Source: an uncultured Verrucomicrobiae bacterium (lineage in GTDB: Bacteria > Verrucomicrobiota > Verrucomicrobiia > Chthoniobacterales > UBA10450). From it: a DNA stretch of 64,000 bases. Under the pieces are notes generated by a model. The model did no database searches. It saw nothing but the letters and a program-made list of their open reading frames with translations, and was not told the DNA's origin. Shown here piece after piece: positions 1-64,000 of this stretch. The position numbers and the translations under genes were made by a program. Location of the stretch: positions 768,001 to 832,000 of the forward strand of contig CAVYXA010000001.1 of the NCBI GenBank assembly GCA_963772365.1, given 5' to 3'. Within the stretch, counting starts at the first letter, position 1; each line of letters begins with the position of its first letter.

Positions 1-101
1 AAGAGGCCGTCCAGTCAGCAGGCGGTTACGTGGCAGAGAAAAATCACGGCGCAGGCGTGCACGAAGCGCTGCTCTACTTTGTCTGTAGCGGCGGTCTATG
101 A
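1..101 (+). CDS. 3' end of a probable Cof-type HAD hydrolase (partial)
   Basis: Frame from nt 3 reads EAVQSAGGYVAEKNHGAGVHEALLYF, a typical Cof/HAD C-terminus; stop TGA at 99-101 lies inside a REP element. Confidence 0.55.
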   Translation, partial: EAVQSAGGYVAEKNHGAGVHEALLYFVCSGGL

Positions 102-151
102 CCGTCGCAAACCTTCAATCAAAATGGCGACACTCATAGAGTGCCGCTACA
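84..151. repeat. GTAG-type REP doublet, family A (TGTAGCGGCGGTCTATGA...TCATAGAGTGCCGCTACA)
   Basis: Inverted repeat bounded by TGTAG/CTACA; second copy at 26340-26409. Confidence 0.85.
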
Positions 152-893
152 AATCCGCGACCGCCAGCGCCAGCGGTGCATCGGCTTCTACTTTGCCGGC
201 GAACCGATTCGTCATGTAGGTGAGAAGCAGAACCCAAAAGGAAAGCGCGAGCCCGAACAGTGGAAATTGCAAGGCAAGCGGTAACGAATAAATAATCGCC
301 ATCAAGGGAATCCACACCGCCCACGTAGCGAGCAAGGTCGGAACGATCTTGTCCTTATAATGTCTCCAGGTAAACAGGTCGCCCACCGGGCATAGCGAGA
401 TCCCGTTATTCTTCCATTCATAAGTCAGCACCCCAAACGGCGCGGCGAACAATGGATTGTAGCCAAATTGATCGATACAAATCTTCGCTGCCGCGACAAC
501 CGGCAGCGTGACGACATCGCCGAGCCATGCCGCTTCACTCCGATAAAGAAGATCGACAAGTGACCCGTCAAATCCCCAAACTGGAATAGTAAACGCAAGG
601 TTTCGAAGATTCCGAAAGTTCGGGCGGCCGCGCTGAAAGAAAGCAATGAGGAACAACTCCGGAACCAGCGCGCCCGCACCAATCGACGCGATGATCACAA
701 ACCCGAGTCCGTGTGTCCGTTTATACTCGGCCAGTTGGTTCAATGCCGAAAAGGCTGCCTGGTTCGTATAATAAAGGATAAGCAGCGACAGCATGATCGC
801 CTGAATTGCAAGTGCAGGCGCCGCATTCGCTCGCGCCGCTTCCCAGCCGAGCATGAACGGACGCCGTGATTTTTCCATCGACGATTGGCTCAT
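147..893 (-). CDS. Mpv17/PMP22-like membrane protein
   Basis: KICIDQFGYNPLFAAP and KIVPTLLATWAVWIP motifs; ATG at 893 overlaps the upstream stop. Confidence 0.65.
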   Translation of the reverse strand: MSQSSMEKSRRPFMLGWEAARANAAPALAIQAIMLSLLILYYTNQAAFSALNQLAEYKRTHGLGFVIIASIGAGALVPELFLIAFFQRGRPNFRNLRNLAFTIPVWGFDGSLVDLLYRSEAAWLGDVVTLPVVAAAKICIDQFGYNPLFAAPFGVLTYEWKNNGISLCPVGDLFTWRHYKDKIVPTLLATWAVWIPLMAIIYSLPLALQFPLFGLALSFWVLLLTYMTNRFAGKVEADAPLALAVADL

Positions 894-1780
894 CAAATTG
901 AGACCGATTGCTGGTACAACCCCGGAATTTTTCGCGTACCGATTACGATCCAATAAGGTGCATTGATCATAAAAATGAATAGGAGCCACTGATTGTAGAT
1001 GAACCCGAGTCCCATCGTGTAATCGAGACATAGGTGAAAACAAATCAGCGCGCACGCAAACAGGGCGGCCCAGGCGCGATAAAGCAGCATTAGCGGGGAT
1101 CCTAGCTCGAGAAAAATTCCTAACGCGGCAATAAGAGCAACGATCCAGCCATGGGCCGCGGCGAAGTTGGCGATCGCCAGTTGTTGCTCCAAAACCGCCT
1201 GATCAAGCGTGTTATAGAATGATTGATAGGCCGCTTTTGCGATCGAGACGCCGATCCAGCGCGCTTGATACCCCCACAGCCCTTTGGTCATCATGAGCTT
1301 AGTAATCCCGGCCACAAGATAAACCGCCACGATCGATTGCTGCGACCACCAGATCGCCCGTTCTTCTAAAACGGCCCGCTCTTCGCCCTTGCGACGACGC
1401 CACAATCCGTAAAAGTGCGCAACGGTTTGGGCAAACAAGACCAGTGACACGATCTGCGCGGAATGCTGGATTGCGCCTTGAGAATTTGTAATCGCGTTCG
1501 CGGCCAGATTCACAAAAAGCGCCACGGGCAACGCTAGCCACACCGCGAGCCGCAAAACGTAAAGAATTAGCGCTCCGGCCAAAACGGCGTGGGCGACGGC
1601 AAAGGTGTGCGGATCGAGCAGGAAATGAAGATCGACAATTCGCGCGACTCCATTAGGCGTGGGAATACCATTGACGATCAACCGGGCCGGAGTCGCGATC
1701 CAAACAACCCAGGCGAAGAGAATCCGCATGATCAGCCGTTCATAAAAAGCATGCTGCTGAAGAGGCCGAGTGATTGTCAT
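893..1780 (-). CDS. HTTM-like multi-pass membrane protein
   Basis: VYLVAGITKL...FLELGSP...FHL pattern and several TM helices. Confidence 0.6.
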   Translation of the reverse strand: MTITRPLQQHAFYERLIMRILFAWVVWIATPARLIVNGIPTPNGVARIVDLHFLLDPHTFAVAHAVLAGALILYVLRLAVWLALPVALFVNLAANAITNSQGAIQHSAQIVSLVLFAQTVAHFYGLWRRRKGEERAVLEERAIWWSQQSIVAVYLVAGITKLMMTKGLWGYQARWIGVSIAKAAYQSFYNTLDQAVLEQQLAIANFAAAHGWIVALIAALGIFLELGSPLMLLYRAWAALFACALICFHLCLDYTMGLGFIYNQWLLFIFMINAPYWIVIGTRKIPGLYQQSVSI

Positions 1781-2241
1781 GGATGCCTCGCCAACGTGCG
1801 CGTCTCGAGCCGCAGAGCGCCCGATTCCTGATAGACGCGCCCATAGTTAACTTGCACACCACGGAGCAACTTGCGAGATCTCGGGTGGGCAGCCGCCAGT
1901 CCATCGAGGTAATGCAGGAGTGATTCGGCGGCTCGTTCCTGGGACAGCCGATCACGCTCGGGGCCGGCATTTTGAAGCTTCTTCAACTCCGACCGCCGAT
2001 ACCGATCAAAGATCTTGTCCAGCGTCGTAGTCGATAGGCCATAGCGAGGCGTCGCTACCGGACGTCCTTGCCGGTTTGTGAGATAAAGAAAATAGGTGTG
2101 ATTGGCAAACCTCGAATACATTGGAAAGTTCGAGAACGGATAATTCTCTCGAACCCCGAGGCACAGCAGAACTGTGAGTAGCAACCATTTGAACCTGGTG
2201 CTTCGAAACCACTGGAAGCCGCCGCTTAGCAGGGAGCGCAT
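1777..2241 (-). CDS. membrane-anchored hypothetical protein, partner of the HTTM gene
   Basis: N-terminal hydrophobic helix followed by ENYPFSNFPMYS; overlaps the next gene by 4 nt. Confidence 0.6.
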   Translation of the reverse strand: MRSLLSGGFQWFRSTRFKWLLLTVLLCLGVRENYPFSNFPMYSRFANHTYFLYLTNRQGRPVATPRYGLSTTTLDKIFDRYRRSELKKLQNAGPERDRLSQERAAESLLHYLDGLAAAHPRSRKLLRGVQVNYGRVYQESGALRLETRTLARHP

Positions 2242-2249
2242 GCTTACGT

Positions 2250-2339
2250 TGTCATGTTGAGTGAAACGAAACATCTCTAACTATTTGTCTCTTTTTCTAA
2301 AAAATGACCAGAGATCCTTCGCGTTCGCTCAGGATGACA
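2250..2339. repeat. palindromic repeat family B (TGTCATxxTGAGxGAA...TTCGCTCAGGATGACA)
   Basis: Terminal inverted repeats; relatives at 8176, 44461, 54197 and 58658. Confidence 0.85.
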
Positions 2340-2538
2340 AACGCGGATTGATCACAGGCCGGCAGCCCAGTTTGCTTGATCGACAGTGACGCTCCAAATT
2401 AATGATGGAATGTCCGAGACACTGCCGCCTTGCTGGAAGAAGAACCATTTCACCTTTAGACGCAGTCTTCGGCGTGGGTGCAGGCGCTCTATTATCCGCT
2501 AAAAGAAAGAAGCGAGATTGAGGCATGACAATCACAAC

Positions 2539-3666
2539 ATGAACACAACGCGCCGCCACTTTCTAAAGCTCTCCGCTGCGACCAGCGCAACCGTTGCCTT
2601 AGGCGCAAGATCGACATCCTTATTCGCCGCAAAACCGGCCAAACCGTTGCGGATTCTCATTCTTGGCGGCACCGGATTTACTGGACCGTTCCAAGTGCGC
2701 TATGCGCTCAGCCGCGGACACAAAGTGACTGTCTTTAATCGCGGCAAAACCCATCCCGGTGAGTTGCCGCATGAAGTCGAGCAACTCATCGGGGATCGAA
2801 ATGGAAAGCTCGACGCCTTGAAGAATCGGAAATGGGATGTCGCTATCGATAATCCAACTATGCTTCCAATCTGGGTACGCGATGCCGCTCAGATCCTGAA
2901 AGGCAATGTTGATCGTTACGTGTTCATCTCGACGATCTCCGTTTATCCGGAATCCAGCGAGGGCGTAGACGAGAACGCAGCTTTGGGAAAATACGACGGC
3001 GCCGATCCATACAAAGAGACAATCGATAGTGTGCGCGCATCTGGATTCAAACTCTACGGTCCACTCAAAGCCCTCTCGGAAAAGGAAGCCGAGAAATGGT
3101 TTCCGGGGAAAACGTTGGTCGTTCGGCCCGGATTGATTGTCGGCCCGGGCGATCAAACCGACCGATTCACATACTGGCCGGTGCGAATCGAACGCAGCGG
3201 CGAAGTGCTCGCTCCCGGGAAAATAAGCGACCCGGTGCAATTCATCGATGCTCGCGATCTGGCCGAATGGACTATCCGCATGGTCGAGAATGGTGAGACC
3301 GGAATTTGTAATGCGACTGGCCCAGCCGCCCCCTTTGCGATTGGGGGAATGCTCAGCGGAATTAAGTCAGCGCTCGATTCAAACGCTGAATTCACATGGG
3401 CGACCGAGGAGTTTCTCAAGCAACAAAAGGTCGAGCCTTGGTCGGATATGCCGGTCTGGACCGGCGCCGAAAGCGGCCTTGCTCGAACCAGTATCACACG
3501 TGCTCTGGAAAAAGGCCTAACGCTTCGTCCATTAGCCGAAACGGCTCGCGACACGCTCGCCTGGTTCAAAACACAACCGCAAGATCGACAATCCAAACTG
3601 CGCGCTGGCCTCTCGCCCGAGCGCGAAAAAGAAGTCCTCGCCGCGTGGCACAAGCAGAAATTGTAG
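2539..3666 (+). CDS. NAD-dependent epimerase/dehydratase (extended SDR) with Tat signal
   Basis: TTRRHFLK twin-arginine motif; GGTGFTG; YGPLK. Confidence 0.85.
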   Translation: MNTTRRHFLKLSAATSATVALGARSTSLFAAKPAKPLRILILGGTGFTGPFQVRYALSRGHKVTVFNRGKTHPGELPHEVEQLIGDRNGKLDALKNRKWDVAIDNPTMLPIWVRDAAQILKGNVDRYVFISTISVYPESSEGVDENAALGKYDGADPYKETIDSVRASGFKLYGPLKALSEKEAEKWFPGKTLVVRPGLIVGPGDQTDRFTYWPVRIERSGEVLAPGKISDPVQFIDARDLAEWTIRMVENGETGICNATGPAAPFAIGGMLSGIKSALDSNAEFTWATEEFLKQQKVEPWSDMPVWTGAESGLARTSITRALEKGLTLRPLAETARDTLAWFKTQPQDRQSKLRAGLSPEREKEVLAAWHKQKL

Positions 3667-3693
3667 GTGACGCGGCTTCGTCGGTTACGGAAG

Positions 3694-4347
3694 TCAGCGA
3701 TCAAGAAGTTTGGACATTTGAGAACGAAACAGTTTTGCTCCACCGGAAGCCGGGTGCCGAACGTAGTTCGCGGAGACATGCAACGCCTCAAGTTGTGCGG
3801 CGGCGATTTTTCCAAGAGCGATGGTCTGTTTGCAGGGGAATAACTCAAGAAACCTCTTCAACACTGGCAACCCGGCAGCTCGTTCGGACGCACTCGGCAT
3901 TCGATTACTCAATAACCCGACACGCGGATCGAACGAATGCCATGGAAACGCGTTCCAAAGCACGAACTCCCGCGGTGCTAAACCAAGTTTGAGCAGCGTG
4001 CCCCAGACAAGCGTCGCGGTAGGCTCGGAAAAACCATTGCGAAAGTTTTCAGGTTTGCTGGTCCGACGCGGCTTGAATCCAGAAAAGACTTCTTTCGGCG
4101 CTATGTTGACTCTCGTCGATCCTCCGAGCAGGATCCGCTCCGACGTCATGGCAATGCCGGTGAAGTGACCACCTCGATATCCTAGCGCTTCGCCGATCAC
4201 CGTGATCCGGGCTTTCCCCAGGCGCTGGCTGAGATAAGCTCGCAATTGTTTACGCCGAATCTCCGGCGCAGCGCGGCAGATGTCGTTTTCACAATCAACC
4301 TGCCACCACGGATTAAAAATCGGGCCGGTCGGCGAGTTTTTGAGCAA
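3694..4347 (-). CDS. uracil-DNA glycosylase superfamily protein
   Basis: IGEALGYRG, LWNAFPWH and VRHPASGG motifs; start uncertain. Confidence 0.8.
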   Translation of the reverse strand: MLKNSPTGPIFNPWWQVDCENDICRAAPEIRRKQLRAYLSQRLGKARITVIGEALGYRGGHFTGIAMTSERILLGGSTRVNIAPKEVFSGFKPRRTSKPENFRNGFSEPTATLVWGTLLKLGLAPREFVLWNAFPWHSFDPRVGLLSNRMPSASERAAGLPVLKRFLELFPCKQTIALGKIAAAQLEALHVSANYVRHPASGGAKLFRSQMSKLLDR

Positions 4348-4386
4348 TTCCGAGAATGCTTCGACAGCTCGCGTAAATCGGTCCGA

Positions 4387-4932
4387 CTATGACTTCGCGT
4401 AAACGCCAACCAGAGGACGCTTCGATGGAATCGGCGATCTAAAATCGCTCACGAATCCGTTCCGCGTGCGAATCTCAACGTGACCCGCAGCCCGCCTGGC
4501 GCCATACACCAGCACCGCTCCGACTGGTGCTTTATAAGGATCATGAACCGGAAGTTTCTTGAATCCATATTGGCTCACCAGCTCGCGGCCGGCCTCTTTG
4601 GCGTACTCTGTCTTTGGATACGAGGAGATAACGCGCGCGGCGAGCAGCGCCTCCTTTACGGCGCGCCAGCATTGCGAGCGTGAATGAGCATGGGCTCGCT
4701 CCTGTGCAATGGTCGCAGCATGCAACAACTTTGGATCGATGTTCCGATCAATCCTGGCCAAAGGATGCCTGATCTTCTTTGAGTAATATTTCGTAATGAC
4801 AGATAGCGCCTCGGTCTTGCCGTTCGCGTTCGTAAACGTGAACCTCTTTGAGTTTGAGCTAGCAGCATGAGCTACATTCGCACCCAGAAACAGACAGAGT
4901 GAAGCGGTAATCAAATAGACCGGTTTTTGCAT
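4387..4932 (-). CDS. secreted CHAP/NlpC-like cysteine amidase-fold protein
   Basis: Signal peptide; QCWRAVK and GAVLVY..GHVEI Cys-His pattern. Confidence 0.6.
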   Translation of the reverse strand: MQKPVYLITASLCLFLGANVAHAASSNSKRFTFTNANGKTEALSVITKYYSKKIRHPLARIDRNIDPKLLHAATIAQERAHAHSRSQCWRAVKEALLAARVISSYPKTEYAKEAGRELVSQYGFKKLPVHDPYKAPVGAVLVYGARRAAGHVEIRTRNGFVSDFRSPIPSKRPLVGVYAKS

Positions 4933-5245
4933 GAGAAGTGCACCACATCGAGCAATTCGCTTGCCTCCGCAACTGCTTTTTTGAAGAAAAATCGAGGCTT
5001 TGCACGGATCGATTGTAAATCAAACGCTGCAACTAAAGCGAGCGCATTACGTCAACCATTCGCCAGCGCATTTTTTTGCCTCCGCTAGATCAGTTTTCTA
5101 GCTCGAAGAAGAAAATCCGCTTGCCTGGAGCACGCAATGCGAATCGATGTCGACGTTACATGAGTTCACCACCACAGAGTTTCTGCGATAGGATCGACAT
5201 TTTCGCATTGAATGGCGACCGACCCTGCATACCGTCCGGCGCTCT

Positions 5246-5827
5246 ATGACATTTCGTTATCTGCTTCGGACCGCCGCTGCCGGCACAATCCTCATTCTTG
5301 CCTGCGGTTGCGAGGAATTGCCGCCGCAGGTTCAACGACCCCTGGCCGCCGTTTTGCCGCCGCTGATTCGGCCTTCCGGGTGGTGGAATGATGATGGCGT
5401 TTCCGGCCCACCGCGAATCGTTGTCGATGTCGGCGAACAAAAAGCCTACTTTTACAAGGGCAAACATCTCGTGGGGGAATCGACAGTTTCGACGGGCAAA
5501 CCTGGATTCTCCACTCCGCCCGGCCATTACAAAGTGATTTCAAAAGATAAGGGCCACGTCTCGACGGTATTTGGCGACTACATTGATGATGCCGGAAATG
5601 TGATCAGGTTTAACATCGATCGGCGTAAAGATCGTCGGCCGCCCGGGACACATTTCGACGGAGCACGAATGCCATATGCAATGTTCTTCCGCGGCGGCTA
5701 CGCCATGCACGAAGGATATGTTCCGCCTTATGCTGCATCGCATGGTTGCATTCGCCTGCCCAAGGGAATGGCCAAGCCATTTTTCGACAATGCCCGAATT
5801 GGAACGCCGGTAACCGTAAGGGAATAA
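5246..5827 (+). CDS. L,D-transpeptidase (YkuD) lipoprotein
   Basis: LACGC lipobox; VSTGK..TPPG; H..SHGCIRL. Confidence 0.9.
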   Translation: MTFRYLLRTAAAGTILILACGCEELPPQVQRPLAAVLPPLIRPSGWWNDDGVSGPPRIVVDVGEQKAYFYKGKHLVGESTVSTGKPGFSTPPGHYKVISKDKGHVSTVFGDYIDDAGNVIRFNIDRRKDRRPPGTHFDGARMPYAMFFRGGYAMHEGYVPPYAASHGCIRLPKGMAKPFFDNARIGTPVTVRE

Positions 5828-5829
5828 GA

Positions 5830-6168
5830 TTAGCCTGGAGGCCAGGCCAGTGCGCGTTTCCCCAAGAGGTGCACGTGGAGATGCGGCACGCTTTCGCCGG
5901 CGTCCGGGCCGCTATTGATCACAACTCGATAACCGCTTTGCGCAACGCCAAGTTTACGAGCGAGATCGGCGGCGACCAGCAACAATTTGCCCAATAAATT
6001 GCGATCCTTCTCCGCGGCATCGCCGAGCCTTGGAATCACTCTTTTCGGCACAATCAAAACGTGGACCGGCGCCTGCGGATTCACATCCTGAAAGGCAATC
6101 GCATCGTCATCTTCCCAGACGACCTTTGCTGGAATCTCGCGTTTGATGATTTTCTCGAAAATAGTCAT
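5830..6168 (-). CDS. hinT: histidine triad (HIT) nucleotide-binding protein
   Basis: HLHVHLL motif; TIFEKII start. Confidence 0.9.
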   Translation of the reverse strand: MTIFEKIIKREIPAKVVWEDDDAIAFQDVNPQAPVHVLIVPKRVIPRLGDAAEKDRNLLGKLLLVAADLARKLGVAQSGYRVVINSGPDAGESVPHLHVHLLGKRALAWPPG

Positions 6169-6207
6169 GGCAGCTCGATAATCAGTTTTGCTTAATGGCC
6201 TATCGGT

Positions 6208-6768
6208 TCAGCGCAAGGAACAATCAAGTCGTTCCAATTGACTTGTCGATGTTAGTTTTTCGCGAACGAAGCAAACAATCTCTTCTCGCAACGAGTCACA
6301 GGCGCGAGTCCATGTTTTGACACCGCGCAGATGCTTCACACAACCGTGCAGAGAGCAAAATTGCAGATTGTCCACTCCAGTTTCGAGCAGGCCGGCAATT
6401 CTTTTTTCCAGCAGATCGAAGAAAGCCAGCTCGTAACCGGTCCCCGCTTCGTGCGCGATGTCGATAAGCGAAACACAAATGGGTGGCGGAGCCGGAGTGA
6501 AATGGGGGATGATTTCCTTGTAACCAATTACTTTCAAAACGTACTGCACTGTTTCCGCAAGCTGTCTGAAATCGACCACGTTCTCGTCGTTGCGAAGCCG
6601 CAGGTAAAAGGCAATCGATTCGGTGACATGATCGGTAAGCCACCAGCTTGGATAGCCAGCTTTGTTAGCCGCGTGTGTGATGGCTGCGTGAAGCCAGTCG
6701 CGATTGAATTCGAAGAGCTGCCCTGAATCGCAACGAAGATACGGAAATTCTTCCTTAAACGCGACCAT
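6208..6768 (-). CDS. hypothetical protein in an operon with nrdR
   Basis: ORF from MVAFKEE overlaps the end of nrdR. Confidence 0.6.
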   Translation of the reverse strand: MVAFKEEFPYLRCDSGQLFEFNRDWLHAAITHAANKAGYPSWWLTDHVTESIAFYLRLRNDENVVDFRQLAETVQYVLKVIGYKEIIPHFTPAPPPICVSLIDIAHEAGTGYELAFFDLLEKRIAGLLETGVDNLQFCSLHGCVKHLRGVKTWTRACDSLREEIVCFVREKLTSTSQLERLDCSLR

Positions 6769-7312
6769 GGTTCTTATTTGTTTTTGGCTGAGATTCCAAT
6801 TGTGAACCGGGTTGGGTGGTGTCGGCTGGAAACAATTCTCGCTGTGCTGGATTGATTTTAACGGTCCGGCCGAGTTTCTGAATCGCATCCACAAATTCAT
6901 CGACATCTTCGAACCGGCGATGCACCGAGGCGTATCGCAAATACGCTACCTCATCAATGCCACGCAATTTCTCCAGGACTTTGCCGCCGATCTGCGATGA
7001 ATGAACTTCGCGTCCGCTGGTTTCCAATTCGTGAACGATGTCATCCACGAGCTCCTCGAGTGTCAGGAGACTTGTGGACCGTTTTTCAAAAGCTTTGGCG
7101 ATGCTGGTGGCAAGCTTGCGCCGGTCAAACGGTTCGTGAGTGCGCCGATCGCGTTTAATTACTCGCAGATCCGATCGCTCAATCTCCTCGTAAGTCGTGA
7201 AACGATAACTGCACTTTAGACATTGTCGGCGACGGCGGATACTGGCGCTATCGCGCGACTGTCGGGAATCGATGACCTTGTCATCACGAGACCCGCACTT
7301 GGGGCAACGCAT
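6755..7312 (-). CDS. nrdR: transcriptional repressor NrdR
   Basis: MRCPKC..DKVIDSR..IRRRRQC..RFTTYE; ATP-cone; VAYLRYASV. Confidence 0.97.
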   Translation of the reverse strand: MRCPKCGSRDDKVIDSRQSRDSASIRRRRQCLKCSYRFTTYEEIERSDLRVIKRDRRTHEPFDRRKLATSIAKAFEKRSTSLLTLEELVDDIVHELETSGREVHSSQIGGKVLEKLRGIDEVAYLRYASVHRRFEDVDEFVDAIQKLGRTVKINPAQRELFPADTTQPGSQLESQPKTNKNHGRV

Positions 7313-7333
7313 GGTGTAAAGAGAGTAACTAGC

Positions 7334-7349
7334 ACACTATTAGTTGTGG
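7334..7349. promoter_or_regulatory. putative NrdR box upstream of nrdR
   Basis: ACACTATTAGTTGTGG matches 12 of 16 positions of acaCwAtATaTwGtgt; adjacent minus-strand TTGACT (-35) at 7350-7355. Confidence 0.5.
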
Positions 7350-7406
7350 AGTCAATACTCATTCATTCGGTCGTTTGACTTTGGGCCGCAGAGCTCGAGC
7401 AGATCT

Positions 7407-7745
7407 CTAGCAATTTGCGCTGCGCAATTCGATGATTCGCCGGGTCGCGCGCTTACAACGTTCGAGTTCCCGAACGGCATCGATTTCCGATAGATGTTGA
7501 GCTGCATAAGATGGCCGCGCCGGCCGCAGAGAAACTTGAACAACATCATTGGCAATCGCCGCTCGATGAATGGATTGCAGGTTGGGAGCTTTTTCCGCTG
7601 CGGCCAGCAAACCGTCACGCGTTGCGATATAGGCATTGATTTCTTGCAAAATCGCGCGGGAACTCGTGACAGGACTTATCGAAGGGCGGCGACTTTTTGG
7701 TTTGATAGCAGAACGGGGTGGAACTGTGGGTTGAGTGATTTGCAT
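7407..7745 (-). CDS. hypothetical protein
   Basis: 112-aa ATG ORF filling the gap between nrdR and obgE. Confidence 0.45.
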   Translation of the reverse strand: MQITQPTVPPRSAIKPKSRRPSISPVTSSRAILQEINAYIATRDGLLAAAEKAPNLQSIHRAAIANDVVQVSLRPARPSYAAQHLSEIDAVRELERCKRATRRIIELRSANC

Positions 7746-7869
7746 ACAGTCTCTTGAAGCAACTCACATGCCCTTCGATACCACGCCTTCTCGCCCGTAG
7801 TGACATCACTCGAAGACGATGTAACGATGTAACGCTTCAATCTTGCTACGCTTAGAAATCTCCAAGCTC

Positions 7870-8952
7870 ATGTTTGTCGACCGTATCAAAGTTCTTGCAC
7901 AAGCTGGTAACGGCGGGCGTGGTTGCGTCAGTTTTCGGCGGGAGAAATTTGTCCCGAAGGGCGGACCTGACGGAGGCGATGGTGGCCGCGGCGGCGATGT
8001 AATCCTGCGTGCCGATCGACACGTCGATAGTCTTTCGAATCTTTTTTACGAACCAATCATTAAGGCGAAAAATGGCGGACATGGCATGGGAAAGAAAATG
8101 CATGGACGTTCCGCGCCGGCAAAGATCGTGCAGGTGCCGGTGGGAACAATTGGTTGGGAGGCGGAATCAAAGTCGGTCATCCTGAGCGAAAGCGAAGGAT
8201 CCCGTGATGCCCCCTTAAAGCTTTCGCAACGGGATTCCTCGGCTTCGCTCGGAATGACGAGTGGGGAACCGGTGGTCGATCTTATCCAGGACGGGCAGGA
8301 GTTTGTTCTGTGCCAGGGTGGAAAGGGCGGCAAGGGAAACGTGCATTTCAAGAGCTCGCGAAACCGCGCCCCGCGCGAATACACCGAAGGCGAAGAAGGC
8401 GAGGCGGGACATTTCCTGCTTGAACTGCGCACGATCGCCGACGGGGCCCTCGTTGGTTATCCGAATGCCGGCAAGTCGACTTTGCTTCGAAAAATTTCCG
8501 CCGCGCGCCCGAAGGTCGCGTCTTACCCATTTACGACGCTCCATCCGATCATCGGAGTGGTGGAATTTCCCGGTTATCGCCGCGCGGCCATCGCCGACAT
8601 TCCCGGCCTGATCGAAGGCGCGCATCGCGGGCTTGGGCTCGGTCACGAATTTTTACGGCACATCACTCGATGTCGGATCTTTCTCTTCGTTGTCGATGCT
8701 GCCGGAAGCGAAGGTCGGAGTCCGGTGGAAGATTTACAACAACTGCGACGCGAGATCGATCTCTACGATTCACGCTTGTCAGAGCGACCGTGGTTCGTGA
8801 TCGCCAACAAAATGGATCTGGGCGACGCGAGTGAAAATTTAAAAGCCTTGCGCAAACGATTCCCAAAAATCGAGATCGTCGCGGTTTCAGCCGCGAAAGG
8901 CGAAAACATCGATACACTAAAGAACAAGCTAGCCGACTGGCTCAAGCTGTAG
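7870..8952 (+). CDS. obgE: GTPase ObgE with an in-frame repeat insertion
   Basis: MFVDRIK, SFRREKFVPKGGPDGGDGG, GYPNAGKST, DIPGLIEGA, NKMD. Confidence 0.97.
   Translation: MFVDRIKVLAQAGNGGRGCVSFRREKFVPKGGPDGGDGGRGGDVILRADRHVDSLSNLFYEPIIKAKNGGHGMGKKMHGRSAPAKIVQVPVGTIGWEAESKSVILSESEGSRDAPLKLSQRDSSASLGMTSGEPVVDLIQDGQEFVLCQGGKGGKGNVHFKSSRNRAPREYTEGEEGEAGHFLLELRTIADGALVGYPNAGKSTLLRKISAARPKVASYPFTTLHPIIGVVEFPGYRRAAIADIPGLIEGAHRGLGLGHEFLRHITRCRIFLFVVDAAGSEGRSPVEDLQQLRREIDLYDSRLSERPWFVIANKMDLGDASENLKALRKRFPKIEIVAVSAAKGENIDTLKNKLADWLKL
8176..8258. repeat. family B palindrome in frame within obgE
   Basis: GTCATCCTGAGCGAAAGCGAAGGATCCC...GGGATTCCTCGGCTTCGCTCGGAATGAC, translated as VILSESEGSRDAPLKLSQRDSSASLGMT. 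Confidence 0.9.
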
Positions 8953-9027
8953 GCTGTCCCAATCGACAGGATTTGCCGCGGGGAAATCAGGACCGCCGCC
9001 GTCGAGGAATCGATATGGAACGAGGTG

Positions 9028-12000
9028 TTAATATTCGTGCTCCCAGTCATGACCGTCCGTGCAACAGTTCGTCACGTGCGTTGATTCGCGCTGAAGCGAC
9101 GCGCCGATCTTCGGATCGAAGTTCATCAAGAAGAGGTCGGGACTGGAATAATCAATGGCCTTCGACACAGTGCAATACAGTCCGGACTCGCCATCGAACC
9201 GCATCCCATTGAACAAATATGGATTTCCGATGGCGCTGGCAGGCAGCGGATTGCCTGAGCCGTCGAAGAAGTGCGGATCGCCGAAATCTTCGTATTCGTA
9301 CCGTTCAGCCGCGCCCCCAGCAGGGTTGGTCAACGGCCAGATCGCAACATCGGACCCCGCTCCGACATAGGTGAAATTATTCCCTGCGCGACGCATCTCG
9401 ACTGGGGCTAGCGAATATCGAGGATCCAACAATTCAGGCCAGGGGCCGCGTCCATCGTCCATCGTGCGCAAGTTAAAAGCCCAGTCGCTCTCGCGATATT
9501 GAACACAGTAGTCGCGCTGGCAAGAGCATTGGTCATCGCACATTTCGCCACCACGTTCTGTACAGACACCAATCGGGGGGAGCGGCTGGATCGGGAGATG
9601 TGGCAAATCGACCATCGTGCACAATACCCACCAGGGTAGAGACCCGCCACCGCCGTTCCAATCTCCTCCGCGAACCGGTACCGTGCTGTAGCCTGCTGTT
9701 ACCCCGCCGCTGCCGTCGCGCTCCTCCAGAACAGTGCGTCCAGTATAAAAGAAATTCGTGGTGTTCGGTTTCCCGTCGGGATCGAGTGTCTTCGCGATGC
9801 GACGACCATGCGCGTCGTATTGATAATTGGCAATCCGCAGACCGGTATTCACGTCGGTAAAATCGACAAGACGGTTTGCGTAATCGTAGGTGTAGTTCTT
9901 GTTCGCGCCGCCGCCGTTGAGACTAGTGCGGTTGCCATTGGCGTCGTACAAATAGTTGCCGCGGGGCGTGCTGGTATACTGGCTCATCTGCGCATCCGCG
10001 GGCTCGGGCGTCGTGTTATCCAGGAAATAGGGCCCGGGATCGGGTGTTTGAAAACCATTCACGGCAAGCCGATTGCCGTTGCGGTCGTAATTGTAAATCG
10101 TGTCGCGCACAAGTGTCGGGCCGGGCGCGTTCACTTGCGTATGCACATTTCGATTTGCCGGGTCGTAATCATAATGATGCAAAAGTTGCGGCCCGCCCGA
10201 GCGGGTGTCTGCGCGCTCGCTCAGGTTTTGGTTGGCATCGTAAGTAAAAGTGCGTTGATCGAGAACGATGTTGCCGAGTTGAAGCGTAACCGTGCCGGCC
10301 ACCTGTCCCCAGCCAAGGTCGGAGCTTGGCGGCGCGTCGACAAATCCATTGTAGCTGAACAATGTCGATGTTGCATTGCGGTGCGAAACACTCTCAGTCC
10401 GGCGTCCAATGTAATTATACGTCGCCATGGTTCCCAATGTATCGCCATCGCTTGTCGCCGTTAGGCTGACGCTCGTACAAAGATTTGCCACGTCGTGCGC
10501 GTAAGTGAGTGTGCGTCCACTCGGCGATTGCAACGTCAACAAATTGCCGACCGCGTCGTGTGTGTAGCTCGTAACCAGGTTCCCTAAACTTTCGCTGGTG
10601 CGGTGCGCCAGTGAATCGAAGGTGTAGCGCACGACTGCTGCATTGTTGATCGCGCGCTCAGGCCAGCGGTATTCGCCAGGGTAATCGTAAATCTCAAACG
10701 TTGTGGCGTTGGATACTCCCGGGCCGGGAATGATCTGGCGCTGACGAAGCCGATTCAGATTGTCGTAGTTATTGATACAGACAGTTGCGTTCTCATCGTG
10801 GGATTGAACTGCGTTGCCCCAGGCATCATAGCTCCAGGTTTTCGCCGTGGTGTCGGCATTCGTCCGCTGAAGACAGCGGCCCAGCGCATCGTACTGATAC
10901 TGGGTCGAATACGAATTGGGATTGGTCGCGCCGGTCAAACGCGAATTGTCATCCCAAATCCGCCCACTAATGACGTCGATCCCGGCGTCGAATCCTGAAC
11001 CGTTTCCGTTCATGTCGCGTCCGCTTCGGAGCAATCGATTCAGACCGTCATACTCGGATTGAACGAGCTTATTTCGCGGATCGATATATCGCACTCGATT
11101 GCTGCGCGAGTTGTACAAATAGCTTTGGGCATTCCCCACGTTGTCAGTCGAGGTAATTAGCCGATCCAAACCATCATAGACATTCGTCAGAACAAATACT
11201 TGATCCGACGACGCCGAATCTGATTTATCGGTCCGCGTCCGCGTCACCAGATTTCCATTTGAATCGTAGGTGTAATCGACGGAATTGGCTTTTGGATCGG
11301 TGATGCGTGAAAGGCGATTCGCGCCGTCATACGAAAACGATGTCGCGTGTCCGTTGTCATCTGTCACGCTTGTTACATTCAGCGCCGGATCACGTCCGAT
11401 TGAGATCGTGCGCGCGCCATCGTCGATCGTGGCCGTCGTGATCGGATCAAACCAACTCTCGGTCCTCTGGGTCAGAATACCGTTGGTATCGTAAACAAAC
11501 GTCCCGCCGCGTAGTGGGCCGAAGTTTGGATTGCCCTTCGCATCGAGAAAAGTCCCCTGCATCGTGAAATTCGTGACTTGATGGTTTTCATTGTAACCGT
11601 ACTGCGTGTTGGTTCCGACCGGATCGGTTAACATTGTTAGGCGATCAAAGCCGTCATAATCGTAAAGCGTCGTGTGCTGCAGCCCGGCGGGCGCACCAGT
11701 TTCGAGCCTGGCCAGATTACCATTGAGATCGTAGGTGAATTTCGAGCCGGTGGCGATTGGACTACTGGGCGCCCTGATCGCCGTAAACGGAAGATTCCGT
11801 TCATCGAATGCGTACCGCACGCGGGCATCCGGTTGCAAGCCGCCGGCCGCCAGCGGCGAGCGCATTTCGATCAACTCGCGAATCGGATCATAAAAGTATT
11901 GCGCCGTGATCGTGTGCGCATTGTCCAAGTCGCGTGTGATCGAAGTCACATGATCGAGTGAATCAAAACTGAAGCTGGTGACGAAAAACGCCGGCGTCCC

Positions 12001-14469
12001 AATGCCGCCGAATTCGTCCTTGTTTTGCACATCGACACGCGTGATCCGGTTGTTGGCGTCGCGGTAAATATTCGTGAGAAAACGTCCCGGCGTCCCCGCA
12101 TCGCGCGAAGTAACCTGCACGACTTGATTCAATTGATTAACGAAAAATTGCGTATCGTTCCCGCGAGGATCGACAATCTGTGTGACGCATCCGACTGAAT
12201 TGTGCGTGAACGCGGTCGTCAGATTTAATCCGCCGGCATCGCGAATGAACGATTGCAGATATCCATTTTGCGCGCCGCTGGTGTAATAATGCCACTCATC
12301 GCGTTCGCGATGACCGGTATTGTTCTGCGGCCAGACGATCGCAGTGAGCTGACCGTTCGCGTTGTGTTCGATGTCGGTCGTCACTCCATCCGGCCTGGTT
12401 ACGCTCATTGCGTTTCCGTTCGCATCGCGCGCGCATGTCCAAGTGAACCCGCGCGCGTCGGTACGCGCGACGCACCAACCAACTAATGGGTCACCGGTCT
12501 CAAAGATTCCGCCACCGACTTCCCCAAGGCTGGCCAACTCAGGGATATGGTCGTAGGGAGCCTCGTCTTCCTCCATCCGGATCTTGTGGGCTGCGCCCGA
12601 GCCGTCGCCAAATCCGACATGATAATAGATCCCCGTGTAGTCTATTCCGTCGCCGTTCAAATCACCGTATATAGGTCCGGCCTTACATTTGATGCCATCA
12701 CCTAATTTTAAGTAGTCTTCGACTCTGCATTGCAGGCGGCTGGAGAAGTCGAAGTCCGATTCGCGATATTGGACGCAGTAGTGGCTTGATGAGACGTCCT
12801 CGTCGATGTAGTCCACCATGTTGCACGCGTTTACGGCCTGAATGTAAGGTCCAGGGTCGCCGTTACCGTTGAAGAACGTTTTCTCGAAGCCGAAGTTGAA
12901 CTGCGGCGCGAGCGGTGTCCTCTCGCCGGTTCCGAAGCCGGATGCGTATTCGAAGTGTTGCACAAGCGGCGCGCCGCTGACTGGTAATTGCCGATGCGTC
13001 CGTAAATTTCCGCGTTCGCGCGGATTCGTATTTGGATCGAGATCACGCTGATAAACCATTTCGACACCATTCCCGCGCGGAAATGTCACTCTACTCGGCA
13101 GCGAGTCGCGGTTCCATTCGATTGTTGTTTCGAAAAACGCCGGATCGGTCGGGCGCACGGGATTCATCGGGCGGTTTGAGCTCTCGGTCACCGGAACTCC
13201 TGGTGTCGATCTTCCGGTGAAGCGCCGCAAATCAATCAGCCGATTTTTCGAATCAAACAGTGATTCATGGACGTTGCCGATCGCATCATTCACGATCGTC
13301 TTTGTCGCCGCGTTGAACCGGCTCGTCGGACTCGTCCTGGCCAGATACGTGAAGATCTTCGTCTCGTTCGCGGTGCCGACGATTTCACTGGCCACTCGGT
13401 CGTAAAGAAAACTAGTCGCTGCCGCCGTCGTTGTATAAACGGCTTGAAACCATGGCACGTTGTTTCCGTCTTTCGCGGTCAGCAGATTGTGATCTCGCCC
13501 ACCTCCAAGTCCGGTGCTGTAGGTAAACTGCGCCGTTTTTCCCGAGGGAAAATCGTTACCGATCGGCGTGCCGGTAACCGCTTGTGACCGGACAAGAACG
13601 AGATCGCCCACGTCTCCGATGCCAGGAGTCGGGCTGGTGAGATGTTGATATTGAATCGTACGGCCCGCGAAATCCTGAACAGCCTGAATCCGATTCGCGC
13701 CATCGTAGCTGATTTGAAACGGCCGATTCAGGCTGTCGATGATCAGGAACAACCGGCCCGCGCCGTCGTATTGAAACTGAATCTGGTTGGAATTGCGATC
13801 GATGATCTTGTCGATCTTGCCCGATGTCGGCGAACCGTTGAGCGACTTGAAGATCCATCTCGTCTTATCGGCAAATTCCAACGTGAAAACCTTTTCGGAA
13901 AGCGTGCCGCGCCGGAAGAGTTCGTCGGTAGAATATGATCCGTCCGATTGAAGAAAGTAAGTATCGATCCGGTTCTGCCCGTCTTGGACAGTGACGTTCG
14001 GCCCACTCAGCGCCGCGCGAATGTTGTAGGAAAAATCCCAGTTCACGCCCATCGCCGTGTCCAATCCGATTTTCGAACGATAGGTTCGGCCCCAAACCAG
14101 ATCGAGACCGCGTCCCGAAATAACAAGATCAAGGTACTCAACGAACAATTCGCCAGTGGCTTCGTTGACTCTGGGAACGCCGAAGAGCGGCTGAAGCTTG
14201 TTTACGGCGTCGAGCATTGTGAAAAATGGTTTATCCGAGTAGCGAGGGACAATGTCGTTGAAGTCGAAATCGCCCTGCACGGGCCACTGATCCTCAAAAA
14301 GAAAGCTGCCCAGATGGACCCTTTGCGAATTCACAGCCGGCGCAGTCGGTGGAGATTCCTGATCATTGCCGCCGACCGCACTTTGAAGGAGCGCAACGAT
14401 TGCGGCGAATGTAACAATCCATCGTCGCCACGCGTTGGAGCGAGCAAATCCGCGAAGACAAGTTTTCAT
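9028..14469 (-). CDS. Rhs/YD-repeat protein (DUF6531-like N-domain) with Sec signal, motif-mosaic inserts and no C-terminal toxin
   Basis: MKTCLR..hydrophobic signal; VNEATGEL..GRGLDLVWGRTYRS..GVNW; many YD repeats; core end NPYLFNGMRFDGESGLY. Confidence 0.9.
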   Translation of the reverse strand: MKTCLRGFARSNAWRRWIVTFAAIVALLQSAVGGNDQESPPTAPAVNSQRVHLGSFLFEDQWPVQGDFDFNDIVPRYSDKPFFTMLDAVNKLQPLFGVPRVNEATGELFVEYLDLVISGRGLDLVWGRTYRSKIGLDTAMGVNWDFSYNIRAALSGPNVTVQDGQNRIDTYFLQSDGSYSTDELFRRGTLSEKVFTLEFADKTRWIFKSLNGSPTSGKIDKIIDRNSNQIQFQYDGAGRLFLIIDSLNRPFQISYDGANRIQAVQDFAGRTIQYQHLTSPTPGIGDVGDLVLVRSQAVTGTPIGNDFPSGKTAQFTYSTGLGGGRDHNLLTAKDGNNVPWFQAVYTTTAAATSFLYDRVASEIVGTANETKIFTYLARTSPTSRFNAATKTIVNDAIGNVHESLFDSKNRLIDLRRFTGRSTPGVPVTESSNRPMNPVRPTDPAFFETTIEWNRDSLPSRVTFPRGNGVEMVYQRDLDPNTNPRERGNLRTHRQLPVSGAPLVQHFEYASGFGTGERTPLAPQFNFGFEKTFFNGNGDPGPYIQAVNACNMVDYIDEDVSSSHYCVQYRESDFDFSSRLQCRVEDYLKLGDGIKCKAGPIYGDLNGDGIDYTGIYYHVGFGDGSGAAHKIRMEEDEAPYDHIPELASLGEVGGGIFETGDPLVGWCVARTDARGFTWTCARDANGNAMSVTRPDGVTTDIEHNANGQLTAIVWPQNNTGHRERDEWHYYTSGAQNGYLQSFIRDAGGLNLTTAFTHNSVGCVTQIVDPRGNDTQFFVNQLNQVVQVTSRDAGTPGRFLTNIYRDANNRITRVDVQNKDEFGGIGTPAFFVTSFSFDSLDHVTSITRDLDNAHTITAQYFYDPIRELIEMRSPLAAGGLQPDARVRYAFDERNLPFTAIRAPSSPIATGSKFTYDLNGNLARLETGAPAGLQHTTLYDYDGFDRLTMLTDPVGTNTQYGYNENHQVTNFTMQGTFLDAKGNPNFGPLRGGTFVYDTNGILTQRTESWFDPITTATIDDGARTISIGRDPALNVTSVTDDNGHATSFSYDGANRLSRITDPKANSVDYTYDSNGNLVTRTRTDKSDSASSDQVFVLTNVYDGLDRLITSTDNVGNAQSYLYNSRSNRVRYIDPRNKLVQSEYDGLNRLLRSGRDMNGNGSGFDAGIDVISGRIWDDNSRLTGATNPNSYSTQYQYDALGRCLQRTNADTTAKTWSYDAWGNAVQSHDENATVCINNYDNLNRLRQRQIIPGPGVSNATTFEIYDYPGEYRWPERAINNAAVVRYTFDSLAHRTSESLGNLVTSYTHDAVGNLLTLQSPSGRTLTYAHDVANLCTSVSLTATSDGDTLGTMATYNYIGRRTESVSHRNATSTLFSYNGFVDAPPSSDLGWGQVAGTVTLQLGNIVLDQRTFTYDANQNLSERADTRSGGPQLLHHYDYDPANRNVHTQVNAPGPTLVRDTIYNYDRNGNRLAVNGFQTPDPGPYFLDNTTPEPADAQMSQYTSTPRGNYLYDANGNRTSLNGGGANKNYTYDYANRLVDFTDVNTGLRIANYQYDAHGRRIAKTLDPDGKPNTTNFFYTGRTVLEERDGSGGVTAGYSTVPVRGGDWNGGGGSLPWWVLCTMVDLPHLPIQPLPPIGVCTERGGEMCDDQCSCQRDYCVQYRESDWAFNLRTMDDGRGPWPELLDPRYSLAPVEMRRAGNNFTYVGAGSDVAIWPLTNPAGGAAERYEYEDFGDPHFFDGSGNPLPASAIGNPYLFNGMRFDGESGLYCTVSKAIDYSSPDLFLMNFDPKIGASLQRESTHVTNCCTDGHDWEHEY

Positions 14470-14658
14470 AACGATGCCTTTCCAGTTCAGCGCCGTTACC
14501 AACCCACCGCCTCGCGGCAATCTGCGAAAGGCGGCCTGAAAACCGCCCGCAGCGTCGAACGCCCGATTTAAATCAGATGCCCGGCCTAACGGCAAGCTTA
14601 ACTTTCTATTTCAATCGCATCCTTGCGAAGGCTCTTTGGACATTGGAGTTTGTTGCGA

Positions 14659-15603
14659 ATGCCTCGCTTCCAAACGAATTCTCCTCTGACTTTCGAGCCG
14701 ATTTTCATGGAACGAATTTGGGGGGGGCGCCGGCTTGAGTCGGAATTCGGCAAGAAACTGCCGCCTGGCATGAGCATCGGTGAATCGTGGGAACTTGTCG
14801 ATCGTCCGGAAGCGCAAAGCGTCGTCCGAAATGGTGAGTTGCGCGGGAAAACGCTACACGAGCTCTGGATGCAGCATCGACAATCGATCTTCGGCAATAT
14901 CCTCGATGCTCCACGATTTCCGCTGCTCGTGAAATTGCTCGATGCGCGCGAGAAGCTGTCCCTTCAAGTTCATCCCCCGGAAAAAATCGCCGCGAAATTA
15001 GGCGGCGAGCCGAAAACCGAATTCTGGTACATCGCCGCGGCTGATCCAGGCGCCCGGCTGTTTGTCGGATTACGAGGACCGATGAGCCGCTTGCAATTTG
15101 AAGCCGCCCTCCGGTCCGGAACCGTAGAGCAACACGTTCATACCATTTCAGTGAAAGGAGGCGACGCGATGTTTCTTCCGGCAGGTCGCTTCCATGCAAT
15201 CGGCGCCGGCAATCTGTTAGTCGAGATTCAGCAGAACAGCGACACCACGTATCGGGTGTTCGACTGGAATCGAGCTGATGCCAACGGGAAGCCTCGACAG
15301 TTGCATATCGAGCAAGCACTCGAGTCCATCGACTTCGAGGATGTTCGACCAGAATTGGCTCGAGCCGAAGGCGAAACTCTGGTGCGCAATTCGCTGTTCG
15401 AAGTTGTGAAATGGAAACTCGATTCTCCCCGTGAAATCGCACCCCGCGGGAAACTTGCCATCGTTTGCAGCCTCAGCGGTAACGTTCGCTGCGGTGATGT
15501 CGATCTTGAGCCCGGAGAATTTTTTCTGGTTCCGGCGGAGTCATGCGCGCGACAAGTTGAAGCAGTTCGAGGAGAAGCGAGCTTGTTGCGGATCACAATT
15601 TAA
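14659..15603 (+). CDS. manA: type I mannose-6-phosphate isomerase
   Basis: RIWGG, IGESWE, LSLQVHP, KTEFW, EIQQNSDTTYRVFDW. Confidence 0.92.
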   Translation: MPRFQTNSPLTFEPIFMERIWGGRRLESEFGKKLPPGMSIGESWELVDRPEAQSVVRNGELRGKTLHELWMQHRQSIFGNILDAPRFPLLVKLLDAREKLSLQVHPPEKIAAKLGGEPKTEFWYIAAADPGARLFVGLRGPMSRLQFEAALRSGTVEQHVHTISVKGGDAMFLPAGRFHAIGAGNLLVEIQQNSDTTYRVFDWNRADANGKPRQLHIEQALESIDFEDVRPELARAEGETLVRNSLFEVVKWKLDSPREIAPRGKLAIVCSLSGNVRCGDVDLEPGEFFLVPAESCARQVEAVRGEASLLRITI

Positions 15604-15831
15604 AGGCGATTAAACTCAGTCCCTCGCGACTAAGTTTACGCCATGATCCACGCGTTCCGCTCTTGGTTCAGGTTTTTCACCGGAATCGCGTTTGGCTTTT
15701 GCGGTTTGCATTTGTGGGGCGGATTGGACATAAAAATCGCGCCGGTTCCGCACAACGAAATACAGATCAGCACGATCGTGATCTTCGCCGCTGGCCTCAT
15801 GACATAGATCTCCCGAGCTTACCGCGTGCCT

Positions 15832-16140
15832 TCAGCCGAAAGCCTGCCCGAGCCGGCGCAAGTAAGTAAAGCTGTAAATTCCGGTATTGTGTCCATCGGC
15901 CCAGCGAGGCTGGAGCGCATAACCGCCGATCAGATCAAAACTGCTAAGCTGAAAACTTTTGTGCGTGTAATTGACCTGTGGACGAGAAATGTTGCCGAGC
16001 ACATCCGGCTCGCCGCCGCATGCGGCGCAAGGGCAGGCCCGGCGCAGCATCTCCAGATTGAAATACGATTCGGTGCCGTCGTTCCAAGCGATGGCCAATT
16101 CATCGCCCACCTGTTGAATGTTTGTTGGTTCCAAACGCAT
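15832..16140 (-). CDS. DUF971 / GBBH-like N-terminal domain protein
   Basis: LRRACPCAAC; WADGHNTGIYSF. Confidence 0.88.
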   Translation of the reverse strand: MRLEPTNIQQVGDELAIAWNDGTESYFNLEMLRRACPCAACGGEPDVLGNISRPQVNYTHKSFQLSSFDLIGGYALQPRWADGHNTGIYSFTYLRRLGQAFG

Positions 16141-16156
16141 CCGTTTTAGGAATTTT

Positions 16157-16255
16157 AGCCACGGATTAACACAGATGAAACACAGATAAGAGAAGCGGTT
16201 TATATTTTAGAGTTCGTAGTCAGGAATCCGTGAAAATCCGTGTTCATCTGTGGCT
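16157..16255. repeat. repeat family C (CCACGGATTAACACAGATGAAACACAGAT...ATCCGTGAAAATCCGTGTTCATCTGTGG)
   Basis: Inverted arms with ~10-nt internal periodicity; the right arm encodes the YggS C-terminal extension. Confidence 0.75.
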
Positions 16256-16952
16256 TTCTCTTTTCCCGGCCTTGATCGTTCCCCGAAAATTGCCGTGCCG
16301 ACGCGCACCAGCGTCGCACCTTCTTCAACTGCCACCGGGTAATCGTTCGTCATCCCCATCGAAAGCTGTGGAAGCTTCAACTCGAATTCTTTTTCCAAGG
16401 CGTCGCGCAGATCGCGCAACTGGAAAAAAACTTCCGCGACGCTTCGGCTTCTTTGGCCAGCGGCGGAATTGTCATCAAGCCTTCGATCGACAACCGATGC
16501 AGCGCGAGGAGCGATTCCATTTCTCCCCGAAGCGTTTCCGGTTTGAATCCAAATTTACTCCCCTCCCCCGAGACATTCACTTCCAACAAGGTTCGCGGGT
16601 GCATGCCGTCTTCTTCCGCGATCCGATTGATCTCTTCCGCCAACGCCAGCGAATCGATGCTGTGAAACAGTTCGAACAACGGAAGCGCGTGGCGAATCTT
16701 ATTTTTTTGGAGATGCCCGACAAAGTGCCATCGCAAACTCGATGGCAGTTCCGGAATCTTCGCTCGCGCTTCCTGGACGCGGCTTTCACCGAACAATGAT
16801 TGGCCCACATTGTATGCCTCACGAACGCGCTCGGCAGTGTGCGTTTTCGAGATCGCAACGAGCTCCACTTCCTCCACGGAACGTCCACTCTTTCGGGCGG
16901 CATCTGCGATTCTGGCGCGAACACGTTCAAGGTTCTCAGCGATGTTCGACAT
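16207..16952 (-). CDS. yggS: YggS/PLP homeostasis protein (single frameshift near 16425)
   Basis: [26 protein letters not shown] in one frame; [17 protein letters not shown] in another; break lies in an A7 run. Confidence 0.9.
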
Positions 16953-17066
16953 ATGGAATGCTAGCCCAATCATTCGCTTCGGAAACTGCAACATCGGAAT
17001 GGCGTCGACACCATCGATCGGAGTCTGAACGCTTGCGCCCGGACGAGAGGTCGTCGATCTTCCCCG

Positions 17067-17516
17067 GTGAAAACTTTCGCTCTTGGGATCATCGCTGCGT
17101 TTGGCTTCTTCGCTGTTTCGGTTGCGCAAGCGGATTCACCGTGGCTAACGGATTACAAAAGAGCGCAGGAGCAAGCCAAATCCAGTAACAAGCTGCTCTT
17201 GCTCGAGTTTACGGGCTCGGATTGGTGTCCGCCCTGCCGAATGCTCCAGAGAGACGTTCTCTCGGCTCCGGAGTTTCAGGATTATGCGAAAAAGAATTTT
17301 GTCCTGGTCGAGATTGATTTCCCGCGGGCAAAAAAGCAATCGCGTGAACTGGCCGAGCAAAACCAAATGTTGGCCCAGCGTTTTGGCATTCAGGCTTTTC
17401 CTTCGGTGATCATTTTGAACAGTGAAGGAAAGAAAATCGGCGAGCTGATCGGATACGACCCCCGTGCGGGCAAAAAGGGCTTTATGGACTCGCTCGAAAA
17501 CATTCGCAAAGGCTGA
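17067..17516 (+). CDS. exported thioredoxin-family protein
   Basis: Signal peptide; FTGSDWCPPC. Confidence 0.9.
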   Translation: MKTFALGIIAAFGFFAVSVAQADSPWLTDYKRAQEQAKSSNKLLLLEFTGSDWCPPCRMLQRDVLSAPEFQDYAKKNFVLVEIDFPRAKKQSRELAEQNQMLAQRFGIQAFPSVIILNSEGKKIGELIGYDPRAGKKGFMDSLENIRKG

Positions 17517-17555
17517 GAAACCACGCGCGAAACTTGATCTGTTTCGATAGCGAAT

Positions 17556-19439
17556 TCAGCTGCCCGGTTCAAACGCCCGTTGCATCACATCGGCCAGATC
17601 GTGCCGCGTGAATGGTTTGGGAAGAGCCGCCCGGAAGCCGTAGGAAAGAAATTCGGACATTGCTGCTTCATCGGAGTAGCCACTGCAAATGATGGCTGTA
17701 ACCTCGGGATCCACTTTGCGCAGGCGCTCCATCGTTGCTACGCCCCCCATCCCGCCTCGAATGGTCGCGTCCAAAATGACAGCCTGAAATGTCTCGCCCC
17801 GGCGCAGCGCGCGTTCGTAAGTCTGGACTGCTTCAAGGCCGTCCGGCACCGTTGTGACCTCGAACCCGAGAGTAATCAGCAAATCGGAAATCAACTCGCG
17901 CACTGCCGCCTCGTCGTCCATAACCAAAACACGGTGATTATGAAATGATGTAGTGCGATCGGCGATCGGCGGCTCGATCACGATTGCGGTCTCATCAGCA
18001 GCCGGCAGATAGAAACTGAATATCGATCCTTCGGGTGAGGAGTTCTCGAGATGCAGCCAGCCACCATGCCTCTTCACTACGGAATAACTAATCGCCAGGC
18101 CAAGACCGCTTCCATTCGCCTTGGTCGTAAAATATGGATCGAAAATCTTCATCACAAAATCTTCCTCAATTCCGCAGCCGCGATCGGCCACGCTGATTTT
18201 GAGATAGCGCCCGGGAGGAAGCGGACCGGTCTCGCCTTCCAGTTTCAAATTACGGGCCGAGAGGCGAACGGTACCGCCATGAGGCATGGCCTCACGCGCA
18301 TTGATCAGAAGAGCATTAATGACCTGCTCGATCTGCCCGCGATCGACTTCTGCTTTCCAAAGATCGACAGGGATATCGATGTCAGCGCGCAAGTTCGAAC
18401 CATAAAGGCAGAACTCCGCCGCATGGGTGAGCAGCTCTGGAACCGAAAGCGGCCGTTTGAGCGGCGCACCGCCCTTCGAAAATGTAAGCAACTGTCCTGA
18501 AAGCCGGGCGGCATGTTGGGCCGCCTGGCCGGCTTTACCAAGAAACGACAACAGATTAGAAGCCCCGGGAGGCGCTTCGATTTGAGCCAGGCCGATGTTT
18601 CCTGAAATTACGGTCAGAATGTTGTTAAGATCGTGGGCAATTCCTCCTGCAAGCGTTCCAAGCGACTCCAGCTTACCGGTTGTCATCCGCTCCTCTTCAA
18701 TGCGCTTGCGTTCGGTCACATCGCGGAAGAAGACTGAGACGCCGCCACCGCTCGGGTACGCATTCATCTCAAACCAAACCTTCCCACTCGAATCACTCAT
18801 CTCGAACTCGACCGGAATCTGTTCGGTCATTACACGACGGAAGTTCTGCTCGAACGAAGAATTCTTGAGATGCGGAAATTCATTCCAAAAATACTTGCCC
18901 GAAAGGTCTCGCCGGGCGCGATCGAAAAGCTTCTCGGCCTGGGCGTTGACGTAAGTGAAACGCCATTCGCTATCAGTGGCAAAAAATGCATCTGTGGTCT
19001 TCTCGAGGATTTCGGTCATTCTGCGGGCCGTTTCCTGCAATTCGGCGCGGGCCTGATTGCGCTCGATCAGTGATAGAATTCGCCGCTCTGCTACAGAAAG
19101 CCGGATGTTCAGCAGAGCGAGATCGAACGGTTTGGTGAGATAATCGTTGGCGCCGTATTTAAGCGCCAGTTCCAAATCATCCGATTCTGCGCGGGCCGTA
19201 ACCAATAGGATAAAGATTTCATCCCCGCGCGGCCGTTGCCGCAATTCGCGGCAAAGATCCAGTCCACTTTTGCCTGGCAACATCCAATCCAGAATCAGGA
19301 AAGAAAACTCGCCGGTATTTAAAGCTTGCTCAGCCTCTTCGGCTGTCCCCACAGCCACGACTTCGTGACCACGACGCTCAATCAGACGTTGCAAAGTCCG
19401 CCGGCTATCCGGATGATCTTCTACAAGCAAAATTCTCAT
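17556..19439 (-). CDS. hybrid sensor histidine kinase (REC-PAS-HisKA-HATPase-REC)
   Basis: [26 protein letters not shown]-terminal receiver domain. Confidence 0.93.
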
Positions 19440-19652
19440 TTTGTTCCATCAGCAGCATGCTTTCCGCCGGTGCACTTTGTTATCGCAAGAGTGCTCCCGT
19501 GGCGGTCGCTGCGTTGTGCAAAACAGGAGCAGGATGACTGCCAGTTGAGGTGACTCACTGCTCGATTGCTTATGGGCTCGACGGTTCCATTGGTGCCCTT
19601 GCGTTGGCCGTTGCTTCTGCTAGATAAGCTAATCTCAACCGCTGCCTTTTCA

Positions 19653-20480
19653 ATGCGCCTCTTGGGTCTGCTCGTTCTTAGTTTTGTCGGGCTCGCTGCG
19701 ATCAATTTGACGGAGGCTCAGACTTCTTCCTTGCCACAAGTGCCGAAGAAAGTTGCCCCGGCAATGCCAGCTGAGACTCAAATCACGTTCAACTCAGTGC
19801 ATGTCGATGGTCCCTATATTGCCTTGACCTTCGATGATGGACCGAGCCCGAAACTCACTCCAAAGTTGCTCGATCTATTGGCCGAACATCACATCAAGGC
19901 CACCTTTTTTGTGATCGGGCAAAATGTAGTCGAGCATCCGGAGATCGTTGCCAGAGCGGTGCGAGAAGGTCATGAAATCGGCAATCACAGTTGGTCACAT
20001 CCGAACTTCGGGCACATGTCGGATGAGTCCGTGCGGCTCCAACTGAAACGGACGGATCAGGCAATCGAAAACGCAACCGGCTCGCGACCGGTATTGCTCC
20101 GGCCTCCTTACGGGTCCATTACGCCGCGGCAAAAGCGGTGGATCCACAACGAGTTCGGCTACGACATCGTCCTGTGGGACGTCGATCCTCTGGATTGGAA
20201 GCGCCCTGGTCCCACGGCTATTTTCAGTCGAATTATGAAAGCAACTCGCCCGGGGTCGATAGTGCTTTCGCACGATATCCATTTGGGAACAATCGAAGCG
20301 ATGCCGGCCATTCTCAGTCAATTGGAAGCACGCGGATTCAAATTTGTTACCGTATCCGAGTTGATTGGACTGGCCGCTGCGGCACCACCAAAGGCCTTAC
20401 CGGTATCGACCAGCGTCTCAGTCACCGCTCATTCAGTCGCGCCAGCACCGACTTCGTCCCCGCTTCATACTGGTCCGTAA
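19653..20480 (+). CDS. polysaccharide/peptidoglycan deacetylase (CE4)
   Basis: ALTFDDGP, GNHSWSH, RPPYG, LSHD. Confidence 0.92.
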   Translation: MRLLGLLVLSFVGLAAINLTEAQTSSLPQVPKKVAPAMPAETQITFNSVHVDGPYIALTFDDGPSPKLTPKLLDLLAEHHIKATFFVIGQNVVEHPEIVARAVREGHEIGNHSWSHPNFGHMSDESVRLQLKRTDQAIENATGSRPVLLRPPYGSITPRQKRWIHNEFGYDIVLWDVDPLDWKRPGPTAIFSRIMKATRPGSIVLSHDIHLGTIEAMPAILSQLEARGFKFVTVSELIGLAAAAPPKALPVSTSVSVTAHSVAPAPTSSPLHTGP

Positions 20481-20500
20481 TTGCGAGTCCGGAAGGGACC

Positions 20501-22216
20501 ATGATAGCGGATCACTACCTCCAGCTTCGGAGCGACCTTGAAACTGCATTATCGGGGGTGCTTAAGCTTGCCTCGGAGATGCGCCGCTCCAGTGCGTCGC
20601 TCGATAGCATCCAGGGATTGTTTACCGATATTCGCGAGCCACTGCTCATCGTCGCCGTGGGTGAAGTGAAATCAGGAAAATCATCGCTCTTGAATGCACT
20701 TTTCGGTGAGGAATTTGCAAAAGTTGACGTTCTTCCGGCCACCGATCGGATTTGCATATTCCGATACAGCGAGCGCGAGAAATCTGTCGATGTTTCCCCG
20801 CAATTGGTCGAGCGCTACCTGCCCGTGCCATTCCTGCGCGATTTCAATGTTGTGGATACCCCGGGCACAAACACGATGGTCGCGGAGCATCAGCTAATCA
20901 CGGAAAGTTTTATTCCGCGGGCCGATCTCGTTCTCTTTGTCTTTTCCGTTGTAAATCCCTGGACCCAGTCAGCTTGGGATCTTCTGAGCTTTGTCCAAAA
21001 GAAGTGGCTTAAGAACGTGGTTTTCGTGTTACAACAAGCTGATTTGCGCGCCCCCGCCGAAATCGATGTAATTCGCCGGCATCTGCAGGAAACAGCGCTT
21101 CAGAAACTTGGTTTTGCGCCGCCCATCTTTGCTGTTTCCGCACGAGACGCATTGGCCGCGCGCTCAAGCGGACCGCTTGGAGTCGGTCTCAGCAAAGGTA
21201 ACGAATTTCCGGAGCTGGAAGCACAGATTAATTTGATCGTTACCGGGCCCGGCGCACGTACCCTCAAGTTACGGTCGGCTGCCCAGACGGGTCAGCTCAT
21301 GGTCAAAGAAATTACCAGTGAATTAAATGCTTCACTCGATGTGATTGCTCAGGACGAGGCGCAGCTCGCACGAGCGGAAGCTTTTTTGGAAACACGGAAG
21401 GAGCAAACTCTGCGACAAGTGGCCGGACTTCTGCGCGGTGTCGAGGAAGCGTGCCGTAAAGGCGCCGCCGAGGGACTGAAATTGCTCGAGACCAAGCTCT
21501 CCTTTTGGCGGACATGGAAAATGATCTGGTCGCGCGATGAATGGCAACACGAATTTCAATCGCAAATCGAAGCGAAACTTCGACAAGCCGTGGAGTATCA
21601 GGCGGAAAATGCAGTTCACCTGTTGGAGACTGACCTGCGCGCACTCTGGCCGCAGGTTCACGATCTTATCGACCAGCAACTGCACAGCGATTTACAGGAT
21701 AAGATTCCAAAAGCCGTTCCCGATTTCGTCCGGCAGCGACGAGAGCTGCTTCAATCCATCCAACTTGCATTAGGCGAGCGGATATCGGGCACGAACGTAA
21801 ACGAAACGCTGACGCAACTTTTTCGCGAAACGTCGACGATTTTACGAGTGCCTGCCGGGCTCGCGGCGGCAGGGGGAATTGCGACGTTAATCGCCGCCAT
21901 GACCAGCGCAGCTGTCGCCGATGTGACCGGCGTCCTGGCAGCGTCTGCGGCAGTAATCGGCACCATTCTCGCCGTAACTCAACGTCGAAAAATTTTAACC
22001 GCCTATCATCAGCAAATGGAAGCCAGACGCGTTGAATTAGTGCAGACAATCGAGCGGCAGCTCAATCACGCGATCAATCTGTTTTACACTGAAGTTTCAA
22101 CGGCTTTTCAGCCTCTGGCTGCTTTTTGCACAACTCAACGCCGAGTTCACGAGCCGCTGCTGAATCGCGCGCAGGAACTCGAGCGCAGTTTCGCCGGAGC
22201 GTTGTCTCGGCTGTAG
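20501..22216 (+). CDS. bacterial dynamin-like GTPase
   Basis: GEVKSGKSS, PAT, DTPG; helical stalk with a hydrophobic paddle. Confidence 0.85.
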   Translation: MIADHYLQLRSDLETALSGVLKLASEMRRSSASLDSIQGLFTDIREPLLIVAVGEVKSGKSSLLNALFGEEFAKVDVLPATDRICIFRYSEREKSVDVSPQLVERYLPVPFLRDFNVVDTPGTNTMVAEHQLITESFIPRADLVLFVFSVVNPWTQSAWDLLSFVQKKWLKNVVFVLQQADLRAPAEIDVIRRHLQETALQKLGFAPPIFAVSARDALAARSSGPLGVGLSKGNEFPELEAQINLIVTGPGARTLKLRSAAQTGQLMVKEITSELNASLDVIAQDEAQLARAEAFLETRKEQTLRQVAGLLRGVEEACRKGAAEGLKLLETKLSFWRTWKMIWSRDEWQHEFQSQIEAKLRQAVEYQAENAVHLLETDLRALWPQVHDLIDQQLHSDLQDKIPKAVPDFVRQRRELLQSIQLALGERISGTNVNETLTQLFRETSTILRVPAGLAAAGGIATLIAAMTSAAVADVTGVLAASAAVIGTILAVTQRRKILTAYHQQMEARRVELVQTIERQLNHAINLFYTEVSTAFQPLAAFCTTQRRVHEPLLNRAQELERSFAGALSRL

Positions 22217-22268
22217 ATCTGGAGATGGCTGGCCTAAATTGCCCCGCGACCAGCAACCGTTGCTCAGC

Positions 22269-23096
22269 TTACTTCTTGTTCGATTGTGTGCGCTGGGCGA
22301 ATTGCCGATCCAGCTGGCGACGCGCGATTACGAAATTGTTGTTCTCGCCGTAATTGCGCCATGGACCTGCCGCCACATCAGCAACATCGACAAACTTCCA
22401 GTCGGTAACATCTGTCGGCTGAAGGCGAAGATAATCCCGGACCGCCGGGGAAACATCCAGGCCCGCGCCACGGTTCAAGTTCGGCTTTGGTCGCTCGTTC
22501 TGGAAAACATATTGGTAATGATCCGTGCGGAAGGGGCCGCAATCCTCCCATTGCGCGTAACATGTACGGTTGCCCTTGCGAATCGCAATCCAACGATGTT
22601 GGCAGACCGATTGACCGGGTCCGGTATAGCTTTGCTTGAACCACGGAATCACCAAAGGCGCTTCCGGTTTGAATTGGCCATGGCTCACGTCGTTATAGGG
22701 AAGCGCGCAGTAGAATGGATTGAGCCTAGGGGTGAAGTTGGCGGGGATATAATTGCGACGGTGGGACGGATCGGGATTGTCGTAACCTCCATAATTGGTC
22801 GTCCAATTCAGATCCCACGAGCTCCGGTTGTTCGGGACTGGATTGTTATCGCCAGCCGATTCTCCAATCCAAAAAACCGTGGTTACAATGTTTGTCTTCC
22901 ACGGAAAGCGCTGAGTCGTCGGGCGTGAACTGGTCGGCACGAAGACCTGCGGCTCAACTTTCAACAGAGCTTTTTCACGCAATTGCCTTGCGTACCGTGC
23001 GAAATCAGCGGCCGTCGCGTAAGGGGAATCGGATTGAGCATGGGCGACAAGCGCGCCGCTGGACACCAAAAGAATATGCGTAATGAACCTTCTCAT
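22269..23096 (-). CDS. secreted conserved hypothetical protein (possible double-psi barrel)
   Basis: Signal peptide; NPFYCALPYND, YAQWEDCGPF, GLDVSPAV. Confidence 0.7.
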   Translation of the reverse strand: MRRFITHILLVSSGALVAHAQSDSPYATAADFARYARQLREKALLKVEPQVFVPTSSRPTTQRFPWKTNIVTTVFWIGESAGDNNPVPNNRSSWDLNWTTNYGGYDNPDPSHRRNYIPANFTPRLNPFYCALPYNDVSHGQFKPEAPLVIPWFKQSYTGPGQSVCQHRWIAIRKGNRTCYAQWEDCGPFRTDHYQYVFQNERPKPNLNRGAGLDVSPAVRDYLRLQPTDVTDWKFVDVADVAAGPWRNYGENNNFVIARRQLDRQFAQRTQSNKK

Positions 23097-23212
23097 CCGG
23101 GAATGTCGAGGTTGTTCTATCCGATAATCGCCTCCCAGGCAAGGCCTTTTACCCATCGATAGCCTTTGCCAATCGGAACCCTCTCTCTCTAAAGCACCAT
23201 CTATTCCAGTCT

Positions 23213-24802
23213 TCAGTCCCGATTCAGCAACGTATCGTGCTTGAACTGTTGATCTTCTGTCTTGGGATAATCGAGCGTATAGTGAAGGCCGCGGCTTTCC
23301 TTTCGAGTCAACGCTGAATCGACAATGAGGGCTGCCACTGTCGCAAGATTACGCAGTTCCAAAAGGTCTACCGAGATTTTAAAGTTCCAATAGAATTCGC
23401 GGATTTCACGTTGGAGATTGCGCAAGCGCGCGCTGGCTCGTTGCAATCGCTTGTCCGTGCGCACGATCCCAACGTAATCCCACATGAGCCGCCGGATTTC
23501 GTCCCAATTGTGATAAATCACGACCAACTCATCGACATCCTGAACATCGCCGGCTTTCCATTCCGGCAGCGAAATATCGCGACTCGAGCCGGGTTTTTCT
23601 ACAGCAACCTGCGCGGCTCGATGCGCCACTACCAACCCTTCGAGCAATGAATTGCTGGCCAGTCGATTTGCTCCGTGCAGTCCCGTGCAACCAACTTCTC
23701 CAACGGCGTAGAGACCTGGCAAACTTGTCACCCCGTTGACGTCCGTTTTGATTCCACCGCATTGATAATGCGCCGCAGGTACTACTGGAATCGGCTGTTT
23801 GGACATGTCGATCCCAAATCGTAAACAAGTTTCGTAGATGTGCGGAAACCGTTCCTGGATGAATTCCGGTGATTTGTGAGTGATGTCGAGAAAGACGCAT
23901 TGCGCCCCGGAACGCTTCATCTCGGCGTCGATCGCCCGGGCGACGATGTCTCGCGGCGCCAATTCCGCCCGAGCGTCGTATCGTTTCATGAACGCTTCGC
24001 CGAGGAAATTTCGCAAGATTCCCCCTTCACCACGCACCGCTTCGGAAATGAGAAATGACTTTGCTTTCGGATGAAACAGACAGGTGGGATGAAACTGCAC
24101 GAACTCCATGTTCGCGATCGTTATACCCCCGCGCCACGCCATGGCCACGCCGTCACCCGTGGCGATGTCGGGATTGGTTGTATAAAGATAAACTTTGCCG
24201 CAACCGCCTGTAGCCAGCACGACCCGATCTGAGCAGATCGTCTCTACTTTGCCGGTTTTTTCATCGAGAACATAGACCCCGAGACAGCGGTCTTCCGAAG
24301 CAAATCCAAGCTTTGCCGCCGTGATCAAATCGACGGCCATATGATTTTCCAGAAGATCGACATCGCCGTGACTTTCGAGTGCCCGCAGCAAAGTCTCTTC
24401 GATTTCCTTGCCAGTCGCATCGCGCACATGCAACACGCGCCGTTTCGAATGGCCAGCTTCGCGGCCCAGATCGAATTCGCGATGCCCGGAAACGTCTCGT
24501 TCATCAAATTCCAACCCCAGATCGATAAGTTCCCCGATCCGGTCCGGGCCTTCCGTTATCACTGTTTGGACAACGTTTTTATCGCAAAGGCCCGCCCCGG
24601 CTTCGAGTGTATCGCGCATATGCAGGTCGAACGAATCTTGCTTGCTCGTCACGCAAGCGATTCCGCCCTGCGCCCAAGCCGTATTCGAGTCTGCTCCTTT
24701 GCGCTTCGTAATGACCGCCACTGATCCGTGCCGGGCCACTTTCAGGGCAAAGCTGAGGCCGGCGATTCCGCTGCCGATCACGACAAAATCATATTGCTTC
24801 AT
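23213..24802 (-). CDS. nadB: L-aspartate oxidase
   Basis: GSGIAG, AQGGIA, QFHPT, GLHGANRLASNSL, ESRGLHY. Confidence 0.96.
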   Translation of the reverse strand: MKQYDFVVIGSGIAGLSFALKVARHGSVAVITKRKGADSNTAWAQGGIACVTSKQDSFDLHMRDTLEAGAGLCDKNVVQTVITEGPDRIGELIDLGLEFDERDVSGHREFDLGREAGHSKRRVLHVRDATGKEIEETLLRALESHGDVDLLENHMAVDLITAAKLGFASEDRCLGVYVLDEKTGKVETICSDRVVLATGGCGKVYLYTTNPDIATGDGVAMAWRGGITIANMEFVQFHPTCLFHPKAKSFLISEAVRGEGGILRNFLGEAFMKRYDARAELAPRDIVARAIDAEMKRSGAQCVFLDITHKSPEFIQERFPHIYETCLRFGIDMSKQPIPVVPAAHYQCGGIKTDVNGVTSLPGLYAVGEVGCTGLHGANRLASNSLLEGLVVAHRAAQVAVEKPGSSRDISLPEWKAGDVQDVDELVVIYHNWDEIRRLMWDYVGIVRTDKRLQRASARLRNLQREIREFYWNFKISVDLLELRNLATVAALIVDSALTRKESRGLHYTLDYPKTEDQQFKHDTLLNRD

Positions 24803-25626
24803 CCCAAACGGATATTATCGATCAATCGAGTCTTGCCGAAAAACACTGCCAGCGCGAGGAGCGAGTTCGGCTGGATCGCGTCGAGCCGCTGCAATGCCTC
24901 AGCATCGACCAGTTCCACGTAATCGATCCGGGCAAGCGGCGCCCGACTGATGATGTTAGTGGTAAGATCGACAACGTCCTTCGCCGCCTTTTTCCCGGAG
25001 TTCCTCGCCGTAGTAAGCGCTTCATACAAAACAGCTGCCTGCTTTCGTTCCTCGGCATTCAAATATTGGTTGCGCGAACTGCAGGCGAGGCCGTCATCTT
25101 CGCGAACTGTCGGCACGCCGATGATCTCGGTCCTGAAATTTAGATCGCGAACCATCCGGCGAATAATTGCCAGTTGCTGAAAATCCTTTTCACCGAACAC
25201 CGCAGCGTCTGGCTGCAAAATGTTGAGCAGCTTCGCCACGACTGTGCAGACCCCGCGAAAATGACCCGGACGCGCTTTGCCTTCGAGTAGTTTTGATAAG
25301 CTCAGCTCGTCAACAAACACGGACCGATCTTCGAGGTACATTTCCTCAGGCGATGGTCGAAATAGAAGATCCACGCCTGCGTTTCGGCAGAATTCTTCAT
25401 CTGCTTCCCGCGGCCTGGGGTAGCGTTCGTAATCGCTTCCCGGCTCAAACTGAAGCGGATTTACGAAAATGCTGACCGCCACTTCACCGTTTCCACCCAC
25501 GTGCTCTCGCGCGACTCGGATCAATTCACCATGCCCCTTATGAAGCGCTCCCATCGTGGGAATTAACACGCGCGGCGCAGGTCGAGCCGACGCGTGCAAC
25601 TCGCGGATCTTGGTGCAAATCCTCAC
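24799..25626 (-). CDS. panC: pantoate--beta-alanine ligase
   Basis: PTMGALHKGH, FGEKDFQQ, SSRN, RLIDN. Confidence 0.97.
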   Translation of the reverse strand: MRICTKIRELHASARPAPRVLIPTMGALHKGHGELIRVAREHVGGNGEVAVSIFVNPLQFEPGSDYERYPRPREADEEFCRNAGVDLLFRPSPEEMYLEDRSVFVDELSLSKLLEGKARPGHFRGVCTVVAKLLNILQPDAAVFGEKDFQQLAIIRRMVRDLNFRTEIIGVPTVREDDGLACSSRNQYLNAEERKQAAVLYEALTTARNSGKKAAKDVVDLTTNIISRAPLARIDYVELVDAEALQRLDAIQPNSLLALAVFFGKTRLIDNIRLG

Positions 25627-26330
25627 ATTTGATCCCCGACCGCCTCCATCCAGATCGCCTGGCGCGCAAAAGGGAATTTCCCCTGACCGAAATTTTTCCA
25701 GCCGGCACGCCTTGCCAGATCGCGTAATTCCGAAAACGTAAAAGAGCGTTTGGCGGAGAGTCGCGCGTCGAATCGCGTCATGGGCTCGCGAAAAATCAGC
25801 GCAGTTAGCAGATAAACGCCGGTCTTGAGAAACCGACTCCGCCTCAGATCCGATACGAGAACGAATTTGCGCGAGAGTTCACGGCAGCGCCGCAAGAGTT
25901 GAGTCGCATCGGATTCGCTGAAATGGTGCAGTGTCATCGTGTTGAGAACGAGATCGTATGGCGCGGCGGTGTCGAATTGTAAAATATCGTCTTCGTGATA
26001 AACGATCTCAGGATAATCGCCGCTCAATTGTTGTGCGATTGCGAGCGTGGCCGCTTGTCGATCCACCGCATCAATTTCGACGCTTGCGCCAATCGATCGT
26101 GCATGATCGACAATCAATCGCGGGATATCGCCGGAACCGGTAGCAAGATCGACAATTCGCATTTTGCTTCCTGGCTTAATCCACCGTCGGGCGAACGTTA
26201 AAACCAGCCGGTAACTTCCAAACCAACGATTGAGTTGCCGGATTCGTTCGAGATCGCGCTCCAATTCAATCGAAACCGGCTGCCGCCGGTCCATCATCTC
26301 CAGCACCGCCGGATCAAATTGGCGCTTCAC
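25623..26330 (-). CDS. class I SAM-dependent methyltransferase
   Basis: EMMD, DLATGSGD, LHHF, SDLRR. Confidence 0.85.
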   Translation of the reverse strand: MKRQFDPAVLEMMDRRQPVSIELERDLERIRQLNRWFGSYRLVLTFARRWIKPGSKMRIVDLATGSGDIPRLIVDHARSIGASVEIDAVDRQAATLAIAQQLSGDYPEIVYHEDDILQFDTAAPYDLVLNTMTLHHFSESDATQLLRRCRELSRKFVLVSDLRRSRFLKTGVYLLTALIFREPMTRFDARLSAKRSFTFSELRDLARRAGWKNFGQGKFPFARQAIWMEAVGDQM

Positions 26331-26339
26331 TTGCTAGCT

Positions 26340-26409
26340 TGTAGCGGCGGTCTGTGACCGTCGCAAATCTTCACTCCCCAAACCACGACGCTCATAGAGC
26401 GCCGCTACA
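26340..26409. repeat. GTAG-type REP doublet, family A, copy 2
   Basis: TGTAGCGGCGGTCTGTGACCGTCG...CGACGCTCATAGAGCGCCGCTACA. Confidence 0.85.
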
Positions 26410-27151
26410 GGGAAAGAAATTTCTTCCAGCCTTCAGGCAACTCCGCCGTCTCAATTTCGCTCGCGATACGTCCTTCAAATTCAGGACGAAAAGTTGTGCT
26501 GGTGCCATACACCATAATCACATCCTCAGTCCCCTCGGCTCGAATCGCGTGGGCCACTCCCGGCGGAATTACGATGCCGATGTTGTTGTGACTGCGATGA
26601 TTATCTCCATCGACAAAAAACCGCATAACTCTTCGGGTAAATCCAACACGCGTATCGCACAGAATCATTTCCGCGCGACCCTGAAGGAAAAACATCACGT
26701 CCCATTGCTCTTGGTCGTAGCGGCGCAGTGAGAAATTCTCCGGCTCATCGACAAACAATTGTCTCAACCAGTCTGCTGCCGTTTCGCCTTCAGGGATTGA
26801 CGGCGGATGGACATGAAAACCTTTGGCGCTGCCGGCAAACATCCGCGCGGCTGACCATTGCTTCGGCCAAAGCCCGATGCGCGCGAGAATCCCTTCGTCG
26901 CGCCGCACAAATTCGCCAAAAAAACCGCGATGCCGCTGCGGATAAACTTTCCGGGCAAAAATTTCAGCACCGGGAATCCAAACATCCTTGATCTCAGGCT
27001 TGCTCCGATCTGCTGCTGCCAGATCGCCGCCTTCAACACCGCGCGCTCCGAGTTCCTCGGCAAATGAACCCGCGCGATAGTCGCGAGAGGCAAGTAACTT
27101 CCGCGCGTTGGGTTCGATTCCTTGCCAGAGATCTTTGCCGCTCTTGTTCAT
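26405..27151 (-). CDS. RmlC-like cupin (dTDP-4-dehydrorhamnose 3,5-epimerase-like)
   Basis: HRGFFGE, KGFHVH, IPPGVAH. Confidence 0.7.
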   Translation of the reverse strand: MNKSGKDLWQGIEPNARKLLASRDYRAGSFAEELGARGVEGGDLAAADRSKPEIKDVWIPGAEIFARKVYPQRHRGFFGEFVRRDEGILARIGLWPKQWSAARMFAGSAKGFHVHPPSIPEGETAADWLRQLFVDEPENFSLRRYDQEQWDVMFFLQGRAEMILCDTRVGFTRRVMRFFVDGDNHRSHNNIGIVIPPGVAHAIRAEGTEDVIMVYGTSTTFRPEFEGRIASEIETAELPEGWKKFLSL

Positions 27152-27155
27152 TTCA

Positions 27156-29102
27156 TCATCTGCTTAAGGAAAAATCCGCACGTTCGCGAGAAAGATTTGG
27201 ATTATAATAGGGATCGCGCTCGATGACGTCGATCCAGCGCTGGCGGATTACTTCGGCTTCCGGCGGCTCGATTGTTCTGCGACGCGTCCCGGATTCTCGG
27301 TGATAGAGCTTTGCAAAGGGAGTGTAAACGATCAGGTAACCCGCGCGCCGCATTTTCAAGCAAAGGTCGATGTCGCTGTAAGTGACAGGTAGATGCTCCT
27401 CATCAAACCCACCTACCTGTTCGAAGACGTCGCGGCGGGTGAGCATGCATGCGGCCGTGATCGCGCTGCAATTCCGCGTGACCTGCAGCTGTCGATTGAA
27501 CCCCAACGCATCGGCCGAAAAACCGCGAAACGCGTGATCGGCAACCGCCGGCCGACTCAAAATGACGCCGGCGTGCTGGATTGTGTCGTCCGGATAAAGC
27601 AACTGCGCCCCAACTGCGCCAACTTCAGGCCGCTGGACGTGCTCGGCCATGATCGTGAGCCATTCCGGATCGATCACTTCGATATCGCTGTTCAAAAACA
27701 AGAGCCATGGACTTTGCGTCTCCTTCACGGCGAAATTGTTGATGGCGGAATAATTGAACGGCCCGGCGTAATGCAGAACCCGATGCTGGAGTCGGCTAAA
27801 CAATGCCCGCGCCTCATCGGTTTGGCTCTCATTGTCGATGATAACGATCTGGTAATTTGGGTAATCGGTTTTCGCGATGATGCTGTCGATGCAGCGCGCA
27901 AGCAATCCGATCCGATCCCGCACCGGAATAATGATCGAAATTTTAAGCGGGTCGGCCAGTTCGCGCCGCACCCAGTAAGCGTGGGTGCGCCAGTCAATCG
28001 TCACGCGGCCAGACTGATTAGTTCGTCGCAGGTGCTCCTCGATTGCGCGCCGGCCGGCTTCGAGCGCGCCCGGTTTACGGCGAATATTATCAGCGACAGA
28101 ACTCTCGCTGCGTCGCCAGTGATAGAGCACGTGTGGGACATGAGCGATCCGGCTCGTGCGCTCGATTATTCGGAGGAGAAGATCGTAATCTTGCGAGCCA
28201 TCAAACTCGGAGCGAAAACCGCCCACCTTTTGCGCCAGCTCCCGCCGTAAAAAAATAAAATGGCAGAGATAATTAAAGGACAGGAACAAATCCGGCGACC
28301 AATCCGGTTTCAACAGCGGGAAATCAAAGCCGTGCTCGGTCAGCTTGTCTTCATCCGAGTAAATAAGGTCAACATCGGGATGTTCTTGAAGCCATCTCAC
28401 GTTTCGAAACAGCGCGTCGGGCTCGAGCAGATCGTCGTGATCGAACAATGCGATCCATTCACCGCTCGCGAGGCTGAGCGCGTGGTTCGATGCGGCCGAG
28501 ATGCCTTTGTTCGTGCCGAGCTTGCTCGTCAGAATCCGCGAATCGCGCCGAGGCAGGTCGTCCAGCAAGTGAATTAGATCGACATCGGTCGAGCCATCAT
28601 CAACGAGAATAAGCTCCCATTTTTCGTACGCTTGGGCGATCACCGATTTTACCGCTGTTTCCAACAGCGGCGCGGGCGTGTTAAAGGCCGGCATTACAAT
28701 GCTAACCAGCGGCTGATACGAAAATCCACGCGACTCCGTTCGCATCCTGGCAAGCTCATCTGCGCCCGGCTGATGGCGTTGCAACCACTGCTGATATTCC
28801 GATGCGGGCGCTTTTTTATAGCTCGATGGCCAGTATCGTTTTCGAATTTCTCGAAACAATTTCTGCGGCAATCGATACGGAGCGAGCAGGACCTGACCCA
28901 CGCGGCGCTCGGGAGATCTGCGTAGCGCCTGCTTTTGCTCTTTCAGTTTCCTAATCTCGTCACGATAGCGTCTCAGCTTCAGCACCTTCTCCTCGAGCTT
29001 CGTGATGTGGCGATCAGCCGCTTCCAATTCCAGGGTCCGCGCGCGGAGCGCTCGCTCAAGTTCACGAATACGTTGGCCATCAGCTTGCAACACGGCCCAC
29101 AT
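27156..29102 (-). CDS. tandem GT2 glycosyltransferase with N-terminal coiled coil
   Basis: Two GT2 domains (VSIVMP..DDGS; ISIIIP..DNES), DIDLCL, DPYYNPNL. Confidence 0.92.
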   Translation of the reverse strand: MWAVLQADGQRIRELERALRARTLELEAADRHITKLEEKVLKLRRYRDEIRKLKEQKQALRRSPERRVGQVLLAPYRLPQKLFREIRKRYWPSSYKKAPASEYQQWLQRHQPGADELARMRTESRGFSYQPLVSIVMPAFNTPAPLLETAVKSVIAQAYEKWELILVDDGSTDVDLIHLLDDLPRRDSRILTSKLGTNKGISAASNHALSLASGEWIALFDHDDLLEPDALFRNVRWLQEHPDVDLIYSDEDKLTEHGFDFPLLKPDWSPDLFLSFNYLCHFIFLRRELAQKVGGFRSEFDGSQDYDLLLRIIERTSRIAHVPHVLYHWRRSESSVADNIRRKPGALEAGRRAIEEHLRRTNQSGRVTIDWRTHAYWVRRELADPLKISIIIPVRDRIGLLARCIDSIIAKTDYPNYQIVIIDNESQTDEARALFSRLQHRVLHYAGPFNYSAINNFAVKETQSPWLLFLNSDIEVIDPEWLTIMAEHVQRPEVGAVGAQLLYPDDTIQHAGVILSRPAVADHAFRGFSADALGFNRQLQVTRNCSAITAACMLTRRDVFEQVGGFDEEHLPVTYSDIDLCLKMRRAGYLIVYTPFAKLYHRESGTRRRTIEPPEAEVIRQRWIDVIERDPYYNPNLSRERADFSLSR

Positions 29103-29171
29103 TATATTGATTGAAGCGCCGCGCAGGCAAATTTACTCTCTCGCGACCCGGCGATGGTCGCCGGCTGGTTC

Positions 29172-31093
29172 ATGCTCGATTATCTCGTTTACCTCCTCTA
29201 TCGCGCGGAAGCAGCCGTTTTGTCGAAACTCCCATTCGGAGTTCTGCTTGCCATCGGAAAAGTGGCGGGCCTTTGCGGCTGGCTCTTTTTTGGACACTAC
29301 CGGCGCCTGGCACTGAATAACGTGACAATCGCCTTCGGGAACCAAAAATCGCCCCGTGAGCTGCGGCGCATTGTTCGCCGGCACTTCCAGCGCTTATGCG
29401 TGAACCTGCTGTGCAGCATCAAGCTCAGTCGTATGGCTCCCGAAAGCATCCTCGAGCTTGTGGAAATCGAGAACATCGAGATAGTGCATCGACAACTTCG
29501 CGCCGGTGTGCCTGTGGTTTTCCTATTGAGCCATATGGCGACTTGGGAAGTATTCGCGCAGCTGATGCCGCACCTGTTGCGCTATGTCCGCACCGGAACC
29601 GTTTATCAGAAGCTTGGCAACCCATTTATTGACGCTCGCATTCGTGGAACCCGGAGCCGTACGGGGCTCGAAATGTTCGATCGCAAGGAAGGATTTCATC
29701 CGGTTATCGACTTGTTGCGCTCCGGCGGCGCCGTTGGGATTCTGAGCGATCAACACGCCGGCGACCAAGGTCTGTGGACACCATTTTTTGGAAAGCTCGC
29801 CTCCACATCGCCCCTGCCCGGTTTGCTGGCAAAACGCAGCAAAGCGGCGATTATTCCAGGCGTTGTTTACACAGTGGGGCCAGGCCGATGGAAAATGGTC
29901 TTTACCGATCGCATCGATACGGCCGGGGATTCAGTCGAAAAGCTGACGTGGAAAGTCAATGCAACGATCGAACAGCAAATCCGGCATTCACCGGAGGATT
30001 GGCTGTGGGCACACAACCGCTGGAAAACGCCCAATCCAAATTTTCTGCTGACGAAGTACAAGCGCGGCGTCTATCTCCCGCCCGAGATACCAGCGGAAAG
30101 CCTGCCGCGATTTCGGATTCTAATCCGCTCCCCGAATTGGCTGGGCGACGCCATCCTGAGCATTCCGGCTGTCCGCGCGATCAAAGCCGGCCGCCGGATG
30201 CGCATGTTACAGTCGCCGCTCCGTCCAAAATCGCGCCGGTTTGGAAACTTGTTTCCGATGTCGATGCTGTCGTTCCGTTAAAGTCCAAATCAGTCGTCAT
30301 CACCGCGCGACAAATTCGGCAGGAAGCATCGCCTTTCGATGTCGCAATTCTCTTTCCGAATTCCATCCGCGCCGCACTCGAAGTTTGGCTGGCAGGAGTG
30401 CCCAGACGATTCGGCTATCGCAGTCATTGGCGGCGGTGGCTCTTGAATCAGCGAATGCGCAACTGGTTTGAGAGAGGTCCGATCCAACATCAAAGCAGGC
30501 GTTATCTTCGTCTGGCCGAAAAAGCCGGCGGCGAGACATCAGGTTTGGGACTGCCAGTCCCGAAACAAGTCCCAGATCGAAAATCTCAGCTCGCGCTCTG
30601 CCCCGGGGCGGAATACGGCCCGGCAAAACGCTGGCTGCCGGAACGATTTGGCGAGGTGGCGAATGCGATTGCAAAACGTCAGCACGTGCAATGGATCTTG
30701 TTTGGGACAGCGCGCGATACCGATGTCGGGAAGCAGATCGCAACTAGCATCGGCAATGATTGCGTAAATCTGATTGGCCAGACGACACTCGATCAGCTGA
30801 TTGAACAGCTTCGCGAATGCCGATTACTGTTAACCAACGACACCGGCACAATGCATTTGGCCGCGCTCCTTGGTGTGCCCGTCGTGGCCATCTTCGGTTC
30901 GACCGAACCGCGACTAACAGGTCCGATAGCAGAGCGTCAGATTGTTTTGCGGCATCAAGTCGAATGCAGTCCCTGTTTCCTGCGCAATTGCCCGATCGAC
31001 TTTCGCTGCATGAAAGCGATCAGCGTTCAGGAAGTTGTCGATGCTGTGATGTCGATCTTGAAGTCGAGCACTAAAACTCGGAGCAATTCATGA
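29172..31093 (+). CDS. waaF: fused lipid A acyltransferase (LpxL-like) and heptosyltransferase II (frameshift near 30194)
   Basis: SHMATWE, DQH, WLWAHNRWK, then RSPNWLGDA in the same frame; PGAEYGPAKRW and TNDTG in the next frame. Confidence 0.88.
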
Positions 31094-31268
31094 TTACGCG
31101 GCCGCGGCAAATGTCGCTTCTGCAGATGATTTTGCATTTCTCCTGAACCGGAACAGCGCTGCACACTGGGCATCTCATCATGCCATCGGCGACTATCGGT
31201 TTCGCGGGTTCGATTGCGCGAACCGAATCAGTGCGGTCTGAAGGAGCGGAGCCGGACGTCGCGGCCAT
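31071..31268 (-). CDS. small Cys-rich (zinc-finger-like) protein
   Basis: CPVC..EKCKIIC..C..NCSEF; start uncertain. Confidence 0.45.
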   Translation of the reverse strand: MAATSGSAPSDRTDSVRAIEPAKPIVADGMMRCPVCSAVPVQEKCKIICRSDICRGRVIMNCSEF

Positions 31269-31728
31269 CGAATTCTTCATAAGACGTTCCAACCGTGATC
31301 TGCACTTTATCATTGCCGACAGTTCCAATCGCGTAACCGCCAAATGCATCCCCGCCGAATTTGCCAGTCGCATGCCCATAGAAAGCGCCAATTTCACCGC
31401 CGTAATAAAGTGGATCCGATGGGATCAGCACGTGAGCTGAAACATCTTTGCTGTCCTCGAAGTCCTTTGAATCTTTTGCTTCTGACTGCCGCCGCGGAGC
31501 CGCACTAACTTTTTTTATATCACCAAGACTTAGCGAATCGGCTGGAAAGAGAGTCGACAACTGGATTGGCAGCGGCAATTCCTCGATCAGCGCATAACTG
31601 TCGATGTTGTTAAAAATATTCTGATGTCCCAACGCCAGATTCGAACCAGAATCAGGCGCTACTTGCGCCGACAAAGAAGAGGCGAAAACGAACGACGCGA
31701 TCCCCGAAAGTAAAATCCCCCTGTGCAT
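31228..31728 (-). CDS. secreted hypothetical protein with DSKD repeats
   Basis: Signal peptide; KDSKDFEDSKD; beta-rich C-terminus. Confidence 0.65.
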   Translation of the reverse strand: MHRGILLSGIASFVFASSLSAQVAPDSGSNLALGHQNIFNNIDSYALIEELPLPIQLSTLFPADSLSLGDIKKVSAAPRRQSEAKDSKDFEDSKDVSAHVLIPSDPLYYGGEIGAFYGHATGKFGGDAFGGYAIGTVGNDKVQITVGTSYEEFDGRDVRLRSFRPH

Positions 31729-31784
31729 ACACCAGATTCTCAGCCGAAAAAACCCACGCGCCAGCAAAATGTCGCGGACCGAAC

Positions 31785-32741
31785 CTAGTCTTTCAGCGAC
31801 TTTTTGAAATAATCGATTGTCTCTTTGATTCCTTCTTCGAAGTCGACCTTCGGTTGCCAGCCGAGAATTTTTTTTGCGCGGCTGATGTCGGGTTGGCGAA
31901 CTTTCGGGTCGTCCACCGGCAGTGGTTTGTATTCGATTGTCGATCTTGCTCCTGTGAGCCGAATGATCTCATCGGCAAACTGCTTGATCGTCATTTCGCG
32001 TGGGTTGCCGATGTTCACCGGCTCGTGAAAATCGCTCATGGCGAGTTTGAAAATTCCATCGATCAGATCGGATACGTAACAAAACGAACGGGTTTGCGAG
32101 CCATCGCCAAAAACCGTAAGCGGCTGGCCGTTCAGCGCCTGACCAATAAATGCCGGCACGACCCGACCATCACGCAAACGCATTCGCGGCCCGTAGGTGT
32201 TAAAGATACGAACGATTTTTGTGTCGATCCTATGATAGCGGTGGTAAGCCATTGCCATCGCCTCAGCGAAACGCTTGGCTTCATCGTAAACGCCGCGCGG
32301 CCCGATCGGGTTGACATTCCCCCAATAATCTTCCTTCTGCGGATGGACAAGCGGGTCACCGTAGCATTCCGATGTCGATGCTAGAATGAATGAGGCGCCC
32401 TTGTCCTTCGCCAGACCCAGCGTGTTATGCGTGCCGAGCGCGCCGACTTTCAGCGTCGGAATCGGCAGCTCGAGATAATCGATCGGACTGGCCGGCGACG
32501 CGAAATGAAACACGTAATCGATTTTTTCCTCGGGCAGAAAAATGAAATTCGAGACGTTATGCTTAATGAAATGAAAGTTCTCATTTCCCGCCAGGTGTCC
32601 GATGTTCGCCGGGTTTCCCGTGATCAGATTATCGATCGCAATCACACGATGGCCTTCGGCCAGCAACCGGTCCGTCAAATGCGATCCTAAAAAACCGGCG
32701 CCGCCGGTAACGACGGAGATCGGCTGACGATGTTCTGGCAT
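31785..32741 (-). CDS. UDP-glucuronate decarboxylase family SDR
   Basis: [41 protein letters not shown]. Confidence 0.93.
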
Positions 32742-32791
32742 GGCGCTCTATCTAATGATTCGTCGAAAATTTGCGAGGAAGATTTCGATGT

Positions 32792-35700
32792 TCACTTCTT
32801 AGTTAGCAATTTCCTCGCCTCAGCCAGAGCGATCTCGATCTTGCCTGGATCTTTACCGGCGCCCTGCGCATTTTCGGGGCGTCCTCCTCCCTTTCCACCA
32901 ACGATCGGCGCAACCTGCTGAATCAGTTTGTTGGCTTGAAATTTGGAGGTCAGCTCTTTAGGAACAGATGCGACGAGAGCAACTGATTCGCCCAGCCTGC
33001 CTGCGAGAAAGATCGGACCATTGAATTTCGACCTCATGACATCCGCCACGGCTTGGAGCAGTTTCGAATCGGCATCTGGCACCTCAACTATACAGTGATC
33101 TTTGTGAGATGCGGCAAGTTCAGCCGCAATTTTCGCAGCGCGACTCCGAGTCTGCGCATCAGCTTCCTTTGCGCTCTTCTTTTCCCATTCTCGTACATCG
33201 ACATCGACCTTCTCCAGATGCGCCGCGCGAATGTCGATTTGCTTCAGCAATTCAGTTATTTCCGCGTCTTCAGAGAAGGCCGGTAAGTCTGCGATATCAG
33301 ATTTCCGCTTCTTTAATGTCGTGAATTTTTCCACCTGTTTGGCCGCTTCTTGTTGCGCCCACAAACGCGCGGCCTCACCAGCCACCGCTTCCATGCGCCG
33401 TATGCCGGCCGCAATCGCCTCCTCTTTCACGATCCGGAACGGACCGATCTCCGATGTCGATCTTACATGCGTGCCACCGCACAGCTCCATCGAATAGCCA
33501 TTCAACTTTTTCGGGTCGCCACCGATCTGCAAAACACGCACCGTATCGCCGTATTTCTCCCCGAAAAACTGAGTGATATCTTTCCGCTGCTTCGCTTCCG
33601 CGTACGGAATCTCCGTCCACGAAACTGGCGCGCTCTCGGTAATTTTTTCGTTCACCACTTTTTCAACGTCGCGCACTTGCTGTTTCGTTAATGGCGCACT
33701 TGAAAAATCGAAGGTCAGTTTGTCCGGTCCGACATAGCTCCCTTTTTGAGATGCATCGCGCGAAACGATCTCATGTAGGGCCCAATGCAATAAGTGCGTC
33801 ACTGTATGATGGCCTTGAATCATCCGGCGTCGATCGGCATCGACTGAAACGTGGACAGCTTCGCCCGGCTCCGGCGCACGGCCGTTCACGATCTGCGCGC
33901 GATGCACAAAAACGTCTCCACGCTTTTGGGTGTCGATCACGCACAGTTGCCCGACTTCCGTTCGATCATGTCCCGGCACATGCAACAGACCATGATCGCC
34001 AACCTGCCCACCCATTTCCGCGTACAGAGGCGTCCGATCCAGAACGATCGCCAACTCTTCCGATTTCTGATCTGGCAACACATTTTCGACTACCGCTTCG
34101 GTTTCCAGGAAATCGTAACCGAGAAACTTCGTAGGGGTCGCGGTCAATTCTCCTTCCACCGCAATCGTCTCTTTTTTCTGCGCTTTTCGCCCACGTTCGC
34201 GTTGCTGTTCCATCAAGCTCTCGAACCCAGCAACATCGACACTCAACCCGCGCTCCCGCGCCATGAGCTCGGTCAAATCGAGAGGAAATCCGTATGTGTC
34301 ATATAGCTTGAAAGTGTCCTTAGCAGATACCACCGGTAACGTGGTGACAAACTTACGCCATTCGCCACTGCGAACTTCTGATGCATCCAAATCCTGAGCT
34401 AAATCCAAGCTGCGACCCAGCCAGATAGTAAATTCCTCCAAATCTGGATCACTCGATCGGCCGTAATACATTTTCTTTACCAGAGATCCTTCTTCCTCCG
34501 CAGCCGCCGTGACGCTGTTAAATAGAACGACCCCTTCAAACAATTCAATTCCACGATCGAGCGTTTTGTTAAACGATTCTTCTTCGCGGCGGATTATTGC
34601 TTTGATCACACTCTGCCTAGCGCGAACTTCCGGGAAAACATCGCCTATCGTTTTTGCGACCACATCGACAACTTTGAAAAAGAACGGCTCGTGAAGACCT
34701 AACGAGCGCCCATAACGCACGGCGCGACGCAGAATTCGGCGCAGCACATAGCCACGTCCTTCGTTCGAGGGAATAATTCCATCGGCGATTGCGAACGAAA
34801 GTGTGCGGATGTGATCGGCGATGACGCGGAAGGCAATGTCGATCTGAATTTGCTCTGAATCTTTTGTAGGGCGGCCGCTCCGGCTGCCCTCTTCTGGGTC
34901 CGGCAAGCGAAGCGCTTGCCCTACAATCGGCAATGTCGATTCGTATCTTTTGCCGCTGAGGTTTTCGATCTCGTCGAAGATCGGTCGAAAGACATCGGTC
35001 TCGTAATTCGAAATGATGCCGGAAAAATCAGTGAGATTTTTCGTGCCTTGAATGATCGCGCTGACGCGCTCGAAACCCATGCCGGTATCGACGTGACGTT
35101 GCGGCAACGGGCTGAATGTTCCATCGGCATCGGCGTTGAACTGAATGAAGACCAGGTTCCAAATCTCGATGCACCGCGAATCGCCTTGGTTCACTAACGA
35201 ACCGCGCGTATCGCAGCCCGGCGTAAGATCGACATGAACTTCCGAGCAGGGACCGCACGGGCCGGTATCACCCATCATCCAAAAATTGTCGGCTTTGCCG
35301 CCATTTACGATGTGGATCTTAGGATCGAGCTCAGCTTCTCGGAATAATCGCTCCCAATGATCGTGAGCTTCCTGATCGAAATCCGCTGGCTCGCCCGGTC
35401 CGGGTTTATAAACCGTGGCGTAAAGTCGTTGCGGCGGAAATTTCCAGCGCTCAACCAGTAGTTCCCACGCCCATTCGATCGCTTCCTTCTTGAAGTAATC
35501 GCCGAAACTCCAATTACCGAGCATTTCGAAAAATGTGTGGTGATACGTATCCAGCCCGACATCTTCGAGATCGTTATGTTTGCCGCCCGCCCGGATACAT
35601 TTTTGGGTGTCGGCGACGCGCGGCGGTTTCCACTGCGGCTTTTGTTGACCGAGAAAGATCGGCACGAACTGGTTCATGCCGGCGTTGGTGAACAGCAAAT

Positions 35701-35797
35701 TCGGCGCGTCCGGCAGCAAGGACGACGACGGCACAATGGTGTGCTGTTTCTCGCGAAAGAAATCGAGAAAGGATTTGCGGATCTCAGCCGAAGTCAT
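32792..35797 (-). CDS. alaS: alanine--tRNA ligase with two insertions
   Basis: FTNAGMNQF, FEMLGNWSFG, DTGMGFER, HTVTH, ELCGGTH, GKGGG. Confidence 0.98.
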   Translation of the reverse strand: MTSAEIRKSFLDFFREKQHTIVPSSSLLPDAPNLLFTNAGMNQFVPIFLGQQKPQWKPPRVADTQKCIRAGGKHNDLEDVGLDTYHHTFFEMLGNWSFGDYFKKEAIEWAWELLVERWKFPPQRLYATVYKPGPGEPADFDQEAHDHWERLFREAELDPKIHIVNGGKADNFWMMGDTGPCGPCSEVHVDLTPGCDTRGSLVNQGDSRCIEIWNLVFIQFNADADGTFSPLPQRHVDTGMGFERVSAIIQGTKNLTDFSGIISNYETDVFRPIFDEIENLSGKRYESTLPIVGQALRLPDPEEGSRSGRPTKDSEQIQIDIAFRVIADHIRTLSFAIADGIIPSNEGRGYVLRRILRRAVRYGRSLGLHEPFFFKVVDVVAKTIGDVFPEVRARQSVIKAIIRREEESFNKTLDRGIELFEGVVLFNSVTAAAEEEGSLVKKMYYGRSSDPDLEEFTIWLGRSLDLAQDLDASEVRSGEWRKFVTTLPVVSAKDTFKLYDTYGFPLDLTELMARERGLSVDVAGFESLMEQQRERGRKAQKKETIAVEGELTATPTKFLGYDFLETEAVVENVLPDQKSEELAIVLDRTPLYAEMGGQVGDHGLLHVPGHDRTEVGQLCVIDTQKRGDVFVHRAQIVNGRAPEPGEAVHVSVDADRRRMIQGHHTVTHLLHWALHEIVSRDASQKGSYVGPDKLTFDFSSAPLTKQQVRDVEKVVNEKITESAPVSWTEIPYAEAKQRKDITQFFGEKYGDTVRVLQIGGDPKKLNGYSMELCGGTHVRSTSEIGPFRIVKEEAIAAGIRRMEAVAGEAARLWAQQEAAKQVEKFTTLKKRKSDIADLPAFSEDAEITELLKQIDIRAAHLEKVDVDVREWEKKSAKEADAQTRSRAAKIAAELAASHKDHCIVEVPDADSKLLQAVADVMRSKFNGPIFLAGRLGESVALVASVPKELTSKFQANKLIQQVAPIVGGKGGGRPENAQGAGKDPGKIEIALAEARKLLTKK
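34865..34925. repeat. GTAG-type REP doublet, family D, in frame within alaS
   Basis: TGTAGGGCGGCCGCTCCGGCTGCC...GGCAAGCGAAGCGCTTGCCCTACA; related to 49354 and 51595. Confidence 0.9.
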
Positions 35798-35888
35798 GAT
35801 GTCGATCTTACGGCAGGAAATTGCCGGATAGACCAAGAATTTCCAAATGGAAATCGATTACGGCGGAAACGTGAGGCCAACGTGCTGA

Positions 35889-36923
35889 TTACGGTTCTTC
35901 GATAAGCTTTGCTTTTACCGCGGCCTCGATTTCTTCGTAGAGCTTTGGATCGTTCTTGAGCGCTTCCTTGGCGGCATCGCGTCCTTGAGCGAGCTGAGTT
36001 CCCTTGTAATTCAGCCACGAACCGCGCTTTTCGATCACCTGTTTTTCCAAGGCAAGATCGAGAAGCGCACCCGTGGAAGAGATCCCCTCGTCGTACATGA
36101 TGTCGAACTCGGCTTCGGTGAACGGCGGCGCGACCTTGTTTTTTACAATCTTGATCCGGGTGCGATTCCCAGTCACAACGCCGTCGGTTTGCTTGATTGC
36201 GCCGATCCGTCGGATATCTACGCGAACGCTGGCATAGAACTTCAAAGCTTTACCGCCCGGCGTCGTCTCGGGATTGCCGAACATCACGCCAATTTTTTCG
36301 CGAATCTGGTTAGTGAAGATGCAACAGGTGCGCGCTTTTGATATGAGAGAAGTAAGCTTGCGCAGGGCTGCGCTCATCAAACGGGCCTGAGCGCCGACGG
36401 TTACGTCGCCGATTTCGCCTTCCAGTTCTGCCTTGGTTACGAGAGCGGCGACCGAATCCAGCACGATCACATCCAGGGCATTCGAGCGGACCAAAGTCTC
36501 GCAAATCCGTAGCGCTTCTTCGCCTGAGCTGGGCTGAGAGACAAGAAGATCGTCGAGATCGACACCAAGTTTACGGGCGTATTGAGGATCAAGCGCATGC
36601 TCGACATCGATGAATGCAGCCAGGCCTCCGCGTTTTTGAGCCTGGGCAATAACTGTGAGAGTAAGGGTTGTCTTTCCAGAGGATTCCGGTCCGAACACCT
36701 CGACCACGCGTCCCCGCGGGAATCCGCCAACTCCTAACGCGCGATCAACGAGAATGTTCCCCGTCGGAATGACATCAATATCTACGATCTTCTCGTCACC
36801 CAGACGCATAATCGCGCCCTCGCCATAATCTTTAGCGATCTGTTGGATCGCCAGATCGAGATTTTTATTGCGGGCAGCGGTCAATTTATCTGCGCCAGTT
36901 TTCTCTTCCGTTTTGGTCGGCAT
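35889..36923 (-). CDS. recA: recombinase RecA
   Basis: [29 protein letters not shown]. Confidence 0.98.
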
Positions 36924-36966
36924 ATCGGAGTGACTGTAGTACGTCCTCAGCAACGGTTCGCCAAGT

Positions 36967-37014
36967 AAAAAAGAAAAAAGGGGCCGCCATTCTTGCCCAG
37001 ATGGCGGCCCTTTT
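36967..37014 (-). terminator. intrinsic terminator downstream of the hsp20 pair
   Basis: GGGCCGCCAT/ATGGCGGCCC stem with a long minus-strand T tract. Confidence 0.85.
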
Positions 37015-37031
37015 GCGGTTAACTGTCGATG

Positions 37032-37403
37032 TTACGAAACTGTGATCCTGCGTGGCTTAACGTGCTCGGCCTTCGGCAGAGCCACCGTGACCAAGCCTTG
37101 CTCGATCTTCGCATTGATTTTGTCTACGTTGATCGATGGATCGAGTTCAAATGTCCGCCGGAAATTATCCGGACGGGATTCATGATGGATCAGCGTACCT
37201 TCCACGGTGGGAAGCGAACGACGCCCGATGATCGTCAGTTCATTGTTCTCGAATGAAATTTCGAGTCCGTCTTTGTTCACGCCGGGCATCTCGAGTTCGA
37301 GCGTGTAGCCGTCGCTTGCTTCGATTACACTTGCGGCGGGAGCAACGAATTGCTCGCTCTGCGCTCGATCGCTATCGCGGTTTTCACGTACCAATGTGTT
37401 CAT
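37032..37403 (-). CDS. Hsp20/alpha-crystallin small heat-shock protein
   Basis: EMPGV, FRRTF, A.IEQGLV..LPK. Confidence 0.92.
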   Translation of the reverse strand: MNTLVRENRDSDRAQSEQFVAPAASVIEASDGYTLELEMPGVNKDGLEISFENNELTIIGRRSLPTVEGTLIHHESRPDNFRRTFELDPSINVDKINAKIEQGLVTVALPKAEHVKPRRITVS

Positions 37404-37449
37404 AGTAAAGTTCCTTTCGTGTTGAAATGAATTACTCGCTGGACTGTCA

Positions 37450-37911
37450 TTAGTTGACCTGAATTCGCTTTGGCTTTGCTTCTTCAGCCTTCGGCAACGT
37501 CACGGTCAAGATCCCATCCTGGTAAGTCGCGCTCACTTTGGCGGCATCGACCCGCGTAGGCAGAGTGATGCTGCGACGGAATGTGCCGACGTAGCGTTCA
37601 CTACGTTCGGAGTTCTGGCCGTTTGGGCTCTCCTTTTTGCGCTCACCGCTGATCGTCAATGTCCCATCATGCAGCGAGATTTCGATGTCCTCTTTGCGCA
37701 TTCCTGGCAATTCGACGACGGCGACCACGTTGTCATTGTTCTGGTACAAGTCGAGTGGTGGCGACCAACCACTGAATAGTTGACCTGTCCGGCCGAAGTC
37801 TGACCAAAACGGCACTTCAAAAAGCGCGTTCAAGTCGTCTCTCAGATTGCTCCAGCGATCCAGCGCCGGCCAAACCGAGGACTCGGGACTTTGATAACGA
37901 ATTAGATTCAT
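37450..37911 (-). CDS. Hsp20/alpha-crystallin small heat-shock protein
   Basis: ELPG, ERYVG.FRRSI.LP, A.YQDGIL..LPK. Confidence 0.93.
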   Translation of the reverse strand: MNLIRYQSPESSVWPALDRWSNLRDDLNALFEVPFWSDFGRTGQLFSGWSPPLDLYQNNDNVVAVVELPGMRKEDIEISLHDGTLTISGERKKESPNGQNSERSERYVGTFRRSITLPTRVDAAKVSATYQDGILTVTLPKAEEAKPKRIQVN

Positions 37912-38189
37912 AAATTAAAATCTCCTTTCTCTGAGTTGGGAATTTCTCTCTCTTTCCATTAGCTCGTGCTGTGCCTGCCTTGATCCTGGGAAGGTTCGTA
38001 ATTGTATTATGCTGTTGGTTAGTGACTTGTGGATTCACAGTGCAGGCTGTGACATCTGCCACATAGGTCCAAGATGTCGCATGCTCGCCCCATTCTTTTC
38101 AGAGAAGGTGAGACAAGATTCGCCAGCGAAATTTACTGCCTTTCAATCAAAATAATTTGCCCGAGAGCGCGCACTTCTATACTTGGAGC

Positions 38190-39221
38190 GTGATACCCTC
38201 GCCCGGACTGGATAAGCACTTTATGCGTGTCGCCTTACGCGAAGCGAGAAAGGGTTTGGGCGAGACGAGTCCAAATCCAGCGGTGGGCGCAGTGCTCGTC
38301 TCTCGCGGTAAAATTGTTGGGCGCGGGTACCATCGACGAGCCGGCGAACCGCATGCCGAAGTGGAATGTTTGCAATGCATCTCCGGCGATCTGCCGCGCG
38401 GATCGACAATGTATTGCACGCTCGAGCCCTGTTCCACGCGCGGAAAAACAGGCCCCTGCGTGGACGAAATCATCCGTCGAGGAGTGGCAACGGTGGTGAT
38501 CGGCGCGGTTGACGTAAATCCGCGTCATCAAGGCCGCGGCGTTCGACGACTTCGCGAGGCAGGAATTGAAGTTCGAACCGGCGTGTTGGCTAACGAGGCG
38601 ACAGAACTGAACGAAGCCTTCAACAAGTGGATCGTGACCCGAAGGTCATTTGTAATTGCCAAATGCGGGATGAGTCTCGATGGCCAGCTAACCCGTCATC
38701 CGGGCGAATCGCGCTGGATTACGGACTCGAGAGCGCGCCGACACGCTCACAAGCTGCGCGCCCTCGTCGATGCAATCGTCGTCGGCGCAGAAACCGTTAG
38801 AACCGACAATCCAAGATTGACTGTGCGCTTCGGCCGGAAATCGAAACAGCCGTGGCGAGTAGTGCTTACCCGCTCCGCAAAATTACCTGCCGACGCTCAT
38901 TTGTTTTCTGACCGGTTTGCTGATCGGACGTTGATTTATAAAGGAAAACCGCTCGGCGCTGTCCTCGACGATTTAGCGAAAAAGAATATTACAAGCGTGC
39001 TTTTGGAAGGCGGTGGTGAAGTATTGGGTGAGGCGTTAGACGCACGCCTCATAGATAAAATCCAGATCTACCTCGGCCCAATCTTAACCGGAGGTGCCGT
39101 TCCCGCGTTCGCCGGTTGTGGCGCGAGCACAGCGAAAGATGCAGCTCGCCTTGAACGCATCCGCTACACGCGACTCGGTCAGAATTTGCTGGTAACCGCT
39201 TATCCAACGTGGGCTGAATAA
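38190..39221 (+). CDS. ribD: riboflavin biosynthesis deaminase/reductase
   Basis: PNPAVG, HAE, TLEPC..PC, SLDG, EGGG. Confidence 0.95.
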   Translation: MIPSPGLDKHFMRVALREARKGLGETSPNPAVGAVLVSRGKIVGRGYHRRAGEPHAEVECLQCISGDLPRGSTMYCTLEPCSTRGKTGPCVDEIIRRGVATVVIGAVDVNPRHQGRGVRRLREAGIEVRTGVLANEATELNEAFNKWIVTRRSFVIAKCGMSLDGQLTRHPGESRWITDSRARRHAHKLRALVDAIVVGAETVRTDNPRLTVRFGRKSKQPWRVVLTRSAKLPADAHLFSDRFADRTLIYKGKPLGAVLDDLAKKNITSVLLEGGGEVLGEALDARLIDKIQIYLGPILTGGAVPAFAGCGASTAKDAARLERIRYTRLGQNLLVTAYPTWAE

Positions 39222-39273
39222 TTTTGCGAAACCGAGCGTCAGAGTTAGGGTTTAAAAATTAGGAGGTAAACAG

Positions 39274-39567
39274 ATGAGCGGGAAAAAACTTTTGCTAATT
39301 GCGGTCGTGATGATGGGGTTCGCGTTTGCCTCGGCATCGCAATCCAAAGCCGGAGTCTCGGTTGGCATTGGAATCGGAGTCCCGGTGGGATACGGGTATT
39401 ATCCATACGGATACTATCCCTACGGGTATTATAATCCATACACTTGCTACCCGAGGCCATATTATGGAGCAGTCTTCTACACTGGTCCGAGATGGTATTG
39501 GCATGGTGGACGCCGCGTTTATTACTCGCGGCCCTATCGACATCATCATTATCGGCGTGGCCGATAA
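39274..39567 (+). CDS. small secreted Tyr/Pro/Gly-rich protein
   Basis: Strong AGGAGG RBS, signal peptide, GVSVGIGIG, tandem YGYYP repeats. Confidence 0.75.
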   Translation: MSGKKLLLIAVVMMGFAFASASQSKAGVSVGIGIGVPVGYGYYPYGYYPYGYYNPYTCYPRPYYGAVFYTGPRWYWHGGRRVYYSRPYRHHHYRRGR

Positions 39568-39662
39568 GCTCATTGCGGCTTGATTGAAGCGGGTTTGGAA
39601 GGAGTTCCGAACCCAGCTCTTGAGTTGTCGATCCAATCTGCGATTGGAATTTGGCTAATTAG

Positions 39663-40178
39663 TTACTTGCCCGATTTTGTCGACGGCGATGCAGTCGGAC
39701 TGGGACTGACTTGTTGCGACTGGAACTCTTTCTTTAATCGTTGGATTAACACCGGGACCTCCTGTCGCCGTTTGGCTTCCAACTCCTGGCCCATCGCATG
39801 TTCGAGTTTCGCACGTTCCTGCATATAACGTGATTCAAACTCCGCTCGTTGTTTCGGATCGAGTTGAAGACCGGATTCCTTCAACGCGGTCTCGGCTTCC
39901 TCTTTCACTCTTTCGGTGCGGAGTTTCTCTTGTTCTCGCATGATCGTCCGTTCCTGCGCGTTCATTTGCTTCCAACGCTCGGCATTTCGATCGAAGCGCT
40001 GTCGATCCTGCGGAGACAACTGAAGAAGCCGCTCGTGAGATATCTCCACTTGACCATGTCCACCTTCACCTTGCCCTCTTGCACGGCCCGCGCCGGATCC
40101 GTGAGAGCCCTGGCCATACACGACGCTAATCTCGAGAAGCGAAAGTGCGACGCTTAGAGCGATGAATTTTGGTCCCAC
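39663..40178 (-). CDS. exported helical hypothetical protein (DUF3106-like)
   Basis: Signal peptide; LSPQDRQR..WKQM..QER repeats. Confidence 0.6.
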   Translation of the reverse strand: MGPKFIALSVALSLLEISVVYGQGSHGSGAGRARGQGEGGHGQVEISHERLLQLSPQDRQRFDRNAERWKQMNAQERTIMREQEKLRTERVKEEAETALKESGLQLDPKQRAEFESRYMQERAKLEHAMGQELEAKRRQEVPVLIQRLKKEFQSQQVSPSPTASPSTKSGK

Positions 40179-40630
40179 AAACTTGTCTCGTACTGGACCA
40201 TCAGATCGTCGAGATTCGCGACGACCTCATAATCCTCTTCATTAACACCCACCAGTCTCGATTTTGCTCCTGTTGTACCGGCAGCCGCCATCACCAGCGG
40301 ATGAACTTGTATCTTATCGATTCCAATCCTCAGTTGCCCCGCGGTTTTGGAAATCTCAGGCGCGGCAACTGGCTTTATATCTGCGGTCAAACCTTTCCGG
40401 ACGGGTGTTGATGGCGAGCTGTGTAGGAAAAATGTCGAGACAATCACAATGCCAGCCGCCACCGATGCCGGCGCCGCGATCCTCCAATTGAACAAGGGTC
40501 CCAGCCGCTCAGATAACGAGCGCTGCTGCCGGAGTTGTCGAACGACATTCCGGGCAAAAAATGGCGAAACGCGCAGCTCAGGACTCTGACCCAATAGATC
40601 CCACAATGATTGATCGTCTTCGCGATTCAT
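40154..40630 (-). CDS. single-TM hypothetical protein (anti-sigma-like)
   Basis: LWDLLG..VSPFFARNVVR, one TM helix, EVVANLDDL. Confidence 0.6.
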   Translation of the reverse strand: MNREDDQSLWDLLGQSPELRVSPFFARNVVRQLRQQRSLSERLGPLFNWRIAAPASVAAGIVIVSTFFLHSSPSTPVRKGLTADIKPVAAPEISKTAGQLRIGIDKIQVHPLVMAAAGTTGAKSRLVGVNEEDYEVVANLDDLMVQYETSLWDQNSSL

Positions 40631-40692
40631 GTTCTAAAATTGAACGTATCGAACCGGGCAAAGTTGCGCGCGGAAGGCCCCCTGCTTCAAGT

Positions 40693-42552
40693 TCAGGCCT
40701 CAGACGCTTCCAAAAACCCGGCAAGCTGCCGGATTCGAGTTGGGTGCCGCATTTTGCGTAACGCCTTTGCTTCGATCTGGCGGATTCGTTCCCGCGTAAC
40801 CTGAAATTGCCGGCCCACTTCTTCCAATGTCCGGCTATAGCCATCGACCAGTCCGAAGCGTTGCTCCAAAACTTGGCGTTCCCGCTCCGTCAAGGTTTCG
40901 AGCACGTCCTTGATCTTCTCCTTTAACAAGACGATCGCGGTCATATCCGAAGGATTTTCCGCGCCCTTGTCCTCGATGAAATCGCCGAAGTTTGTCTCTT
41001 CGCTCTCGCCCACTGGAGCTTGAAGCGAGATTGGTTGCTGTGCCATCTTCAGCACCGCCCGAACTCGGTCGACAGGCAACAGAATTTCTTCCGCCACTTC
41101 TTCCGGCGTCGGCTCGCGCCCAAATTCTTGAACAAGCTGCTTTTGCACGCGCATGAGCTTGTTGATTGTCTCGATCATGTGGACCGGAATGCGAATGGTG
41201 CGGGCCTGGTCCGCGATGGACCGGGTAATGGCTTGCCGAATCCACCAGGTTGCATAGGTGGAAAATTTGTAACCGCGCCGGTACTCAAATTTTTCGACCG
41301 CCTTCATCAATCCCATGTTTCCTTCCTGGATCAGATCCAGAAAGGAGAGACCGCGATTGGTGTATTTTTTCGCTATAGAAATAACCAACCGCAGATTGGC
41401 TTCGACCATTTCCGTTTTTGCCCGGAGCGCCTGACGCACCCAATTCTTCAATTCGCAATACTCCTGGCCAAACTCGTCCAGCGAACACCACATGCCCTTT
41501 TCCAGCTCGCGCAATTTGTTTCGGAGATGCAGCAGTTTTTTTCGATCGCGCCGGTGTTTGGTAAGCTCGTCCTGCAAATACACAGATGAATGGTGCGTTT
41601 CATCCGCTAAATGCACGAACTCTTCGGTGACTTTTTGTTTGAAATAGAATTGCGGATAATACCTCTGGAGAGAGACCAGGGCTTTGTGGAATCGTTGCGG
41701 CTTTTTACTCTCTTTCTTTGAAGAACTGCGAGTCTGCTGGGCGTACTGCTGTGTAATCGAGCCGCTCAACTGTTCTACCTGCTTGCACAAGCGTGGGAGC
41801 TTACGGAGATAACGTTCCCGGCTCTCGATCTTCTTGTCGAGAATGACGCGATCGAATCGTTCCCGTCCTTGGGTAAGTCTTTCAGCCAGGTCGAGATGAG
41901 CGCGGGCGGTAAAGCCGAACCGGTTAATGTACTTCTGCACCATGTGCTCGGCTTCCTCGATCCGCTTGGAAATTTCCACTTCCTGCTCCCGGGTCAGTAA
42001 TGGGACCTGCCCCATCTGCTTGAGATACATGCGCACCGGATCATCCAGAATATCCAGTTTCGCCTCCGGCTTCTCCTCTTCCTCCTCTTCGTCAACGTCC
42101 TTTTTCCCGTCCTTATAACGATCGACTTCCGATGCCTCAATAATGTCGATCTCGAGCCGGCGCAGCCGCGTCAGAATTAAATCGAGATCATCCGCATCCG
42201 TAATTCCGTCCGGAAGCGCCTCGTTCAGATCGTCGAAGGTGAGATAGCCCTGCTCCTTGGCCAGCTTGATTAACTCGCGAATGCGCGTTTCGGTTTCGGC
42301 CGCAGAACGCAGCTCGATTATTACTTCCCTTTTTCCCGTTTCACTGCCATTCCCATTACGGCTGCTCGCCCGGGACCGAGTCCCGATCTGCTTCCGTTTC
42401 AATGGCCCGTTACGCGCCTTTTTTTTCAACCTTTGCGCGAAAGGACCGCGCCGGCGGACAAGTTTACGCTTCGTTCGCTTCGCCGGCGAACGTCCTTCTC
42501 CCTTTCTTTTCGAATGCCTGGCCAAGGTTAAGCGGTTAAGGATCGCTTTCAC
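40693..42552 (-). CDS. rpoD: primary sigma factor RpoD
   Basis: [38 protein letters not shown]; long basic N-terminus. Confidence 0.97.
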
Positions 42553-42568
42553 CTTCGAGCGAACAGCA

Positions 42569-44398
42569 TCAATTCATGGCCGCTCTTTTGGGCGAAAGCT
42601 GCGAAAGCTCGCTGAGTTGCTCTCGCAGGTCAAGAATTTGTTTTTGCAGATTCAGAACGTCCCCGGAACTTTGCCGCGGAAGCTTGATTCGGTTTTCCGC
42701 GACCTCGAGTTGGCGCCGCAAGATGCCCTGGCGAATGCCGAGCCACCATTGTTCCACCATGGCGCCGGGACTCGGCGGCATTTTTCGCAGTAACCAGGAT
42801 GAAACGATACGTTCCTCGTTAGGAGAAAGCGTTGCCATGAACGCGTTGAGAGAAGCCGGGTCGTCTGGACGAAAATCGCTTTCTAAAATGCGAACCAAAA
42901 TTTCCGCATCCGGTACCTGATCGAGGATCTCCCGCCAGTTTTGGCTGCGCAGAAAATCGCGCGCCGTTTCATCGCGCAGGGCCAGCAGGCAAAGCATCGC
43001 CACGTCATGTCTCGGCGCCAAACCAACTTCTGCGGGACCAGCTTGATCCGGCCGGCCCGAGTCGCGCCGTTGTTTTGGCAAAAGCGCCTGAAAATCGGGA
43101 GCAGTTACGCCGAGCCGAGCGCTAATTTTACTCACAACTTCGCCGCGCATCATCGGGTCGTGCACGCGCGATACCGTTTCGGCCATTTTTCGCGCTAACT
43201 GCATCTTCGCACCGAGCGAGGTAAGATCGACATCCGATGCTTCCCGGTCGATCCAGTAATCAAAAAATTCACGGGCACCGGCAATCCGGCTTTCAAACGC
43301 CTCTCTTCCTTCCCGTCGAACGAGCGAATCCGGATCCTCTCCCGCGGGCATCTCGGCCACGCGAACAATCAAATCGTTCTGAAGCAGCGCATCCAGTGAA
43401 CGTTCGGCGGCTTTCCGGCCAGCAGCGTCAGCGTCAAAGCAAAGCACAACTTCGTTAACAAATCGTTTTAGCACGCGGGCTTGATTTTCAGTGAACGCCG
43501 TCCCTTGCGGCGCGACTACGTTCTTGATCCCGGCTTCGAATAGAGCAATCAAGTCGAGCTGGCCTTCACAGACGATGGCGCACTCAGCTTCGATTAAGGC
43601 GCGCTTCGATTTGTCCAACCCAAAGAGCACTTTGCCTTTTCGAAAGACCGGCGTTTCCGGTGAATTCACATATTTCGCAGCGCCCTCTTCGTCTTTCAGA
43701 AGCCGTCCGCTAAAGGCGATGACCTCGCCCACATCATTGCAAATTGGGAACATGACCCGGCCACGAAACCGATCGTAGGTTGAGCGTTGAACGTTGGACG
43801 TTGTGCGTTCCGCATTCTCATCTTTTTGGGTCACTAATCCGCTCTGCAATAGAACCTGCTGCGAATAGCCGTGATTTCTCGCCGAGCTTCCGAATGCGTC
43901 CCATTCATCAGGTGCGTAGCCAAGCCGCCACCGCTTGGCGATCTCCGCCGTGATCCCGCGCTTTTTCAAATACTTTCGTGCCGCTTCGCCAATCGTTTTC
44001 TTGATAAGGTTAACGTGGAACCAATCGGCCGCTTCGGCGTGCAATTGCAGCAACTGATGCCGCATCTCCGGTTGTCGATCTTGATCGCTCCCTCCGCTTC
44101 GCGATGTTTCTGTAATCGGAATCCCGACCCGCGCCGCGAGTTTGCGCACCGCCGATGGAAAATCGACATGCTCGTAATCCATCACGAACCGGAACACGCT
44201 TCCGCCCGCGCCGCAGCCGAAGCAATGGAATGTTTGCCGGCTCGGGCTCACCGTGAACGAAGGCGTCTTTTCCTGATGGAATGGACAGAGCGCCTTGAAA
44301 TTCGTGCCTGCGCGTTTCAGTGGAAAATACGTGCCAATCAGCTCCACGATGTCGTTCGCTGCGGCGACTTGTTCGATGGTTTCTGATGGAATTGCCAC
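42569..44398 (-). CDS. dnaG: DNA primase
   Basis: [35 protein letters not shown]. Confidence 0.97.
43779..43813. repeat. heptamer tandem repeat in frame within dnaG
   Basis: GTTGAGC GTTGAAC GTTGGAC GTTGTGC GTTCCGC, encoding [12 protein letters not shown]. Confidence 0.75.
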
Positions 44399-44442
44399 AG
44401 GTGAGATGGCAATCTTACCCAACTGCCATCACGTTTCCAAAG

Positions 44443-45927
44443 ATGAAAAACCAGCCAGTCGTCATCCCGAGCGAAGTCGAGGGATCCCGTTATCCGGCTT
44501 TGAAACATTGCCGCGGGATTCCTCGATTTCGCTTCGCTGGGCTCGGAATGACGATAATGGCGATTTGGTTGGGTCTGACGGCCACGCTTCAAGCACGCGA
44601 CGTCATTCAAAAGGGTGACGTTGTAGTCGTGCCGGTGCACGGCGAGATCTCAGAATCTCTGGTCATGTTTCTTAGGAGAGCCGTCAAAGCGGCCGAGATC
44701 GACGGTGCCTCGGCGATCATTTTCGATATGAACACTTACGGCGGCCGACTCGATGCGGCGGCCGATATCGTCAATGTCCTGAATCACACAACGATCCCAA
44801 CCTATACGTTCATCAATTCTAACGCGGGTTCCGCCGGCGCGATTATCGCTCTGGCGACTCGACATATTTACATGGCGCCTGTGAGCGCAATCGGCGCTGC
44901 TGCGCCGGTTCTCTCCACGGGGCAAGACCTTCCCGCCACGCTCAAGGAAAAAACGATTTCGTATTGGACGGCGCTGGTTCGCGGCTCGGCCGAACGCAAC
45001 GGCCACAACCCGGATGTCGCCGAAGCGTTCATGAATAAAGATAAGGCGGTCAAAATCGGCGACCGTGTTGTTCATCCGAAGGGAACGCTGTTGACTCTGA
45101 ACGCACAGGAAGCGGCCGAGCGCATCGACAGTAAACCGCTTTTGGCAGAAGGCATGGTCGATTCCGTTGTCGATCTTGCGAAGAAAGCGGGTCTCACCGC
45201 CAAGATAACCACACTGCACCCGACCGGTTTTGAACAGCTTGCGTTTTGGATCACCGCCCTCGCGCCATTTCTGCTTCTGGGCGGAATTATTGGAGCATAT
45301 CTCGAGTTCAAAATTCCCGGCGTGACCTGGCCGGGAATCATTTCTGCAATTTGCTTCGCACTTTTTTTCCTTGGCCATTATCTGGCCGGGCTGGCGGGCT
45401 GGGAGGTTCTGGCACTTTTCCTTCTTGGAATGCTGTTCGTCCTTGTTGAGATCCTCTTCTTTGCCCATTCCACGATTATCTTCGGAGTCGTGGGTGTTCT
45501 TCTCATACTGGCGTCGCTGCTGTGGGCAATGATTGATCGTTATCCAGGCCAAAACTTTTTCCCGAGCGGCAAGATGCTGGCCATTCCCCTGCTCAATCTG
45601 TTTATCGCGATCATCGGTTCCTTCGTCATTATTGCTCTTCTCGCGCGCTACTTGCCCCGGACCAGTTTTTATCGCCGATTTGTCCTGATCGATTCCAATC
45701 CGCCCGGTCCCTCGCTCGCCGGGATTCCCCGGCAATTCGCGACCGCGCTAGCGCTGAATCCCGGAATGCAGGGCACCGCCCTCACCGTCTTGCGGCCAAG
45801 CGGAAAAGCCCGATTCGCCGATCACATTGTCGATGTTGTCACCGAAGGCGAATTCATCGCCGCGCAGACGCCAATTACAGTAGCTCAGAGCGATGGGATG
45901 CGCGTCATCGTAAAAGCCACTGGCTGA
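44443..45927 (+). CDS. nfeD: NfeD family membrane-bound serine protease
   Basis: NTYGG, AGSAG, GAAAP, LTL, TM bundle, LRPSG OB domain; start 44443 or 44548. Confidence 0.9.
   Translation: MKNQPVVIPSEVEGSRYPALKHCRGIPRFRFAGLGMTIMAIWLGLTATLQARDVIQKGDVVVVPVHGEISESLVMFLRRAVKAAEIDGASAIIFDMNTYGGRLDAAADIVNVLNHTTIPTYTFINSNAGSAGAIIALATRHIYMAPVSAIGAAAPVLSTGQDLPATLKEKTISYWTALVRGSAERNGHNPDVAEAFMNKDKAVKIGDRVVHPKGTLLTLNAQEAAERIDSKPLLAEGMVDSVVDLAKKAGLTAKITTLHPTGFEQLAFWITALAPFLLLGGIIGAYLEFKIPGVTWPGIISAICFALFFLGHYLAGLAGWEVLALFLLGMLFVLVEILFFAHSTIIFGVVGVLLILASLLWAMIDRYPGQNFFPSGKMLAIPLLNLFIAIIGSFVIIALLARYLPRTSFYRRFVLIDSNPPGPSLAGIPRQFATALALNPGMQGTALTVLRPSGKARFADHIVDVVTEGEFIAAQTPITVAQSDGMRVIVKATG
44461..44552. repeat. 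family B palindrome at the 5' end of nfeD
   Basis: GTCATCCCGAGCGAAGTCGAGGGATCCCG...CGGGATTCCTCGATTTCG..GCTCGGAATGAC. Confidence 0.9.
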
Positions 45928-45954
45928 ACGGATGCAATCGCAGCAGTGTCGCGA

Positions 45955-46344
45955 TCACGCAGCGTGCGCTGCGACCGCTAGATTAAAAATCGATGTCGGC
46001 GCGATGGCATTCAGCGCTGCTTTTAACCGTTCCAATTTGACCGGTTTGGAGAGAACGGTCACAGCGCCAATTTCGCTGATGTCATCCGTTGGTGACCACC
46101 CGGAAACCAGTATGATTCGCGCTTCGGGATCTCTTGCCAGAATGTTTCGACACGCGGTTGCCCCATTTAACTTGGGCATCCAATAATCCATCAGCACCAC
46201 ATCGGGCTGATGTCGCGTGTAAGCCTGGATCGCCTCCAAGCCGGAGCTGACTACTTCCACCACTTCATGGTGGCAGAAGGAAACAAGCTCAGCCAGGGAG
46301 GTGCCCACGCTTTTTTGATCGTCGGCAATCAGAACTCGCACCAT
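45955..46344 (-). CDS. single-domain response regulator
   Basis: VLIADD, LMDYWMP, KP. Confidence 0.88.
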   Translation of the reverse strand: MVRVLIADDQKSVGTSLAELVSFCHHEVVEVVSSGLEAIQAYTRHQPDVVLMDYWMPKLNGATACRNILARDPEARIILVSGWSPTDDISEIGAVTVLSKPVKLERLKAALNAIAPTSIFNLAVAAHAA

Positions 46345-46385
46345 TTGCCCCACGCAGAAGTTTTCGTGCCAACCGATAAAGGGAT

Positions 46386-47830
46386 TTATGACGCGGTGTA
46401 ATAGCCTTCCTCGCCATGCTGGTTGATATCGAGCCCTTGACGCTCAATTTCCGGAGCAATCCTCAGCCCAATGGTCGCTTTGACCAACAATCCGATGATC
46501 GTCGTGGCTACGACTGCAAACCCGATTGTGACCGCAATCGCCTTGAGTTGTTCTAGCCAGAGCGAGTGACCAACGATTGAGGCCAGACCATTCTGCGTGG
46601 CCACATTACCGACCAGGTTCGGATTAACACTGGAGGTTGCGAGTAGGCCTGTGAGAAATGCTCCCAGGGTTCCGCCCACTGCGTGCACGCCGAACGTATC
46701 CAGCGCGTCATCGTAACCCATGAGCGATTTCAGCTTGGTGCAGGCAAAGAATGGGACCAAACCGGCCGCCACACCAATCAACACCGCCCGGGTAGCATCG
46801 ACATAGCCGCAGCTTGGGGTGATCACCACGAGTCCGCCAAGCGCCCCCGAGCAAAATCCGAGTACGCTCGGTTTTCCGCGCAGCAAATATTCGAGCATCG
46901 CCCATGTAAATGACGCCACGGCCGTGGCGAGCGTTGTTGTCATGAAAGCATTGGCAGCGATCCCATCGGCTCCGAGTGCGCTGCCGGCATTGAATCCATA
47001 CCAACCAACCCACAGCATGCCCGCTCCCACCATGCACAGCACCATGCTATGCGGCGCCATTACCTCTCTTTTGAACCCCAGCCGATGCCCGAGAAGAATG
47101 CACAAAACGAGCGCCGACCATCCTGACGACATGTGCACGACATACCACCTGCAAAATCGATTGCCGTGATTTTGGCCAGCGGATTGGCGACGCCATTCAT
47201 CCAGCCGTCGATTCCCCACACCATGTGTGCAATGGGAAAATAAACTGCAAACATCCATACACCCATAAACAGAAGCACAGCCGCGAACTTCATCCGCTCC
47301 GCCACCGCGCCGATGATCAGTGCCGGCGTGATGATGGCGAACATTAATTGATACATCGCAAAAATGTCGTGCGAGACCCATTGCGAATAATTGCCATTTG
47401 GCTGAGCGCCGACTCCGCGCAGAAAGGCAAATCTCAATCCGCCAAAAAAAGGCGAGCCGGGTGAAAACACGAGGGAATATCCGACGGCCCACCAAAGAAT
47501 CGTAACCAGCCCGGCGATACCGAGACATTGCGCCAGGATCGACAAAACATTCTTGGCCCGAACCAAGCCGCCATAAAAAAGCGCCAGCCCGGGTAAAGTC
47601 ATGAACAACACCAGGGCGGCGCATGTCATCATCCAGCCGTTGTGACCGGGACCCGGTCCCGCGATGTTAGAAACATTTCCCGCGCGGACGGAATTGTTCA
47701 CATAAGCTTCGAGATCGGCGACTCGCTGCTCAAGCGAGGGCGAAGCGGAAGGCGCAACTGTCGATGTTTGGGCGACGACCGCTGATGAAAATGCCAGCAC
47801 CGGCACCAGCAGAAAAACGAACCTCGTCAC
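46386..47830 (-). CDS. amtB: ammonium transporter Amt (frameshift near 47143)
   Basis: LALFYGG, FAIIT, DFAGG | VVH, GWYGFN, DDALD..VH. Confidence 0.92.
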
Positions 47831-47879
47831 GCGTTTCCGTTATAGAGCGCAATGATTCGCCCGGGCAAGAAAAACTCCC

Positions 47880-47966
47880 GAAAGAGAAAACTCCGCCGAG
47901 CGGTTGAGCCGGGCTCGCCCAGCGAGTCCCTCCGTTGGCGGACCAGGTTAAGGTGCTCGGCGGAGT
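47880..47966 (-). terminator. large branched hairpin with U tract between the PDZ gene and amt
   Basis: 12-bp perfect stem ACTCCGCCGAGC/GCTCGGCGGAGT followed by TTTCTCTTT on the minus strand. Confidence 0.6.
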
Positions 47967-47990
47967 CTCTTCCTCTCTGTCTCGGGAAAT

Positions 47991-49007
47991 CTACAGAATT
48001 GCTGGTTGGTGATCATCGTCGCCGGTTTTGATATCGTTATCTTCATCGACATCGATCCGCGGCGCGACAGAAGGCAAATCGTGCCGCTGAAGTTTCTCGT
48101 AGCGCTCGCGGACTTCGGCCGGCAACTTATCGATTTCCTCTTTGGTTTCGACCGGCCCGCTAAAGATCAATTTACCTTGCGGATCTTTCGCTGTGAGCAC
48201 TTTCTTTCCACCCACGCTTTCCAGTTTCATTTCGCCTTTGTCATCCGAGAAAACAATTTGCGCGTTACCGATGTCGATCTTGGTCGCGTGAAGTGTACCA
48301 TCATCATCGCTCATCACGCGAATATCGCGCGTCGTGTCGCGAGCCTCTTCCCGTGCCCGCCTGGCTGCTTCTCGCGCTTTCTCCACAGCCTCCCGGATCA
48401 CTCCTTTTTGCGCGCCTAACTGATCCTTAAGCTGCTCCTTCAGATCTTCCATTTGTTCCCGCAAATCGTCGCCCATCTGATCGAAGTTCCAGTTCCATTC
48501 GTGATTGAAACCGGGAAGGCTAGAGTGCCGCTGCGGCAGTTCCTTCTTGCTTAGCTTGACCGTGATCTTTTGCTCCTGACCCTTGCGCAGGATCGTGAGC
48601 GTCACATCCATTCCCTCCTGGAATGTTTGCAAGAGTTTTCGAAGTTGGTTCGGCTCAATCAGAATCTGATCGTTCAACATTTTCAGAATGTCGTTCTGTT
48701 TCAGGCCGGCCGCAGCTGCCGGACTGTCCGGCACGACGTAATCGACCACCAGCCCGAAGCCTTTTGCCAAACCAAGTTGCTCGCTCACCACACTCGGTAC
48801 TTCGGAAGTTTCAACGCCCAGAAATATCACAGGGGCTTTTGGTCCGCCGCGGTGTTCGTGTCGGTCGGGCATCGCTGGCGGAGCGGGAGGGGCCGGAGGA
48901 ACCGGTGGCGATGGCGGCGGCGTTTGCGCGAACCCTGCAATCGGCAGGAGCGCGATCGTCAGGACGATGATGGATTTTGCTTTCATAATGTTCGTTGTGT
49001 TGATCAT
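47991..49007 (-). CDS. exported PDZ-domain protein
   Basis: Signal peptide, Pro-rich linker, FLGV..GL.VDYV..SPA..AGL..DI. Confidence 0.85.
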   Translation of the reverse strand: MINTTNIMKAKSIIVLTIALLPIAGFAQTPPPSPPVPPAPPAPPAMPDRHEHRGGPKAPVIFLGVETSEVPSVVSEQLGLAKGFGLVVDYVVPDSPAAAAGLKQNDILKMLNDQILIEPNQLRKLLQTFQEGMDVTLTILRKGQEQKITVKLSKKELPQRHSSLPGFNHEWNWNFDQMGDDLREQMEDLKEQLKDQLGAQKGVIREAVEKAREAARRAREEARDTTRDIRVMSDDDGTLHATKIDIGNAQIVFSDDKGEMKLESVGGKKVLTAKDPQGKLIFSGPVETKEEIDKLPAEVRERYEKLQRHDLPSVAPRIDVDEDNDIKTGDDDHQPAIL

Positions 49008-49513
49008 TGGCCCGAAACTGGAATCAAAACGATTTCCTCGCTAGGATACGAAACGCGAAGCGATTCACCGGTAGCGGGATTACGCCACTGAACGGTCTGA
49101 CGAGTTTGATAACGCAATCGCCGCAGCGGCTGTTGATAACCAAACTGCAGTCCTTCATCGCGTCGATTGTAAATTACCTGAGTTAGATCAGCCGGGATAA
49201 ATTTATCCGCCACAGCCGGCGCGGTCTCGCGAGAGGGCACAGGCGAAATCTTAGCAATCTGCTGCTCCTTCTGCTGCGGCCGTTCCAGATTAATTCGCGC
49301 GAATACCAGTAAGAGCGCCGCCGCCGCAAGACCCAAACCCAATGGCATCCAATTGTAGGGCAACCGCGTCGGTTGCCGAGTTACGCCGTCGGCAGGCGGA
49401 GCGCCCGCTCTGCCATTCGCCATCGCCTCTTCGACGCGTTCGAAAAGTGCAGGAGAAGGCCGAGCCGGCCGCAGCTTTTTCAATTCATTCTCGATCTCAG
49501 AGAAATCGTTCAT
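49004..49513 (-). CDS. probable membrane anti-sigma factor
   Basis: Overlaps the ECF sigma stop; ENELKKLRP..PS; one TM helix. Confidence 0.7.
   Translation of the reverse strand: MNDFSEIENELKKLRPARPSPALFERVEEAMANGRAGAPPADGVTRQPTRLPYNWMPLGLGLAAAALLLVFARINLERPQQKEQQIAKISPVPSRETAPAVADKFIPADLTQVIYNRRDEGLQFGYQQPLRRLRYQTRQTVQWRNPATGESLRVSYPSEEIVLIPVSGQ
49354..49413. repeat. family D REP doublet in frame within the anti-sigma gene
   Basis: TGTAGGGCAACCGCGTCGGTTGCC...GGCAGGCGGAGCGCCCGCTCT. Confidence 0.85.
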
Positions 49514-50053
49514 TGCGGTTGCAAGGTTTTCTTTAATCCAGCTAAGGCATACCGATAACGCGAAGCGGCGGTGTTGTGCGAAATACCCAGGGCGCTTCCG
49601 ATTTCAGCGAAGGTGAGCTCGTTCCAGATTTTCATCACCAGCACCTCGCGTTGATCGCGTGGCAAATCATCCAGCGCCGCGACCAATGCCTGTTGAGTTT
49701 CATTTTCAAATTGAAATTCCGGCTCCACTGAACCCGCGACATCAGAGAAGGCCACTTGCTCGCGTCGAGCCCGGCGGCTGTCGCGGCGGATAAAATCGAG
49801 CGCGGTGGAACCGAACAATCGCGTAGAGCAAGCCGCGTTTGCCTGCCGCGCCGGAGCCAAGTGGAGGCGGGTCGATGTTATGATTGCGCCTCCAGAATTT
49901 GACGAATGCTTCCTGAACAATGTCTTCCGCGTCGGCCGCCGATCGCACCCACTGGCGGGCGAACAGAACCAAACCCGGCGCCAATTCCGAAAAGCAACTT
50001 CTCCAAGCTTCATGGTTAGCGACATTTTGCATGACCTCTTCACGGTCTTTCAT
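49510..50053 (-). CDS. ECF sigma-70 factor (frameshift near 49810; repeat insertion 49838-49872)
   Basis: AEDIVQEAF; LP.DQREVL..LTFAEIG..ISHNTAASR. Confidence 0.88.
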
Positions 50054-50313
50054 GATCAAGACGCCGCCAACTGGCCATCTTGTCTAAGTTGGACAATTTT
50101 CGTCGCGTTTCGTTTAGAGGTGGAAGGAGCTCTCCGAGCGCGTTGGTAAAACAAACGCCGCAGGCTTTAAATTGCCGATCTTGTGTTAACAAGCATGGGG
50201 TGTTGCACAAATATTGCGGCTTTGCCGACTGAAACATCTGGAAGACATCTCAATCTTTCGGTGGCGATCCGGCGTGAATTGCTTTCCTTGAAAGTCTCCC
50301 CACAGGCCACACC

Positions 50314-50817
50314 GTGCGAATCAGGAACCAACATCTGCTTTACCGATATCGACTCATCCTCGGGCTGTTTATATTCGGTTTGTTGCTCGGCGGGGTCACG
50401 GCTTTTGCCTTCGAAATGGAAACCGCCTTGTTGAACCGGCTGTTTGGAATCAATGCCGGCGTCGATCCTTCATCATTTTTCTTCAAGCCCCGCCTGTTTA
50501 TCACCACATTGCATTTCGCAGTGCACGATACTTACGTGCGTTTTCCTTTCTTCGGCCATAACACCGACTGGCTTGGCTTCAGCTACTTTGTAATCGGTGC
50601 CTTTTTCCTTTTACCGTTTGCGAATCCGGTCCGGTATCGGGCGATTCTTCAGGTGGGCCTGCTCGCCTGCGCGGGTGCTATTATGGTCGCGGTCATTTCA
50701 GGGTCGCTTCGTCACATTCCGTTTTTCTGGATCGCGATCGATTGCAGCTTCGGGATGTTGGCTGCGATTCTGCTCGCATATTCTCTCTATCTCAGCGGCA
50801 AACTTGGCCACGGATGA
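50314..50817 (+). CDS. membrane hypothetical protein
   Basis: GVTAF..E, TDWLGF, IDCSFG; several TM helices. Confidence 0.65.
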   Translation: MRIRNQHLLYRYRLILGLFIFGLLLGGVTAFAFEMETALLNRLFGINAGVDPSSFFFKPRLFITTLHFAVHDTYVRFPFFGHNTDWLGFSYFVIGAFFLLPFANPVRYRAILQVGLLACAGAIMVAVISGSLRHIPFFWIAIDCSFGMLAAILLAYSLYLSGKLGHG

Positions 50818-51492
50818 TCTCGTCAGCCAGGCGCGGCACCGCGACGGTTGCCGGTTCGCGCAACACTCGTGACGCCAATCGTGAAAGTGAAGTTTCTTCT
50901 GGATTAACCTCAATCAGTTCGCCGCCATTTCGGCTCGCTCGCACTGCCCAATCGATGATGTAGCCAAACGTCGCTGTCGTTCCGATAACAATGACGAAAT
51001 CGCACAGACCGTTCGCGAGAAAACTTTCCACAATGTCGATCTTCCGCGCATCCAGCTGCTCCCCGAACCAAACCACGCCCGGTCGCATCTTCGCGTGGCA
51101 CTGCAAACATCTCGCAACACGCTCCTGCTCCTGCTCGTAATCGCACCGCGAACATCGCGTCACAAAAATGTCGCCGGAATCTGCACCATTTTCTCCTTCG
51201 ACAATCCGGCGCGGGCATGCAGATCGTCCACGTTTTGCGTCACCAACAAAAATTCTGACGCTAAGTTCGACAATTGCGCGATCGCCTTATGTGCCGCATT
51301 GGGCTGCACCGCCCGAATCCACTGACGCCGTTCTCGGTACCATTCCCACACCAGTTCCGGATCGCGGGCGAACGCCTCTGGCGTTGCCAACTGCATCGGA
51401 TCGAGATTTCGCCAGTAGCCATCTTTGCCGCGAAAAGTCGGGATGCCGCTCTCGGCAGAAACGCCGGCGCCGGTGATAACTAGCACACGCAT
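50792..51492 (-). CDS. cobB: Sir2-family NAD-dependent deacylase (frameshift near 51176)
   Basis: TGAGVSAESGIPTFRG, TQNVDDLH; CxxC pairs, RPGVVWFGE, EVNP. Confidence 0.9.
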
Positions 51493-51594
51493 GATGGAAG
51501 GCATTCTCCGAACGTCTTGATAAATCAAACGACTTTACCGCATCGTCGCGACGTCGTTGCTACGCGGTCTCTGCAAATTAGAATAAACCACCCT

Positions 51595-51771
51595 TGTAGG
51601 GCAAGCACATCGCTTGCCTGACGATCATCCCATAAATGTAGCCATGCCTCTGGTGGGCGTCTGCATCATTAAACGATACTCGCACGAACGGCGCGCAGCG
51701 CCGTGGCAACCGGCATAAACTTATCAGCTGGGTTCCAGCCTTTCCTTGGCAGGCGGAGCGCCCGCCCTACA
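51595..51771. repeat. nested REP cluster: family D arms enclosing another GTAG family
   Basis: TGTAGGGCAAGCACATCGCTTGCC ... [TGTAGCCATGCC...GGCGCGCAGCGCCGTGGCAAC] ... GGCAGGCGGAGCGCCCGCCCTACA. Confidence 0.8.
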
Positions 51772-51781
51772 ATGTCTCGTC

Positions 51782-53602
51782 ATGAGCGCGGACGTATCGA
51801 AAATTGGCGACTACGCTTTAATCGGGGATGCCCGATCGGCTGCGCTCATTTCCAGGCGAGGTTCGCTGGATTGGCTCTGCTGGCCGCGATTCGATAGCCC
51901 CTTGATTTTTGGCGCGATTGTCGATCCTAAAATCGGCGGGCATTGGAGTATTCGGCCGACGAGAGATTCCCAAATCAGCCGGCGTTACATTGATAACACC
52001 AATGTGCTGGAAACAACGCTGGCCACTGATTCGGGAAAAATTGTGCTGACCGATTTCATGCCAGTCGCGACCGAGGAGGAAAAAAGACGCCGACTCTGGC
52101 CCGAGCAGGAACTCATCCGGCAAATCAAATGCAGCGATGGTGAAGTGCCCGCCACGATGGAATTTCATCCCCGCCCCGATTATGGCCGGGTTCCGGCAAA
52201 AATTCGTAGAGCAGGAAAATTTGGCTGGCGCACGAATGTGGGAAGAGACGTGCTTTGGTTGCGCAGCGAAATCGATCTCGAGTGCGACGGCGATTCGTTA
52301 TCTGCCCGGACGACGTTGAAATCGGGTGACGTAATTTCTTTTTCGCTGACGTATTCAAGGGAATCGCCGGCTGTACTGCCTCCGTTAGGCGATCTGGTGA
52401 CACAAAAGCTGAACCTCAGCATCAATTGCTGGCAACAATGGTCCGACCAAATCAAATATGACGGGCCCTATCGCAAACAGGTGGTCCGCAGCGCGTTGGT
52501 TCTGTCACTGCTGACTTATGCTCCGTCCGGAGCGCTCGTAGCCGCGGCGACCAGCTCGCTTCCAGAATGCATCGGCGGCGAGCTCAACTGGGATTATCGA
52601 TTCTGCTGGCTGCGCGATGCTGCTCTGGCCGTGCGCGCATTGTTTGCTCTCGGATATGAGACGGATGCCGAAGCATTTGTGAGCTGGCTGTTGCACGCCA
52701 CCCGCCTGACCCGGCCAGAGTTAAAAACTCTCTACGATGTTCACGGGAACTACATCCCAAGGGAGCGCGATCTGGGACACCTGGCCGGTTACAAAAATTC
52801 GCGCCCCGTCCGGCTGGGCAACGCCGCCTCCGAACAATTCCAACTCGATGTTTATGGCGAAGTCATCGACGCAGTGTCGCATTTTATCCAGGGCGATAAG
52901 AAGATCGATCGTGAAACCCAAAAAATGCTGCGGCAATACGGCGATTATGTGTGCCGTTGCTGGCAGGAGCCGGATAACGGCATGTGGGAATCACGCGGCC
53001 CGCGCCAGCAATTTACCCAATCACGCATGCTCTGCTGGGCCGCCCTTGATCGTTTACTCGACCTGGCCAATCGCGGGCATCTGTCGAATTTGAACATCGA
53101 CAAAGTGAGCCGCGTTCGTGACCAGATCCGTAAGGAAATTGAAGTGCGCGGCTGGAATGAGAAATTGCAATCCTACACGCAGGTTTTCGACGGTGACACG
53201 GTCGATGCCAACGCGTTGTTGCTCGTGATTTACGGATTTGCCGATCCGAACTCCGAGCGGATGCAAAAAACGCACGCGCGACTCCGGGAAAAATTGTCGC
53301 CCAAACCCGGCCTCATGTATCGGGACGAAGACAGCCCCAAAAAAGGCGAAGGCGCATTTGGCGTCTGTAATTTCTGGGAAGCAGATTTTCGGGCCCGTGC
53401 CGGCGAGATCGACGAGGCACACCGCGCTTTCAAAGCCGTGCTGGCCTACGCGAGCGATGTCGATCTTTTCGCCGAGGAAATCGATCCCGAAACCGGCGAC
53501 GCGCTCGGGAATTTCCCTCAGGCATTCACTCATCTCGGGCTCATCAACGCCGCGCTCTCCATCAGTGAAGCGGAACAGCGCGCGAACGGAACAGAGCTGT
53601 AG
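51782..53602 (+). CDS. glycoside hydrolase family 15 (glucoamylase/trehalase-like)
   Basis: NWDYRFCWLRD, QLDVYGE, GMWE.R, AEEIDP..GNFPQAFTH. Confidence 0.93.
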   Translation: MSADVSKIGDYALIGDARSAALISRRGSLDWLCWPRFDSPLIFGAIVDPKIGGHWSIRPTRDSQISRRYIDNTNVLETTLATDSGKIVLTDFMPVATEEEKRRRLWPEQELIRQIKCSDGEVPATMEFHPRPDYGRVPAKIRRAGKFGWRTNVGRDVLWLRSEIDLECDGDSLSARTTLKSGDVISFSLTYSRESPAVLPPLGDLVTQKLNLSINCWQQWSDQIKYDGPYRKQVVRSALVLSLLTYAPSGALVAAATSSLPECIGGELNWDYRFCWLRDAALAVRALFALGYETDAEAFVSWLLHATRLTRPELKTLYDVHGNYIPRERDLGHLAGYKNSRPVRLGNAASEQFQLDVYGEVIDAVSHFIQGDKKIDRETQKMLRQYGDYVCRCWQEPDNGMWESRGPRQQFTQSRMLCWAALDRLLDLANRGHLSNLNIDKVSRVRDQIRKEIEVRGWNEKLQSYTQVFDGDTVDANALLLVIYGFADPNSERMQKTHARLREKLSPKPGLMYRDEDSPKKGEGAFGVCNFWEADFRARAGEIDEAHRAFKAVLAYASDVDLFAEEIDPETGDALGNFPQAFTHLGLINAALSISEAEQRANGTEL

Positions 53603-53694
53603 GGGGAGCTGACAGCTTCCCCAATAAGCCAAATGTCCATCGGGCTCCCGACCCCAAGCTTGAATCACGTTAACCAAGGCCGCTATGTTGCGTC

Positions 53695-54171
53695 ATGAAC
53701 TGGACAAGCTGGCTACTGTGGGGATTCATCAGCACGATCGTGCTCGAATCGATCCAGGCCGGAAGTCAGGGAGTCGGCATCACTCGAATGAATCTGCCGT
53801 ATCTGCTCGGGACAATGTTCACCCCCGATCGCGACCGGGCGAAATTGATCGGAATCTTTCTGCATTTCCTGAATGGCTGGATTTTTTCGCTCATCTACGC
53901 CGCCGCGTTTCAATCATTGGGAAGATCGACATGGTGGCTCGGCGCATTATTCGGACTCGGCCAGGCGATCTTCGTTTTGGCCGTGGCGTTGCCCATTCTT
54001 CCCGCAGTACATCCGCGAGTCGCCAACGAACAATACGGCCCGACTGTTCAGCGCCAATTGGAACCACCCGGCTTTTTGGGATTGCATTACGGAATCCGCA
54101 CCCCGATCTCGGTCGTAATTGCCCACACCATCTTCGGCATCATTCTCGGCGCTTTTTACGTCGTAAAATGA
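53695..54171 (+). CDS. membrane hypothetical protein
   Basis: Four TM helices; HPRV..LEPPGF. Confidence 0.7.
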   Translation: MNWTSWLLWGFISTIVLESIQAGSQGVGITRMNLPYLLGTMFTPDRDRAKLIGIFLHFLNGWIFSLIYAAAFQSLGRSTWWLGALFGLGQAIFVLAVALPILPAVHPRVANEQYGPTVQRQLEPPGFLGLHYGIRTPISVVIAHTIFGIILGAFYVVK

Positions 54172-54196
54172 ATGGGCAACTCGTGTCGCCATATCA

Positions 54197-54400
54197 TGTC
54201 ATTCTGAGCGAAGCGAAGAATGAAGCGAACGGGATGAACGACATGGACCGTAAGACCGTGAGGGTAACGGCGAGTGAGTCGGGAGACGAACGAGTTCAAT
54301 CTCCAATCTTTTCCATGGCTCCGCGAGAGGCAAATGAATCGAGAGGTTTCCAGGCTTCGCCTAAAGCTACGACCTGGCAAACGCTCCGCTCAACACCACA
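54197..54400. repeat. composite family B repeat with an ~80-nt internal module and a nested family E element
   Basis: TGTCATTCTGAGCGAAGCGAAGAAT...; 54197-54303 nearly identical to 58658-58765; nested CCAGGCTTCGCCTAAAGCTACGACCTGG at 54350. Confidence 0.85.
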
Positions 54401-54470
54401 ATCGGTCGACACCTTAATGAGCTTTTCAAGCGGTCGCAAAAGCAACGGTGGGACAACCAACTTTTCCTGT

Positions 54471-54536
54471 TTAGGCCGAATTTATCCATCTGTAATCGGA
54501 TTAGGCCGAAAAATTCGGTATAAATCTAGTTAGGTC
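54471..54536 (+). other. attI-like integron recombination site
   Basis: Core GTTAGGT at 54529 directly before the cassette ATG; direct repeats TTAGGCCGAA at 54471 and 54501; inverted TTCGGTATAA; no attC palindrome upstream. Confidence 0.6.
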
Positions 54537-54537
54537 T

Positions 54538-55113
54538 ATGGACACGCTGACTGCCATTGTGGAGCTGGTAAAGGCGCTTGCATGGCCCGCAAGCGCGTTC
54601 GCTATCGTCTTCCTTTTGCGCCGCGCGATCCTTCGGCTGATGGACTCGATTCGCGAAGGCCGCGTCAAATACAAGGATGTCGAATTCACCTTTAAGCGCG
54701 ACCTTGAGCAAGCTCGAGAATCAATCAAAAAGATCGAGACAATTTCCTCCCCCGCTTTACCCGCTCCGAAAGAGCCAGAGATCGATGATCTCATGGCTCT
54801 CGCGGAGCTTTCGCCACGCGCCGCGGTGGTCGAGGCGTGGATACGCCTCGAAGCCGCAGGCGCAGAGTTTGCTCGGAAGCACGCCCCAGCCGAGGCATCG
54901 AGGCAACGAAGGCCGTCGGTGTATCTAGATGTGCTTCGGCGCCATGAATCGGTTCCCACCGCCGTCATGACGGCTATTCAGAAGCTTCGCGACATCAGAA
55001 ATCGGACAGTGCATACACCTGAGTTCCAGCCTTCGGTGGACGATGCAGAAGAGTATGTGTTGCTTACTTTCGCAGTCGTTGAAGATCTCCGGCGAATCAC
55101 CGAACAGACCTAA
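54538..55113 (+). CDS. integron cassette 1: N-terminal TM plus HEPN-like domain
   Basis: ALAWP TM helix; LRDIRNRTVH (RxxxxH); stop lies inside the inverse core GACCTAAC, which complements GTTAGGTC at the cassette start. Confidence 0.75.
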   Translation: MDTLTAIVELVKALAWPASAFAIVFLLRRAILRLMDSIREGRVKYKDVEFTFKRDLEQARESIKKIETISSPALPAPKEPEIDDLMALAELSPRAAVVEAWIRLEAAGAEFARKHAPAEASRQRRPSVYLDVLRRHESVPTAVMTAIQKLRDIRNRTVHTPEFQPSVDDAEEYVLLTFAVVEDLRRITEQT

Positions 55114-55230
55114 CCATGCGATGCAGCCAACCACTGGCCGGCGTACGGCGGAGATTTTCATGACTCAAACCTCTTATTCCGGTGCCACGCGCGCTCTCGC
55201 CAGCGGTGGCTGATCTTGGTCTCGTTAGGC
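55108..55230 (+). other. attC site 1
   Basis: ACCTAAC...GTTAGGC; imperfect palindrome CAGCCAACCACTGGC/GCCAGCGGTGGCTG. Confidence 0.9.
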
Positions 55231-55240
55231 CTCATCGGAC

Positions 55241-55645
55241 ATGAATACGATTACAGATATTGAAACACTCTACGCCCGTTTAGGCGAACGCGACTACGAA
55301 GCGGTGATGTCGTATTTGGCTGACGACATTGTCTGGATCGTGGCTGACAATTCGCCATTGGCGGACCGCAGCCCGTATCACGGGATAGCGGCGGTGCGCT
55401 CAGGCATTTTCGAACGCTTAACGGCGGGTTTTGACAAGCTCGTCTTTAACGTGGACGATATCTTTGAGTGCAACGGCGGCGAGAGAGTTGTGGCTCTCGG
55501 CTACTATCACTTCAGATTTCACGGGCAAGGCCAGGAACGCAAAGCACAGGTCGCCCACGTCTGGACGATCCGCGACGGTCGGGCCGTAAAATTTCAGCAA
55601 TATCTCGACACGCTCCAAGTCGCACGTGATGCGGGAGCTGTCTAA
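55241..55645 (+). CDS. integron cassette 2: SnoaL/NTF2-like protein
   Basis: LADDIVW, YHG, VAHVWTIRDG..FQQYLDT. Confidence 0.88.
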   Translation: MNTITDIETLYARLGERDYEAVMSYLADDIVWIVADNSPLADRSPYHGIAAVRSGIFERLTAGFDKLVFNVDDIFECNGGERVVALGYYHFRFHGQGQERKAQVAHVWTIRDGRAVKFQQYLDTLQVARDAGAV

Positions 55646-55739
55646 GGCGCTCCATGCACTCATCTAACCCCTATGAAGGGTGTCAAAGATAAGTTTTGAG
55701 GATGACGGTTACATTGGTTTGTCAGGTTGTGGGGTTGAA

Positions 55740-55950
55740 CTTGGGTAGGAACGCTTCCGCTTTTGGTGCGCGCTTTGGATTGTTCAGCGGCTGATACTCC
55801 TATCCGCGCATGTCGATGTTAATTTTGACAGCGCAATGTGACTTATTCCGTCTCGACTGAAGCGGAACTTTGGCGCGGTCCAATCTAAAGCGACGAAGCT
55901 CGTCGTTTTAACGGTTCAGGTTAGATCCCGGACACGCGCCACGTTCCAAA
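55740..55950 (-). ncRNA. candidate bridge/seekRNA of the IS1111 element
   Basis: Nested stems plus 7-9-nt matches to the target and the circle junction (see findings). Confidence 0.6.
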
Positions 55951-55974
55951 ACTGTTCCCCTCGAACTTGAGTAG

Positions 55975-57078
55975 TTAATTAATTAGGCCGAGCCGGGCTG
56001 CGCTACAGCGTCCGGTGTGCACGCGCCACAGATCGACGGCCAAATGCCGGGCCACAGCGACGATGGCTTTTTTGCGTTGTGCGCCGGTGGCGGGCGCGTC
56101 CTTTGCCAGGATAGCGAGCCGTTTTTTAACTGGTGGATATTGCGGCTGGAAACGCACCATGCGCCAGGCGCACTCGACCAGCGCGGCTCTTAGCCGCGGG
56201 TTGCCTCGTTTGGTCACACTGCCCGCAACTCGTTTACTCCCGCTGCTGCGCTCGCCGGGACACAGTCCGGTGTAAGAACTGATCGCGCGCCGATTGTTAA
56301 ACCGGTGCCAATTACAGATCTCGCGAGTGAGCACCACGCTGGTGAGTTTGCCGATCCCGGCCGGTATGCAAGCCTCCGCCGCCGCTTCCAATTCACTGGT
56401 TAGGGCGTTAATTTGCTCCTCTAAACTCAAAAGAGCGGGTCGTGCCACATCCAGCCGTAGCCTGATCCAGACCGGCAGATGTTTGCCCAATCGGCTCCAG
56501 GTCTGTTGTTTCCACCAATGAGCCGGCGCTGCCAGCGCGTGATTGATTAGCAGCGAGCGCCCTTGGGCTTCGAGCTTCTGCCGATGATGCACCAGTTGTC
56601 CACGCTGACGCGAAACATGCCGGGCCTGTTCTTCTTCTTCGCTCGGCACCCGAATCACGGCCAGTTCCCAGGTGTTGCCTTCCACATAACGCGAGAGCCG
56701 CTGACACAACGTCAGAGCATCGCGCGGATCGGTTTTTATTCCCGTGCCCTGTTCGTCGAGTTTGCGCGGCGCAATCACGCAGCAATGTGCTCCAGCGGCA
56801 CACAACTGCCGATACAGTCCGAAGCCAAACCCGCACGCCTCATAAACCACATGAACCGTGTGACCCCTTCGCAACACTGCTTCCACCCAGGGAACAAACT
56901 CGGGAGGGGCAAAGCGTCGAGGCGCCTTGGGCAAGAGCTGATCGTATTGGGCCACTACCACATAGACCCGGGCGTGCATGTCCAGTCCAAGCTTGATCAC
57001 CGAGTACGGGAGCTTTACTTTACCAACGGCGCCCTCGGGTGAGGTCGCCCCTTCGTTATGAACGATTGTATTTTGCAT
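55975..57078 (-). CDS. IS110 DEDD recombinase/transposase
   Basis: GLDMH, YEACG, KTDPRDA (D-E-D-D); GLCPGERSSG with catalytic Ser; GNPRLR; AVAR. Confidence 0.95.
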   Translation of the reverse strand: MQNTIVHNEGATSPEGAVGKVKLPYSVIKLGLDMHARVYVVVAQYDQLLPKAPRRFAPPEFVPWVEAVLRRGHTVHVVYEACGFGFGLYRQLCAAGAHCCVIAPRKLDEQGTGIKTDPRDALTLCQRLSRYVEGNTWELAVIRVPSEEEEQARHVSRQRGQLVHHRQKLEAQGRSLLINHALAAPAHWWKQQTWSRLGKHLPVWIRLRLDVARPALLSLEEQINALTSELEAAAEACIPAGIGKLTSVVLTREICNWHRFNNRRAISSYTGLCPGERSSGSKRVAGSVTKRGNPRLRAALVECAWRMVRFQPQYPPVKKRLAILAKDAPATGAQRKKAIVAVARHLAVDLWRVHTGRCSAARLGLIN

Positions 57079-57383
57079 AGTGCGGGTGAGCTTAACCACT
57101 CGCCCGCACCCTTACATGCCATCTAGCCGGTCCAGCCGATCGCGAGCCGTTCCGATTTCTAGCTTTGCGTCAATCCTCCACACTTTCTTTGGTGTCACGC
57201 GCGGTTCCGCTCGCCGTCGCTCAGCTCCGTCTCGTTAGATGTTCTGACTACAACAAGATGGCGGGTCGAGCCGAACTGGCCTAGCGACCTGCTCCATCAT
57301 GCCGGAGTTTTGTGAATAACTCGCGAAATTGCAAAACTTGGTGATTGACTTGCCGGGCGTTTCCGTCCGAAATCGCTCGCATT

Positions 57384-58007
57384 GTGAAAACTCCCTCAAC
57401 AATCCTTTTCAGTTTGCTGGGTGTTCTCGTGGTCGCCTTTGCGACTCCGGCGTCGGCCAATCTCATCGTTAATGGTGGTTTCGAAACCGGCGATTTCACC
57501 GGCTGGACCCAAGCAGACAATACCGCATTGACCGGTGTAAGTGCAGGTGCAGCGTACTCAGGGAATTTTGGAGCTTATATGGCGCCGCCAGATTCGACCG
57601 GTACTCTCTACCAGGAGTTCGCGACGGTTGCCGGCGCTTTCTATGATTTGACTTTCTACCTGCGCAACAGCGGAGGTGGAACTGGCCCCAACGTTGATGG
57701 GGAGCCCGTTGACTTTCGGGTTGCTTTTGCTGGAAATTTTGTCCCAGGAGGGGATGTCTCGGATGTGGGAAGTTCTTTCACGCAATATACCTTTACTGTC
57801 CAGGCGACCAGCACGTCCACGCGTCTCGAATTTGTCTTCCGGAACGATTCTGACGTTTTCAATCTCGACGATGTCTCGGTAGAACTGCACCAGACCAGCG
57901 GTGTCCCCGAAACGGGCAGCAGCGCGTGGCTAATGGCTCTGGCGTTGGCGGGACTCTTCGGAGCGCACCGCATTTTTGGGCGCGCCGCCAGACACGTGCC
58001 AGCGTAG
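57384..58007 (+). CDS. VPDSG/PEP-CTERM-type exosortase substrate with a CBM-like domain
   Basis: Signal peptide, NLIVNGGFETGDFTGW, LDDVSV, C-terminal VPETGSS, TM helix and basic tail. Confidence 0.85.
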   Translation: MKTPSTILFSLLGVLVVAFATPASANLIVNGGFETGDFTGWTQADNTALTGVSAGAAYSGNFGAYMAPPDSTGTLYQEFATVAGAFYDLTFYLRNSGGGTGPNVDGEPVDFRVAFAGNFVPGGDVSDVGSSFTQYTFTVQATSTSTRLEFVFRNDSDVFNLDDVSVELHQTSGVPETGSSAWLMALALAGLFGAHRIFGRAARHVPA

Positions 58008-58142
58008 CTTTCGAAATCCTGGAACGCTGAGATTCTGAAAAGTCGCGGGATCGGCGTTTGAGTCGACGATCAGAGCGCGAAATTCGTGCGGGCCGACGGA
58101 CCGCCGTGAATCAGGGCTGAACGATGAATTATTAGGGATCAA

Positions 58143-58628
58143 ATGAAACCCGCATGCGCCCTCATCCGCCGTCGCTTCACTGGCCGAACAGTCAGAGTGA
58201 GTAGAATTTCCTGCGTGCGGAATAGATTGTCATGCAAACAAATAGGTCTCGTCGCCGCGCTGTTGCTTTGTAGTTGCAGTACACAGCTCCCTTTCGAAGG
58301 CGACCCAATGCCGCCGAACCAGGTCGCGACTTTTATGAAAGTGGCTACCCCTGCGAGCAAATATGACACCGCACCGAAATTTCTGCGCGGTTTTGCGCCG
58401 TTTTCCCCAGAGGGGGCGGCGCAGCACGGTCAGTGGGGCTACGCTGAAGTTGATTTCGTCGTCCGCCCCGATGGCTCGACGCGTAATGTCCGAATGGTTC
58501 AGGCAACTGCTTACGATTTCGCCCAGGCAGCGGCGCTAGCCGTACAAAAATGGAAGTTTAGTCCCGCAACGAAGAACGGTCGCCCGGTAGCAGTCCGGGT
58601 TCGGTTGCCATTCACGTTTCGTTCGTAG
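58143..58628 (+). CDS. TonB C-terminal domain lipoprotein
   Basis: LLLCSC lipobox; VDFVV..DG, AVQKWKFSPA.KNG.PV; real start probably downstream of 58143. Confidence 0.8.
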   Translation: MKPACALIRRRFTGRTVRVSRISCVRNRLSCKQIGLVAALLLCSCSTQLPFEGDPMPPNQVATFMKVATPASKYDTAPKFLRGFAPFSPEGAAQHGQWGYAEVDFVVRPDGSTRNVRMVQATAYDFAQAAALAVQKWKFSPATKNGRPVAVRVRLPFTFRS

Positions 58629-58657
58629 CCGCTCCCTGGAACTGGAACAGCCCATCC

Positions 58658-58791
58658 TGTCATTCTGAGCGATGCGAAGAATGGAGCGAACGGGATGAAC
58701 GACATGGACCGCAAGGCCGTGAGGGGTAACGGCGAGTGAGTCGGGAAACAAACGAATTCAATCTCAATCCATTTCCTAGCTCAACATGACA
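58658..58791. repeat. composite family B repeat, copy 2
   Basis: Nearly identical to 54197-54303; ends GCTCAACATGACA. Confidence 0.85.
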
Positions 58792-58812
58792 ACCTGCTGA
58801 AACCAAAAAAAG

Positions 58813-58886
58813 CGCGCCCGAGAGGATTCGAACCACTAACCTTCTGATCCGTAGTCAGATGCTCTATCCAGTTGAGCTACGGGCGC
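58813..58886 (-). tRNA. tRNA-Arg(ACG), CCA not encoded
   Basis: Reverse complement GCGCCCGTAGCTCAACTGGATAGAGCATCTGACTACGGATCAGAAGGTTAGTGGTTCGAATCCTCTCGGGCGCG. Confidence 0.96.
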
Positions 58887-59056
58887 CCGTTTCGAAAGAG
58901 CGTTTAATTTGCGGAGATACGCGGAAGCGTCAAATCCACACCCGTTCTGAAAACGTCTCGACGAACACCGAATCATTCGATACGGAACCGCCAAATTATT
59001 GATTCACCTGGCGGGCACAAACTGTGCATTATTCCGGCCATTCAAAATCCTGATTT

Positions 59057-62050
59057 ATGGAAGGCATCATTCTGTTGCTCCTGATTGTCGTCGTAATCAT
59101 TTGTGTGTTGCCAATCGTGGCGATTGTAAAAGCGAGCGGCGCTCAGCGAACCCTGATTGATCTAAAGACCCGGTTAGCCGAACTCGAGCAGCAAGTGCGC
59201 GGATTACGGGGCGAAACGGGCGTGCGTGCTCCCTCAGCGGTGGAACCAAGTCTCGAGCCGATTGTTCCCGCACCCGCCATAGCTCCGACCCGTCCCAAAC
59301 CGTCACCCGCAGTTCCGCCGCCTTTGCCAATCGAAGTTACTGCTCAAACGAGATCGACATCTCCACCATCGCCAATTCCCGCGACTGTTTCGCCGAAACC
59401 ATCGTTGCCTGCGATTAATTGGGAACATTTTATGGGCGCGAAACTTTTCGCCTGGATCGGCGGGCTGGCCCTGTTTCTTGGCGTCGCGTTCTTCGTGAAA
59501 TATTCGTTCGAGCACAATCTGATTCCACCCGAGATCCGAGTAAGCATCGGATTCGTGGTCGGCTTGGCGCTGGTGATTGGCGGGGTCGCGCTCAAGCGCA
59601 AGGAACACGCGGTCACTGCCCAAACACTTTGCGCGACGGGCATCCTGATTCTTTACGCGGTCACATTCGCCTGCCGATCGTTCTATCACTTCGCGTTCTT
59701 CGGACTCATCCCAACCTTTCTTCTGATGACGCTGATCACCGCCGTCGCGTTCTTGCTTGCGGTGCGACTCAATGCAATTGCGGTGGCGATTCTCGGAATG
59801 GCCGGCGGTTTTCTCACGCCGGTCCTACTCTCAACCGGTCAGGATAATCCAGCTGGTCTATTCGGATATCTGGCCTTGCTCGACCTTGGTCTGGTCCTCG
59901 TAGCTCGCCGCAAGCACTGGAGCGCACTCCCGATCCTGGGCGCGATCGGGACAATTTTCATGCAGGCCGCTTGGGTAACGAGTTTCTTTCTCACACAAAA
60001 ATATTTTCTCGGCAGCAAACTATTTGTGCCGATGGCGGTGTTTCTCGGGTTTGAAATTCTATTTTGCGCGGCGCTAGCCTCGATCAAATCCGGAGCGAAA
60101 TCCGAGCGTGCTTTTGCCGCGGCTGCGATCGGCATGGGCGGAGCGGCAATTTTGTGGGGTTTCTATTTCTTTTCGTTTCAACCAATCGGCCAACGGCCGG
60201 TCGTGCTCCTCAGTTACATTTTTCTCGTCGATCTTGTCCTGCTCACAATTGTCTTCCTAAAAGAAAAACTGGCGCAGCTCGCAAATGTTACGGGTCTGGC
60301 GGTATTCGTTTTTCTGGCGAGCTGGACCGCTTCCTATCTAAAATCTGAAAATCTTTACGTCGCGCTCGGGGCGTTTTTTGTATTCGCGCTGCTCCATTCC
60401 GCCGCGCCGCTGTTGTTACAACGCGTTCGCAAGATCAATATCGGATGGTGTGGACATCTGTTTCCGGCATTGGCGCTCATCCTGGTTTTTCTGCCGATTT
60501 GTAATCTCGACCAGGTTTCATTTTTAATTTGGCCGTTGGTCTTATGTGTGGATCTCCTGGCCATCGTGCTGGCAGGAATTACCGGCACGCTCTTGTCGAT
60601 CCTGGTTGTTCTTGTGCTCACTCTTGTCGTAATCGGTGGCTGGATTTTCCGGATTCCGGCCGAGCTGACCGGGCTCGATACTTCTCTCTTTCTCCTCGGC
60701 GGCTTCGCCATTTTCTTTTTGCTTGCCGCGCTGTGGGCGTCGCGACGTTTGATCGGCAAATTCGATACCACAAGCGGAAAACTCTTCGGCGCGCTGACCA
60801 TTCCGGCAAATTTCGCAGTCCAACTTCCGGCATTGTCGGCCACGTTGCCGTTTTTGTTGCTGATCATGGTGACGCTCAGGTTGCCGCTGGCGAATCCATC
60901 GCCGGTTTTCGGGCTGGCATTGTTGTTTGGCATCTTGCTGCTGGGCATGACGAAAATCATGGATTTGGAATTGCTCGCCGCCGTTGCGTTAGGATCGACA
61001 GTCGCTCTTGAGTATGCCTGGCACGGAGCTCATTTCGACACTCGTCACGCCTTGTTGCCGATCGCTTGGTACATCGGATTCGCAGCGATCTTCACGATCT
61101 TTCCATTCCTCTTTCATCGACAATTCGCCAAACGAACATTGATCTGGGCCACGGCCGCGCTGGCTGCGCCTCTGCATTTCTTTCTGATCTATGACGCGAT
61201 CCGCCGCGGTTATCCAAACGGCATGCTCGGGCTCGTGCCGGCGATCTTTTCCATCCCGTCGCTGCTTGGGCTGATTGTTTTGCTCAAACGCACACCGGTG
61301 GAAAGTCAGGCGCGCAACGCCCAACTGGCGCTATTCGGCGGCGCGGCCCTGTTTTTCATCACATTAATTTTTCCGATCCAGTTCGATCGACAATGGATTA
61401 CGCTGGGTTGGGCGCTCGAGGGCGCGGCGCTGTGCTGGTTGTTTCATCGCATCCCGCATCCCGGGTTGCGGTTGGTCGGCGCAGGGTTGCTGGTGGTGGC
61501 GTTTGTGCGTTTGGCATTCAACCCGGCTGTGTTGAATTACCACGCCCGAACCAGCACACCGATTTTCAACTGGTATCTTTACACTTACGGCATCGTGACG
61601 ATCTGTTTGTTTGCAGGGGCGTGGTTGCTGGCGCCGCCGCGAAACCTCATCCTTGGTCGAAAAGCTCCGCCATTGCTTTACGCGCTCGCCACCATCCTGG
61701 CGTTTCTGTTAGTCAACATCGAGATCGCCGATTACTTCACCCCGCCCGGCGCGAGCGCGCTCACTTTTCAATTCTCCGGCAATTTCGCGCGCGATATGAG
61801 TTACAGCATTGCCTGGGCGTTATTCGCGTTGCTGCTCTTGATCATTGGAATTCGACACGCTCTGAAACCTGTTCGTTATGCAGGTCTCGGTTTGCTCGGT
61901 GTGACGATACTCAAGCTTTTCCTGCACGATCTCTCCGAGCTCGATCAACTTTACCGGATCGCTGCGTTCATCATCGTGGCCATCATCGCCATCGTGGCAT
62001 CGTTTCTTTATCAGCGTTTTCTCGCGCTTCCCGAAAAACAAACGCCATGA
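59057..62050 (+). CDS. DUF2339-type large membrane protein
   Basis: WEHFMG.KLFAWIGG..GVAFFVKY; GGFLTP; KLFLHDL..LYRI. Confidence 0.88.
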   Translation: MEGIILLLLIVVVIICVLPIVAIVKASGAQRTLIDLKTRLAELEQQVRGLRGETGVRAPSAVEPSLEPIVPAPAIAPTRPKPSPAVPPPLPIEVTAQTRSTSPPSPIPATVSPKPSLPAINWEHFMGAKLFAWIGGLALFLGVAFFVKYSFEHNLIPPEIRVSIGFVVGLALVIGGVALKRKEHAVTAQTLCATGILILYAVTFACRSFYHFAFFGLIPTFLLMTLITAVAFLLAVRLNAIAVAILGMAGGFLTPVLLSTGQDNPAGLFGYLALLDLGLVLVARRKHWSALPILGAIGTIFMQAAWVTSFFLTQKYFLGSKLFVPMAVFLGFEILFCAALASIKSGAKSERAFAAAAIGMGGAAILWGFYFFSFQPIGQRPVVLLSYIFLVDLVLLTIVFLKEKLAQLANVTGLAVFVFLASWTASYLKSENLYVALGAFFVFALLHSAAPLLLQRVRKINIGWCGHLFPALALILVFLPICNLDQVSFLIWPLVLCVDLLAIVLAGITGTLLSILVVLVLTLVVIGGWIFRIPAELTGLDTSLFLLGGFAIFFLLAALWASRRLIGKFDTTSGKLFGALTIPANFAVQLPALSATLPFLLLIMVTLRLPLANPSPVFGLALLFGILLLGMTKIMDLELLAAVALGSTVALEYAWHGAHFDTRHALLPIAWYIGFAAIFTIFPFLFHRQFAKRTLIWATAALAAPLHFFLIYDAIRRGYPNGMLGLVPAIFSIPSLLGLIVLLKRTPVESQARNAQLALFGGAALFFITLIFPIQFDRQWITLGWALEGAALCWLFHRIPHPGLRLVGAGLLVVAFVRLAFNPAVLNYHARTSTPIFNWYLYTYGIVTICLFAGAWLLAPPRNLILGRKAPPLLYALATILAFLLVNIEIADYFTPPGASALTFQFSGNFARDMSYSIAWALFALLLLIIGIRHALKPVRYAGLGLLGVTILKLFLHDLSELDQLYRIAAFIIVAIIAIVASFLYQRFLALPEKQTP

Positions 62051-64000
62051 GGTTTCGATCGACGCTCGGTTTCTTCCTCGGGCCGCTGTTGCTTGTCGGC
62101 CCGGTTGAAGCATTGACACCGAATGAGTGGAAACAGAGCCAGGCCATCGAAGTGCCGGCGGCAGGATTGATCCGGCTGAAACTTCCGCCCGAAACAATCG
62201 ACGCGGCGCGACCCGTTCTCGAAGATTTACGGATCATCGACAACGCAGGCGCTGAGGTACCTTACCTTGTCGATCGTCCGATGCCGCACGTGGTCTCGAT
62301 GGTGCGACCAAAGGAATTGCGTACCGAGCTCGAACCGCGAACGACCCGAATCATTCTGGCAACCGGAACGAACTTGTTGATCAAAGCCGTAGAGTTCGAG
62401 ACGCCGAGCGCGGAGTTCCTGAAGGCCGTGCAGGTAGAAGGTTCCCAAGATGGAACCAAATGGAACGAGCTCACTGGCAGTCAGCCAATCTTTCGAATGA
62501 CCGGTGGCGCCTCGAATCTGCGGGTCGCATTTCCTGAAGGCGCCTGGAATTTTTTGCGACTATCAATCAATGATAGCCGAACTGCCGCCGTGCCGTTCAC
62601 GGGAGTGCAGCTTGAGGTGACGGAACCGAATGCGCCGCCGGACGTCTTCAATGTTTCGATCAAGTCGTGCGATGAAAGCTTCGGCAAAACGCGGCTGGCG
62701 CTCGATCTGGGAGCATCAAAACTCAATGTCGCCGTGTTGCGCATCGAAGCGCAAGATCCGCTGTTCACTCGCGCGGTCACGATTGCTGTGCCCAACCTCG
62801 ATAACGATACGATCCGCGAACAAACGCTCAGTACCGGGTCGATTTACCGAATCGAGCTTAATGGAAAAGTAGAATCGCGCCTGGAGGTGCCGATTAATGC
62901 GCAGATTCGCAGCCGCCAGTTGATCGTATTGATCGACAACGGCGATAGTCCGCCGCTGGCCATCAAATCAATCGAAGGCGAGCGACGTATGCCAACTTTA
63001 GTTTTCCTCGCACGCGAGACCAGCCGTTACACATTGCTTTCCGGCAACAATCAATGTGCGGCGCCGCGTTATGATCTCGCGGGACTAACCGAGCAATTGA
63101 AAACTGCGACGGCGAAAGAATTGACGCCGTTGTCATTAGTCGCGAATGGCGATTACAAAGCACCGGACAATCTCGCGGCGGTCCCGTTGCAGGGCGCAAA
63201 GATCAATGTGACTGGCTGGAAGTTTCGCCGAGCAATTGCAGTAAAACAATCGGGGGCGCAACAAGTGGAGCTCGATCCAGATGTCCTGGCACATGCGGCC
63301 AGTGATTTGCGCGACCTGCGAGTTGTAACGGAGGATCGACAACTGCCGTATCTTCTGGAACGGACATCGATCTCTCGATCGATCCAGTTAGAGACAAAAT
63401 TGGTGAACGATCCCGAAAAACCGCGGGTCTCGCGATGGTCGTTGAAGTTGCCGCAACCGGGAATTCCAATTACTCGAGTCACTTGCACGCCCGCATCCGG
63501 TCTTTTTGAAAGAGACATGCGTCTCCAGGAAGAGGTGTCCACAGAGCGCGGCGATACTTATCCGCGCGAGCTCGGCCGAGCGAAATGGCAGCAGTTGCCT
63601 AACCAACCGACAAAGGAACTCTCGATTCGTCTCGATGCGACACCCGAAAGCGACACCCTGTTTCTGGAGACGGACAATGGCGACAATCCGGCCATCAATC
63701 TGCAGAATTTCCAGGCAGCTTATCCCGTCACGCGCGTCATATTCCGGACAGGCGCGTCGAACGAGCCGACATGGCTGTATTATGGCAACCCGGAAGCCGA
63801 CGCACCGCATTACGACGTGAGCCTGATCGCCGATCAACTCCTGCGCGCGGAACGCGTCACGCCCATGCTGCAACCGGAGCGGAGCACCGACTCAACAACG
63901 GCGCGAATTACGCAAACGCTCACGGGTTCTGCGCGCTACATTTTCTGGGGCGTTCTCGCAGTGGTGGTAATCGGGCTGTTGCTGCTCATCTCGCGATTGC
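62047..64000 (+). CDS. DUF3999-like exported protein with C-terminal TM (runs off the window)
   Basis: ATGA overlap with the DUF2339 gene; DLRIID..EVPY, IDNGDSPPL, YYGNP..APHYD; same frame at the window end. Confidence 0.8.
   Translation, partial: MRFRSTLGFFLGPLLLVGPVEALTPNEWKQSQAIEVPAAGLIRLKLPPETIDAARPVLEDLRIIDNAGAEVPYLVDRPMPHVVSMVRPKELRTELEPRTTRIILATGTNLLIKAVEFETPSAEFLKAVQVEGSQDGTKWNELTGSQPIFRMTGGASNLRVAFPEGAWNFLRLSINDSRTAAVPFTGVQLEVTEPNAPPDVFNVSIKSCDESFGKTRLALDLGASKLNVAVLRIEAQDPLFTRAVTIAVPNLDNDTIREQTLSTGSIYRIELNGKVESRLEVPINAQIRSRQLIVLIDNGDSPPLAIKSIEGERRMPTLVFLARETSRYTLLSGNNQCAAPRYDLAGLTEQLKTATAKELTPLSLVANGDYKAPDNLAAVPLQGAKINVTGWKFRRAIAVKQSGAQQVELDPDVLAHAASDLRDLRVVTEDRQLPYLLERTSISRSIQLETKLVNDPEKPRVSRWSLKLPQPGIPITRVTCTPASGLFERDMRLQEEVSTERGDTYPRELGRAKWQQLPNQPTKELSIRLDATPESDTLFLETDNGDNPAINLQNFQAAYPVTRVIFRTGASNEPTWLYYGNPEADAPHYDVSLIADQLLRAERVTPMLQPERSTDSTTARITQTLTGSARYIFWGVLAVVVIGLLLLISRL

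Follow-up and report, generated by a model that had tools for sequence, protein, structure and literature searches.

The protein P0001, encoded by an Rhs/YD-repeat gene of an uncultured Verrucomicrobiae bacterium, is best explained as a domesticated Rhs shell devoid of toxin and carrying a collage of short conserved peptides, mostly from VgrG and tube proteins. We give this reading a probability of about one half. The gene encodes an Rhs shell which has lost the DPxG motif and the toxin. Foreign pieces are present in frame and are reused at different sites, blocks are swapped between close relatives, and the pieces are conserved at the protein level. The window was the whole stretch of 64,000 nucleotides analysed from the host genome (G000, 90% complete).

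The Rhs Gene and Its Locus

The gene and its surroundings comprised the following features:

9028..14469 (−): Rhs/YD-repeat gene (P0001), 1813 aa, ORF intact
14371..14469 (−): signal-peptide-like N-terminus, approximately aa 1–33, basic, hydrophobic and with a small-residue end, as read from the sequence
14149..14175 (−): PRVNEATGE, similar to the PVxxxxGE motif of N-terminal Rhs autocleavage (putative cleavage, from motif likeness)
12922..14199 (−): shell part 1, with DUF6531 at 13957–14169 (profile search and model)
9688..12462 (−): shell part 2, YD hairpin repeats (profile search and models)
9031..9075 (−): tail (site E), 15 aa, at the usual place of DPxG and the toxin domain (orthologue anchors)
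14623..15603 (+): manA-like neighbour, divergent from the Rhs gene
7843..8952 (+): obgE-like neighbour, convergent, ending 75 bp from the Rhs stop

The profile search found DUF6531 and 14 RHS_repeat stretches in P0001, and the repeats of the gene were those expected of YD units. Two overlapping parts were modelled with AlphaFold (residues 91–1123 and 1016–1813), the whole protein not being folded as one. In both, the beta shell was modelled with confidence, and pLDDT was below 50 in patches B and C, part of D, and the tail. Low values are to be expected wherever an alignment offers no support. The first model matched RhsA (7q97) with a Foldseek E-value of 1e-39 and a TM score of 0.54. Profiles and models thus describe a YD/RHS repeat array folding as a beta-hairpin container, which defines an Rhs shell. 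From its signal-peptide-like start, this shell is probably exported by Sec.

PVxxxxGE and DPxG are described as the N-terminal and C-terminal Rhs autocleavage motifs (10.1101/2024.02.26.582050). The alignment with relatives located no DPxG motif in P0001. Neither a C-terminal toxin domain nor an adjacent immunity gene was present in the 15-aa tail and the neighbours read, and there is no room for an immunity gene since only 75 bp separate the Rhs stop from the convergent gene. The toxin-less shell described by the initial annotation was therefore recovered. No PAAR domain or full VgrG was found in P0001 by profile search, and no VgrG or Hcp parts of a T6SS, hence no delivery machine, in G000.

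The neighbours are presumed to be obgE and manA, as named in the initial annotation. The locus had been placed between these two genes, whereas the orthologous site adjoins manA only, the Rhs gene being divergent from it in three of three orthologous loci. In a congener, obgE lies directly beside manA without an Rhs gene, and no insertion scar was read at this empty site. The obgE-like gene itself contains, at approximately 8170–8260 of the window, an in-frame insertion (VILSESEGS...RDSSASLGMT) which resembles a palindromic REP-type element; the alignment with the congener's obgE breaks at residues 109–142. No Rfam match was obtained in window positions 7000–17500, and promoter and terminator counts were at the shuffle level.

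Patches of Foreign Sequence

The patch limits were defined by shell anchors common to P0001 and its orthologues, and agree with the four ranges at which the YD scaffold had initially been described as interrupted:

14200..14328 (−): patch A, 43 aa, with an LruC-motif piece at 14248–14298 (anchors and profile match)
12463..12921 (−): patch B, 153 aa (anchors; pLDDT below 50)
12829–12864 (−): NGDPGPYIQAVN-like piece in patch B
12733–12780 (−): VgrG piece in patch B (profile match)
12688–12714 (−): Hcp-like piece in patch B, label unproven (resemblance)
12625–12669 (−): GDxNGDG-repeat piece in patch B (matches to repeat proteins)
12556–12585 (−): KIRMEEDEAP in patch B, resembling VgrG IRMQEEAAP (sequence likeness)
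9406..9687 (−): patch C, 94 aa (anchors; pLDDT below 50)
9658–9675 (−): VRGGDW in patch C
9532–9552 (−): GGEMCDD in patch C
9481–9516 (−): second VgrG piece, in patch C (profile match)
9439–9468 (−): putative Asp-box-like piece in patch C
9121..9171 (−): patch D, 17 aa, with a K..D..SP motif common to orthologues at this site; Hcp-like, unproven

Patches B and C each carry the same VgrG core motif, matched by TIGR03361 (E-values of 1.8e-5 and 2.1e-4, respectively) and by Phage_GPD (1.1e-4 and 3.7e-5). Against a local VgrG profile they scored 22.8 and 24.5 bits, with shuffle maxima of 3.4 and 1.7, and none of 1000 shuffles reached either score. Phage_GPD passed its own cut-off in P0001; TIGR03361 reached 34.7 bits against a cut-off of 186, the best stretch covering 26 of 513 positions. 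The LruC piece of patch A was matched by TIGR04456 (E-value 9.7e-9) over 24 of 243 model positions, the domain being incomplete in P0001. The motif labels initially proposed were in this way confirmed by library profiles for VgrG and LruC. The two Hcp-like pieces and VRGG.W had no support in profile searches, including no PF05638 match for the former, and beat shuffles only with patterns written post hoc; BLASTP gave no alignment between site D and one real Hcp. The Hcp and FGE labels in P0001 are thus resemblances and unproven. The GDLNGDG piece had been taken for a dockerin or EF-hand; it matches GDWNGDGIDTIGLY-repeat proteins and not a dockerin.

Among 1.84 billion representatives, patch B had four matches and no end-to-end relative. 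Two of the four were GDWNGDG-repeat proteins, aligned to residues 78–101 only. The ESM Atlas gave a lead to a Phage_GPD cluster (0.89), and PHROGs returned nothing significant for the patches. None of the patches aligned over its full length with a folded domain; the absence of the parent domains from P0001, as initially claimed, is borne out.

Orthologues and Distribution

The protein search returned 860 relatives, of which the best 120, P0001 among them, were analysed; none of the conclusions depends on the unpublished genome G008. The closest eight among the matches listed aligned across the shell and were unaligned at five sites, with 58–81% identity in the shell versus 4–20% in the patches. 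TIGR03361 was matched by 9 of 15 patch queries from four genomes, at sites A, B, and C. Hcp pieces scored in the orthologues P0010 and P0011 (E-value approximately 4e-8), a 25-residue piece of three orthologues matched the Hcp protein P0229, and one orthologue carried Gp5 repeats (E-value 5.9e-21). Exact 7-mers common to different variable sites numbered 42, versus a mean of 4.2 and a maximum of 9 in 30 shuffles. The predicted pattern of a kept shell, same-site patches which cannot be aligned, and one reused motif vocabulary was therefore found.

The Rhs collage gene is rare, being found in 6 of 355 family genomes and in 6 of 401 phylum genomes, G000 being counted in each; this rarity, and its absence from the congener's site, count against the explanation preferred here. 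A metagenome scan gave three weak, unrelated Rhs matches. The exact P0001 protein forms a cluster of one, which could indicate that the collage is an assembly or basecalling artefact. We regard this as extremely improbable: orthologues taken from ENA, JGI, Logan, and NCBI agree in their breakpoints and have pieces in common, in other clusters a patch is found unchanged in more than one record, the frame runs through 5.4 kb without a break, and copies of a motif carry silent differences.

In 11 of 13 pairs from near-identical clusters, the variable sites were 97–100% identical, the exceptions being frameshifted and partial records. The change of the collage is consequently a slow block replacement and not a within-strain hypervariation.

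In a FastTree tree of 1443 core columns and 120 rows with midpoint root, P0001 fell within a clade of 31 proteins (support 0.985). Among the rows in which the anchor pattern matched, DPxG is retained by none of 21 clade proteins and by 36 of 59 proteins outside the clade (10 clade and 30 other rows were without anchor). A mosaic score based on exact 7-mers was not associated with the loss of DPxG (3/8 vs. 48/112, P 1.0). Partial Pfam matches in clade members (18 proteins) included the EF-Tu domain 3, cold-shock, RRM, eCIS_core, CIS_tube, and Phage_base_V, and one EF-Tu piece recurred in 7 of the 31 clade proteins. HU pieces were also seen in the collage text of relatives. Spike and other machine pieces such as those of VgrG are thus part of the vocabulary, as first suggested, but the vocabulary extends beyond injection and surface machines to EF-Tu, cold-shock, RRM, and HU.

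Three proteins that do not belong to the clade (P0016, P0041, and P0065) have an intact DPxG with collage text where the toxin would lie, which suggests that the collage may have arisen repeatedly. The same three proteins, together with the dominance of spike and tube pieces, could fit a cargo toxic by mimicry, the collage replacing the toxin and jamming the injection machines of neighbours or tripping defence sensors. This is quite improbable for P0001, whose tail is only 15 aa without DPxG, whose genome yielded no delivery machine, and whose patches are predicted to be unstructured.

Several features of individual relatives were also noted. Residues 1618–1689 of P0065 form a near-complete HU domain (PF00216, E-value 6e-22) directly behind the intact DPxG, followed by collage. 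A distant member (L099:5428-11637, approximately 26% identity) uses HAINTKGAGAN at two places, and the usual terminus of the core is absent from its end. Some captured pieces have been multiplied into short tandem repeats (P0009, P0087, P0018, P0041), and the copy number of one tandem unit differs between P0018 and P0260.

In-Register Overwrites of the Shell

The replacement of shell strands by VgrG motifs in register is a new element of this gene family. The initial annotation missed it, as well as KIRMEEDEAP in patch B. In P0001 it corresponds to one feature:

10669..10695 (−): EIYDYPGEY, a VgrG motif in place of the family's E.Y.YDGLSR (predicted shell strand and turn)

At this site most homologues have E.Y.YDGLSR, whereas P0001 and seven others (8 of the 120 listed) have E.YDYPG.Y. 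The EIYDYPGEY-type motif occurs in 74 of 109 VgrG. A second VgrG motif, found in 82 of 109 VgrG, was present at two other shell sites in 7 of the 120 listed homologues, one of them outside the clade.

The genomes G178 and G181 carry a paralogous second collage Rhs at another locus (L048/L049), beside an AAA ATPase gene. The two paralogues share approximately 90% DNA identity and contain many frameshifts, both assemblies being indel-rich. Comparison of 11 shell blocks between them revealed three clusters of change (at least 6 of 10 residues). In two of the three, a family-typical stretch is replaced in G181 by a VgrG-like peptide of equal length, with best VgrG matches of 8/11 and 10/15 in G181 versus 5/11 and 7/15 in G178. 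In one swap 7 of 14 free third positions changed, compared to approximately 0.13 silent changes per codon elsewhere, which indicates a templated origin. In the other, none of the seven free third positions changed, an ambiguous result that point mutations acquired one by one would explain as well. In both swaps the DNA is still partly identical to the sequence it replaced. Such swaps between close relatives support the short-fragment capture put forward initially.

Known VgrG-Rhs fusions (PDB 8qja; 10.1101/2024.02.26.582050) and the dominance of VgrG pieces near P0001 raise the alternative that the pieces were left behind by the decay of an ancestral fusion of VgrG or Hcp with Rhs. This alternative is already largely refuted and very improbable: the pieces are out of order, duplicated, and unlike between orthologues, new pieces arise inside the shell in G181, and a fusion cannot supply EF-Tu, cold-shock, and HU pieces.

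Reading Frame and Selection

In four genes, 22 of 22 VgrG 7-mer runs were in the coding frame and none in the other five frames. Five further genes gave 17 in-frame runs versus 3, two of these genes having none in frame. The two YCVQYRESD copies of P0001 differ at four of nine codons, including a serine codon switch. The VgrG piece at site A, compared among three orthologues, kept 15 of 19 residues with 5–7 of 13 codons changed, and evolved like the shell (76–77% identity, 48–52% of codons changed). The captured regions are among the most conserved of VgrG, with a modest P of 0.02 in an ascertainment simulation on four regions, the VgrG set being biased as it was retrieved with two of the same motifs. 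Over a 55-codon stretch of patch, the G178/G181 pair differs by 5 silent changes and by no replacement, 6 being expected from the rate of the shell (Poisson P 0.003); compared to the shell ratio, the 5:0 count is not significant (Fisher P 0.07), and it comes from one indel-rich assembly pair. We consider it likely that selection on the peptides keeps the captured pieces.

The main rival of our explanation is a mutational attractor. Tolerant loops of a dispensable exported shell would be overwritten by microhomology patches, the peptides having no function. Conservation would come from re-templating, selection would keep only the frame and the fold, and the words would drift to the commonest in the DNA pool. 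Overwrites do fall where the shell already resembles the motif, one of the silent changes in the G178/G181 stretch switches a serine codon at all three bases, abundant families with no relation to one another are mixed in the vocabulary, and the GC3 of the patches equals that of the shell in four of five comparisons. SPDIR (short-patch double illegitimate recombination) produces templated patches of 3–100 bp at imperfect microhomologies from intra- or extragenomic DNA, as a rare mutation generating highly variable sequence in Acinetobacter baylyi (10.1101/2023.11.22.568220). An attractor of this kind does not account for the absence of out-of-frame or antisense VgrG pieces reported above. In the 355 family genomes, short VgrG matches (model positions 128–167 and 366–411) were confined to the collage family, and G000 yielded no further collage gene. 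The composite junction SRLMEEEGI.YNLEGDPD occurs at the same site in P0005 and in the distant paralogue of G178. On this balance, a function-free origin appears somewhat unlikely.

Source of the Pieces

No parent gene of VgrG, Hcp, or LruC was found in G000: the Phage_GPD and LruC profiles matched the P0001 gene only, and the Hcp and RVT_1 profiles had no match. In three orthologue genomes VgrG matches were restricted to the collage gene, and two of these genomes possess separate Hcp-domain genes. None of the four queried genomes has a full vgrG, which was present in 3 of the 355 family genomes. Two tandem Hcp-domain genes with signal-peptide-like starts were observed at L035:835-2343, in a genome without full vgrG.

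The codon use of the patches is host-like (GC3 of 0.56–0.63 versus 0.62–0.64), so that their composition gives no indication of the donors. In the G181 swaps no donor was found, the swapped DNA matching three real vgrG loci no better than unswapped DNA. The DNA pattern of DSFFD[IV]F gave five matches in 355 genomes versus two for the reversed control, and no second scaffold was shown. The matches included one orthologue, one ordinary enzyme, and two not placed in frame. As for the same motifs elsewhere in G000, RGG.W occurs in another ORF and PPDTNGDVGPNHYIQAVN in a secreted protein. Weak similarity of the patches to two proteins of the host, a secreted PPDTNGDVGPNHY protein (E-value 0.065) and DnaJ (0.12), may be due to chance. 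A dnaJ-like frame at G000:C1:244875-245360 ends after approximately 160 codons, probably owing to an assembly frameshift.

Diversity-generating retroelements (DGRs) and cassette gene conversion (TprK, VlsE, pilE) combine a constant scaffold with fixed variable regions. The fixed variable sites of the collage shell resemble this organization, and a programmed diversification from in-genome donors was therefore considered. The DGR and cassette models are not borne out. RVT_1 was found neither in G000 (90% complete) nor in four of five other carriers (thus in one of six), none of the 881 patch 18-mers occurred elsewhere in G000 (best blastn E-value 0.076), and no patch-flanking repeats were seen in P0001. 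The near-identity of variable sites in 11 of 13 close pairs and the lack of any shared neighbour across families add to these results, and this explanation is highly improbable. DprA was found in five of five carriers searched, which is uninformative for SPDIR. Templated capture of short patches is the best fit, the donors probably being other collage genes or DNA from outside the genome.

Proposed Model and Comparison with Known Systems

We propose that the shell of P0001 would be an emptied Rhs toxin container, probably Sec-exported. Pieces would arrive as templated replacements of 10–45 codons at partial matches, in an SPDIR- or gene-conversion-like manner, the donors being DNA outside the genome or other collage genes. 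Selection at the peptide level would then keep them. The shell could work as a putative bait or decoy for motif-binding proteins, such as the injection-machine partners of rivals or the sensors of predators or hosts. This last role is offered tentatively: a decoy is hard to reconcile with the EF-Tu, cold-shock, RRM, and HU pieces and with the in-strand overwrites, and isolated pieces of 10–20 aa do not necessarily resemble the parent in its folded form.

The fold of the shell is known, and the collage does not belong to any of the systems compared. Like Rhs polymorphic toxins (RhsA, PDB 7Q97; Tse5, Tse15, Tre23; PF05593, PF20148), P0001 has the YD-hairpin shell, DUF6531, and a PVxxxxGE-like motif; unlike them it lacks a PAAR or VgrG domain, DPxG, toxin, and immunity gene, and has a signal-peptide-like start. 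Variation affects internal loops and strands, whereas in these toxins the C-terminal toxin is exchangeable. VgrG-Rhs fusions and evolved VgrG/Hcp (PDB 8QJA; TIGR03361, PF05638) likewise place VgrG or Hcp sequence within an Rhs polypeptide. The collage pieces differ in being only 9–45 residues long (approximately 90 for the Gp5 repeat of one orthologue) and out of order; those from VgrG score far below family cut-offs and cannot form a spike. The patch size of SPDIR fits the collage replacements, which differ from it in being in frame, concentrated in one gene, and of a recurring vocabulary. Compared to DGRs and cassette conversion, the collage uses foreign protein motifs, does not vary among near-identical strains, and has no template or cassette that could be found. 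A literature search, with subscription journals mostly outside its scope, found no published description of such mosaics.

In practice, collage pieces cause false VgrG, Hcp, and Phage_GPD annotations. The family also makes the process testable, as it offers an alignable scaffold, known ancestral states, and a close pair with single overwrite events. A wider and more doubtful view is that soil bacteria might maintain foreign motifs as an inherited library encoded in protein. Fragments of conserved genes of the community would be entered in frame into scaffolds destined for export (here an emptied Rhs shell) and retained as putative baits, decoys, or triggers directed at injection machines and at receptors that sense motifs, the vocabulary circulating between unrelated scaffolds and phyla by an undescribed route. 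If the collage reading is true, proteins can be built from sub-domain pieces of unrelated families, and those of this family would possibly be a record of, or a defence against, the machines of neighbours.

Follow-up and report, generated by a model that had tools for sequence, protein, structure and literature searches.

The window, the 64,000 nucleotide stretch of DNA that was analyzed, carries on its minus strand an open frame of 1855 codons (9028-14595; protein P0001) encoding an Rhs/YD-repeat protein with a hydrophobic, signal peptide-like N-terminus. YD/RHS repeats were recognized in 11 stretches by PF05593 (155.5 bits) and also by TIGR01643, and a sequence search with the protein matched known Rhs structures. 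The Rhs-associated core model TIGR03696 did not match P0001. Among its relatives, the model scored above cut-off in 5/5 plain proteins, which have short loops, versus 0/19 proteins of the mosaic clade described below, one of the 19 being truncated. No family of any kind matched the last 50 amino acids of the protein, whose tail is 13 residues long. The sole downstream ORF on the same strand encodes 95 amino acids, overlaps the converging ORF 7843-8952 in antisense orientation over much of its length, and has no counterpart among the orthologous loci. The gene product is best read as a secreted Rhs beta-cage that has lost its cleavage motif and toxin tip. The VgrG model TIGR03361 gave 34.6 bits with the window protein, against a cut-off of 186.35, from two stretches of about 25 residues each. 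No other VgrG match, full-length (gp27/gp5) or short, was found in the window's genome (G000, 90% complete). Features of the gene are collected in Table 1.

Table 1. Coordinates of the Rhs/YD-repeat gene, its variable slots and the short borrowed words found in them.
Feature	Position	Strand	Remark
Rhs/YD-repeat gene	9028..14469	-	1813 aa from probable ATG at 14469
Slot S1, aa 91-132	14200..14325	-	Low conservation; carries LruC-domain N-terminal word
LruC word in S1	14248-14304	-	TIGR04456 model positions 2-27, E 8.8e-9
DUF6531	13957..14169	-	Family match; conserved shell begins here
Slot S2, aa 557-710	12466..12927	-	154 aa replacing a loop of about 9 aa (alignment of relatives)
Word like motif of a secreted protein encoded in the same genome	12829..12864	-	11/14 residues; weak, E 0.21
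Word VDYIDED	12796..12822	-	VgrG word next, here and in distant homologue P0011
VgrG word, copy 1, 16 aa	12733..12780	-	15/16 identical to real VgrGs
GDxNGDGIDT-type repeat word	12625..12675	-	Best match P0122, E 3.6e-7
Third VgrG word FEIYDYPGEY, aa 1300-1309	10669..10698	-	Takes the place of a look-alike scaffold segment
Slot S3, aa 1636-1731	9403..9690	-	96 aa replacing a loop of about 10 aa (alignment of relatives)
VgrG word, copy 2, 14 aa	9475..9516	-	Looser VgrG-like residues until about aa 1714
Mini-slot S3b	9331..9369	-	VgrG word here in several relatives
Slot S4	9121..9171	-	Takes the place of the usual 5-residue segment in the Rhs-associated core
Slot S5, 13-residue tail	9031..9069	-	Plain relatives have PxxxxDPxG and the C-terminal domain here

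To survey relatives, residues 120-720 were used as the query, which gave 145 relatives among 8000 scored candidates; 120 of the 145 were listed. Their alignment shows a conserved scaffold with five or six unconserved stretches, here called slots. Among the 120 listed relatives, S2 is at most 15 residues long in 74 and at least 30 in 40; the corresponding numbers for S3 are 91 and 18. FastTree was run on 1236 scaffold columns from 110 of the proteins, with the slots excluded and 10 distant or gappy rows left out, and the tree was rooted at its midpoint. A clade of 35 proteins (support 0.98) has an expanded slot in every member; by the same length rule 13 of the 75 proteins outside the clade also have one, in one case probably through truncation. 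The PxxxxDPxG motif is present in 1/35 proteins of this mosaic clade versus 52/75 of the others, so the clade does not fit the definition of classical cleaved toxins (PMC8636562, PMC11606950).

A scan of 355 genomes of the family found the window gene in six, whereas G012, a genome of the same genus, gave no match. In three of the six carriers the gene has the same position and the same neighbor genes, the scaffold is 66% identical to that of the window gene, and the slots are largely different. The genes at 14623-15603 and 16377-17135 are also neighbors of the Rhs gene in G058, G197 and G202; the product of the first resembles a type I phosphomannose isomerase. Judged from their sequences, the conserved neighbors at the four syntenic loci resemble ordinary housekeeping genes. 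A mosaic member is also present in Haloferula sp. A504 (WP_396260808.1). One metagenome locus scan was empty and the other returned a single distant locus. The Rhs genes of G197, G200 and G203 are frameshifted (L133:6139-12457, L135:5971-11989 and L136:5482-11399), through assembly error or decay.

The peptide YCVQYRESD occurs twice in P0001 in one shared frame, inside S2 (nine codons at 12754-12780, minus strand, residue 606) and inside S3 (nine codons at 9484-9510, minus strand, residue 1696). The coordinates and codons of both copies are those given in the initial annotation. When the window protein was shuffled 2000 times, no shuffle produced an exact 9-mer repeat. All six nucleotide differences between the copies are synonymous, comprising three wobble changes and all three letters of one serine codon. 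The flanks had been called unrelated. This is correct for the left flanks, which are not VgrG-like beyond the residues RD in copy 2, and incorrect for the right flanks, which are partly shared; the stretch common to both copies is about 15 residues with 11 identical, rather than nine residues. Conserved VgrG residues that lie upstream of YCVQYRESD are absent from the window protein. Nor does the motif belong to the usual Rhs architecture, as most relatives have loops of about 10 residues at both places, or to an alignable duplicated domain. Outside the Rhs case, a GTDB run found at least 121 stretches with the motif, and the 120 that were parsed are all real VgrGs, as are 4/4 carriers in IMG/VR. 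Of two additional pattern scans of viral sequences, one produced a single unrelated match and the other none.

The copies do not stem from a recent duplication (pS 0.69), as had been argued. The recoding had also been held to favor independent capture from different donors, and for that purpose it is weak evidence. The scaffold, too, is saturated at synonymous sites (pS 0.64-0.77), so recoding fits an old copying event inside one Rhs gene or between two of them as well as it fits independent capture. When 58 real vgrG genes that encode this peptide are compared pairwise, the mean difference is 5.2 nucleotides and 49% of pairs have the TCG/AGC serine switch, which is thus an ordinary change. 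Threonine, a one-step bridge, occupies the serine position of the motif in 61/120. Six differences with a serine switch are typical of real vgrG pairs, so recoding is expected of any two old or independent copies. Copy 2 is probably old, since the syntenic orthologue of G058 carries an equivalent word in that slot. A nucleotide search for the source of the pieces gave nothing above controls in the window's own genome and, for copy 1, a best match of 42/48 nucleotides among 140 VgrGs. Capture of vgrG pieces, together with selection at the peptide level, is the best reading. The initial annotation had not recognized that the loops are whole mosaics with many donor families.

In the clade of 35, the expanded loops are mosaics of pieces, mostly 10-40 residues long, from conserved blocks of other families, including VgrG, Hcp, gp5, EF-Tu, HU, cold-shock proteins, kinases and LruC. 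Comparison with 92 full VgrGs found 46 matching pieces, or words, in 21 of the 120 listed relatives (of 145) and in the second half of the G197 gene. They are mostly 9-36 residues long, and some reach 55-91. The four most conserved VgrG blocks hold 12, 9, 5 and 13 words, and 3 of the 15 most conserved blocks hold none; the bias toward conserved blocks may partly be a bias of detection. VgrG pieces occupy at least five separate loops and the shell interior in scrambled order, and in G058 they are out of VgrG order. Profile scans of two sets of 24 whole proteins (46/119 relatives in two overlapping, hand-chosen sets, mostly mosaics) named Hcp, gp5, eCIS core, CIS tube, Tyr kinase, reprolysin, CAP, EF-Tu, HU, cold-shock and H-X9-DG, most of them below family cut-offs. 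By eye, more than half of the slot residues of the window protein have no identified donor. Searches of PHROGs and PDB with the slots returned the VgrG word or weak matches only, ESM Atlas gave weak matches or none, and S2 searched against longer proteins found the protein itself and 12 weak VgrG matches. The pattern GWDGT(I/V)KG was absent from 251 genomes of the phylum. A consensus skew (SRLMEEEG in 7/8 Rhs copies versus 29/118 real VgrGs) was dropped, as all 46 pieces span percentiles 0.05-0.99.

The words are shared. YCVQYRE[ST]D, whole or partial, occurs in nine other relatives, and the G058 protein has two recoded copies of another VgrG word with 7/9 codons different. A VgrG word fused to RSMDxGKTWQ occupies S2 in G058 and S3 in G197, and one fused pair is common to the window protein and P0011, a protein from outside the clade with 42% identity. 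Sharing extends to orphan words, for which no donor family is known. A search with one slot of P0081 returned 25 shorter proteins; 22 of these belong to the unrelated Peptidase_S74 family and have words in common with the Rhs slots, among them a kinase word in two and an EF-Tu word in one. The vocabulary of words thus crosses scaffolds, between Rhs and Peptidase_S74. P0145-P0168 are repeat-built proteins with a signal peptide and Peptidase_S74 that hold the same words, and P0166 has a weak dockerin match; the phenomenon thus probably involves two scaffolds besides Rhs. Exact 7-mers revealed no second mosaic protein in G000. That genome does encode a second, unrelated Rhs protein of 1743 aa (G000:C4:105323-110554) with an intact core, a short C-terminal tip and, by eye, no borrowed words, as well as two ordinary orphan Rhs C-terminal modules (C3:399199-400044 and C3:404582-405610) with an intact core, a plain loop, DPxGL and their own tips.

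Alignments show that several words land where the scaffold already resembles them. A kinase word replaces a look-alike NRLTRRDI site, VgrG words replace TFE.F.YDG, GLE.P and YH.D.LG...LT sites, and a baseplate word replaces an IDEVL site. When 1447 scaffold positions were ranked, ten look-alike sites chosen by eye fell within the top 0.3-33% (Fisher p 2e-5 for nine of them), two of the ten being unremarkable (0.33 and 0.26). A less selective test ranked about 726 VgrG 7-mers by their likeness to the end of the plain S2 loop. The 7-mer ending YCVQYRE[ST]D was the best in 74/92 VgrGs and within the top five in 90/92. In P0078 the VgrG word passes straight into the scaffold at the loop-end point, and in P0004 and P0013 S2 starts with the downstream half of the VgrG word. 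The VgrG word in S2 of the window protein is now in the middle of the slot. For all these sites, microhomology means likeness at the peptide level, the only level at which junctions were examined.

Reading frame and divergence were examined in genes for which DNA was available. In five genes 20/20 VgrG matches are in the coding frame and none in the other five frames; a wider donor set gave nine off-frame matches, which are shadows of the same words except for two weak ones. Shared words have pS 0.64 and pN 0.16 over 167 codons, the latter lowered by choosing words for amino acid similarity, and the scaffold has 0.64-0.77 and 0.13-0.22. The words diverge like the scaffold, with codons drifting and amino acids kept. 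GC3 is 0.63-0.65 in the slots versus 0.62-0.64 in the scaffold. Turnover of the slots is slow, since P0003 is identical in three records (ENA, Logan, JGI) and slots are unchanged between proteins with 95% identity. At 90% identity S2 shows a 56-residue duplication, and at 74-80% the slots are mostly replaced, yet S2 is identical in P0026 and P0031. Because most mosaics belong to one clade, these counts are not independent.

Possible donors and machinery were sought in the genomes. The genome of the window (90% complete) contains neither a donor of the slot DNA above controls nor silent donor cassettes. Slot DNA had no match in the genome beyond chance, and none of the 20 largest families of direct repeats near the gene is a template repeat differing at adenines. 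The reverse transcriptase family PF00078 (RVT_1) had no match in G000, G058 or G197 (85-93% complete). Among the five genomes tested, G202 alone has an RVT_1 match (L138, G202:C4:318019-318651). A full vgrG above cut-off was present in 0/48 sampled genomes of the family and in 38/301 genomes of the order, and a vgrG of the matching subtype was found in one genome of the same family (L190). Hcp-family matches above cut-off occur in G058:C4 and G197:C7 (L181-L183), genomes that lack a full vgrG, and not in G000. ComEC is present, and it was also matched in 10/14 control genomes.

The reading that we prefer, with a probability of about 0.5, is that short patches of other genes were grafted at sites of microhomology, spread between genes and were kept by selection. 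In the capture step, which we infer, a single-stranded DNA piece of another gene would anneal at a resident look-alike and replace or extend the resident sequence, much as in short-patch illegitimate recombination. The VgrG motif may have entered S2 in this way, given the likeness of its tail DFNFVSR to NFVTR, the end of the ancestral loop. Words and fused pairs would then travel between slots, distant Rhs genes and other secreted families, producing the shared vocabulary that is observed. Finally, as the divergence shows, words are held in frame at scaffold-like conservation while their codons drift, which leaves two copies identical in protein and recoded in DNA. Permissive loops would thus have slowly accreted short pieces of other genes.

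A dedicated, frame-aware system might instead graft pieces of mRNA or cDNA, or codon- or peptide-level matches, into target genes. Such a system would fit the 20/20 in-frame matches, the replacements at peptide look-alike sites, the equal GC3 of slots and scaffold, and the presence of very abundant proteins (EF-Tu, HU, Csp) among the donors. We consider it unlikely, as RVT_1 is unmatched in three of the mosaic-bearing genomes and matched once in G202, the conserved neighbors look like housekeeping genes, turnover is slow, and selection alone could produce the frame bias. Equally doubtful is the larger proposal that in some bacteria a dedicated, frame-aware process writes signature motifs of secretion-system spikes and tubes, EF-Tu, cold-shock proteins and kinases into look-alike sites of secreted scaffolds, at the codon or RNA level and without chance annealing of DNA, building a heritable cross-family peptide library that serves as a memory or as a decoy panel of conserved epitopes. 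It is rather improbable that the words have no function and are renewed neutrally, being overwritten by homologous environmental DNA so that only conserved blocks can be refreshed and hence become recoded. The copies do differ as much as real vgrG genes do, the words concentrate at the four most conserved VgrG blocks and are no nearer to the consensus than real members, some pieces reach the upper lengths given above, and ComEC is present. However, anchors of 30-50 nucleotides would demand high rates, near-identical donor DNA was not found among the 140 VgrGs, orphan words are shared too, and ComEC is equally a feature of most control genomes.

That the words are relics of an ancient fusion of VgrG with Rhs, or of a VgrG domain duplicated and then eroded to its conserved blocks, is largely refuted and very improbable. 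Although several words fit one VgrG subtype and VgrG-Rhs fusions exist (8qja), the pieces are scattered in scrambled order over the loops and shell, plain relatives have short loops at those places, many donors are not VgrGs, and the protein lacks the conserved VgrG residues that precede the motif. An artefact of assembly, or convergence by chance, is scarcely credible. Most records are metagenome assemblies and three copies are frameshifted, but there are four syntenic orthologues, one protein recurs identically in ENA, Logan and JGI, the Haloferula strain has a mosaic member, and the shuffles argue against chance.

Microhomology-guided grafting has partial parallels in known systems. Diversity-generating retroelements create variable regions in the constant scaffold of a surface protein by means of a reverse transcriptase, a template repeat and adenine substitution. 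The variable regions on a constant scaffold are similar here, but blocks are replaced, and an RT match and template repeat were absent from the genome searched. In segmental gene conversion (Borrelia vlsE, Neisseria pilS) mosaic loops are assembled from short segments of silent cassettes by sequence similarity. Mosaic variable loops built from short donor segments on the basis of similarity are shared with that process, but the genome has no cassette array, the donors are unrelated families, and turnover is evolutionary rather than within-strain. Rhs polymorphic toxins such as Photorhabdus Rhs1/Tre23 are described, in the available text, as having a YD-repeat shell, DUF6531 and a variable C-terminal toxin that is cleaved (PMC8636562, PMC11606950). 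The window protein shares the YD-repeat shell, DUF6531 and a constant scaffold with a variable part. It differs in that internal loops vary instead of a swapped C-terminal toxin, the pieces are below domain size, PxxxxDPxG, a toxin domain and a full vgrG are lacking, and a conserved immunity gene is not apparent.

A further parallel is SPDIR, in which, according to the available text of 10.1101/2023.11.22.568220, patches of 3-100 bp are inserted at microhomologies, foreign DNA is also used, and the rate is below 1e-12 in wild-type Acinetobacter. Dependence on single-stranded DNA and suppression by RecA, RecJ and ExoX characterize its products. Patch size and possible foreign donors agree, and entry at microhomology may do so, judged by the likeness of peptides. 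SPDIR is a rare mutation process, however, and that text describes no bias toward frame or conserved motifs, whereas the patches seen here are many, retained, in frame and recurring. Since SPDIR has no preference for frame or conserved blocks, selection would have to supply both.

What selection might favor is a more tentative matter. The cage could possibly display a changeable set of conserved motifs that, as baits or decoys, would engage binding proteins, sensors or proteases belonging to competitors, phages or predators. Alternatively, the words may be tolerated, well-folding filler. Some borrowed EF-Tu and cold-shock pieces may overlap regions recognized by plant immune receptors.

The scaffold belongs to a known family and the word-grafting pattern appears to be the new part; no description of such motif mosaics was found in the open full-text literature. 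If the preferred reading is true, proteins can acquire sub-domain parts from unrelated families at sites chosen by likeness and retain them by selection. Transfer of sub-domain motifs, otherwise mostly argued from ancient similarities, would then be directly visible and countable. The syntenic orthologues for which DNA exists, the entry point predicted for one particular motif and the isolate that carries a mosaic member offer a test system. For annotation, short VgrG, Hcp, EF-Tu or kinase matches in proteins of this kind do not show that the corresponding systems are present. Elsewhere in the window, two long plus-strand ORFs of 998 and at least 935 codons occupy 59054-64000, and a strong AT skew is present at 60001-62000.

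Follow-up and report, generated by a model that had tools for sequence, protein, structure and literature searches.

The Rhs/YD-repeat gene P0002 of a soil-type bacterium, encoded on the minus strand of the 64,000-nucleotide window (the whole stretch of DNA analysed), raises the question of how a string of short motifs from unrelated protein families came to lie in frame within a protein cage, and whether the string is a record of encountered machines, as the initial annotation had proposed. The YD repeats were recognized in profile searches (RHS_repeat PF05593, E 2.7e-46), and the predicted model of residues 90-1100 showed a beta-hairpin cage fold (scaffold pLDDT about 90) that matched RhsA 7q97 with a Foldseek E of 4.7e-37. 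The protein is probably exported, judging from its N-terminal sequence. In profile searches the C-terminal tail gave no family match and no toxin domain after the core, and by inspection the Asp-Pro-x-Gly aspartyl autocleavage motif is absent from the last 95 residues. Only 75 nt separate the gene from the convergent obgE, leaving no room for an immunity gene. P0002 is an Rhs/YD cage that lacks a toxin tip, and it does not qualify as a canonical Rhs toxin. A foreign GC content marks the initial 60 kb of the contig.

Features of the P0002 gene and its neighbours (positions in the window)
Feature	Position	Strand	Remark
obgE	7843..8952	+	downstream neighbour, convergent
Rhs/YD-repeat gene (P0002)	9028..14469	-	1813 aa, start codon ATG at 14469; frame open up to 14595
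Short variable tail	9028..9171	-	<50 aa; toxin domain absent
Slot C, variable	9409..9684	-	second copy of VgrG hub motif at 9457-9525; TIGR03361 E 2.3e-4
VgrG-like 10-mer in scaffold	10669..10698	-	in register for a YD-repeat turn
Slot B	12469..12930	-	154-aa in-frame insert (residues 556-709) at one beta-turn of the YD shell
VgrG piece 2 (probable)	12544..12585	-	14 aa; unit 7 and start of unit 8 merged
FG-GAP-like (Ca-binding type) repeat unit, one	12622..12684	-	unit 5 plus flanks
Atypical-codon block (about 30 codons, AT-ending)	12637..12729	-	residues 623-653; scan-corrected p 0.002 or lower
VgrG piece 1 (gp27-like hub motif)	12733..12780	-	16 aa; within unit 3, 12733-12783
Unit like a motif of a secreted family	12829..12864	-	weak; five paralogues in the genome; absent from the initial annotation
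DUF6531 domain	13957..14169	-	PF20148 E 4.1e-11
Slot A, variable N-terminal linker	14200..14328	-	LruC-domain N-terminal motif at 14239-14307
Likely Sec signal peptide	14371..14469	-	basic start and hydrophobic stretch, read by eye; also in P0003
manA (phosphomannose isomerase)	14623..15603	+	upstream neighbour, syntenic in orthologues

The nine strings listed in the initial annotation were all found in slot B, in the order given and in one open frame (minus-strand ORF 9028-14595). In the P0002 model, slot B is a low-confidence segment between two strands, with a pLDDT of 31.8 when folded alone and below 50 in context. A confident fold was not seen, but this is weak evidence because the structure prediction had no depth of alignment. 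About 63 of the 154 residues could be assigned at all, 37 of them firmly. The description as a string of micro-motifs is confirmed in part.

At least one unit is of VgrG origin. Unit 3 matched VgrG in profile searches (TIGR03361, E 4.9e-6; PF05954, E 8.7e-6), the scaffold control windows matching a VgrG model in none of 12 cases with PF05954 and none of 6 with TIGR03361, and VgrG piece 1 is identical to VgrG P0126 at 15 of 16 residues. VgrG piece 2 is probable: its family-wise p was 0.003 against 18 VgrGs, 12 of them picked by slot B itself, and 0.20-0.27 against 24 independently chosen VgrGs. No assignment was obtained for unit 9, the remaining VgrG echo, and the VgrG order, described as scrambled, is colinear for the two pieces (consensus positions 156-171, then about 287-300). 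The Ca-binding-like motif corresponds to an FG-GAP-like repeat: unit 5 with its flanks is 54-58% identical to repeats of P0138 and P0141, both FG-GAP_3-like, with a shuffle p of 0.006 or lower against the homologue strings. Two other proposals failed: the Hcp-like unit 4 gave a best family-wise p of 0.73 against 24 Hcp sequences, and that in another window, while the baseplate-like unit 6 gave, in its best window, a per-window p of 0.005 and a family-wise p of 0.33 against 20 baseplate proteins. Unit 6 was also rejected as the next VgrG segment (family-wise p 0.19). Units 3 and 5 exceed chance, units 4 and 6 do no better than shuffles, and units 1, 2 and 9 are without assignment. The unit at 12829..12864 showed 11 of 14 identities across a gap of 2 residues, at E 0.079; its score of 31.2 bits compares with a 95th percentile of 29.9 bits and a maximum of 31.6 in 100 shuffles. 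The suggested excess of AT-ending codons holds for the block of about 30 codons, which contains the FG-GAP-like core and the unsupported Hcp-like unit; for slot B as a whole it was rejected, as GC3 was 101/151 against 824/1327 in the scaffold (p 0.29).

With five of nine named units failing nulls or lacking assignment, and with foreign GC in the contig's first 60 kb, chance resemblance or an assembly artefact has to be considered. The profile matches and shuffles argue against it, as do syntenic orthologues, identical mosaics in independent collections and a separate sequencing run that spans the interior of slot B at about 95% identity. Neither unit 3 nor the family pattern can be explained in this way, and the explanation is extremely improbable as a whole. 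Among the sequencing runs holding the genome there is one DNA run, with a small share, and no RNA run is listed. In a soil run, two 151-nt unitigs diverge from the window where edges of units are inferred (12733, about 12647 and 12473). They would speak for the piecewise rewriting discussed below, but their depth is 2 and they may be errors.

Borrowed pieces are also present elsewhere in the gene. Slot A carries the sole LruC match in the genome (TIGR04456, E 3.6e-9), at a place where orthologues carry a VgrG piece. The two copies of the VgrG hub motif, in slots B and C, agree over 9 residues and differ at 6 bases. The VgrG-like 10-mer of the scaffold is common to 8 clade members, the family consensus being a plain YD turn. 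Each piece covers 19-26 of 513 VgrG profile positions, and a full gp27-like hub with gp5 OB fold and needle is absent. Slot B might derive from a single larger VgrG fragment that was fused into the loop, then eroded and later broken by one or two insertions: both pieces are colinear with VgrG, the atypical-codon block lies between them, and in searches against longer proteins all 12 non-self matches of slot B were VgrG. Nevertheless, about 115 VgrG residues are missing between the pieces, the same motif stands in two slots with different codons, the pieces of P0009 are out of order, and non-VgrG words directly abut VgrG words. Erosion is therefore quite improbable for slot B, and for the wider family it is already weak.

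The string itself is peculiar to this gene, being found in none of the 8 closest homologues. Homologues of the whole slot were found neither in 300 genomes of the phylum (9 weak matches, E 0.01-0.05) nor among 1.84 billion representatives (4 matches, all repeat-driven); two candidates, P0139 and P0140, were discarded as noise. Matches of slot B to PHROGs reached only E 0.05-0.5, and the PDB sequences yielded VgrG alone, with E 0.17-0.19. An atlas search gave a best score of 0.88, a lead only, and a metagenome scan gave 3 distant loci.

Among 113 homologous scaffolds the slot B site holds a short loop in 65 and a long string in 48, and in 143 delimited sequences (a redundant set) the slot is at most 15 aa in 70 and at least 25 aa in 70. 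In the orthologues L011-L013, at the same manA-yggS locus, slot B has been refilled with different pieces of VgrG, Hcp or tail tube. In-frame short acquired units without repeat spacers, as the initial annotation had read them, are thus supported. Of 171 Rhs sequences, 30 gave short VgrG/Hcp matches (77 in total; 0-1 in each of 5 local shuffles), and 40 seven-mers recur in at least 3 of 51 slot strings, against none in 5 shuffles, partly owing to kinship. The ends of the VgrG pieces vary among Rhs slots. VgrG columns covered by pieces have a conservation of 0.67, against 0.42 for uncovered columns; in part, this preference for conserved motifs reflects ascertainment. Two VgrG-like pieces occupy, in register, stretches at which the Rhs consensus is itself similar to VgrG. 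The distribution of long slots is clustered by clade, with 3 changes on the 113-leaf tree, a pattern that a general mutational route does not explain.

Turnover is slow. In all 12 pairs with at least 97% identity the slots had not changed, and slot B of P0059 and P0060 (84% overall identity) is nearly unchanged except in repeat number. For the slot-A VgrG piece, three orthologues gave pS of 0.56-0.79 and pN of 0.15-0.21, compared with 0.60-0.68 and 0.10-0.14 in their scaffold; against intact VgrGs the pS of the piece is 0.86-1.10. Since pN is far below pS, and pS is lower among the orthologues, this borrowed 34-codon piece (in slot A, not slot B) is inherited under purifying selection rather than repeatedly refreshed. 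Such selection bears on a neutral account in which conserved motifs, as the best recombination anchors with community DNA and with other mosaics, spread as selfish words that the cage merely tolerates. That account would explain the conserved-motif bias, the tandem word repeats of some slots, and the movement of composite strings between slots, one VgrG-plus-neighbour string being shared by slot B of P0009 with slot C of P0104. However, the ancestral codons retained in the slot-A piece at a pN far below pS, and the near identity of slot B in P0059 and P0060, make it decidedly unlikely.

For some slot units the parent proteins (VgrG, LruC-type) are not encoded by whole genes in the genome. In the genome, 90% complete, no match to TssC, Hcp, TssE or TagJ was found, and VgrG occurs only inside Rhs; a full-length VgrG match is absent from 8 of 9 genomes with long slots. 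The search for a DNA donor of slot B in the genome gave a best match of 17 nt, within the shuffled range; there were no silent donor cassettes, and the genome's own orphan tube and Hcp genes did not match slot strings. When 50 slot strings were compared with G000, only ordinary genes were matched.

A dedicated capture system, unlinked to the gene and perhaps of a new family, could write short conserved coding fragments (DNA or RNA) in frame and so build an adaptive peptide library or a memory at the protein level. In its favour, the presence of long slots follows clades, identical words are found in different hosts, strings are confined to the P0002 gene in G000, and VgrG bits in G041-G043 are confined to the Rhs locus. 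Several of the donors are typically highly expressed genes, which also counts for it. Against it, the reverse transcriptase RVT_1 was found in 1 of 5 genomes, not G000, and Cas1 in 1 of 5, where it belongs to an ordinary cas locus at a distance of 680 kb. None of 5 CRISPR spacers matched the gene, and against the gene and 222 loci there were only chance matches of 14-17 nt. No neighbouring gene apart from the three syntenic ones was common to 22 long-slot loci, and no repeat family was found at unit edges. The slots are moreover stable in close pairs and the piece ends vary, and we consider such a system rather unlikely. A record of encounters of the CRISPR kind, as proposed, is not supported: some of the named units do not withstand the nulls, slots stay the same in close pairs, the vocabulary of the family also includes cold-shock, EF-Tu, FG-GAP and LruC pieces, units are replaced within the string instead of being appended at one end, and no common acquisition enzyme was found.

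The reading that we tentatively prefer, at somewhat less than an even chance, is a slow exchange of sequence in tolerant loops for short foreign DNA, guided by microhomology, with selection retaining the peptides, which would probably serve as bait on display. Rewriting would proceed piecewise over evolutionary time in a small number of turns and linkers that tolerate insertions (slots A, B and C and the tail). Stretches of about 30-130 nt, taken up from community DNA, would replace or extend the slot sequence by joining at microhomologies in the manner of short-patch double illegitimate recombination, and mosaic copies would act as mutual donors. Peptide selection would then retain pieces that span the best-conserved donor motifs, especially those of VgrG, Hcp and tail tube, and the cage would serve as a scaffold on which borrowed binding peptides are displayed, most plausibly as bait or decoys for parts of injection machines or phage tails. 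The cold-shock, EF-Tu and LruC pieces fit an anti-injection role poorly, and the T6SS of G044 beside a long-slot Rhs counts against this reading. ComEC is present in 5 of 5 genomes and also in 10 of 14 controls, so that the uptake machinery is not discriminating. Piece ends show overlaps at the residue level only, the donor DNA not having been found. Short-patch recombination is very rare in the wild type, at about 1e-12 or less as reported (10.1101/2023.11.22.568220); this rarity, together with recJ being intact in 5 of 5 genomes, counts against capture by this route. A stronger version, which we consider unlikely, is adaptive peptide display, in which a heritable process would sample the best-conserved motifs of injection machines, phage tails and other abundant microbial proteins and write them in frame into fixed slots, and selection would keep those that bait or jam attackers. 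If true, it would constitute an immune library at the protein level that does without repeats, guide RNA and a linked integrase.

Protein evolution is thought to proceed by whole domains or by point change. Here, slots repeatedly capture conserved motifs of 10-40 residues from unrelated families, and one measured piece is kept under selection while its silent sites are nearly saturated. Four orthologues at one locus with differing slots offer a clean system for the movement of sub-domain pieces between genes, and the same system can address the possible cellular use of fragments of T6SS or phage-tail proteins as decoys. Short VgrG or Hcp profile matches in such genomes are not equivalent to a secretion system. 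The carrier Rhs family is known, but the slot filling could not be assigned to any kind already described, and a search of the openly accessible literature found no publication on it.

P0002 shares DUF6531 and the YD cage with the Rhs/YD polymorphic toxins (RhsA 7q97; Photorhabdus Rhs1 7pq5), as well as variable parts of foreign codon bias that are swapped by recombination; the toxins are described as carrying the Asp-Pro-x-Gly autocleavage motif (PMC8636562). Unlike those toxins, which vary in the whole C-terminal toxin, P0002 varies internally in pieces of 10-40 aa, lacks a toxin tip, immunity gene and T6SS, and is likely exported by Sec. Evolved VgrG/Hcp proteins and VgrG-Rhs fusions likewise join VgrG and Rhs sequence in one chain. 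In P0002, by contrast, only motifs of 14-34 aa lie inside Rhs, far below the family cut-offs (25 of 186 bits), and a spike cannot form. Short-patch double illegitimate recombination also places short heterologous patches (3 to about 100 bp) at microhomologies and may use foreign DNA as template, as proposed here; it is a rare random mutation process, unlike slot filling, and no reports of repeated, motif-biased filling of fixed slots by it were found. Segmental gene conversion from silent cassettes (pilE/pilS, vlsE) and diversity-generating retroelements rewrite loops of surface proteins piecewise. P0002 differs from them in that its genome has no cassette, template repeat or reverse transcriptase, the donor families are unrelated and turnover is slow. 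Bridging themes are short segments (20-80 residues) found across unrelated architectures, as are the slot pieces; the themes are described as ancient and folded into domains, whereas the slot pieces are near-consensus, recent, strung together and variable among lineages (PMC8136508).

In Pfam, the protein that carries the patch (P0002) matched DUF6531 and RHS repeats, and Phage_GPD over two short stretches. In its predicted structure (residues 90-1100), the scaffold showed a pLDDT of about 90, with RhsA as the top Foldseek match of the model, while the patch, located between two strands, fell below 50 and is not confidently folded. P0002 is an Rhs protein by fold and repeats; it does not pass as a toxin system, tested for tip, cleavage motif and immunity gene after the Rhs toxin features given in PMC8636562. 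The close homologues P0008, P0009 and P0010 have a longer N-terminus, which begins Hcp-like and includes a TIG domain; P0002 and P0003 lack this part. Rhs homologues with a short loop at slot B (P0035, P0038, P0047, P0061, L051 and L058) have, in place of a motif string, an entire domain (about 150-200 aa) inserted near the core end.

Positions of the Rhs gene, its slots and units, and other genes of the window
Feature	Position	Strand
ORF holding the patch	9028-14595	minus
Start codon (ATG) of P0002, 1813 aa	14469	minus
Slot A (N-terminal linker)	14200-14328	minus
Slot B insert (patch), 154 aa	12469-12930	minus
Slot C	9409-9684	minus
VgrG piece 1	12733-12780	minus
Probable VgrG piece 2	12544-12585	minus
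FG-GAP-like repeat	12622-12684	minus
Secreted-family-like motif	12829-12864	minus
Dynamin-like GTPase gene, adjoining a PAS histidine kinase	20138-22216	
IS110-family transposase	55975-57099	

At the slot B site, homologues carried either a short loop (3-13 residues) or a long string. Each form accounted for 70 of the 143 sequences in which the site was delimited, a redundant set with a few poorly anchored distant rows. Long forms, grouped in clades, were present in 48 of 113 distinct scaffolds, and the state changed three times on the tree of these scaffolds, of which the midpoint rooting leaves the ancestral state unfixed. Slot B was unlike the patch in all of the closest 8 homologues, with flanks 61-90% identical. 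At three orthologous loci (L011, L012 and L013), the Rhs gene is preceded by manA (61-62% identical), a small ORF and yggS, as in the genome of the window, and in the congener G001 obgE adjoins manA and no Rhs match was found. This shared locus and the obgE-manA adjacency indicate that the Rhs gene is an old resident, often lost, and that slot B was rewritten in place. The orthologue in genome G042 (L012, around 14000-15400) is frameshifted near the C-terminus, possibly by sequencing error; its cluster member P0104 is continuous.

Slots A and C behave like slot B. Slot A holds an LruC motif in P0002 (E 3.6e-9) and a VgrG piece in three orthologues, slot C of P0002 holds a second VgrG hub motif (gp27-like), and one composite string occupies slot B in one orthologue and slot C in another. 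Slot turnover is slow: pairs at least 97% identical showed a low-identity window in the slots in 0/12 cases (in one pair the C-termini differ through a frameshift), little changed at 84-91% identity, and slot B was wholly different at 75%.

With unit coordinates computed from residue numbers, sliding windows of 20-25 aa over the patch gave one clear family, VgrG, at piece 1, against 0/12 and 0/6 scaffold control windows; among 659 longer candidate proteins, all 12 non-self matches were VgrG. Piece 1 is firm and piece 2 just probable (family-wise p 0.003 with references partly picked by the patch itself, but 0.20-0.27 when 24 VgrGs were chosen independently). Neither the Hcp-like nor the baseplate-like unit did better than shuffles, and units 1, 2 and 9 of the initial order (PQFNFGFEK, VDYIDEDV and FETGDP) have no assignment. 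The FG-GAP-like repeat is a single one, although its 26-mer taken alone has no Pfam match, and a further unit resembles the motif of a five-member secreted family in the same genome, with a score close to the highest of 100 shuffles. Of the 154 residues, about 63 can be assigned, 37 of them firmly. Repeats are absent at unit edges, as noted initially. The suspected excess of AT-ending codons does not hold for the whole patch, of which GC3 is not low (p 0.29), but residues 623-653 have atypical codons when 16 genes of the window set the usage (scan p at most 0.002), and they score lower than every 23-codon scaffold window. This block begins at the end of VgrG piece 1, which suggests another donor. 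The VgrG pieces follow VgrG order, not the scrambled one once claimed. One eroded VgrG fragment seems an improbable origin for the patch.

Six VgrG and four Hcp queries gave 77 short matches in 30 of 171 Rhs sequences (duplicates included), against 0-1 per local shuffle. With a 24-VgrG profile, 26 of 134 sequences yielded 48 pieces with variable ends that outscored the best of 40 shuffled proteins, though some few are probably noise; covered VgrG columns are more conserved than uncovered ones (0.67 vs 0.42, partly ascertainment). Among 27 selected homologues, 24 were run against Pfam, which revealed Gp5 repeats in slot B and also Hcp, cold-shock, EF-Tu and FG-GAP pieces. Two VgrG-like pieces stand in for scaffold turns, in register. 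Among the three orthologues, the slot-A VgrG piece (34 codons) showed pS 0.56-0.79 and pN 0.15-0.21, similar to the scaffold of these orthologues (pS 0.60-0.68, pN 0.10-0.14); against intact VgrGs, pS was higher (0.86-1.10, the counting method permitting values above 1). This one piece, in relatives of the patch-bearing gene, was thus passed on by descent and conserved as protein; beside it, neutral words driven by recombination make a rather unlikely account of the slots. The two hub-motif copies in the P0002 gene share 9 identical residues with 6 silent base differences, so neither was recently copied from the other.

No VgrG, Hcp or TssC match was found outside the Rhs pieces in the genome of the window (6 contigs, 3.35 Mb, 90% complete), and 8 of 9 long-slot genomes gave no full-length VgrG match, G044 excepted, completeness being known for the genome of the window only. 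No DNA donor of the patch rose above chance, and 50 slot strings detected no second collage gene. A dedicated capture enzyme filling the slots is unlikely, though worth weighing: RVT_1 and Cas1 each occurred in 1 of 5 genomes, and 22 long-slot loci shared no neighbour gene except three syntenic ones. recJ and ComEC were present in 5 of 5. The genome of the window has a CRISPR locus (G000:C1:93075-101971) with 6 repeats of 35 nt and a 605-aa Cas1 frame, likely a Cas4-Cas1 fusion. A Cas2-like frame also lies there, as do two long frames that overlap each other and may represent a split class 2 effector. T4 gp19-like tail-tube genes stand alone in this genome (L170, G000:C3:126417-126938) and in G042 (L171), their surroundings showing neither sheath nor baseplate genes; Hcp-like genes, solitary or signal-peptide-bearing, occur in G041 and G042 as well.

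In a soil sequencing run, a unitig of 151 nt spans 12647-12768; it has 6 differences, carries an in-frame insertion of 9 nt at 12733, where VgrG piece 1 ends, and then turns unlike. A second unitig of this run agrees with 12364-12473 except for 3 differences, and past the slot edge the resemblance stops. Because both have depth 2, they count as no more than hints. An artefact is very hard to credit. Elsewhere in the assembly, G000:C1:1-60000 has GC 0.70-0.72, against 0.55 in the remaining contig, and probably reflects either a chimeric join in the assembly or a segment of foreign origin.

We tentatively favour, at somewhat under even chances, rare capture of short foreign DNA into the slots, which microhomology would guide, followed by selection that would keep the displayed peptides. 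These might serve as bait; non-machine words in the slots count against this function. No description of such slots was found in the literature covered, namely main texts outside subscription. Cassette conversion and retroelements are processes for comparison. The capture step may be compared with short-patch double illegitimate recombination, as described in 10.1101/2023.11.22.568220, and the short pieces with the bridging themes of PMC8136508.

Follow-up and report, generated by a model that had tools for sequence, protein, structure and literature searches.

Described systems and the element under study

Insertion sequences of the IS1111 type that target integron attC sites include ISKpn4, ISPst6, and ISPa25 (accessible text of PMC11187229), and ISPa21 has also been found in attC sites (accessible text of PMC11616780). 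The same part of PMC11187229 describes a 3′ non-coding RNA, subterminal repeats, extensions of 7 and 3 nt, no target duplication, and a target at one end of the attC; in IS1111 seekRNAs, including those of ISKpn4 and ISPst6, the guide complementary to the top strand comes first and the match to the bottom strand second. In the accessible part of PMC11208160, where six IS1111-group bridge RNAs are drawn (ISCARN28 among them), target and donor domains are separate, and the donor-matching bases lie in a multi-loop. IS621 is described in the accessible text of PMC11208158 as reading two strands around a 2-nt core, one base of which is nearly invariant.

The element described here, from an uncultured Verrucomicrobiae bacterium, lies in the 64,000-nt stretch of DNA that was analysed (the window). 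It has in common with ISKpn4, ISPst6, and ISPa25 all the features just listed, including the guide order; with the drawn IS1111-group RNAs, the separate domains and the donor-matching bases in a multi-loop; and with IS621, the two-strand reading around a 2-nt core, here CT on the strand opposite the gene. It differs from IS621 in that its RNA is downstream of the gene and in that the core base nearly invariant there varies in its targets (G, A, or C); the sequence match to IS621 is weak (E 6e-4). By analogy, it appears to work like the IS1111-attC group (ISKpn4, ISPst6, ISPa21, and ISPa25), a likeness of mode of action and not a claim of membership, the named transposases having been compared by eye only. 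So compared, its transposase (367 aa, vs. the 330–350 given for IS1111 in the accessible part of PMC11187229) is unlike the ISKpn4 and ISPa25 sequences in the part of that paper's supplement available to us and closer to ISCARN28, with no identity computed. Identity is 22–24% to IS5075, a long branch that is weakly placed, and, where IS5075 scores 22.9%, 28–32% to three other plasmid IS110 proteins; the best plasmid relatives are ~30–34% identical, and no named element closer than this was found.

The element is a well-supported new example, from a Verrucomicrobiota-centred lineage, of a system described in 2024, and not a new mechanism. The lineage is large, with at least 3,037 protein clusters related to the transposase at E 1e-30. 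In the accessible literature, subscription papers being outside the scope, no paper was found on this lineage or on hairpin reading; the available parts of PMC13626964, PMC11322120, and 10.64898/2026.08.14.744561 held nothing relevant to either.

Boundaries, ends, and transposase

55670–57124, minus strand: whole insertion sequence, IS110 family with IS1111-type ends, 1,455 bp (second genomic copy and end motifs)
55975–57078, minus strand: intact DEDD transposase/recombinase gene, 367 aa (Pfam PF01548 and PF02371; NCBIfam NF033542)
57107–57124, minus strand: left end, a 7-nt extension that has the donor core AG as its first bases, followed by a subterminal inverted repeat of 11 nt (sequence; motif kept in homologues)
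55670–55686, minus strand: right end, with a TTGACA −35 box (55681–55686), a 10-nt subterminal repeat (55673–55682), and a 3-nt extension (sequence)

The same genome has a second full copy (G000:C1:1245525-1246979, L088), 99.6% identical: there are five differences, every one within the transposase gene, and the non-coding regions are identical. Because it shares the element but not its flanks, the ends can be fixed at 55670 and 57124. The end motifs are the same across the 147 unique loci of the homologue comparison. Together, the two findings show that the predicted circle junction is correct.

The transposase has both Pfam domains of the IS110 family and exceeds the cut-off of the family model (186 bits; cut-off 140). 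The layout is that of IS1111, with ~305 nt of non-coding sequence downstream of the gene vs. 46 nt upstream. So are the ends, with their 7-nt left and 3-nt right extensions, although the subterminal repeat (11 nt on the left, matched on the right by 10 nt with a 1-nt gap) is slightly shorter and less perfect than the 11–13 bp described for the type. A TTGAC occurs within the final 30 nt in 73 of 77 distinct junctions, a count that is partly circular since the end-finding pattern demanded a TTGAC-like word. The −10 box at the joined ends is weak (CATGTA, at 17 nt spacing), so that a junction promoter can only be inferred.

A truncated copy elsewhere in the genome (G000:C2:46438-46923, L090) retains the last 60 transposase codons, the entire RNA region, and the right end, followed by GGTTAGG. 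It could provide guide RNA in trans.

The interrupted attC and its array

54538–55113, plus strand: cassette gene, 191 aa, no family match
55107–55231, plus strand: intact attC of the upstream cassette
55241–55645, plus strand: cassette gene with a SnoaL-like domain (PF12680)
55661–55669, plus strand: R″ box of the attC (CATCTAAC) with the first base of the spacer, on the left side of the element (the rejoined site folds as an attC hairpin and resembles the intact upstream attC)
57125–57241, plus strand: rest of the interrupted attC, comprising spacer, L″, L′, and R′ (the last at 57234–57241)

Excision of the element in silico restores an attC of ~125 bp, with R″ at 55661–55668 and R′ at 57234–57241. 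There is no tyrosine recombinase match within the window, making this a two-cassette array without its own integrase. For the second copy, an integron integrase gene is present at a distance of ~2.5 kb. That copy occupies the final attC-like site of an array in which three attC are intact; the distal arm of its own site is missing.

Homologues

A genome scan found 138 relatives, of which 76 loci were taken (52–89% identity); two further genome searches contributed 71 additional loci (35–68% identity). With the two copies from this genome there are 149 elements, 147 of them unique. Three loci were dropped as rearranged (L032, L042, and L097), and loci without a readable donor domain were also excluded; with a second pattern, the right end of L130 was corrected, as were three guide positions. 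The patterns that located ends and anchors were blind to the target flanks, except that the right-end pattern needed A or G, then G. Related homologues are not independent, so that Fisher and binomial p values overstate.

In L032 part of the RNA region is repeated after the right end, and the RNA regions of L097 (in its 5′ half) and L146 are interrupted or rearranged; these may be either assembly errors or insertions into the RNA gene.

The probable guide RNA gene

55748–55947, minus strand: bridge/seekRNA gene with presumed ends, ~200 nt long and bounded by a basal stem (fold z −2.74; consensus structure with covariation)

The preliminary description had proposed this region as a candidate bridge/seekRNA with a basal stem (55942–55947 with 55748–55753) and two subdomain stems (55935–55941 with 55871–55877, and 55860–55867 with 55755–55762). 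These stretches do pair as claimed. The minus strand over 55735–55965 (231 nt) folds at z = −2.74, with one of 200 shuffles as good, and a consensus fold of 42 aligned near homologues recovers all three stems. Two-sided changes occur in 18 of its 37 predicted pairs, which is support and not proof, as alignment-derived structures favour high covariation counts and the sequences are related. In the consensus the target domain is an internal loop around a variable hairpin, and the donor domain is a multi-loop. The assignment as a bridge/seekRNA is borne out by this conserved scaffold, together with loops that covary with the targets and with the ends of the elements. Judged from sequence, the folded stretch very probably encodes the guide RNA of an insertion sequence that targets integron sites.

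It might instead be a structured 3′ untranslated region or terminator, its matches being chance or relics of past insertions. An Rfam search matched no family over the RNA region, as that reading would have it. On the other hand, the loop segments change with each element's flanks and ends, across transposases 35–100% identical, while the scaffold stays constant, and we regard a mere untranslated structure as extremely improbable beside a guide RNA.

A look-up for expression of the guide RNA returned 24 sequencing runs sharing at most 10% of words; four were examined and contained only contigs of relatives. In one RNA run, a relative's contig of depth 3 spans 55749–55950, differing at 21 letters and by 9 gaps. 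The relatives' contigs from the four runs showed neither a circle joint nor an empty-site joint, which is evidence for neither side. Contig 17 of run X24, a single contig from a relative at depth 3, has a right-end-like piece, 21 other letters, and then the RNA core; it reads as if an element end were directly upstream of a guide RNA gene.

Target guides

55919–55926, minus strand: 5′ target guide ATCTAACC, pairing with GGTTAGAT to the right of the insertion point in the element's orientation (conservation and covariation)
55885–55891, minus strand: 3′ target guide GCTTT plus AG, reading the left flank adjoining the insertion (covariation across classes)

ATCTAACC is identical to the sequence at 55662–55669 on the plus strand, the match for which it had been picked out earlier, and conservation and covariation now confirm it as a target guide. 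Its CTAACC is kept in 53 of 56 distinct near RNAs, and within the attC clade a T or C in the guide tracks an A or G in the target in 42 of 50 RNAs. Relatives with less than 52% identity have a wide range of other targets; in their RNAs the right flank appears as its reverse complement where ATCTAACC would be, and the left flank is repeated just ahead of a conserved AG-ATTG. Over 25 guide/target classes (24 distant classes plus the window copy; related classes are not fully independent), the longest match of the 5′ guide to its own flank averages 6.84 nt, vs. 3.23 ± 0.29 when permuted, and the 3′ guide matches its own flank at 3.16 of 4 positions, vs. 1.45 ± 0.18; none of 10,000 permutations reaches either value. 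The left-flank matches fall off from the junction, at 25, 24, 20, and 10 of the 25 classes for positions −1, −2, −3, and −4. In the attC clade an A at −2 of the 3′ guide goes with a target A in 9 of the 10 RNAs having it, vs. 10 of 40 otherwise. As in IS1111-type RNAs, the complement of the top strand precedes the match to the bottom strand.

This second target guide was absent from the preliminary description, whose author missed it because GCTTT-AG fits the flank of the window copy poorly (one exact nt beside the core). That poor fit counts against the mechanism proposed below, as do two further observations. Read by eye, pairing of the 3′ guide in the attC clade appears to call for a 1-nt bulge or for wobbles. 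Conservation of the left flanks extends to about −19, past the reach of the guides; selection may be the cause, to judge from one genome.

Two other candidates for a second target guide, TGGACCG and GATTGG, match the flank of the window copy or the consensus flank, but were rejected: AGATTG is constant in relatives with unrelated targets, and is therefore scaffold.

Two members of the attC clade (L091 and L092) have altered 5′ guides. L092 lies in a non-attC site with a right flank that agrees with its changed guide, apparently having been redirected from attC to another target.

Donor guides

55797–55803, minus strand: donor guide ATAGGAG, equal to the predicted circle junction, i.e., right end plus core AG (covariation with right ends)
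55839–55842, minus strand: GTCA, perhaps another donor guide, which would pair with the left end (a weaker call)

ATAGGAG had been noted earlier for its match to the circle junction, and is present in 55 of 56 distinct near RNAs. In 85 of 86 distinct RNAs the guide has the same three bases as the tail of the right end (AGG in 60, AGC in 15, AGA in 9, AAG in 1; one mismatch), which makes ATAGGAG a genuine guide to the joined ends. Among homologous copies, then, ATCTAACC covaries with the flank and ATAGGAG with the right end.

GTCA may be a second donor guide. The pairing of its RNA base with position 6 of the left end is A/T in 45 cases, G/T (wobble) in 24, C/G in 6, and other in 9; five of 89 RNAs could not be parsed.

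Proposed mechanism

In the mechanism that we propose, the ends of the element would join into a circle, which would place the TTGACA box beside the left end and drive transcription, and the transposase would bind the guide RNA. Covariation shows that the target loop spells both sides of the insertion point, ATCTAACC covering 8 bp on one side and the ~3–5 nt before AG the other, and that the donor domain spells the joined ends via ATAGGAG. On this account the target guides are matched to the host's family of attC sites at the R″ box and spacer, read as double-stranded DNA. Crossover would take place on one side of the 2-nt core, the other strand not being reciprocally fixed, as reported for other IS110 elements. 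Insertion would separate R″ from L″ and probably immobilise the cassette. It is very likely, in our assessment, that a two-domain guide RNA from the 3′ non-coding region reads the DNA beside the insertion point in this way, as ordinary duplex, tuned to the host attC family.

The 25 guide/target classes are a natural data set that locates all three guides, two for the target and one for the donor. The lineage they come from is ~30% identical to its nearest plasmid-borne relatives and could be a starting point for a programmable recombinase.

The match to the distal attC arm

55847–55855, minus strand: CGAGACGGA, not a target guide; variable linker and 5′ arm (55850–55852) of a small donor-domain hairpin closed by 55840–55842

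The preliminary description had also proposed that CGAGACGGA, being complementary to 57226–57234 on the plus strand, may be a third guide, directed to the distal arm of the attC, and that the RNA may recognise the attC in its folded, single-stranded form. The complementarity stands, at 9 of 9 positions in the window copy; the guide function finds no support. Only 13 of 56 distinct near RNAs carry CGAGACGGA, all at ≥78% identity; its GAC is paired in a small covarying hairpin of the donor domain (inner pair C-G in 23, U-A in 17, and broken in 2 of 42); and the insertion point within attC is no different for elements with RNAs that lack it. On these grounds a distal-arm guide is not supported.

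Far-arm matches elsewhere point the same way. A far arm could be recognised at 37 insertions and scored at 36, among which the window copy is the one full match: the other 35 match at 1 to 7 positions of 9. L016 has the same far-arm 9-mer as the window copy with a different RNA segment, and the second copy, identical in its RNA, lacks any far arm within 175 nt. Without the window copy the mean match to the element's own far arm is still slightly above permutation (3.57 vs. 3.38 ± 0.11 of 9; 476 of 10,000 permutations, p about 0.05), a small excess that tells against our reading but may reflect shared ancestry of the RNAs and host attC families. The CGAGA part of CGAGACGGA matches a far-arm spacer common in the subclade that carries it, giving 6–7 of 9 in four other copies. 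An anchor-free test put the far-arm match at 5.66, below both the permuted (5.76) and the shuffled (5.85) values. In 5,000 trials with Markov-shuffled RNA, a chance match of ≥9 nt occurred in 4% against the distal 25 nt (a stretch that omitted the last G, so that the real match scores there as 8) and in 21% against the attC body.

CGAGACGGA is thus not beyond chance by the sequence comparisons, unlike ATCTAACC and ATAGGAG, which are far beyond it by conservation and covariation. It is neither conserved nor covarying with the target, an outcome that the preliminary description had itself named as counting against the idea. The two target-loop guides already account for both DNA strands, and a third guide is very improbable. 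This is the answer of genomics to that description: attC targeting here requires no distal-arm reading.

Strand exchange and the core

Both junctions are available for 112 elements: 64 have AG on the left and GG on the right, 44 AG/AG, three GG/GG, one AG/CG, and none GG/AG. Where the cores differ, then, 65 junction pairs are of one strand type and none is reciprocal. A staggered two-strand exchange fixed at random would be expected to yield both AG/GG and GG/AG. The crossover falls 3′ of CT on the strand opposite the gene, a position matching the first cut of IS621, 3′ of CT (accessible text of PMC11208158). The census fits the top-strand-only integration reported for another IS110 element (bioRxiv 10.1101/2025.10.25.684509) and reported single-strand excision (10.64898/2026.08.31.748434), both as given in the accessible parts of those sources; blunt cutting or biased repair would give an identical junction pattern. 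At 65 to 0 it is genomic support for one-strand integration, a point on which recent preprints disagree.

The core mismatch (target GG, donor AG) was considered as a speciality of attC and rejected as such, since relatives with non-attC targets (L147–L149) show the same asymmetry. One genome has both AG and GG targets for a single RNA.

Duplex or hairpin

Integron integrases recognise the folded, single-stranded attC. Targeting might be assisted by that structure even with no third guide: the target loop would read the folded top strand or an extruded cruciform, ATCTAAC would pair with the far R′ box, and replication would complete a one-strand transfer. The one-sided census above and the accessible report of top-strand-only integration (bioRxiv 10.1101/2025.10.25.684509) both suit this reading; the core asymmetry is, as noted, also present in relatives with non-attC targets. 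A further point in its favour is that 45 of 59 near-clade insertions are attC-like, vs. 11 of the 46 sites at which the linear guide motif occurs in this element's own genome. This enrichment is gone, however, once sites in long reading frames are set aside: outside ORFs of ≥150 aa there are 15 motif sites, of which the same 11 are attC-like. The resulting share (73%) is close to that among insertions (76%), in a comparison of one genome's sites with many genomes' insertions, so that linear reading plus selection against gene disruption suffices. The attC preference fits that combination.

The near-clade insertions comprise 36 full attC sites and 10 half sites, all at one position, and 13 that are neither by pattern. 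These 13 are without the far arm and L″ box, and the far arm could have been lost after insertion; about five resemble decayed attC halves by eye, the folds of the 13 having had no control. Three of them interrupt frames open for ≥130 codons on each side, which counts against a need for attC structure.

What also speaks against a structural substrate is which arm the guide tracks. The near R″ and far R′ boxes often differ within an array. At the position where the R box varies, 30 of the 36 attC insertions have a guide that agrees with the near box, and 18 have one that agrees with the far box; where the two boxes differ the guide follows the near one in 15 cases and the far one in 3 (12 vs. 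2 at one row per RNA). The base beside the core gives 35 near vs. 0 far, and has less weight as the core base is loosely read. Dependence on the distal arm, the hallmark of folded single-stranded attC recognition, is not seen in these genomic tests: the guide follows the near arm, and the distal arm is not needed. The earlier idea of a folded single-stranded substrate thus finds no support, and structure-assisted targeting is unlikely; reading of the near arm as ordinary duplex is preferred.

A second lineage aimed at attC

Six loci (L127–L132, from G445 and G761), 36–39% identical, form a second lineage. Its insertion point in the same attC family is likewise fixed but lies 12 bp deeper, at the L″ edge, and its guides are changed accordingly. 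The R″-edge group is one side of a 99/99 branch, the group itself being defined by ≥52% identity. An independent origin of the two attC-aimed lineages was considered and not adopted, as a tree joining both is not rejected (p-AU 0.375).

A more elaborate proposal would combine a deep Verrucomicrobiota-centred IS110/IS1111-type lineage, aimed at attC at two positions (R″ edge and L″ edge) separately from the proteobacterial IS1111-attC elements, with one-strand transfer into a folded or extruded top strand, the far R′ box serving as partner strand. If true, its hairpin-substrate part would mean that an RNA guides recombination into hairpin DNA. Of its components, the lineage and the one-strand transfer are plausible; the hairpin part runs counter to the near-arm covariation, and as a joint reading the whole is quite improbable. 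Duplex reading by a two-domain guide RNA remains the preferred account for the element in the window.

Other features of the window

58813–58886, minus strand: tRNA gene (Rfam), the sole Rfam match in the search

A ~120-bp repeat (54193–54314 and 58654–58776; halves 93% and 87% identical) brackets the region of the cassette array, its two copies 4.46 kb apart. Between the interrupted attC and the second copy of this repeat, a 220-aa ORF (57345–58007, plus strand) ends with a VPET-G motif and a hydrophobic tail, which we take to resemble a PEP-CTERM-type sorting signal; it has weak, below-cut-off matches to the NTTRR-F1 and choice-of-anchor C models.
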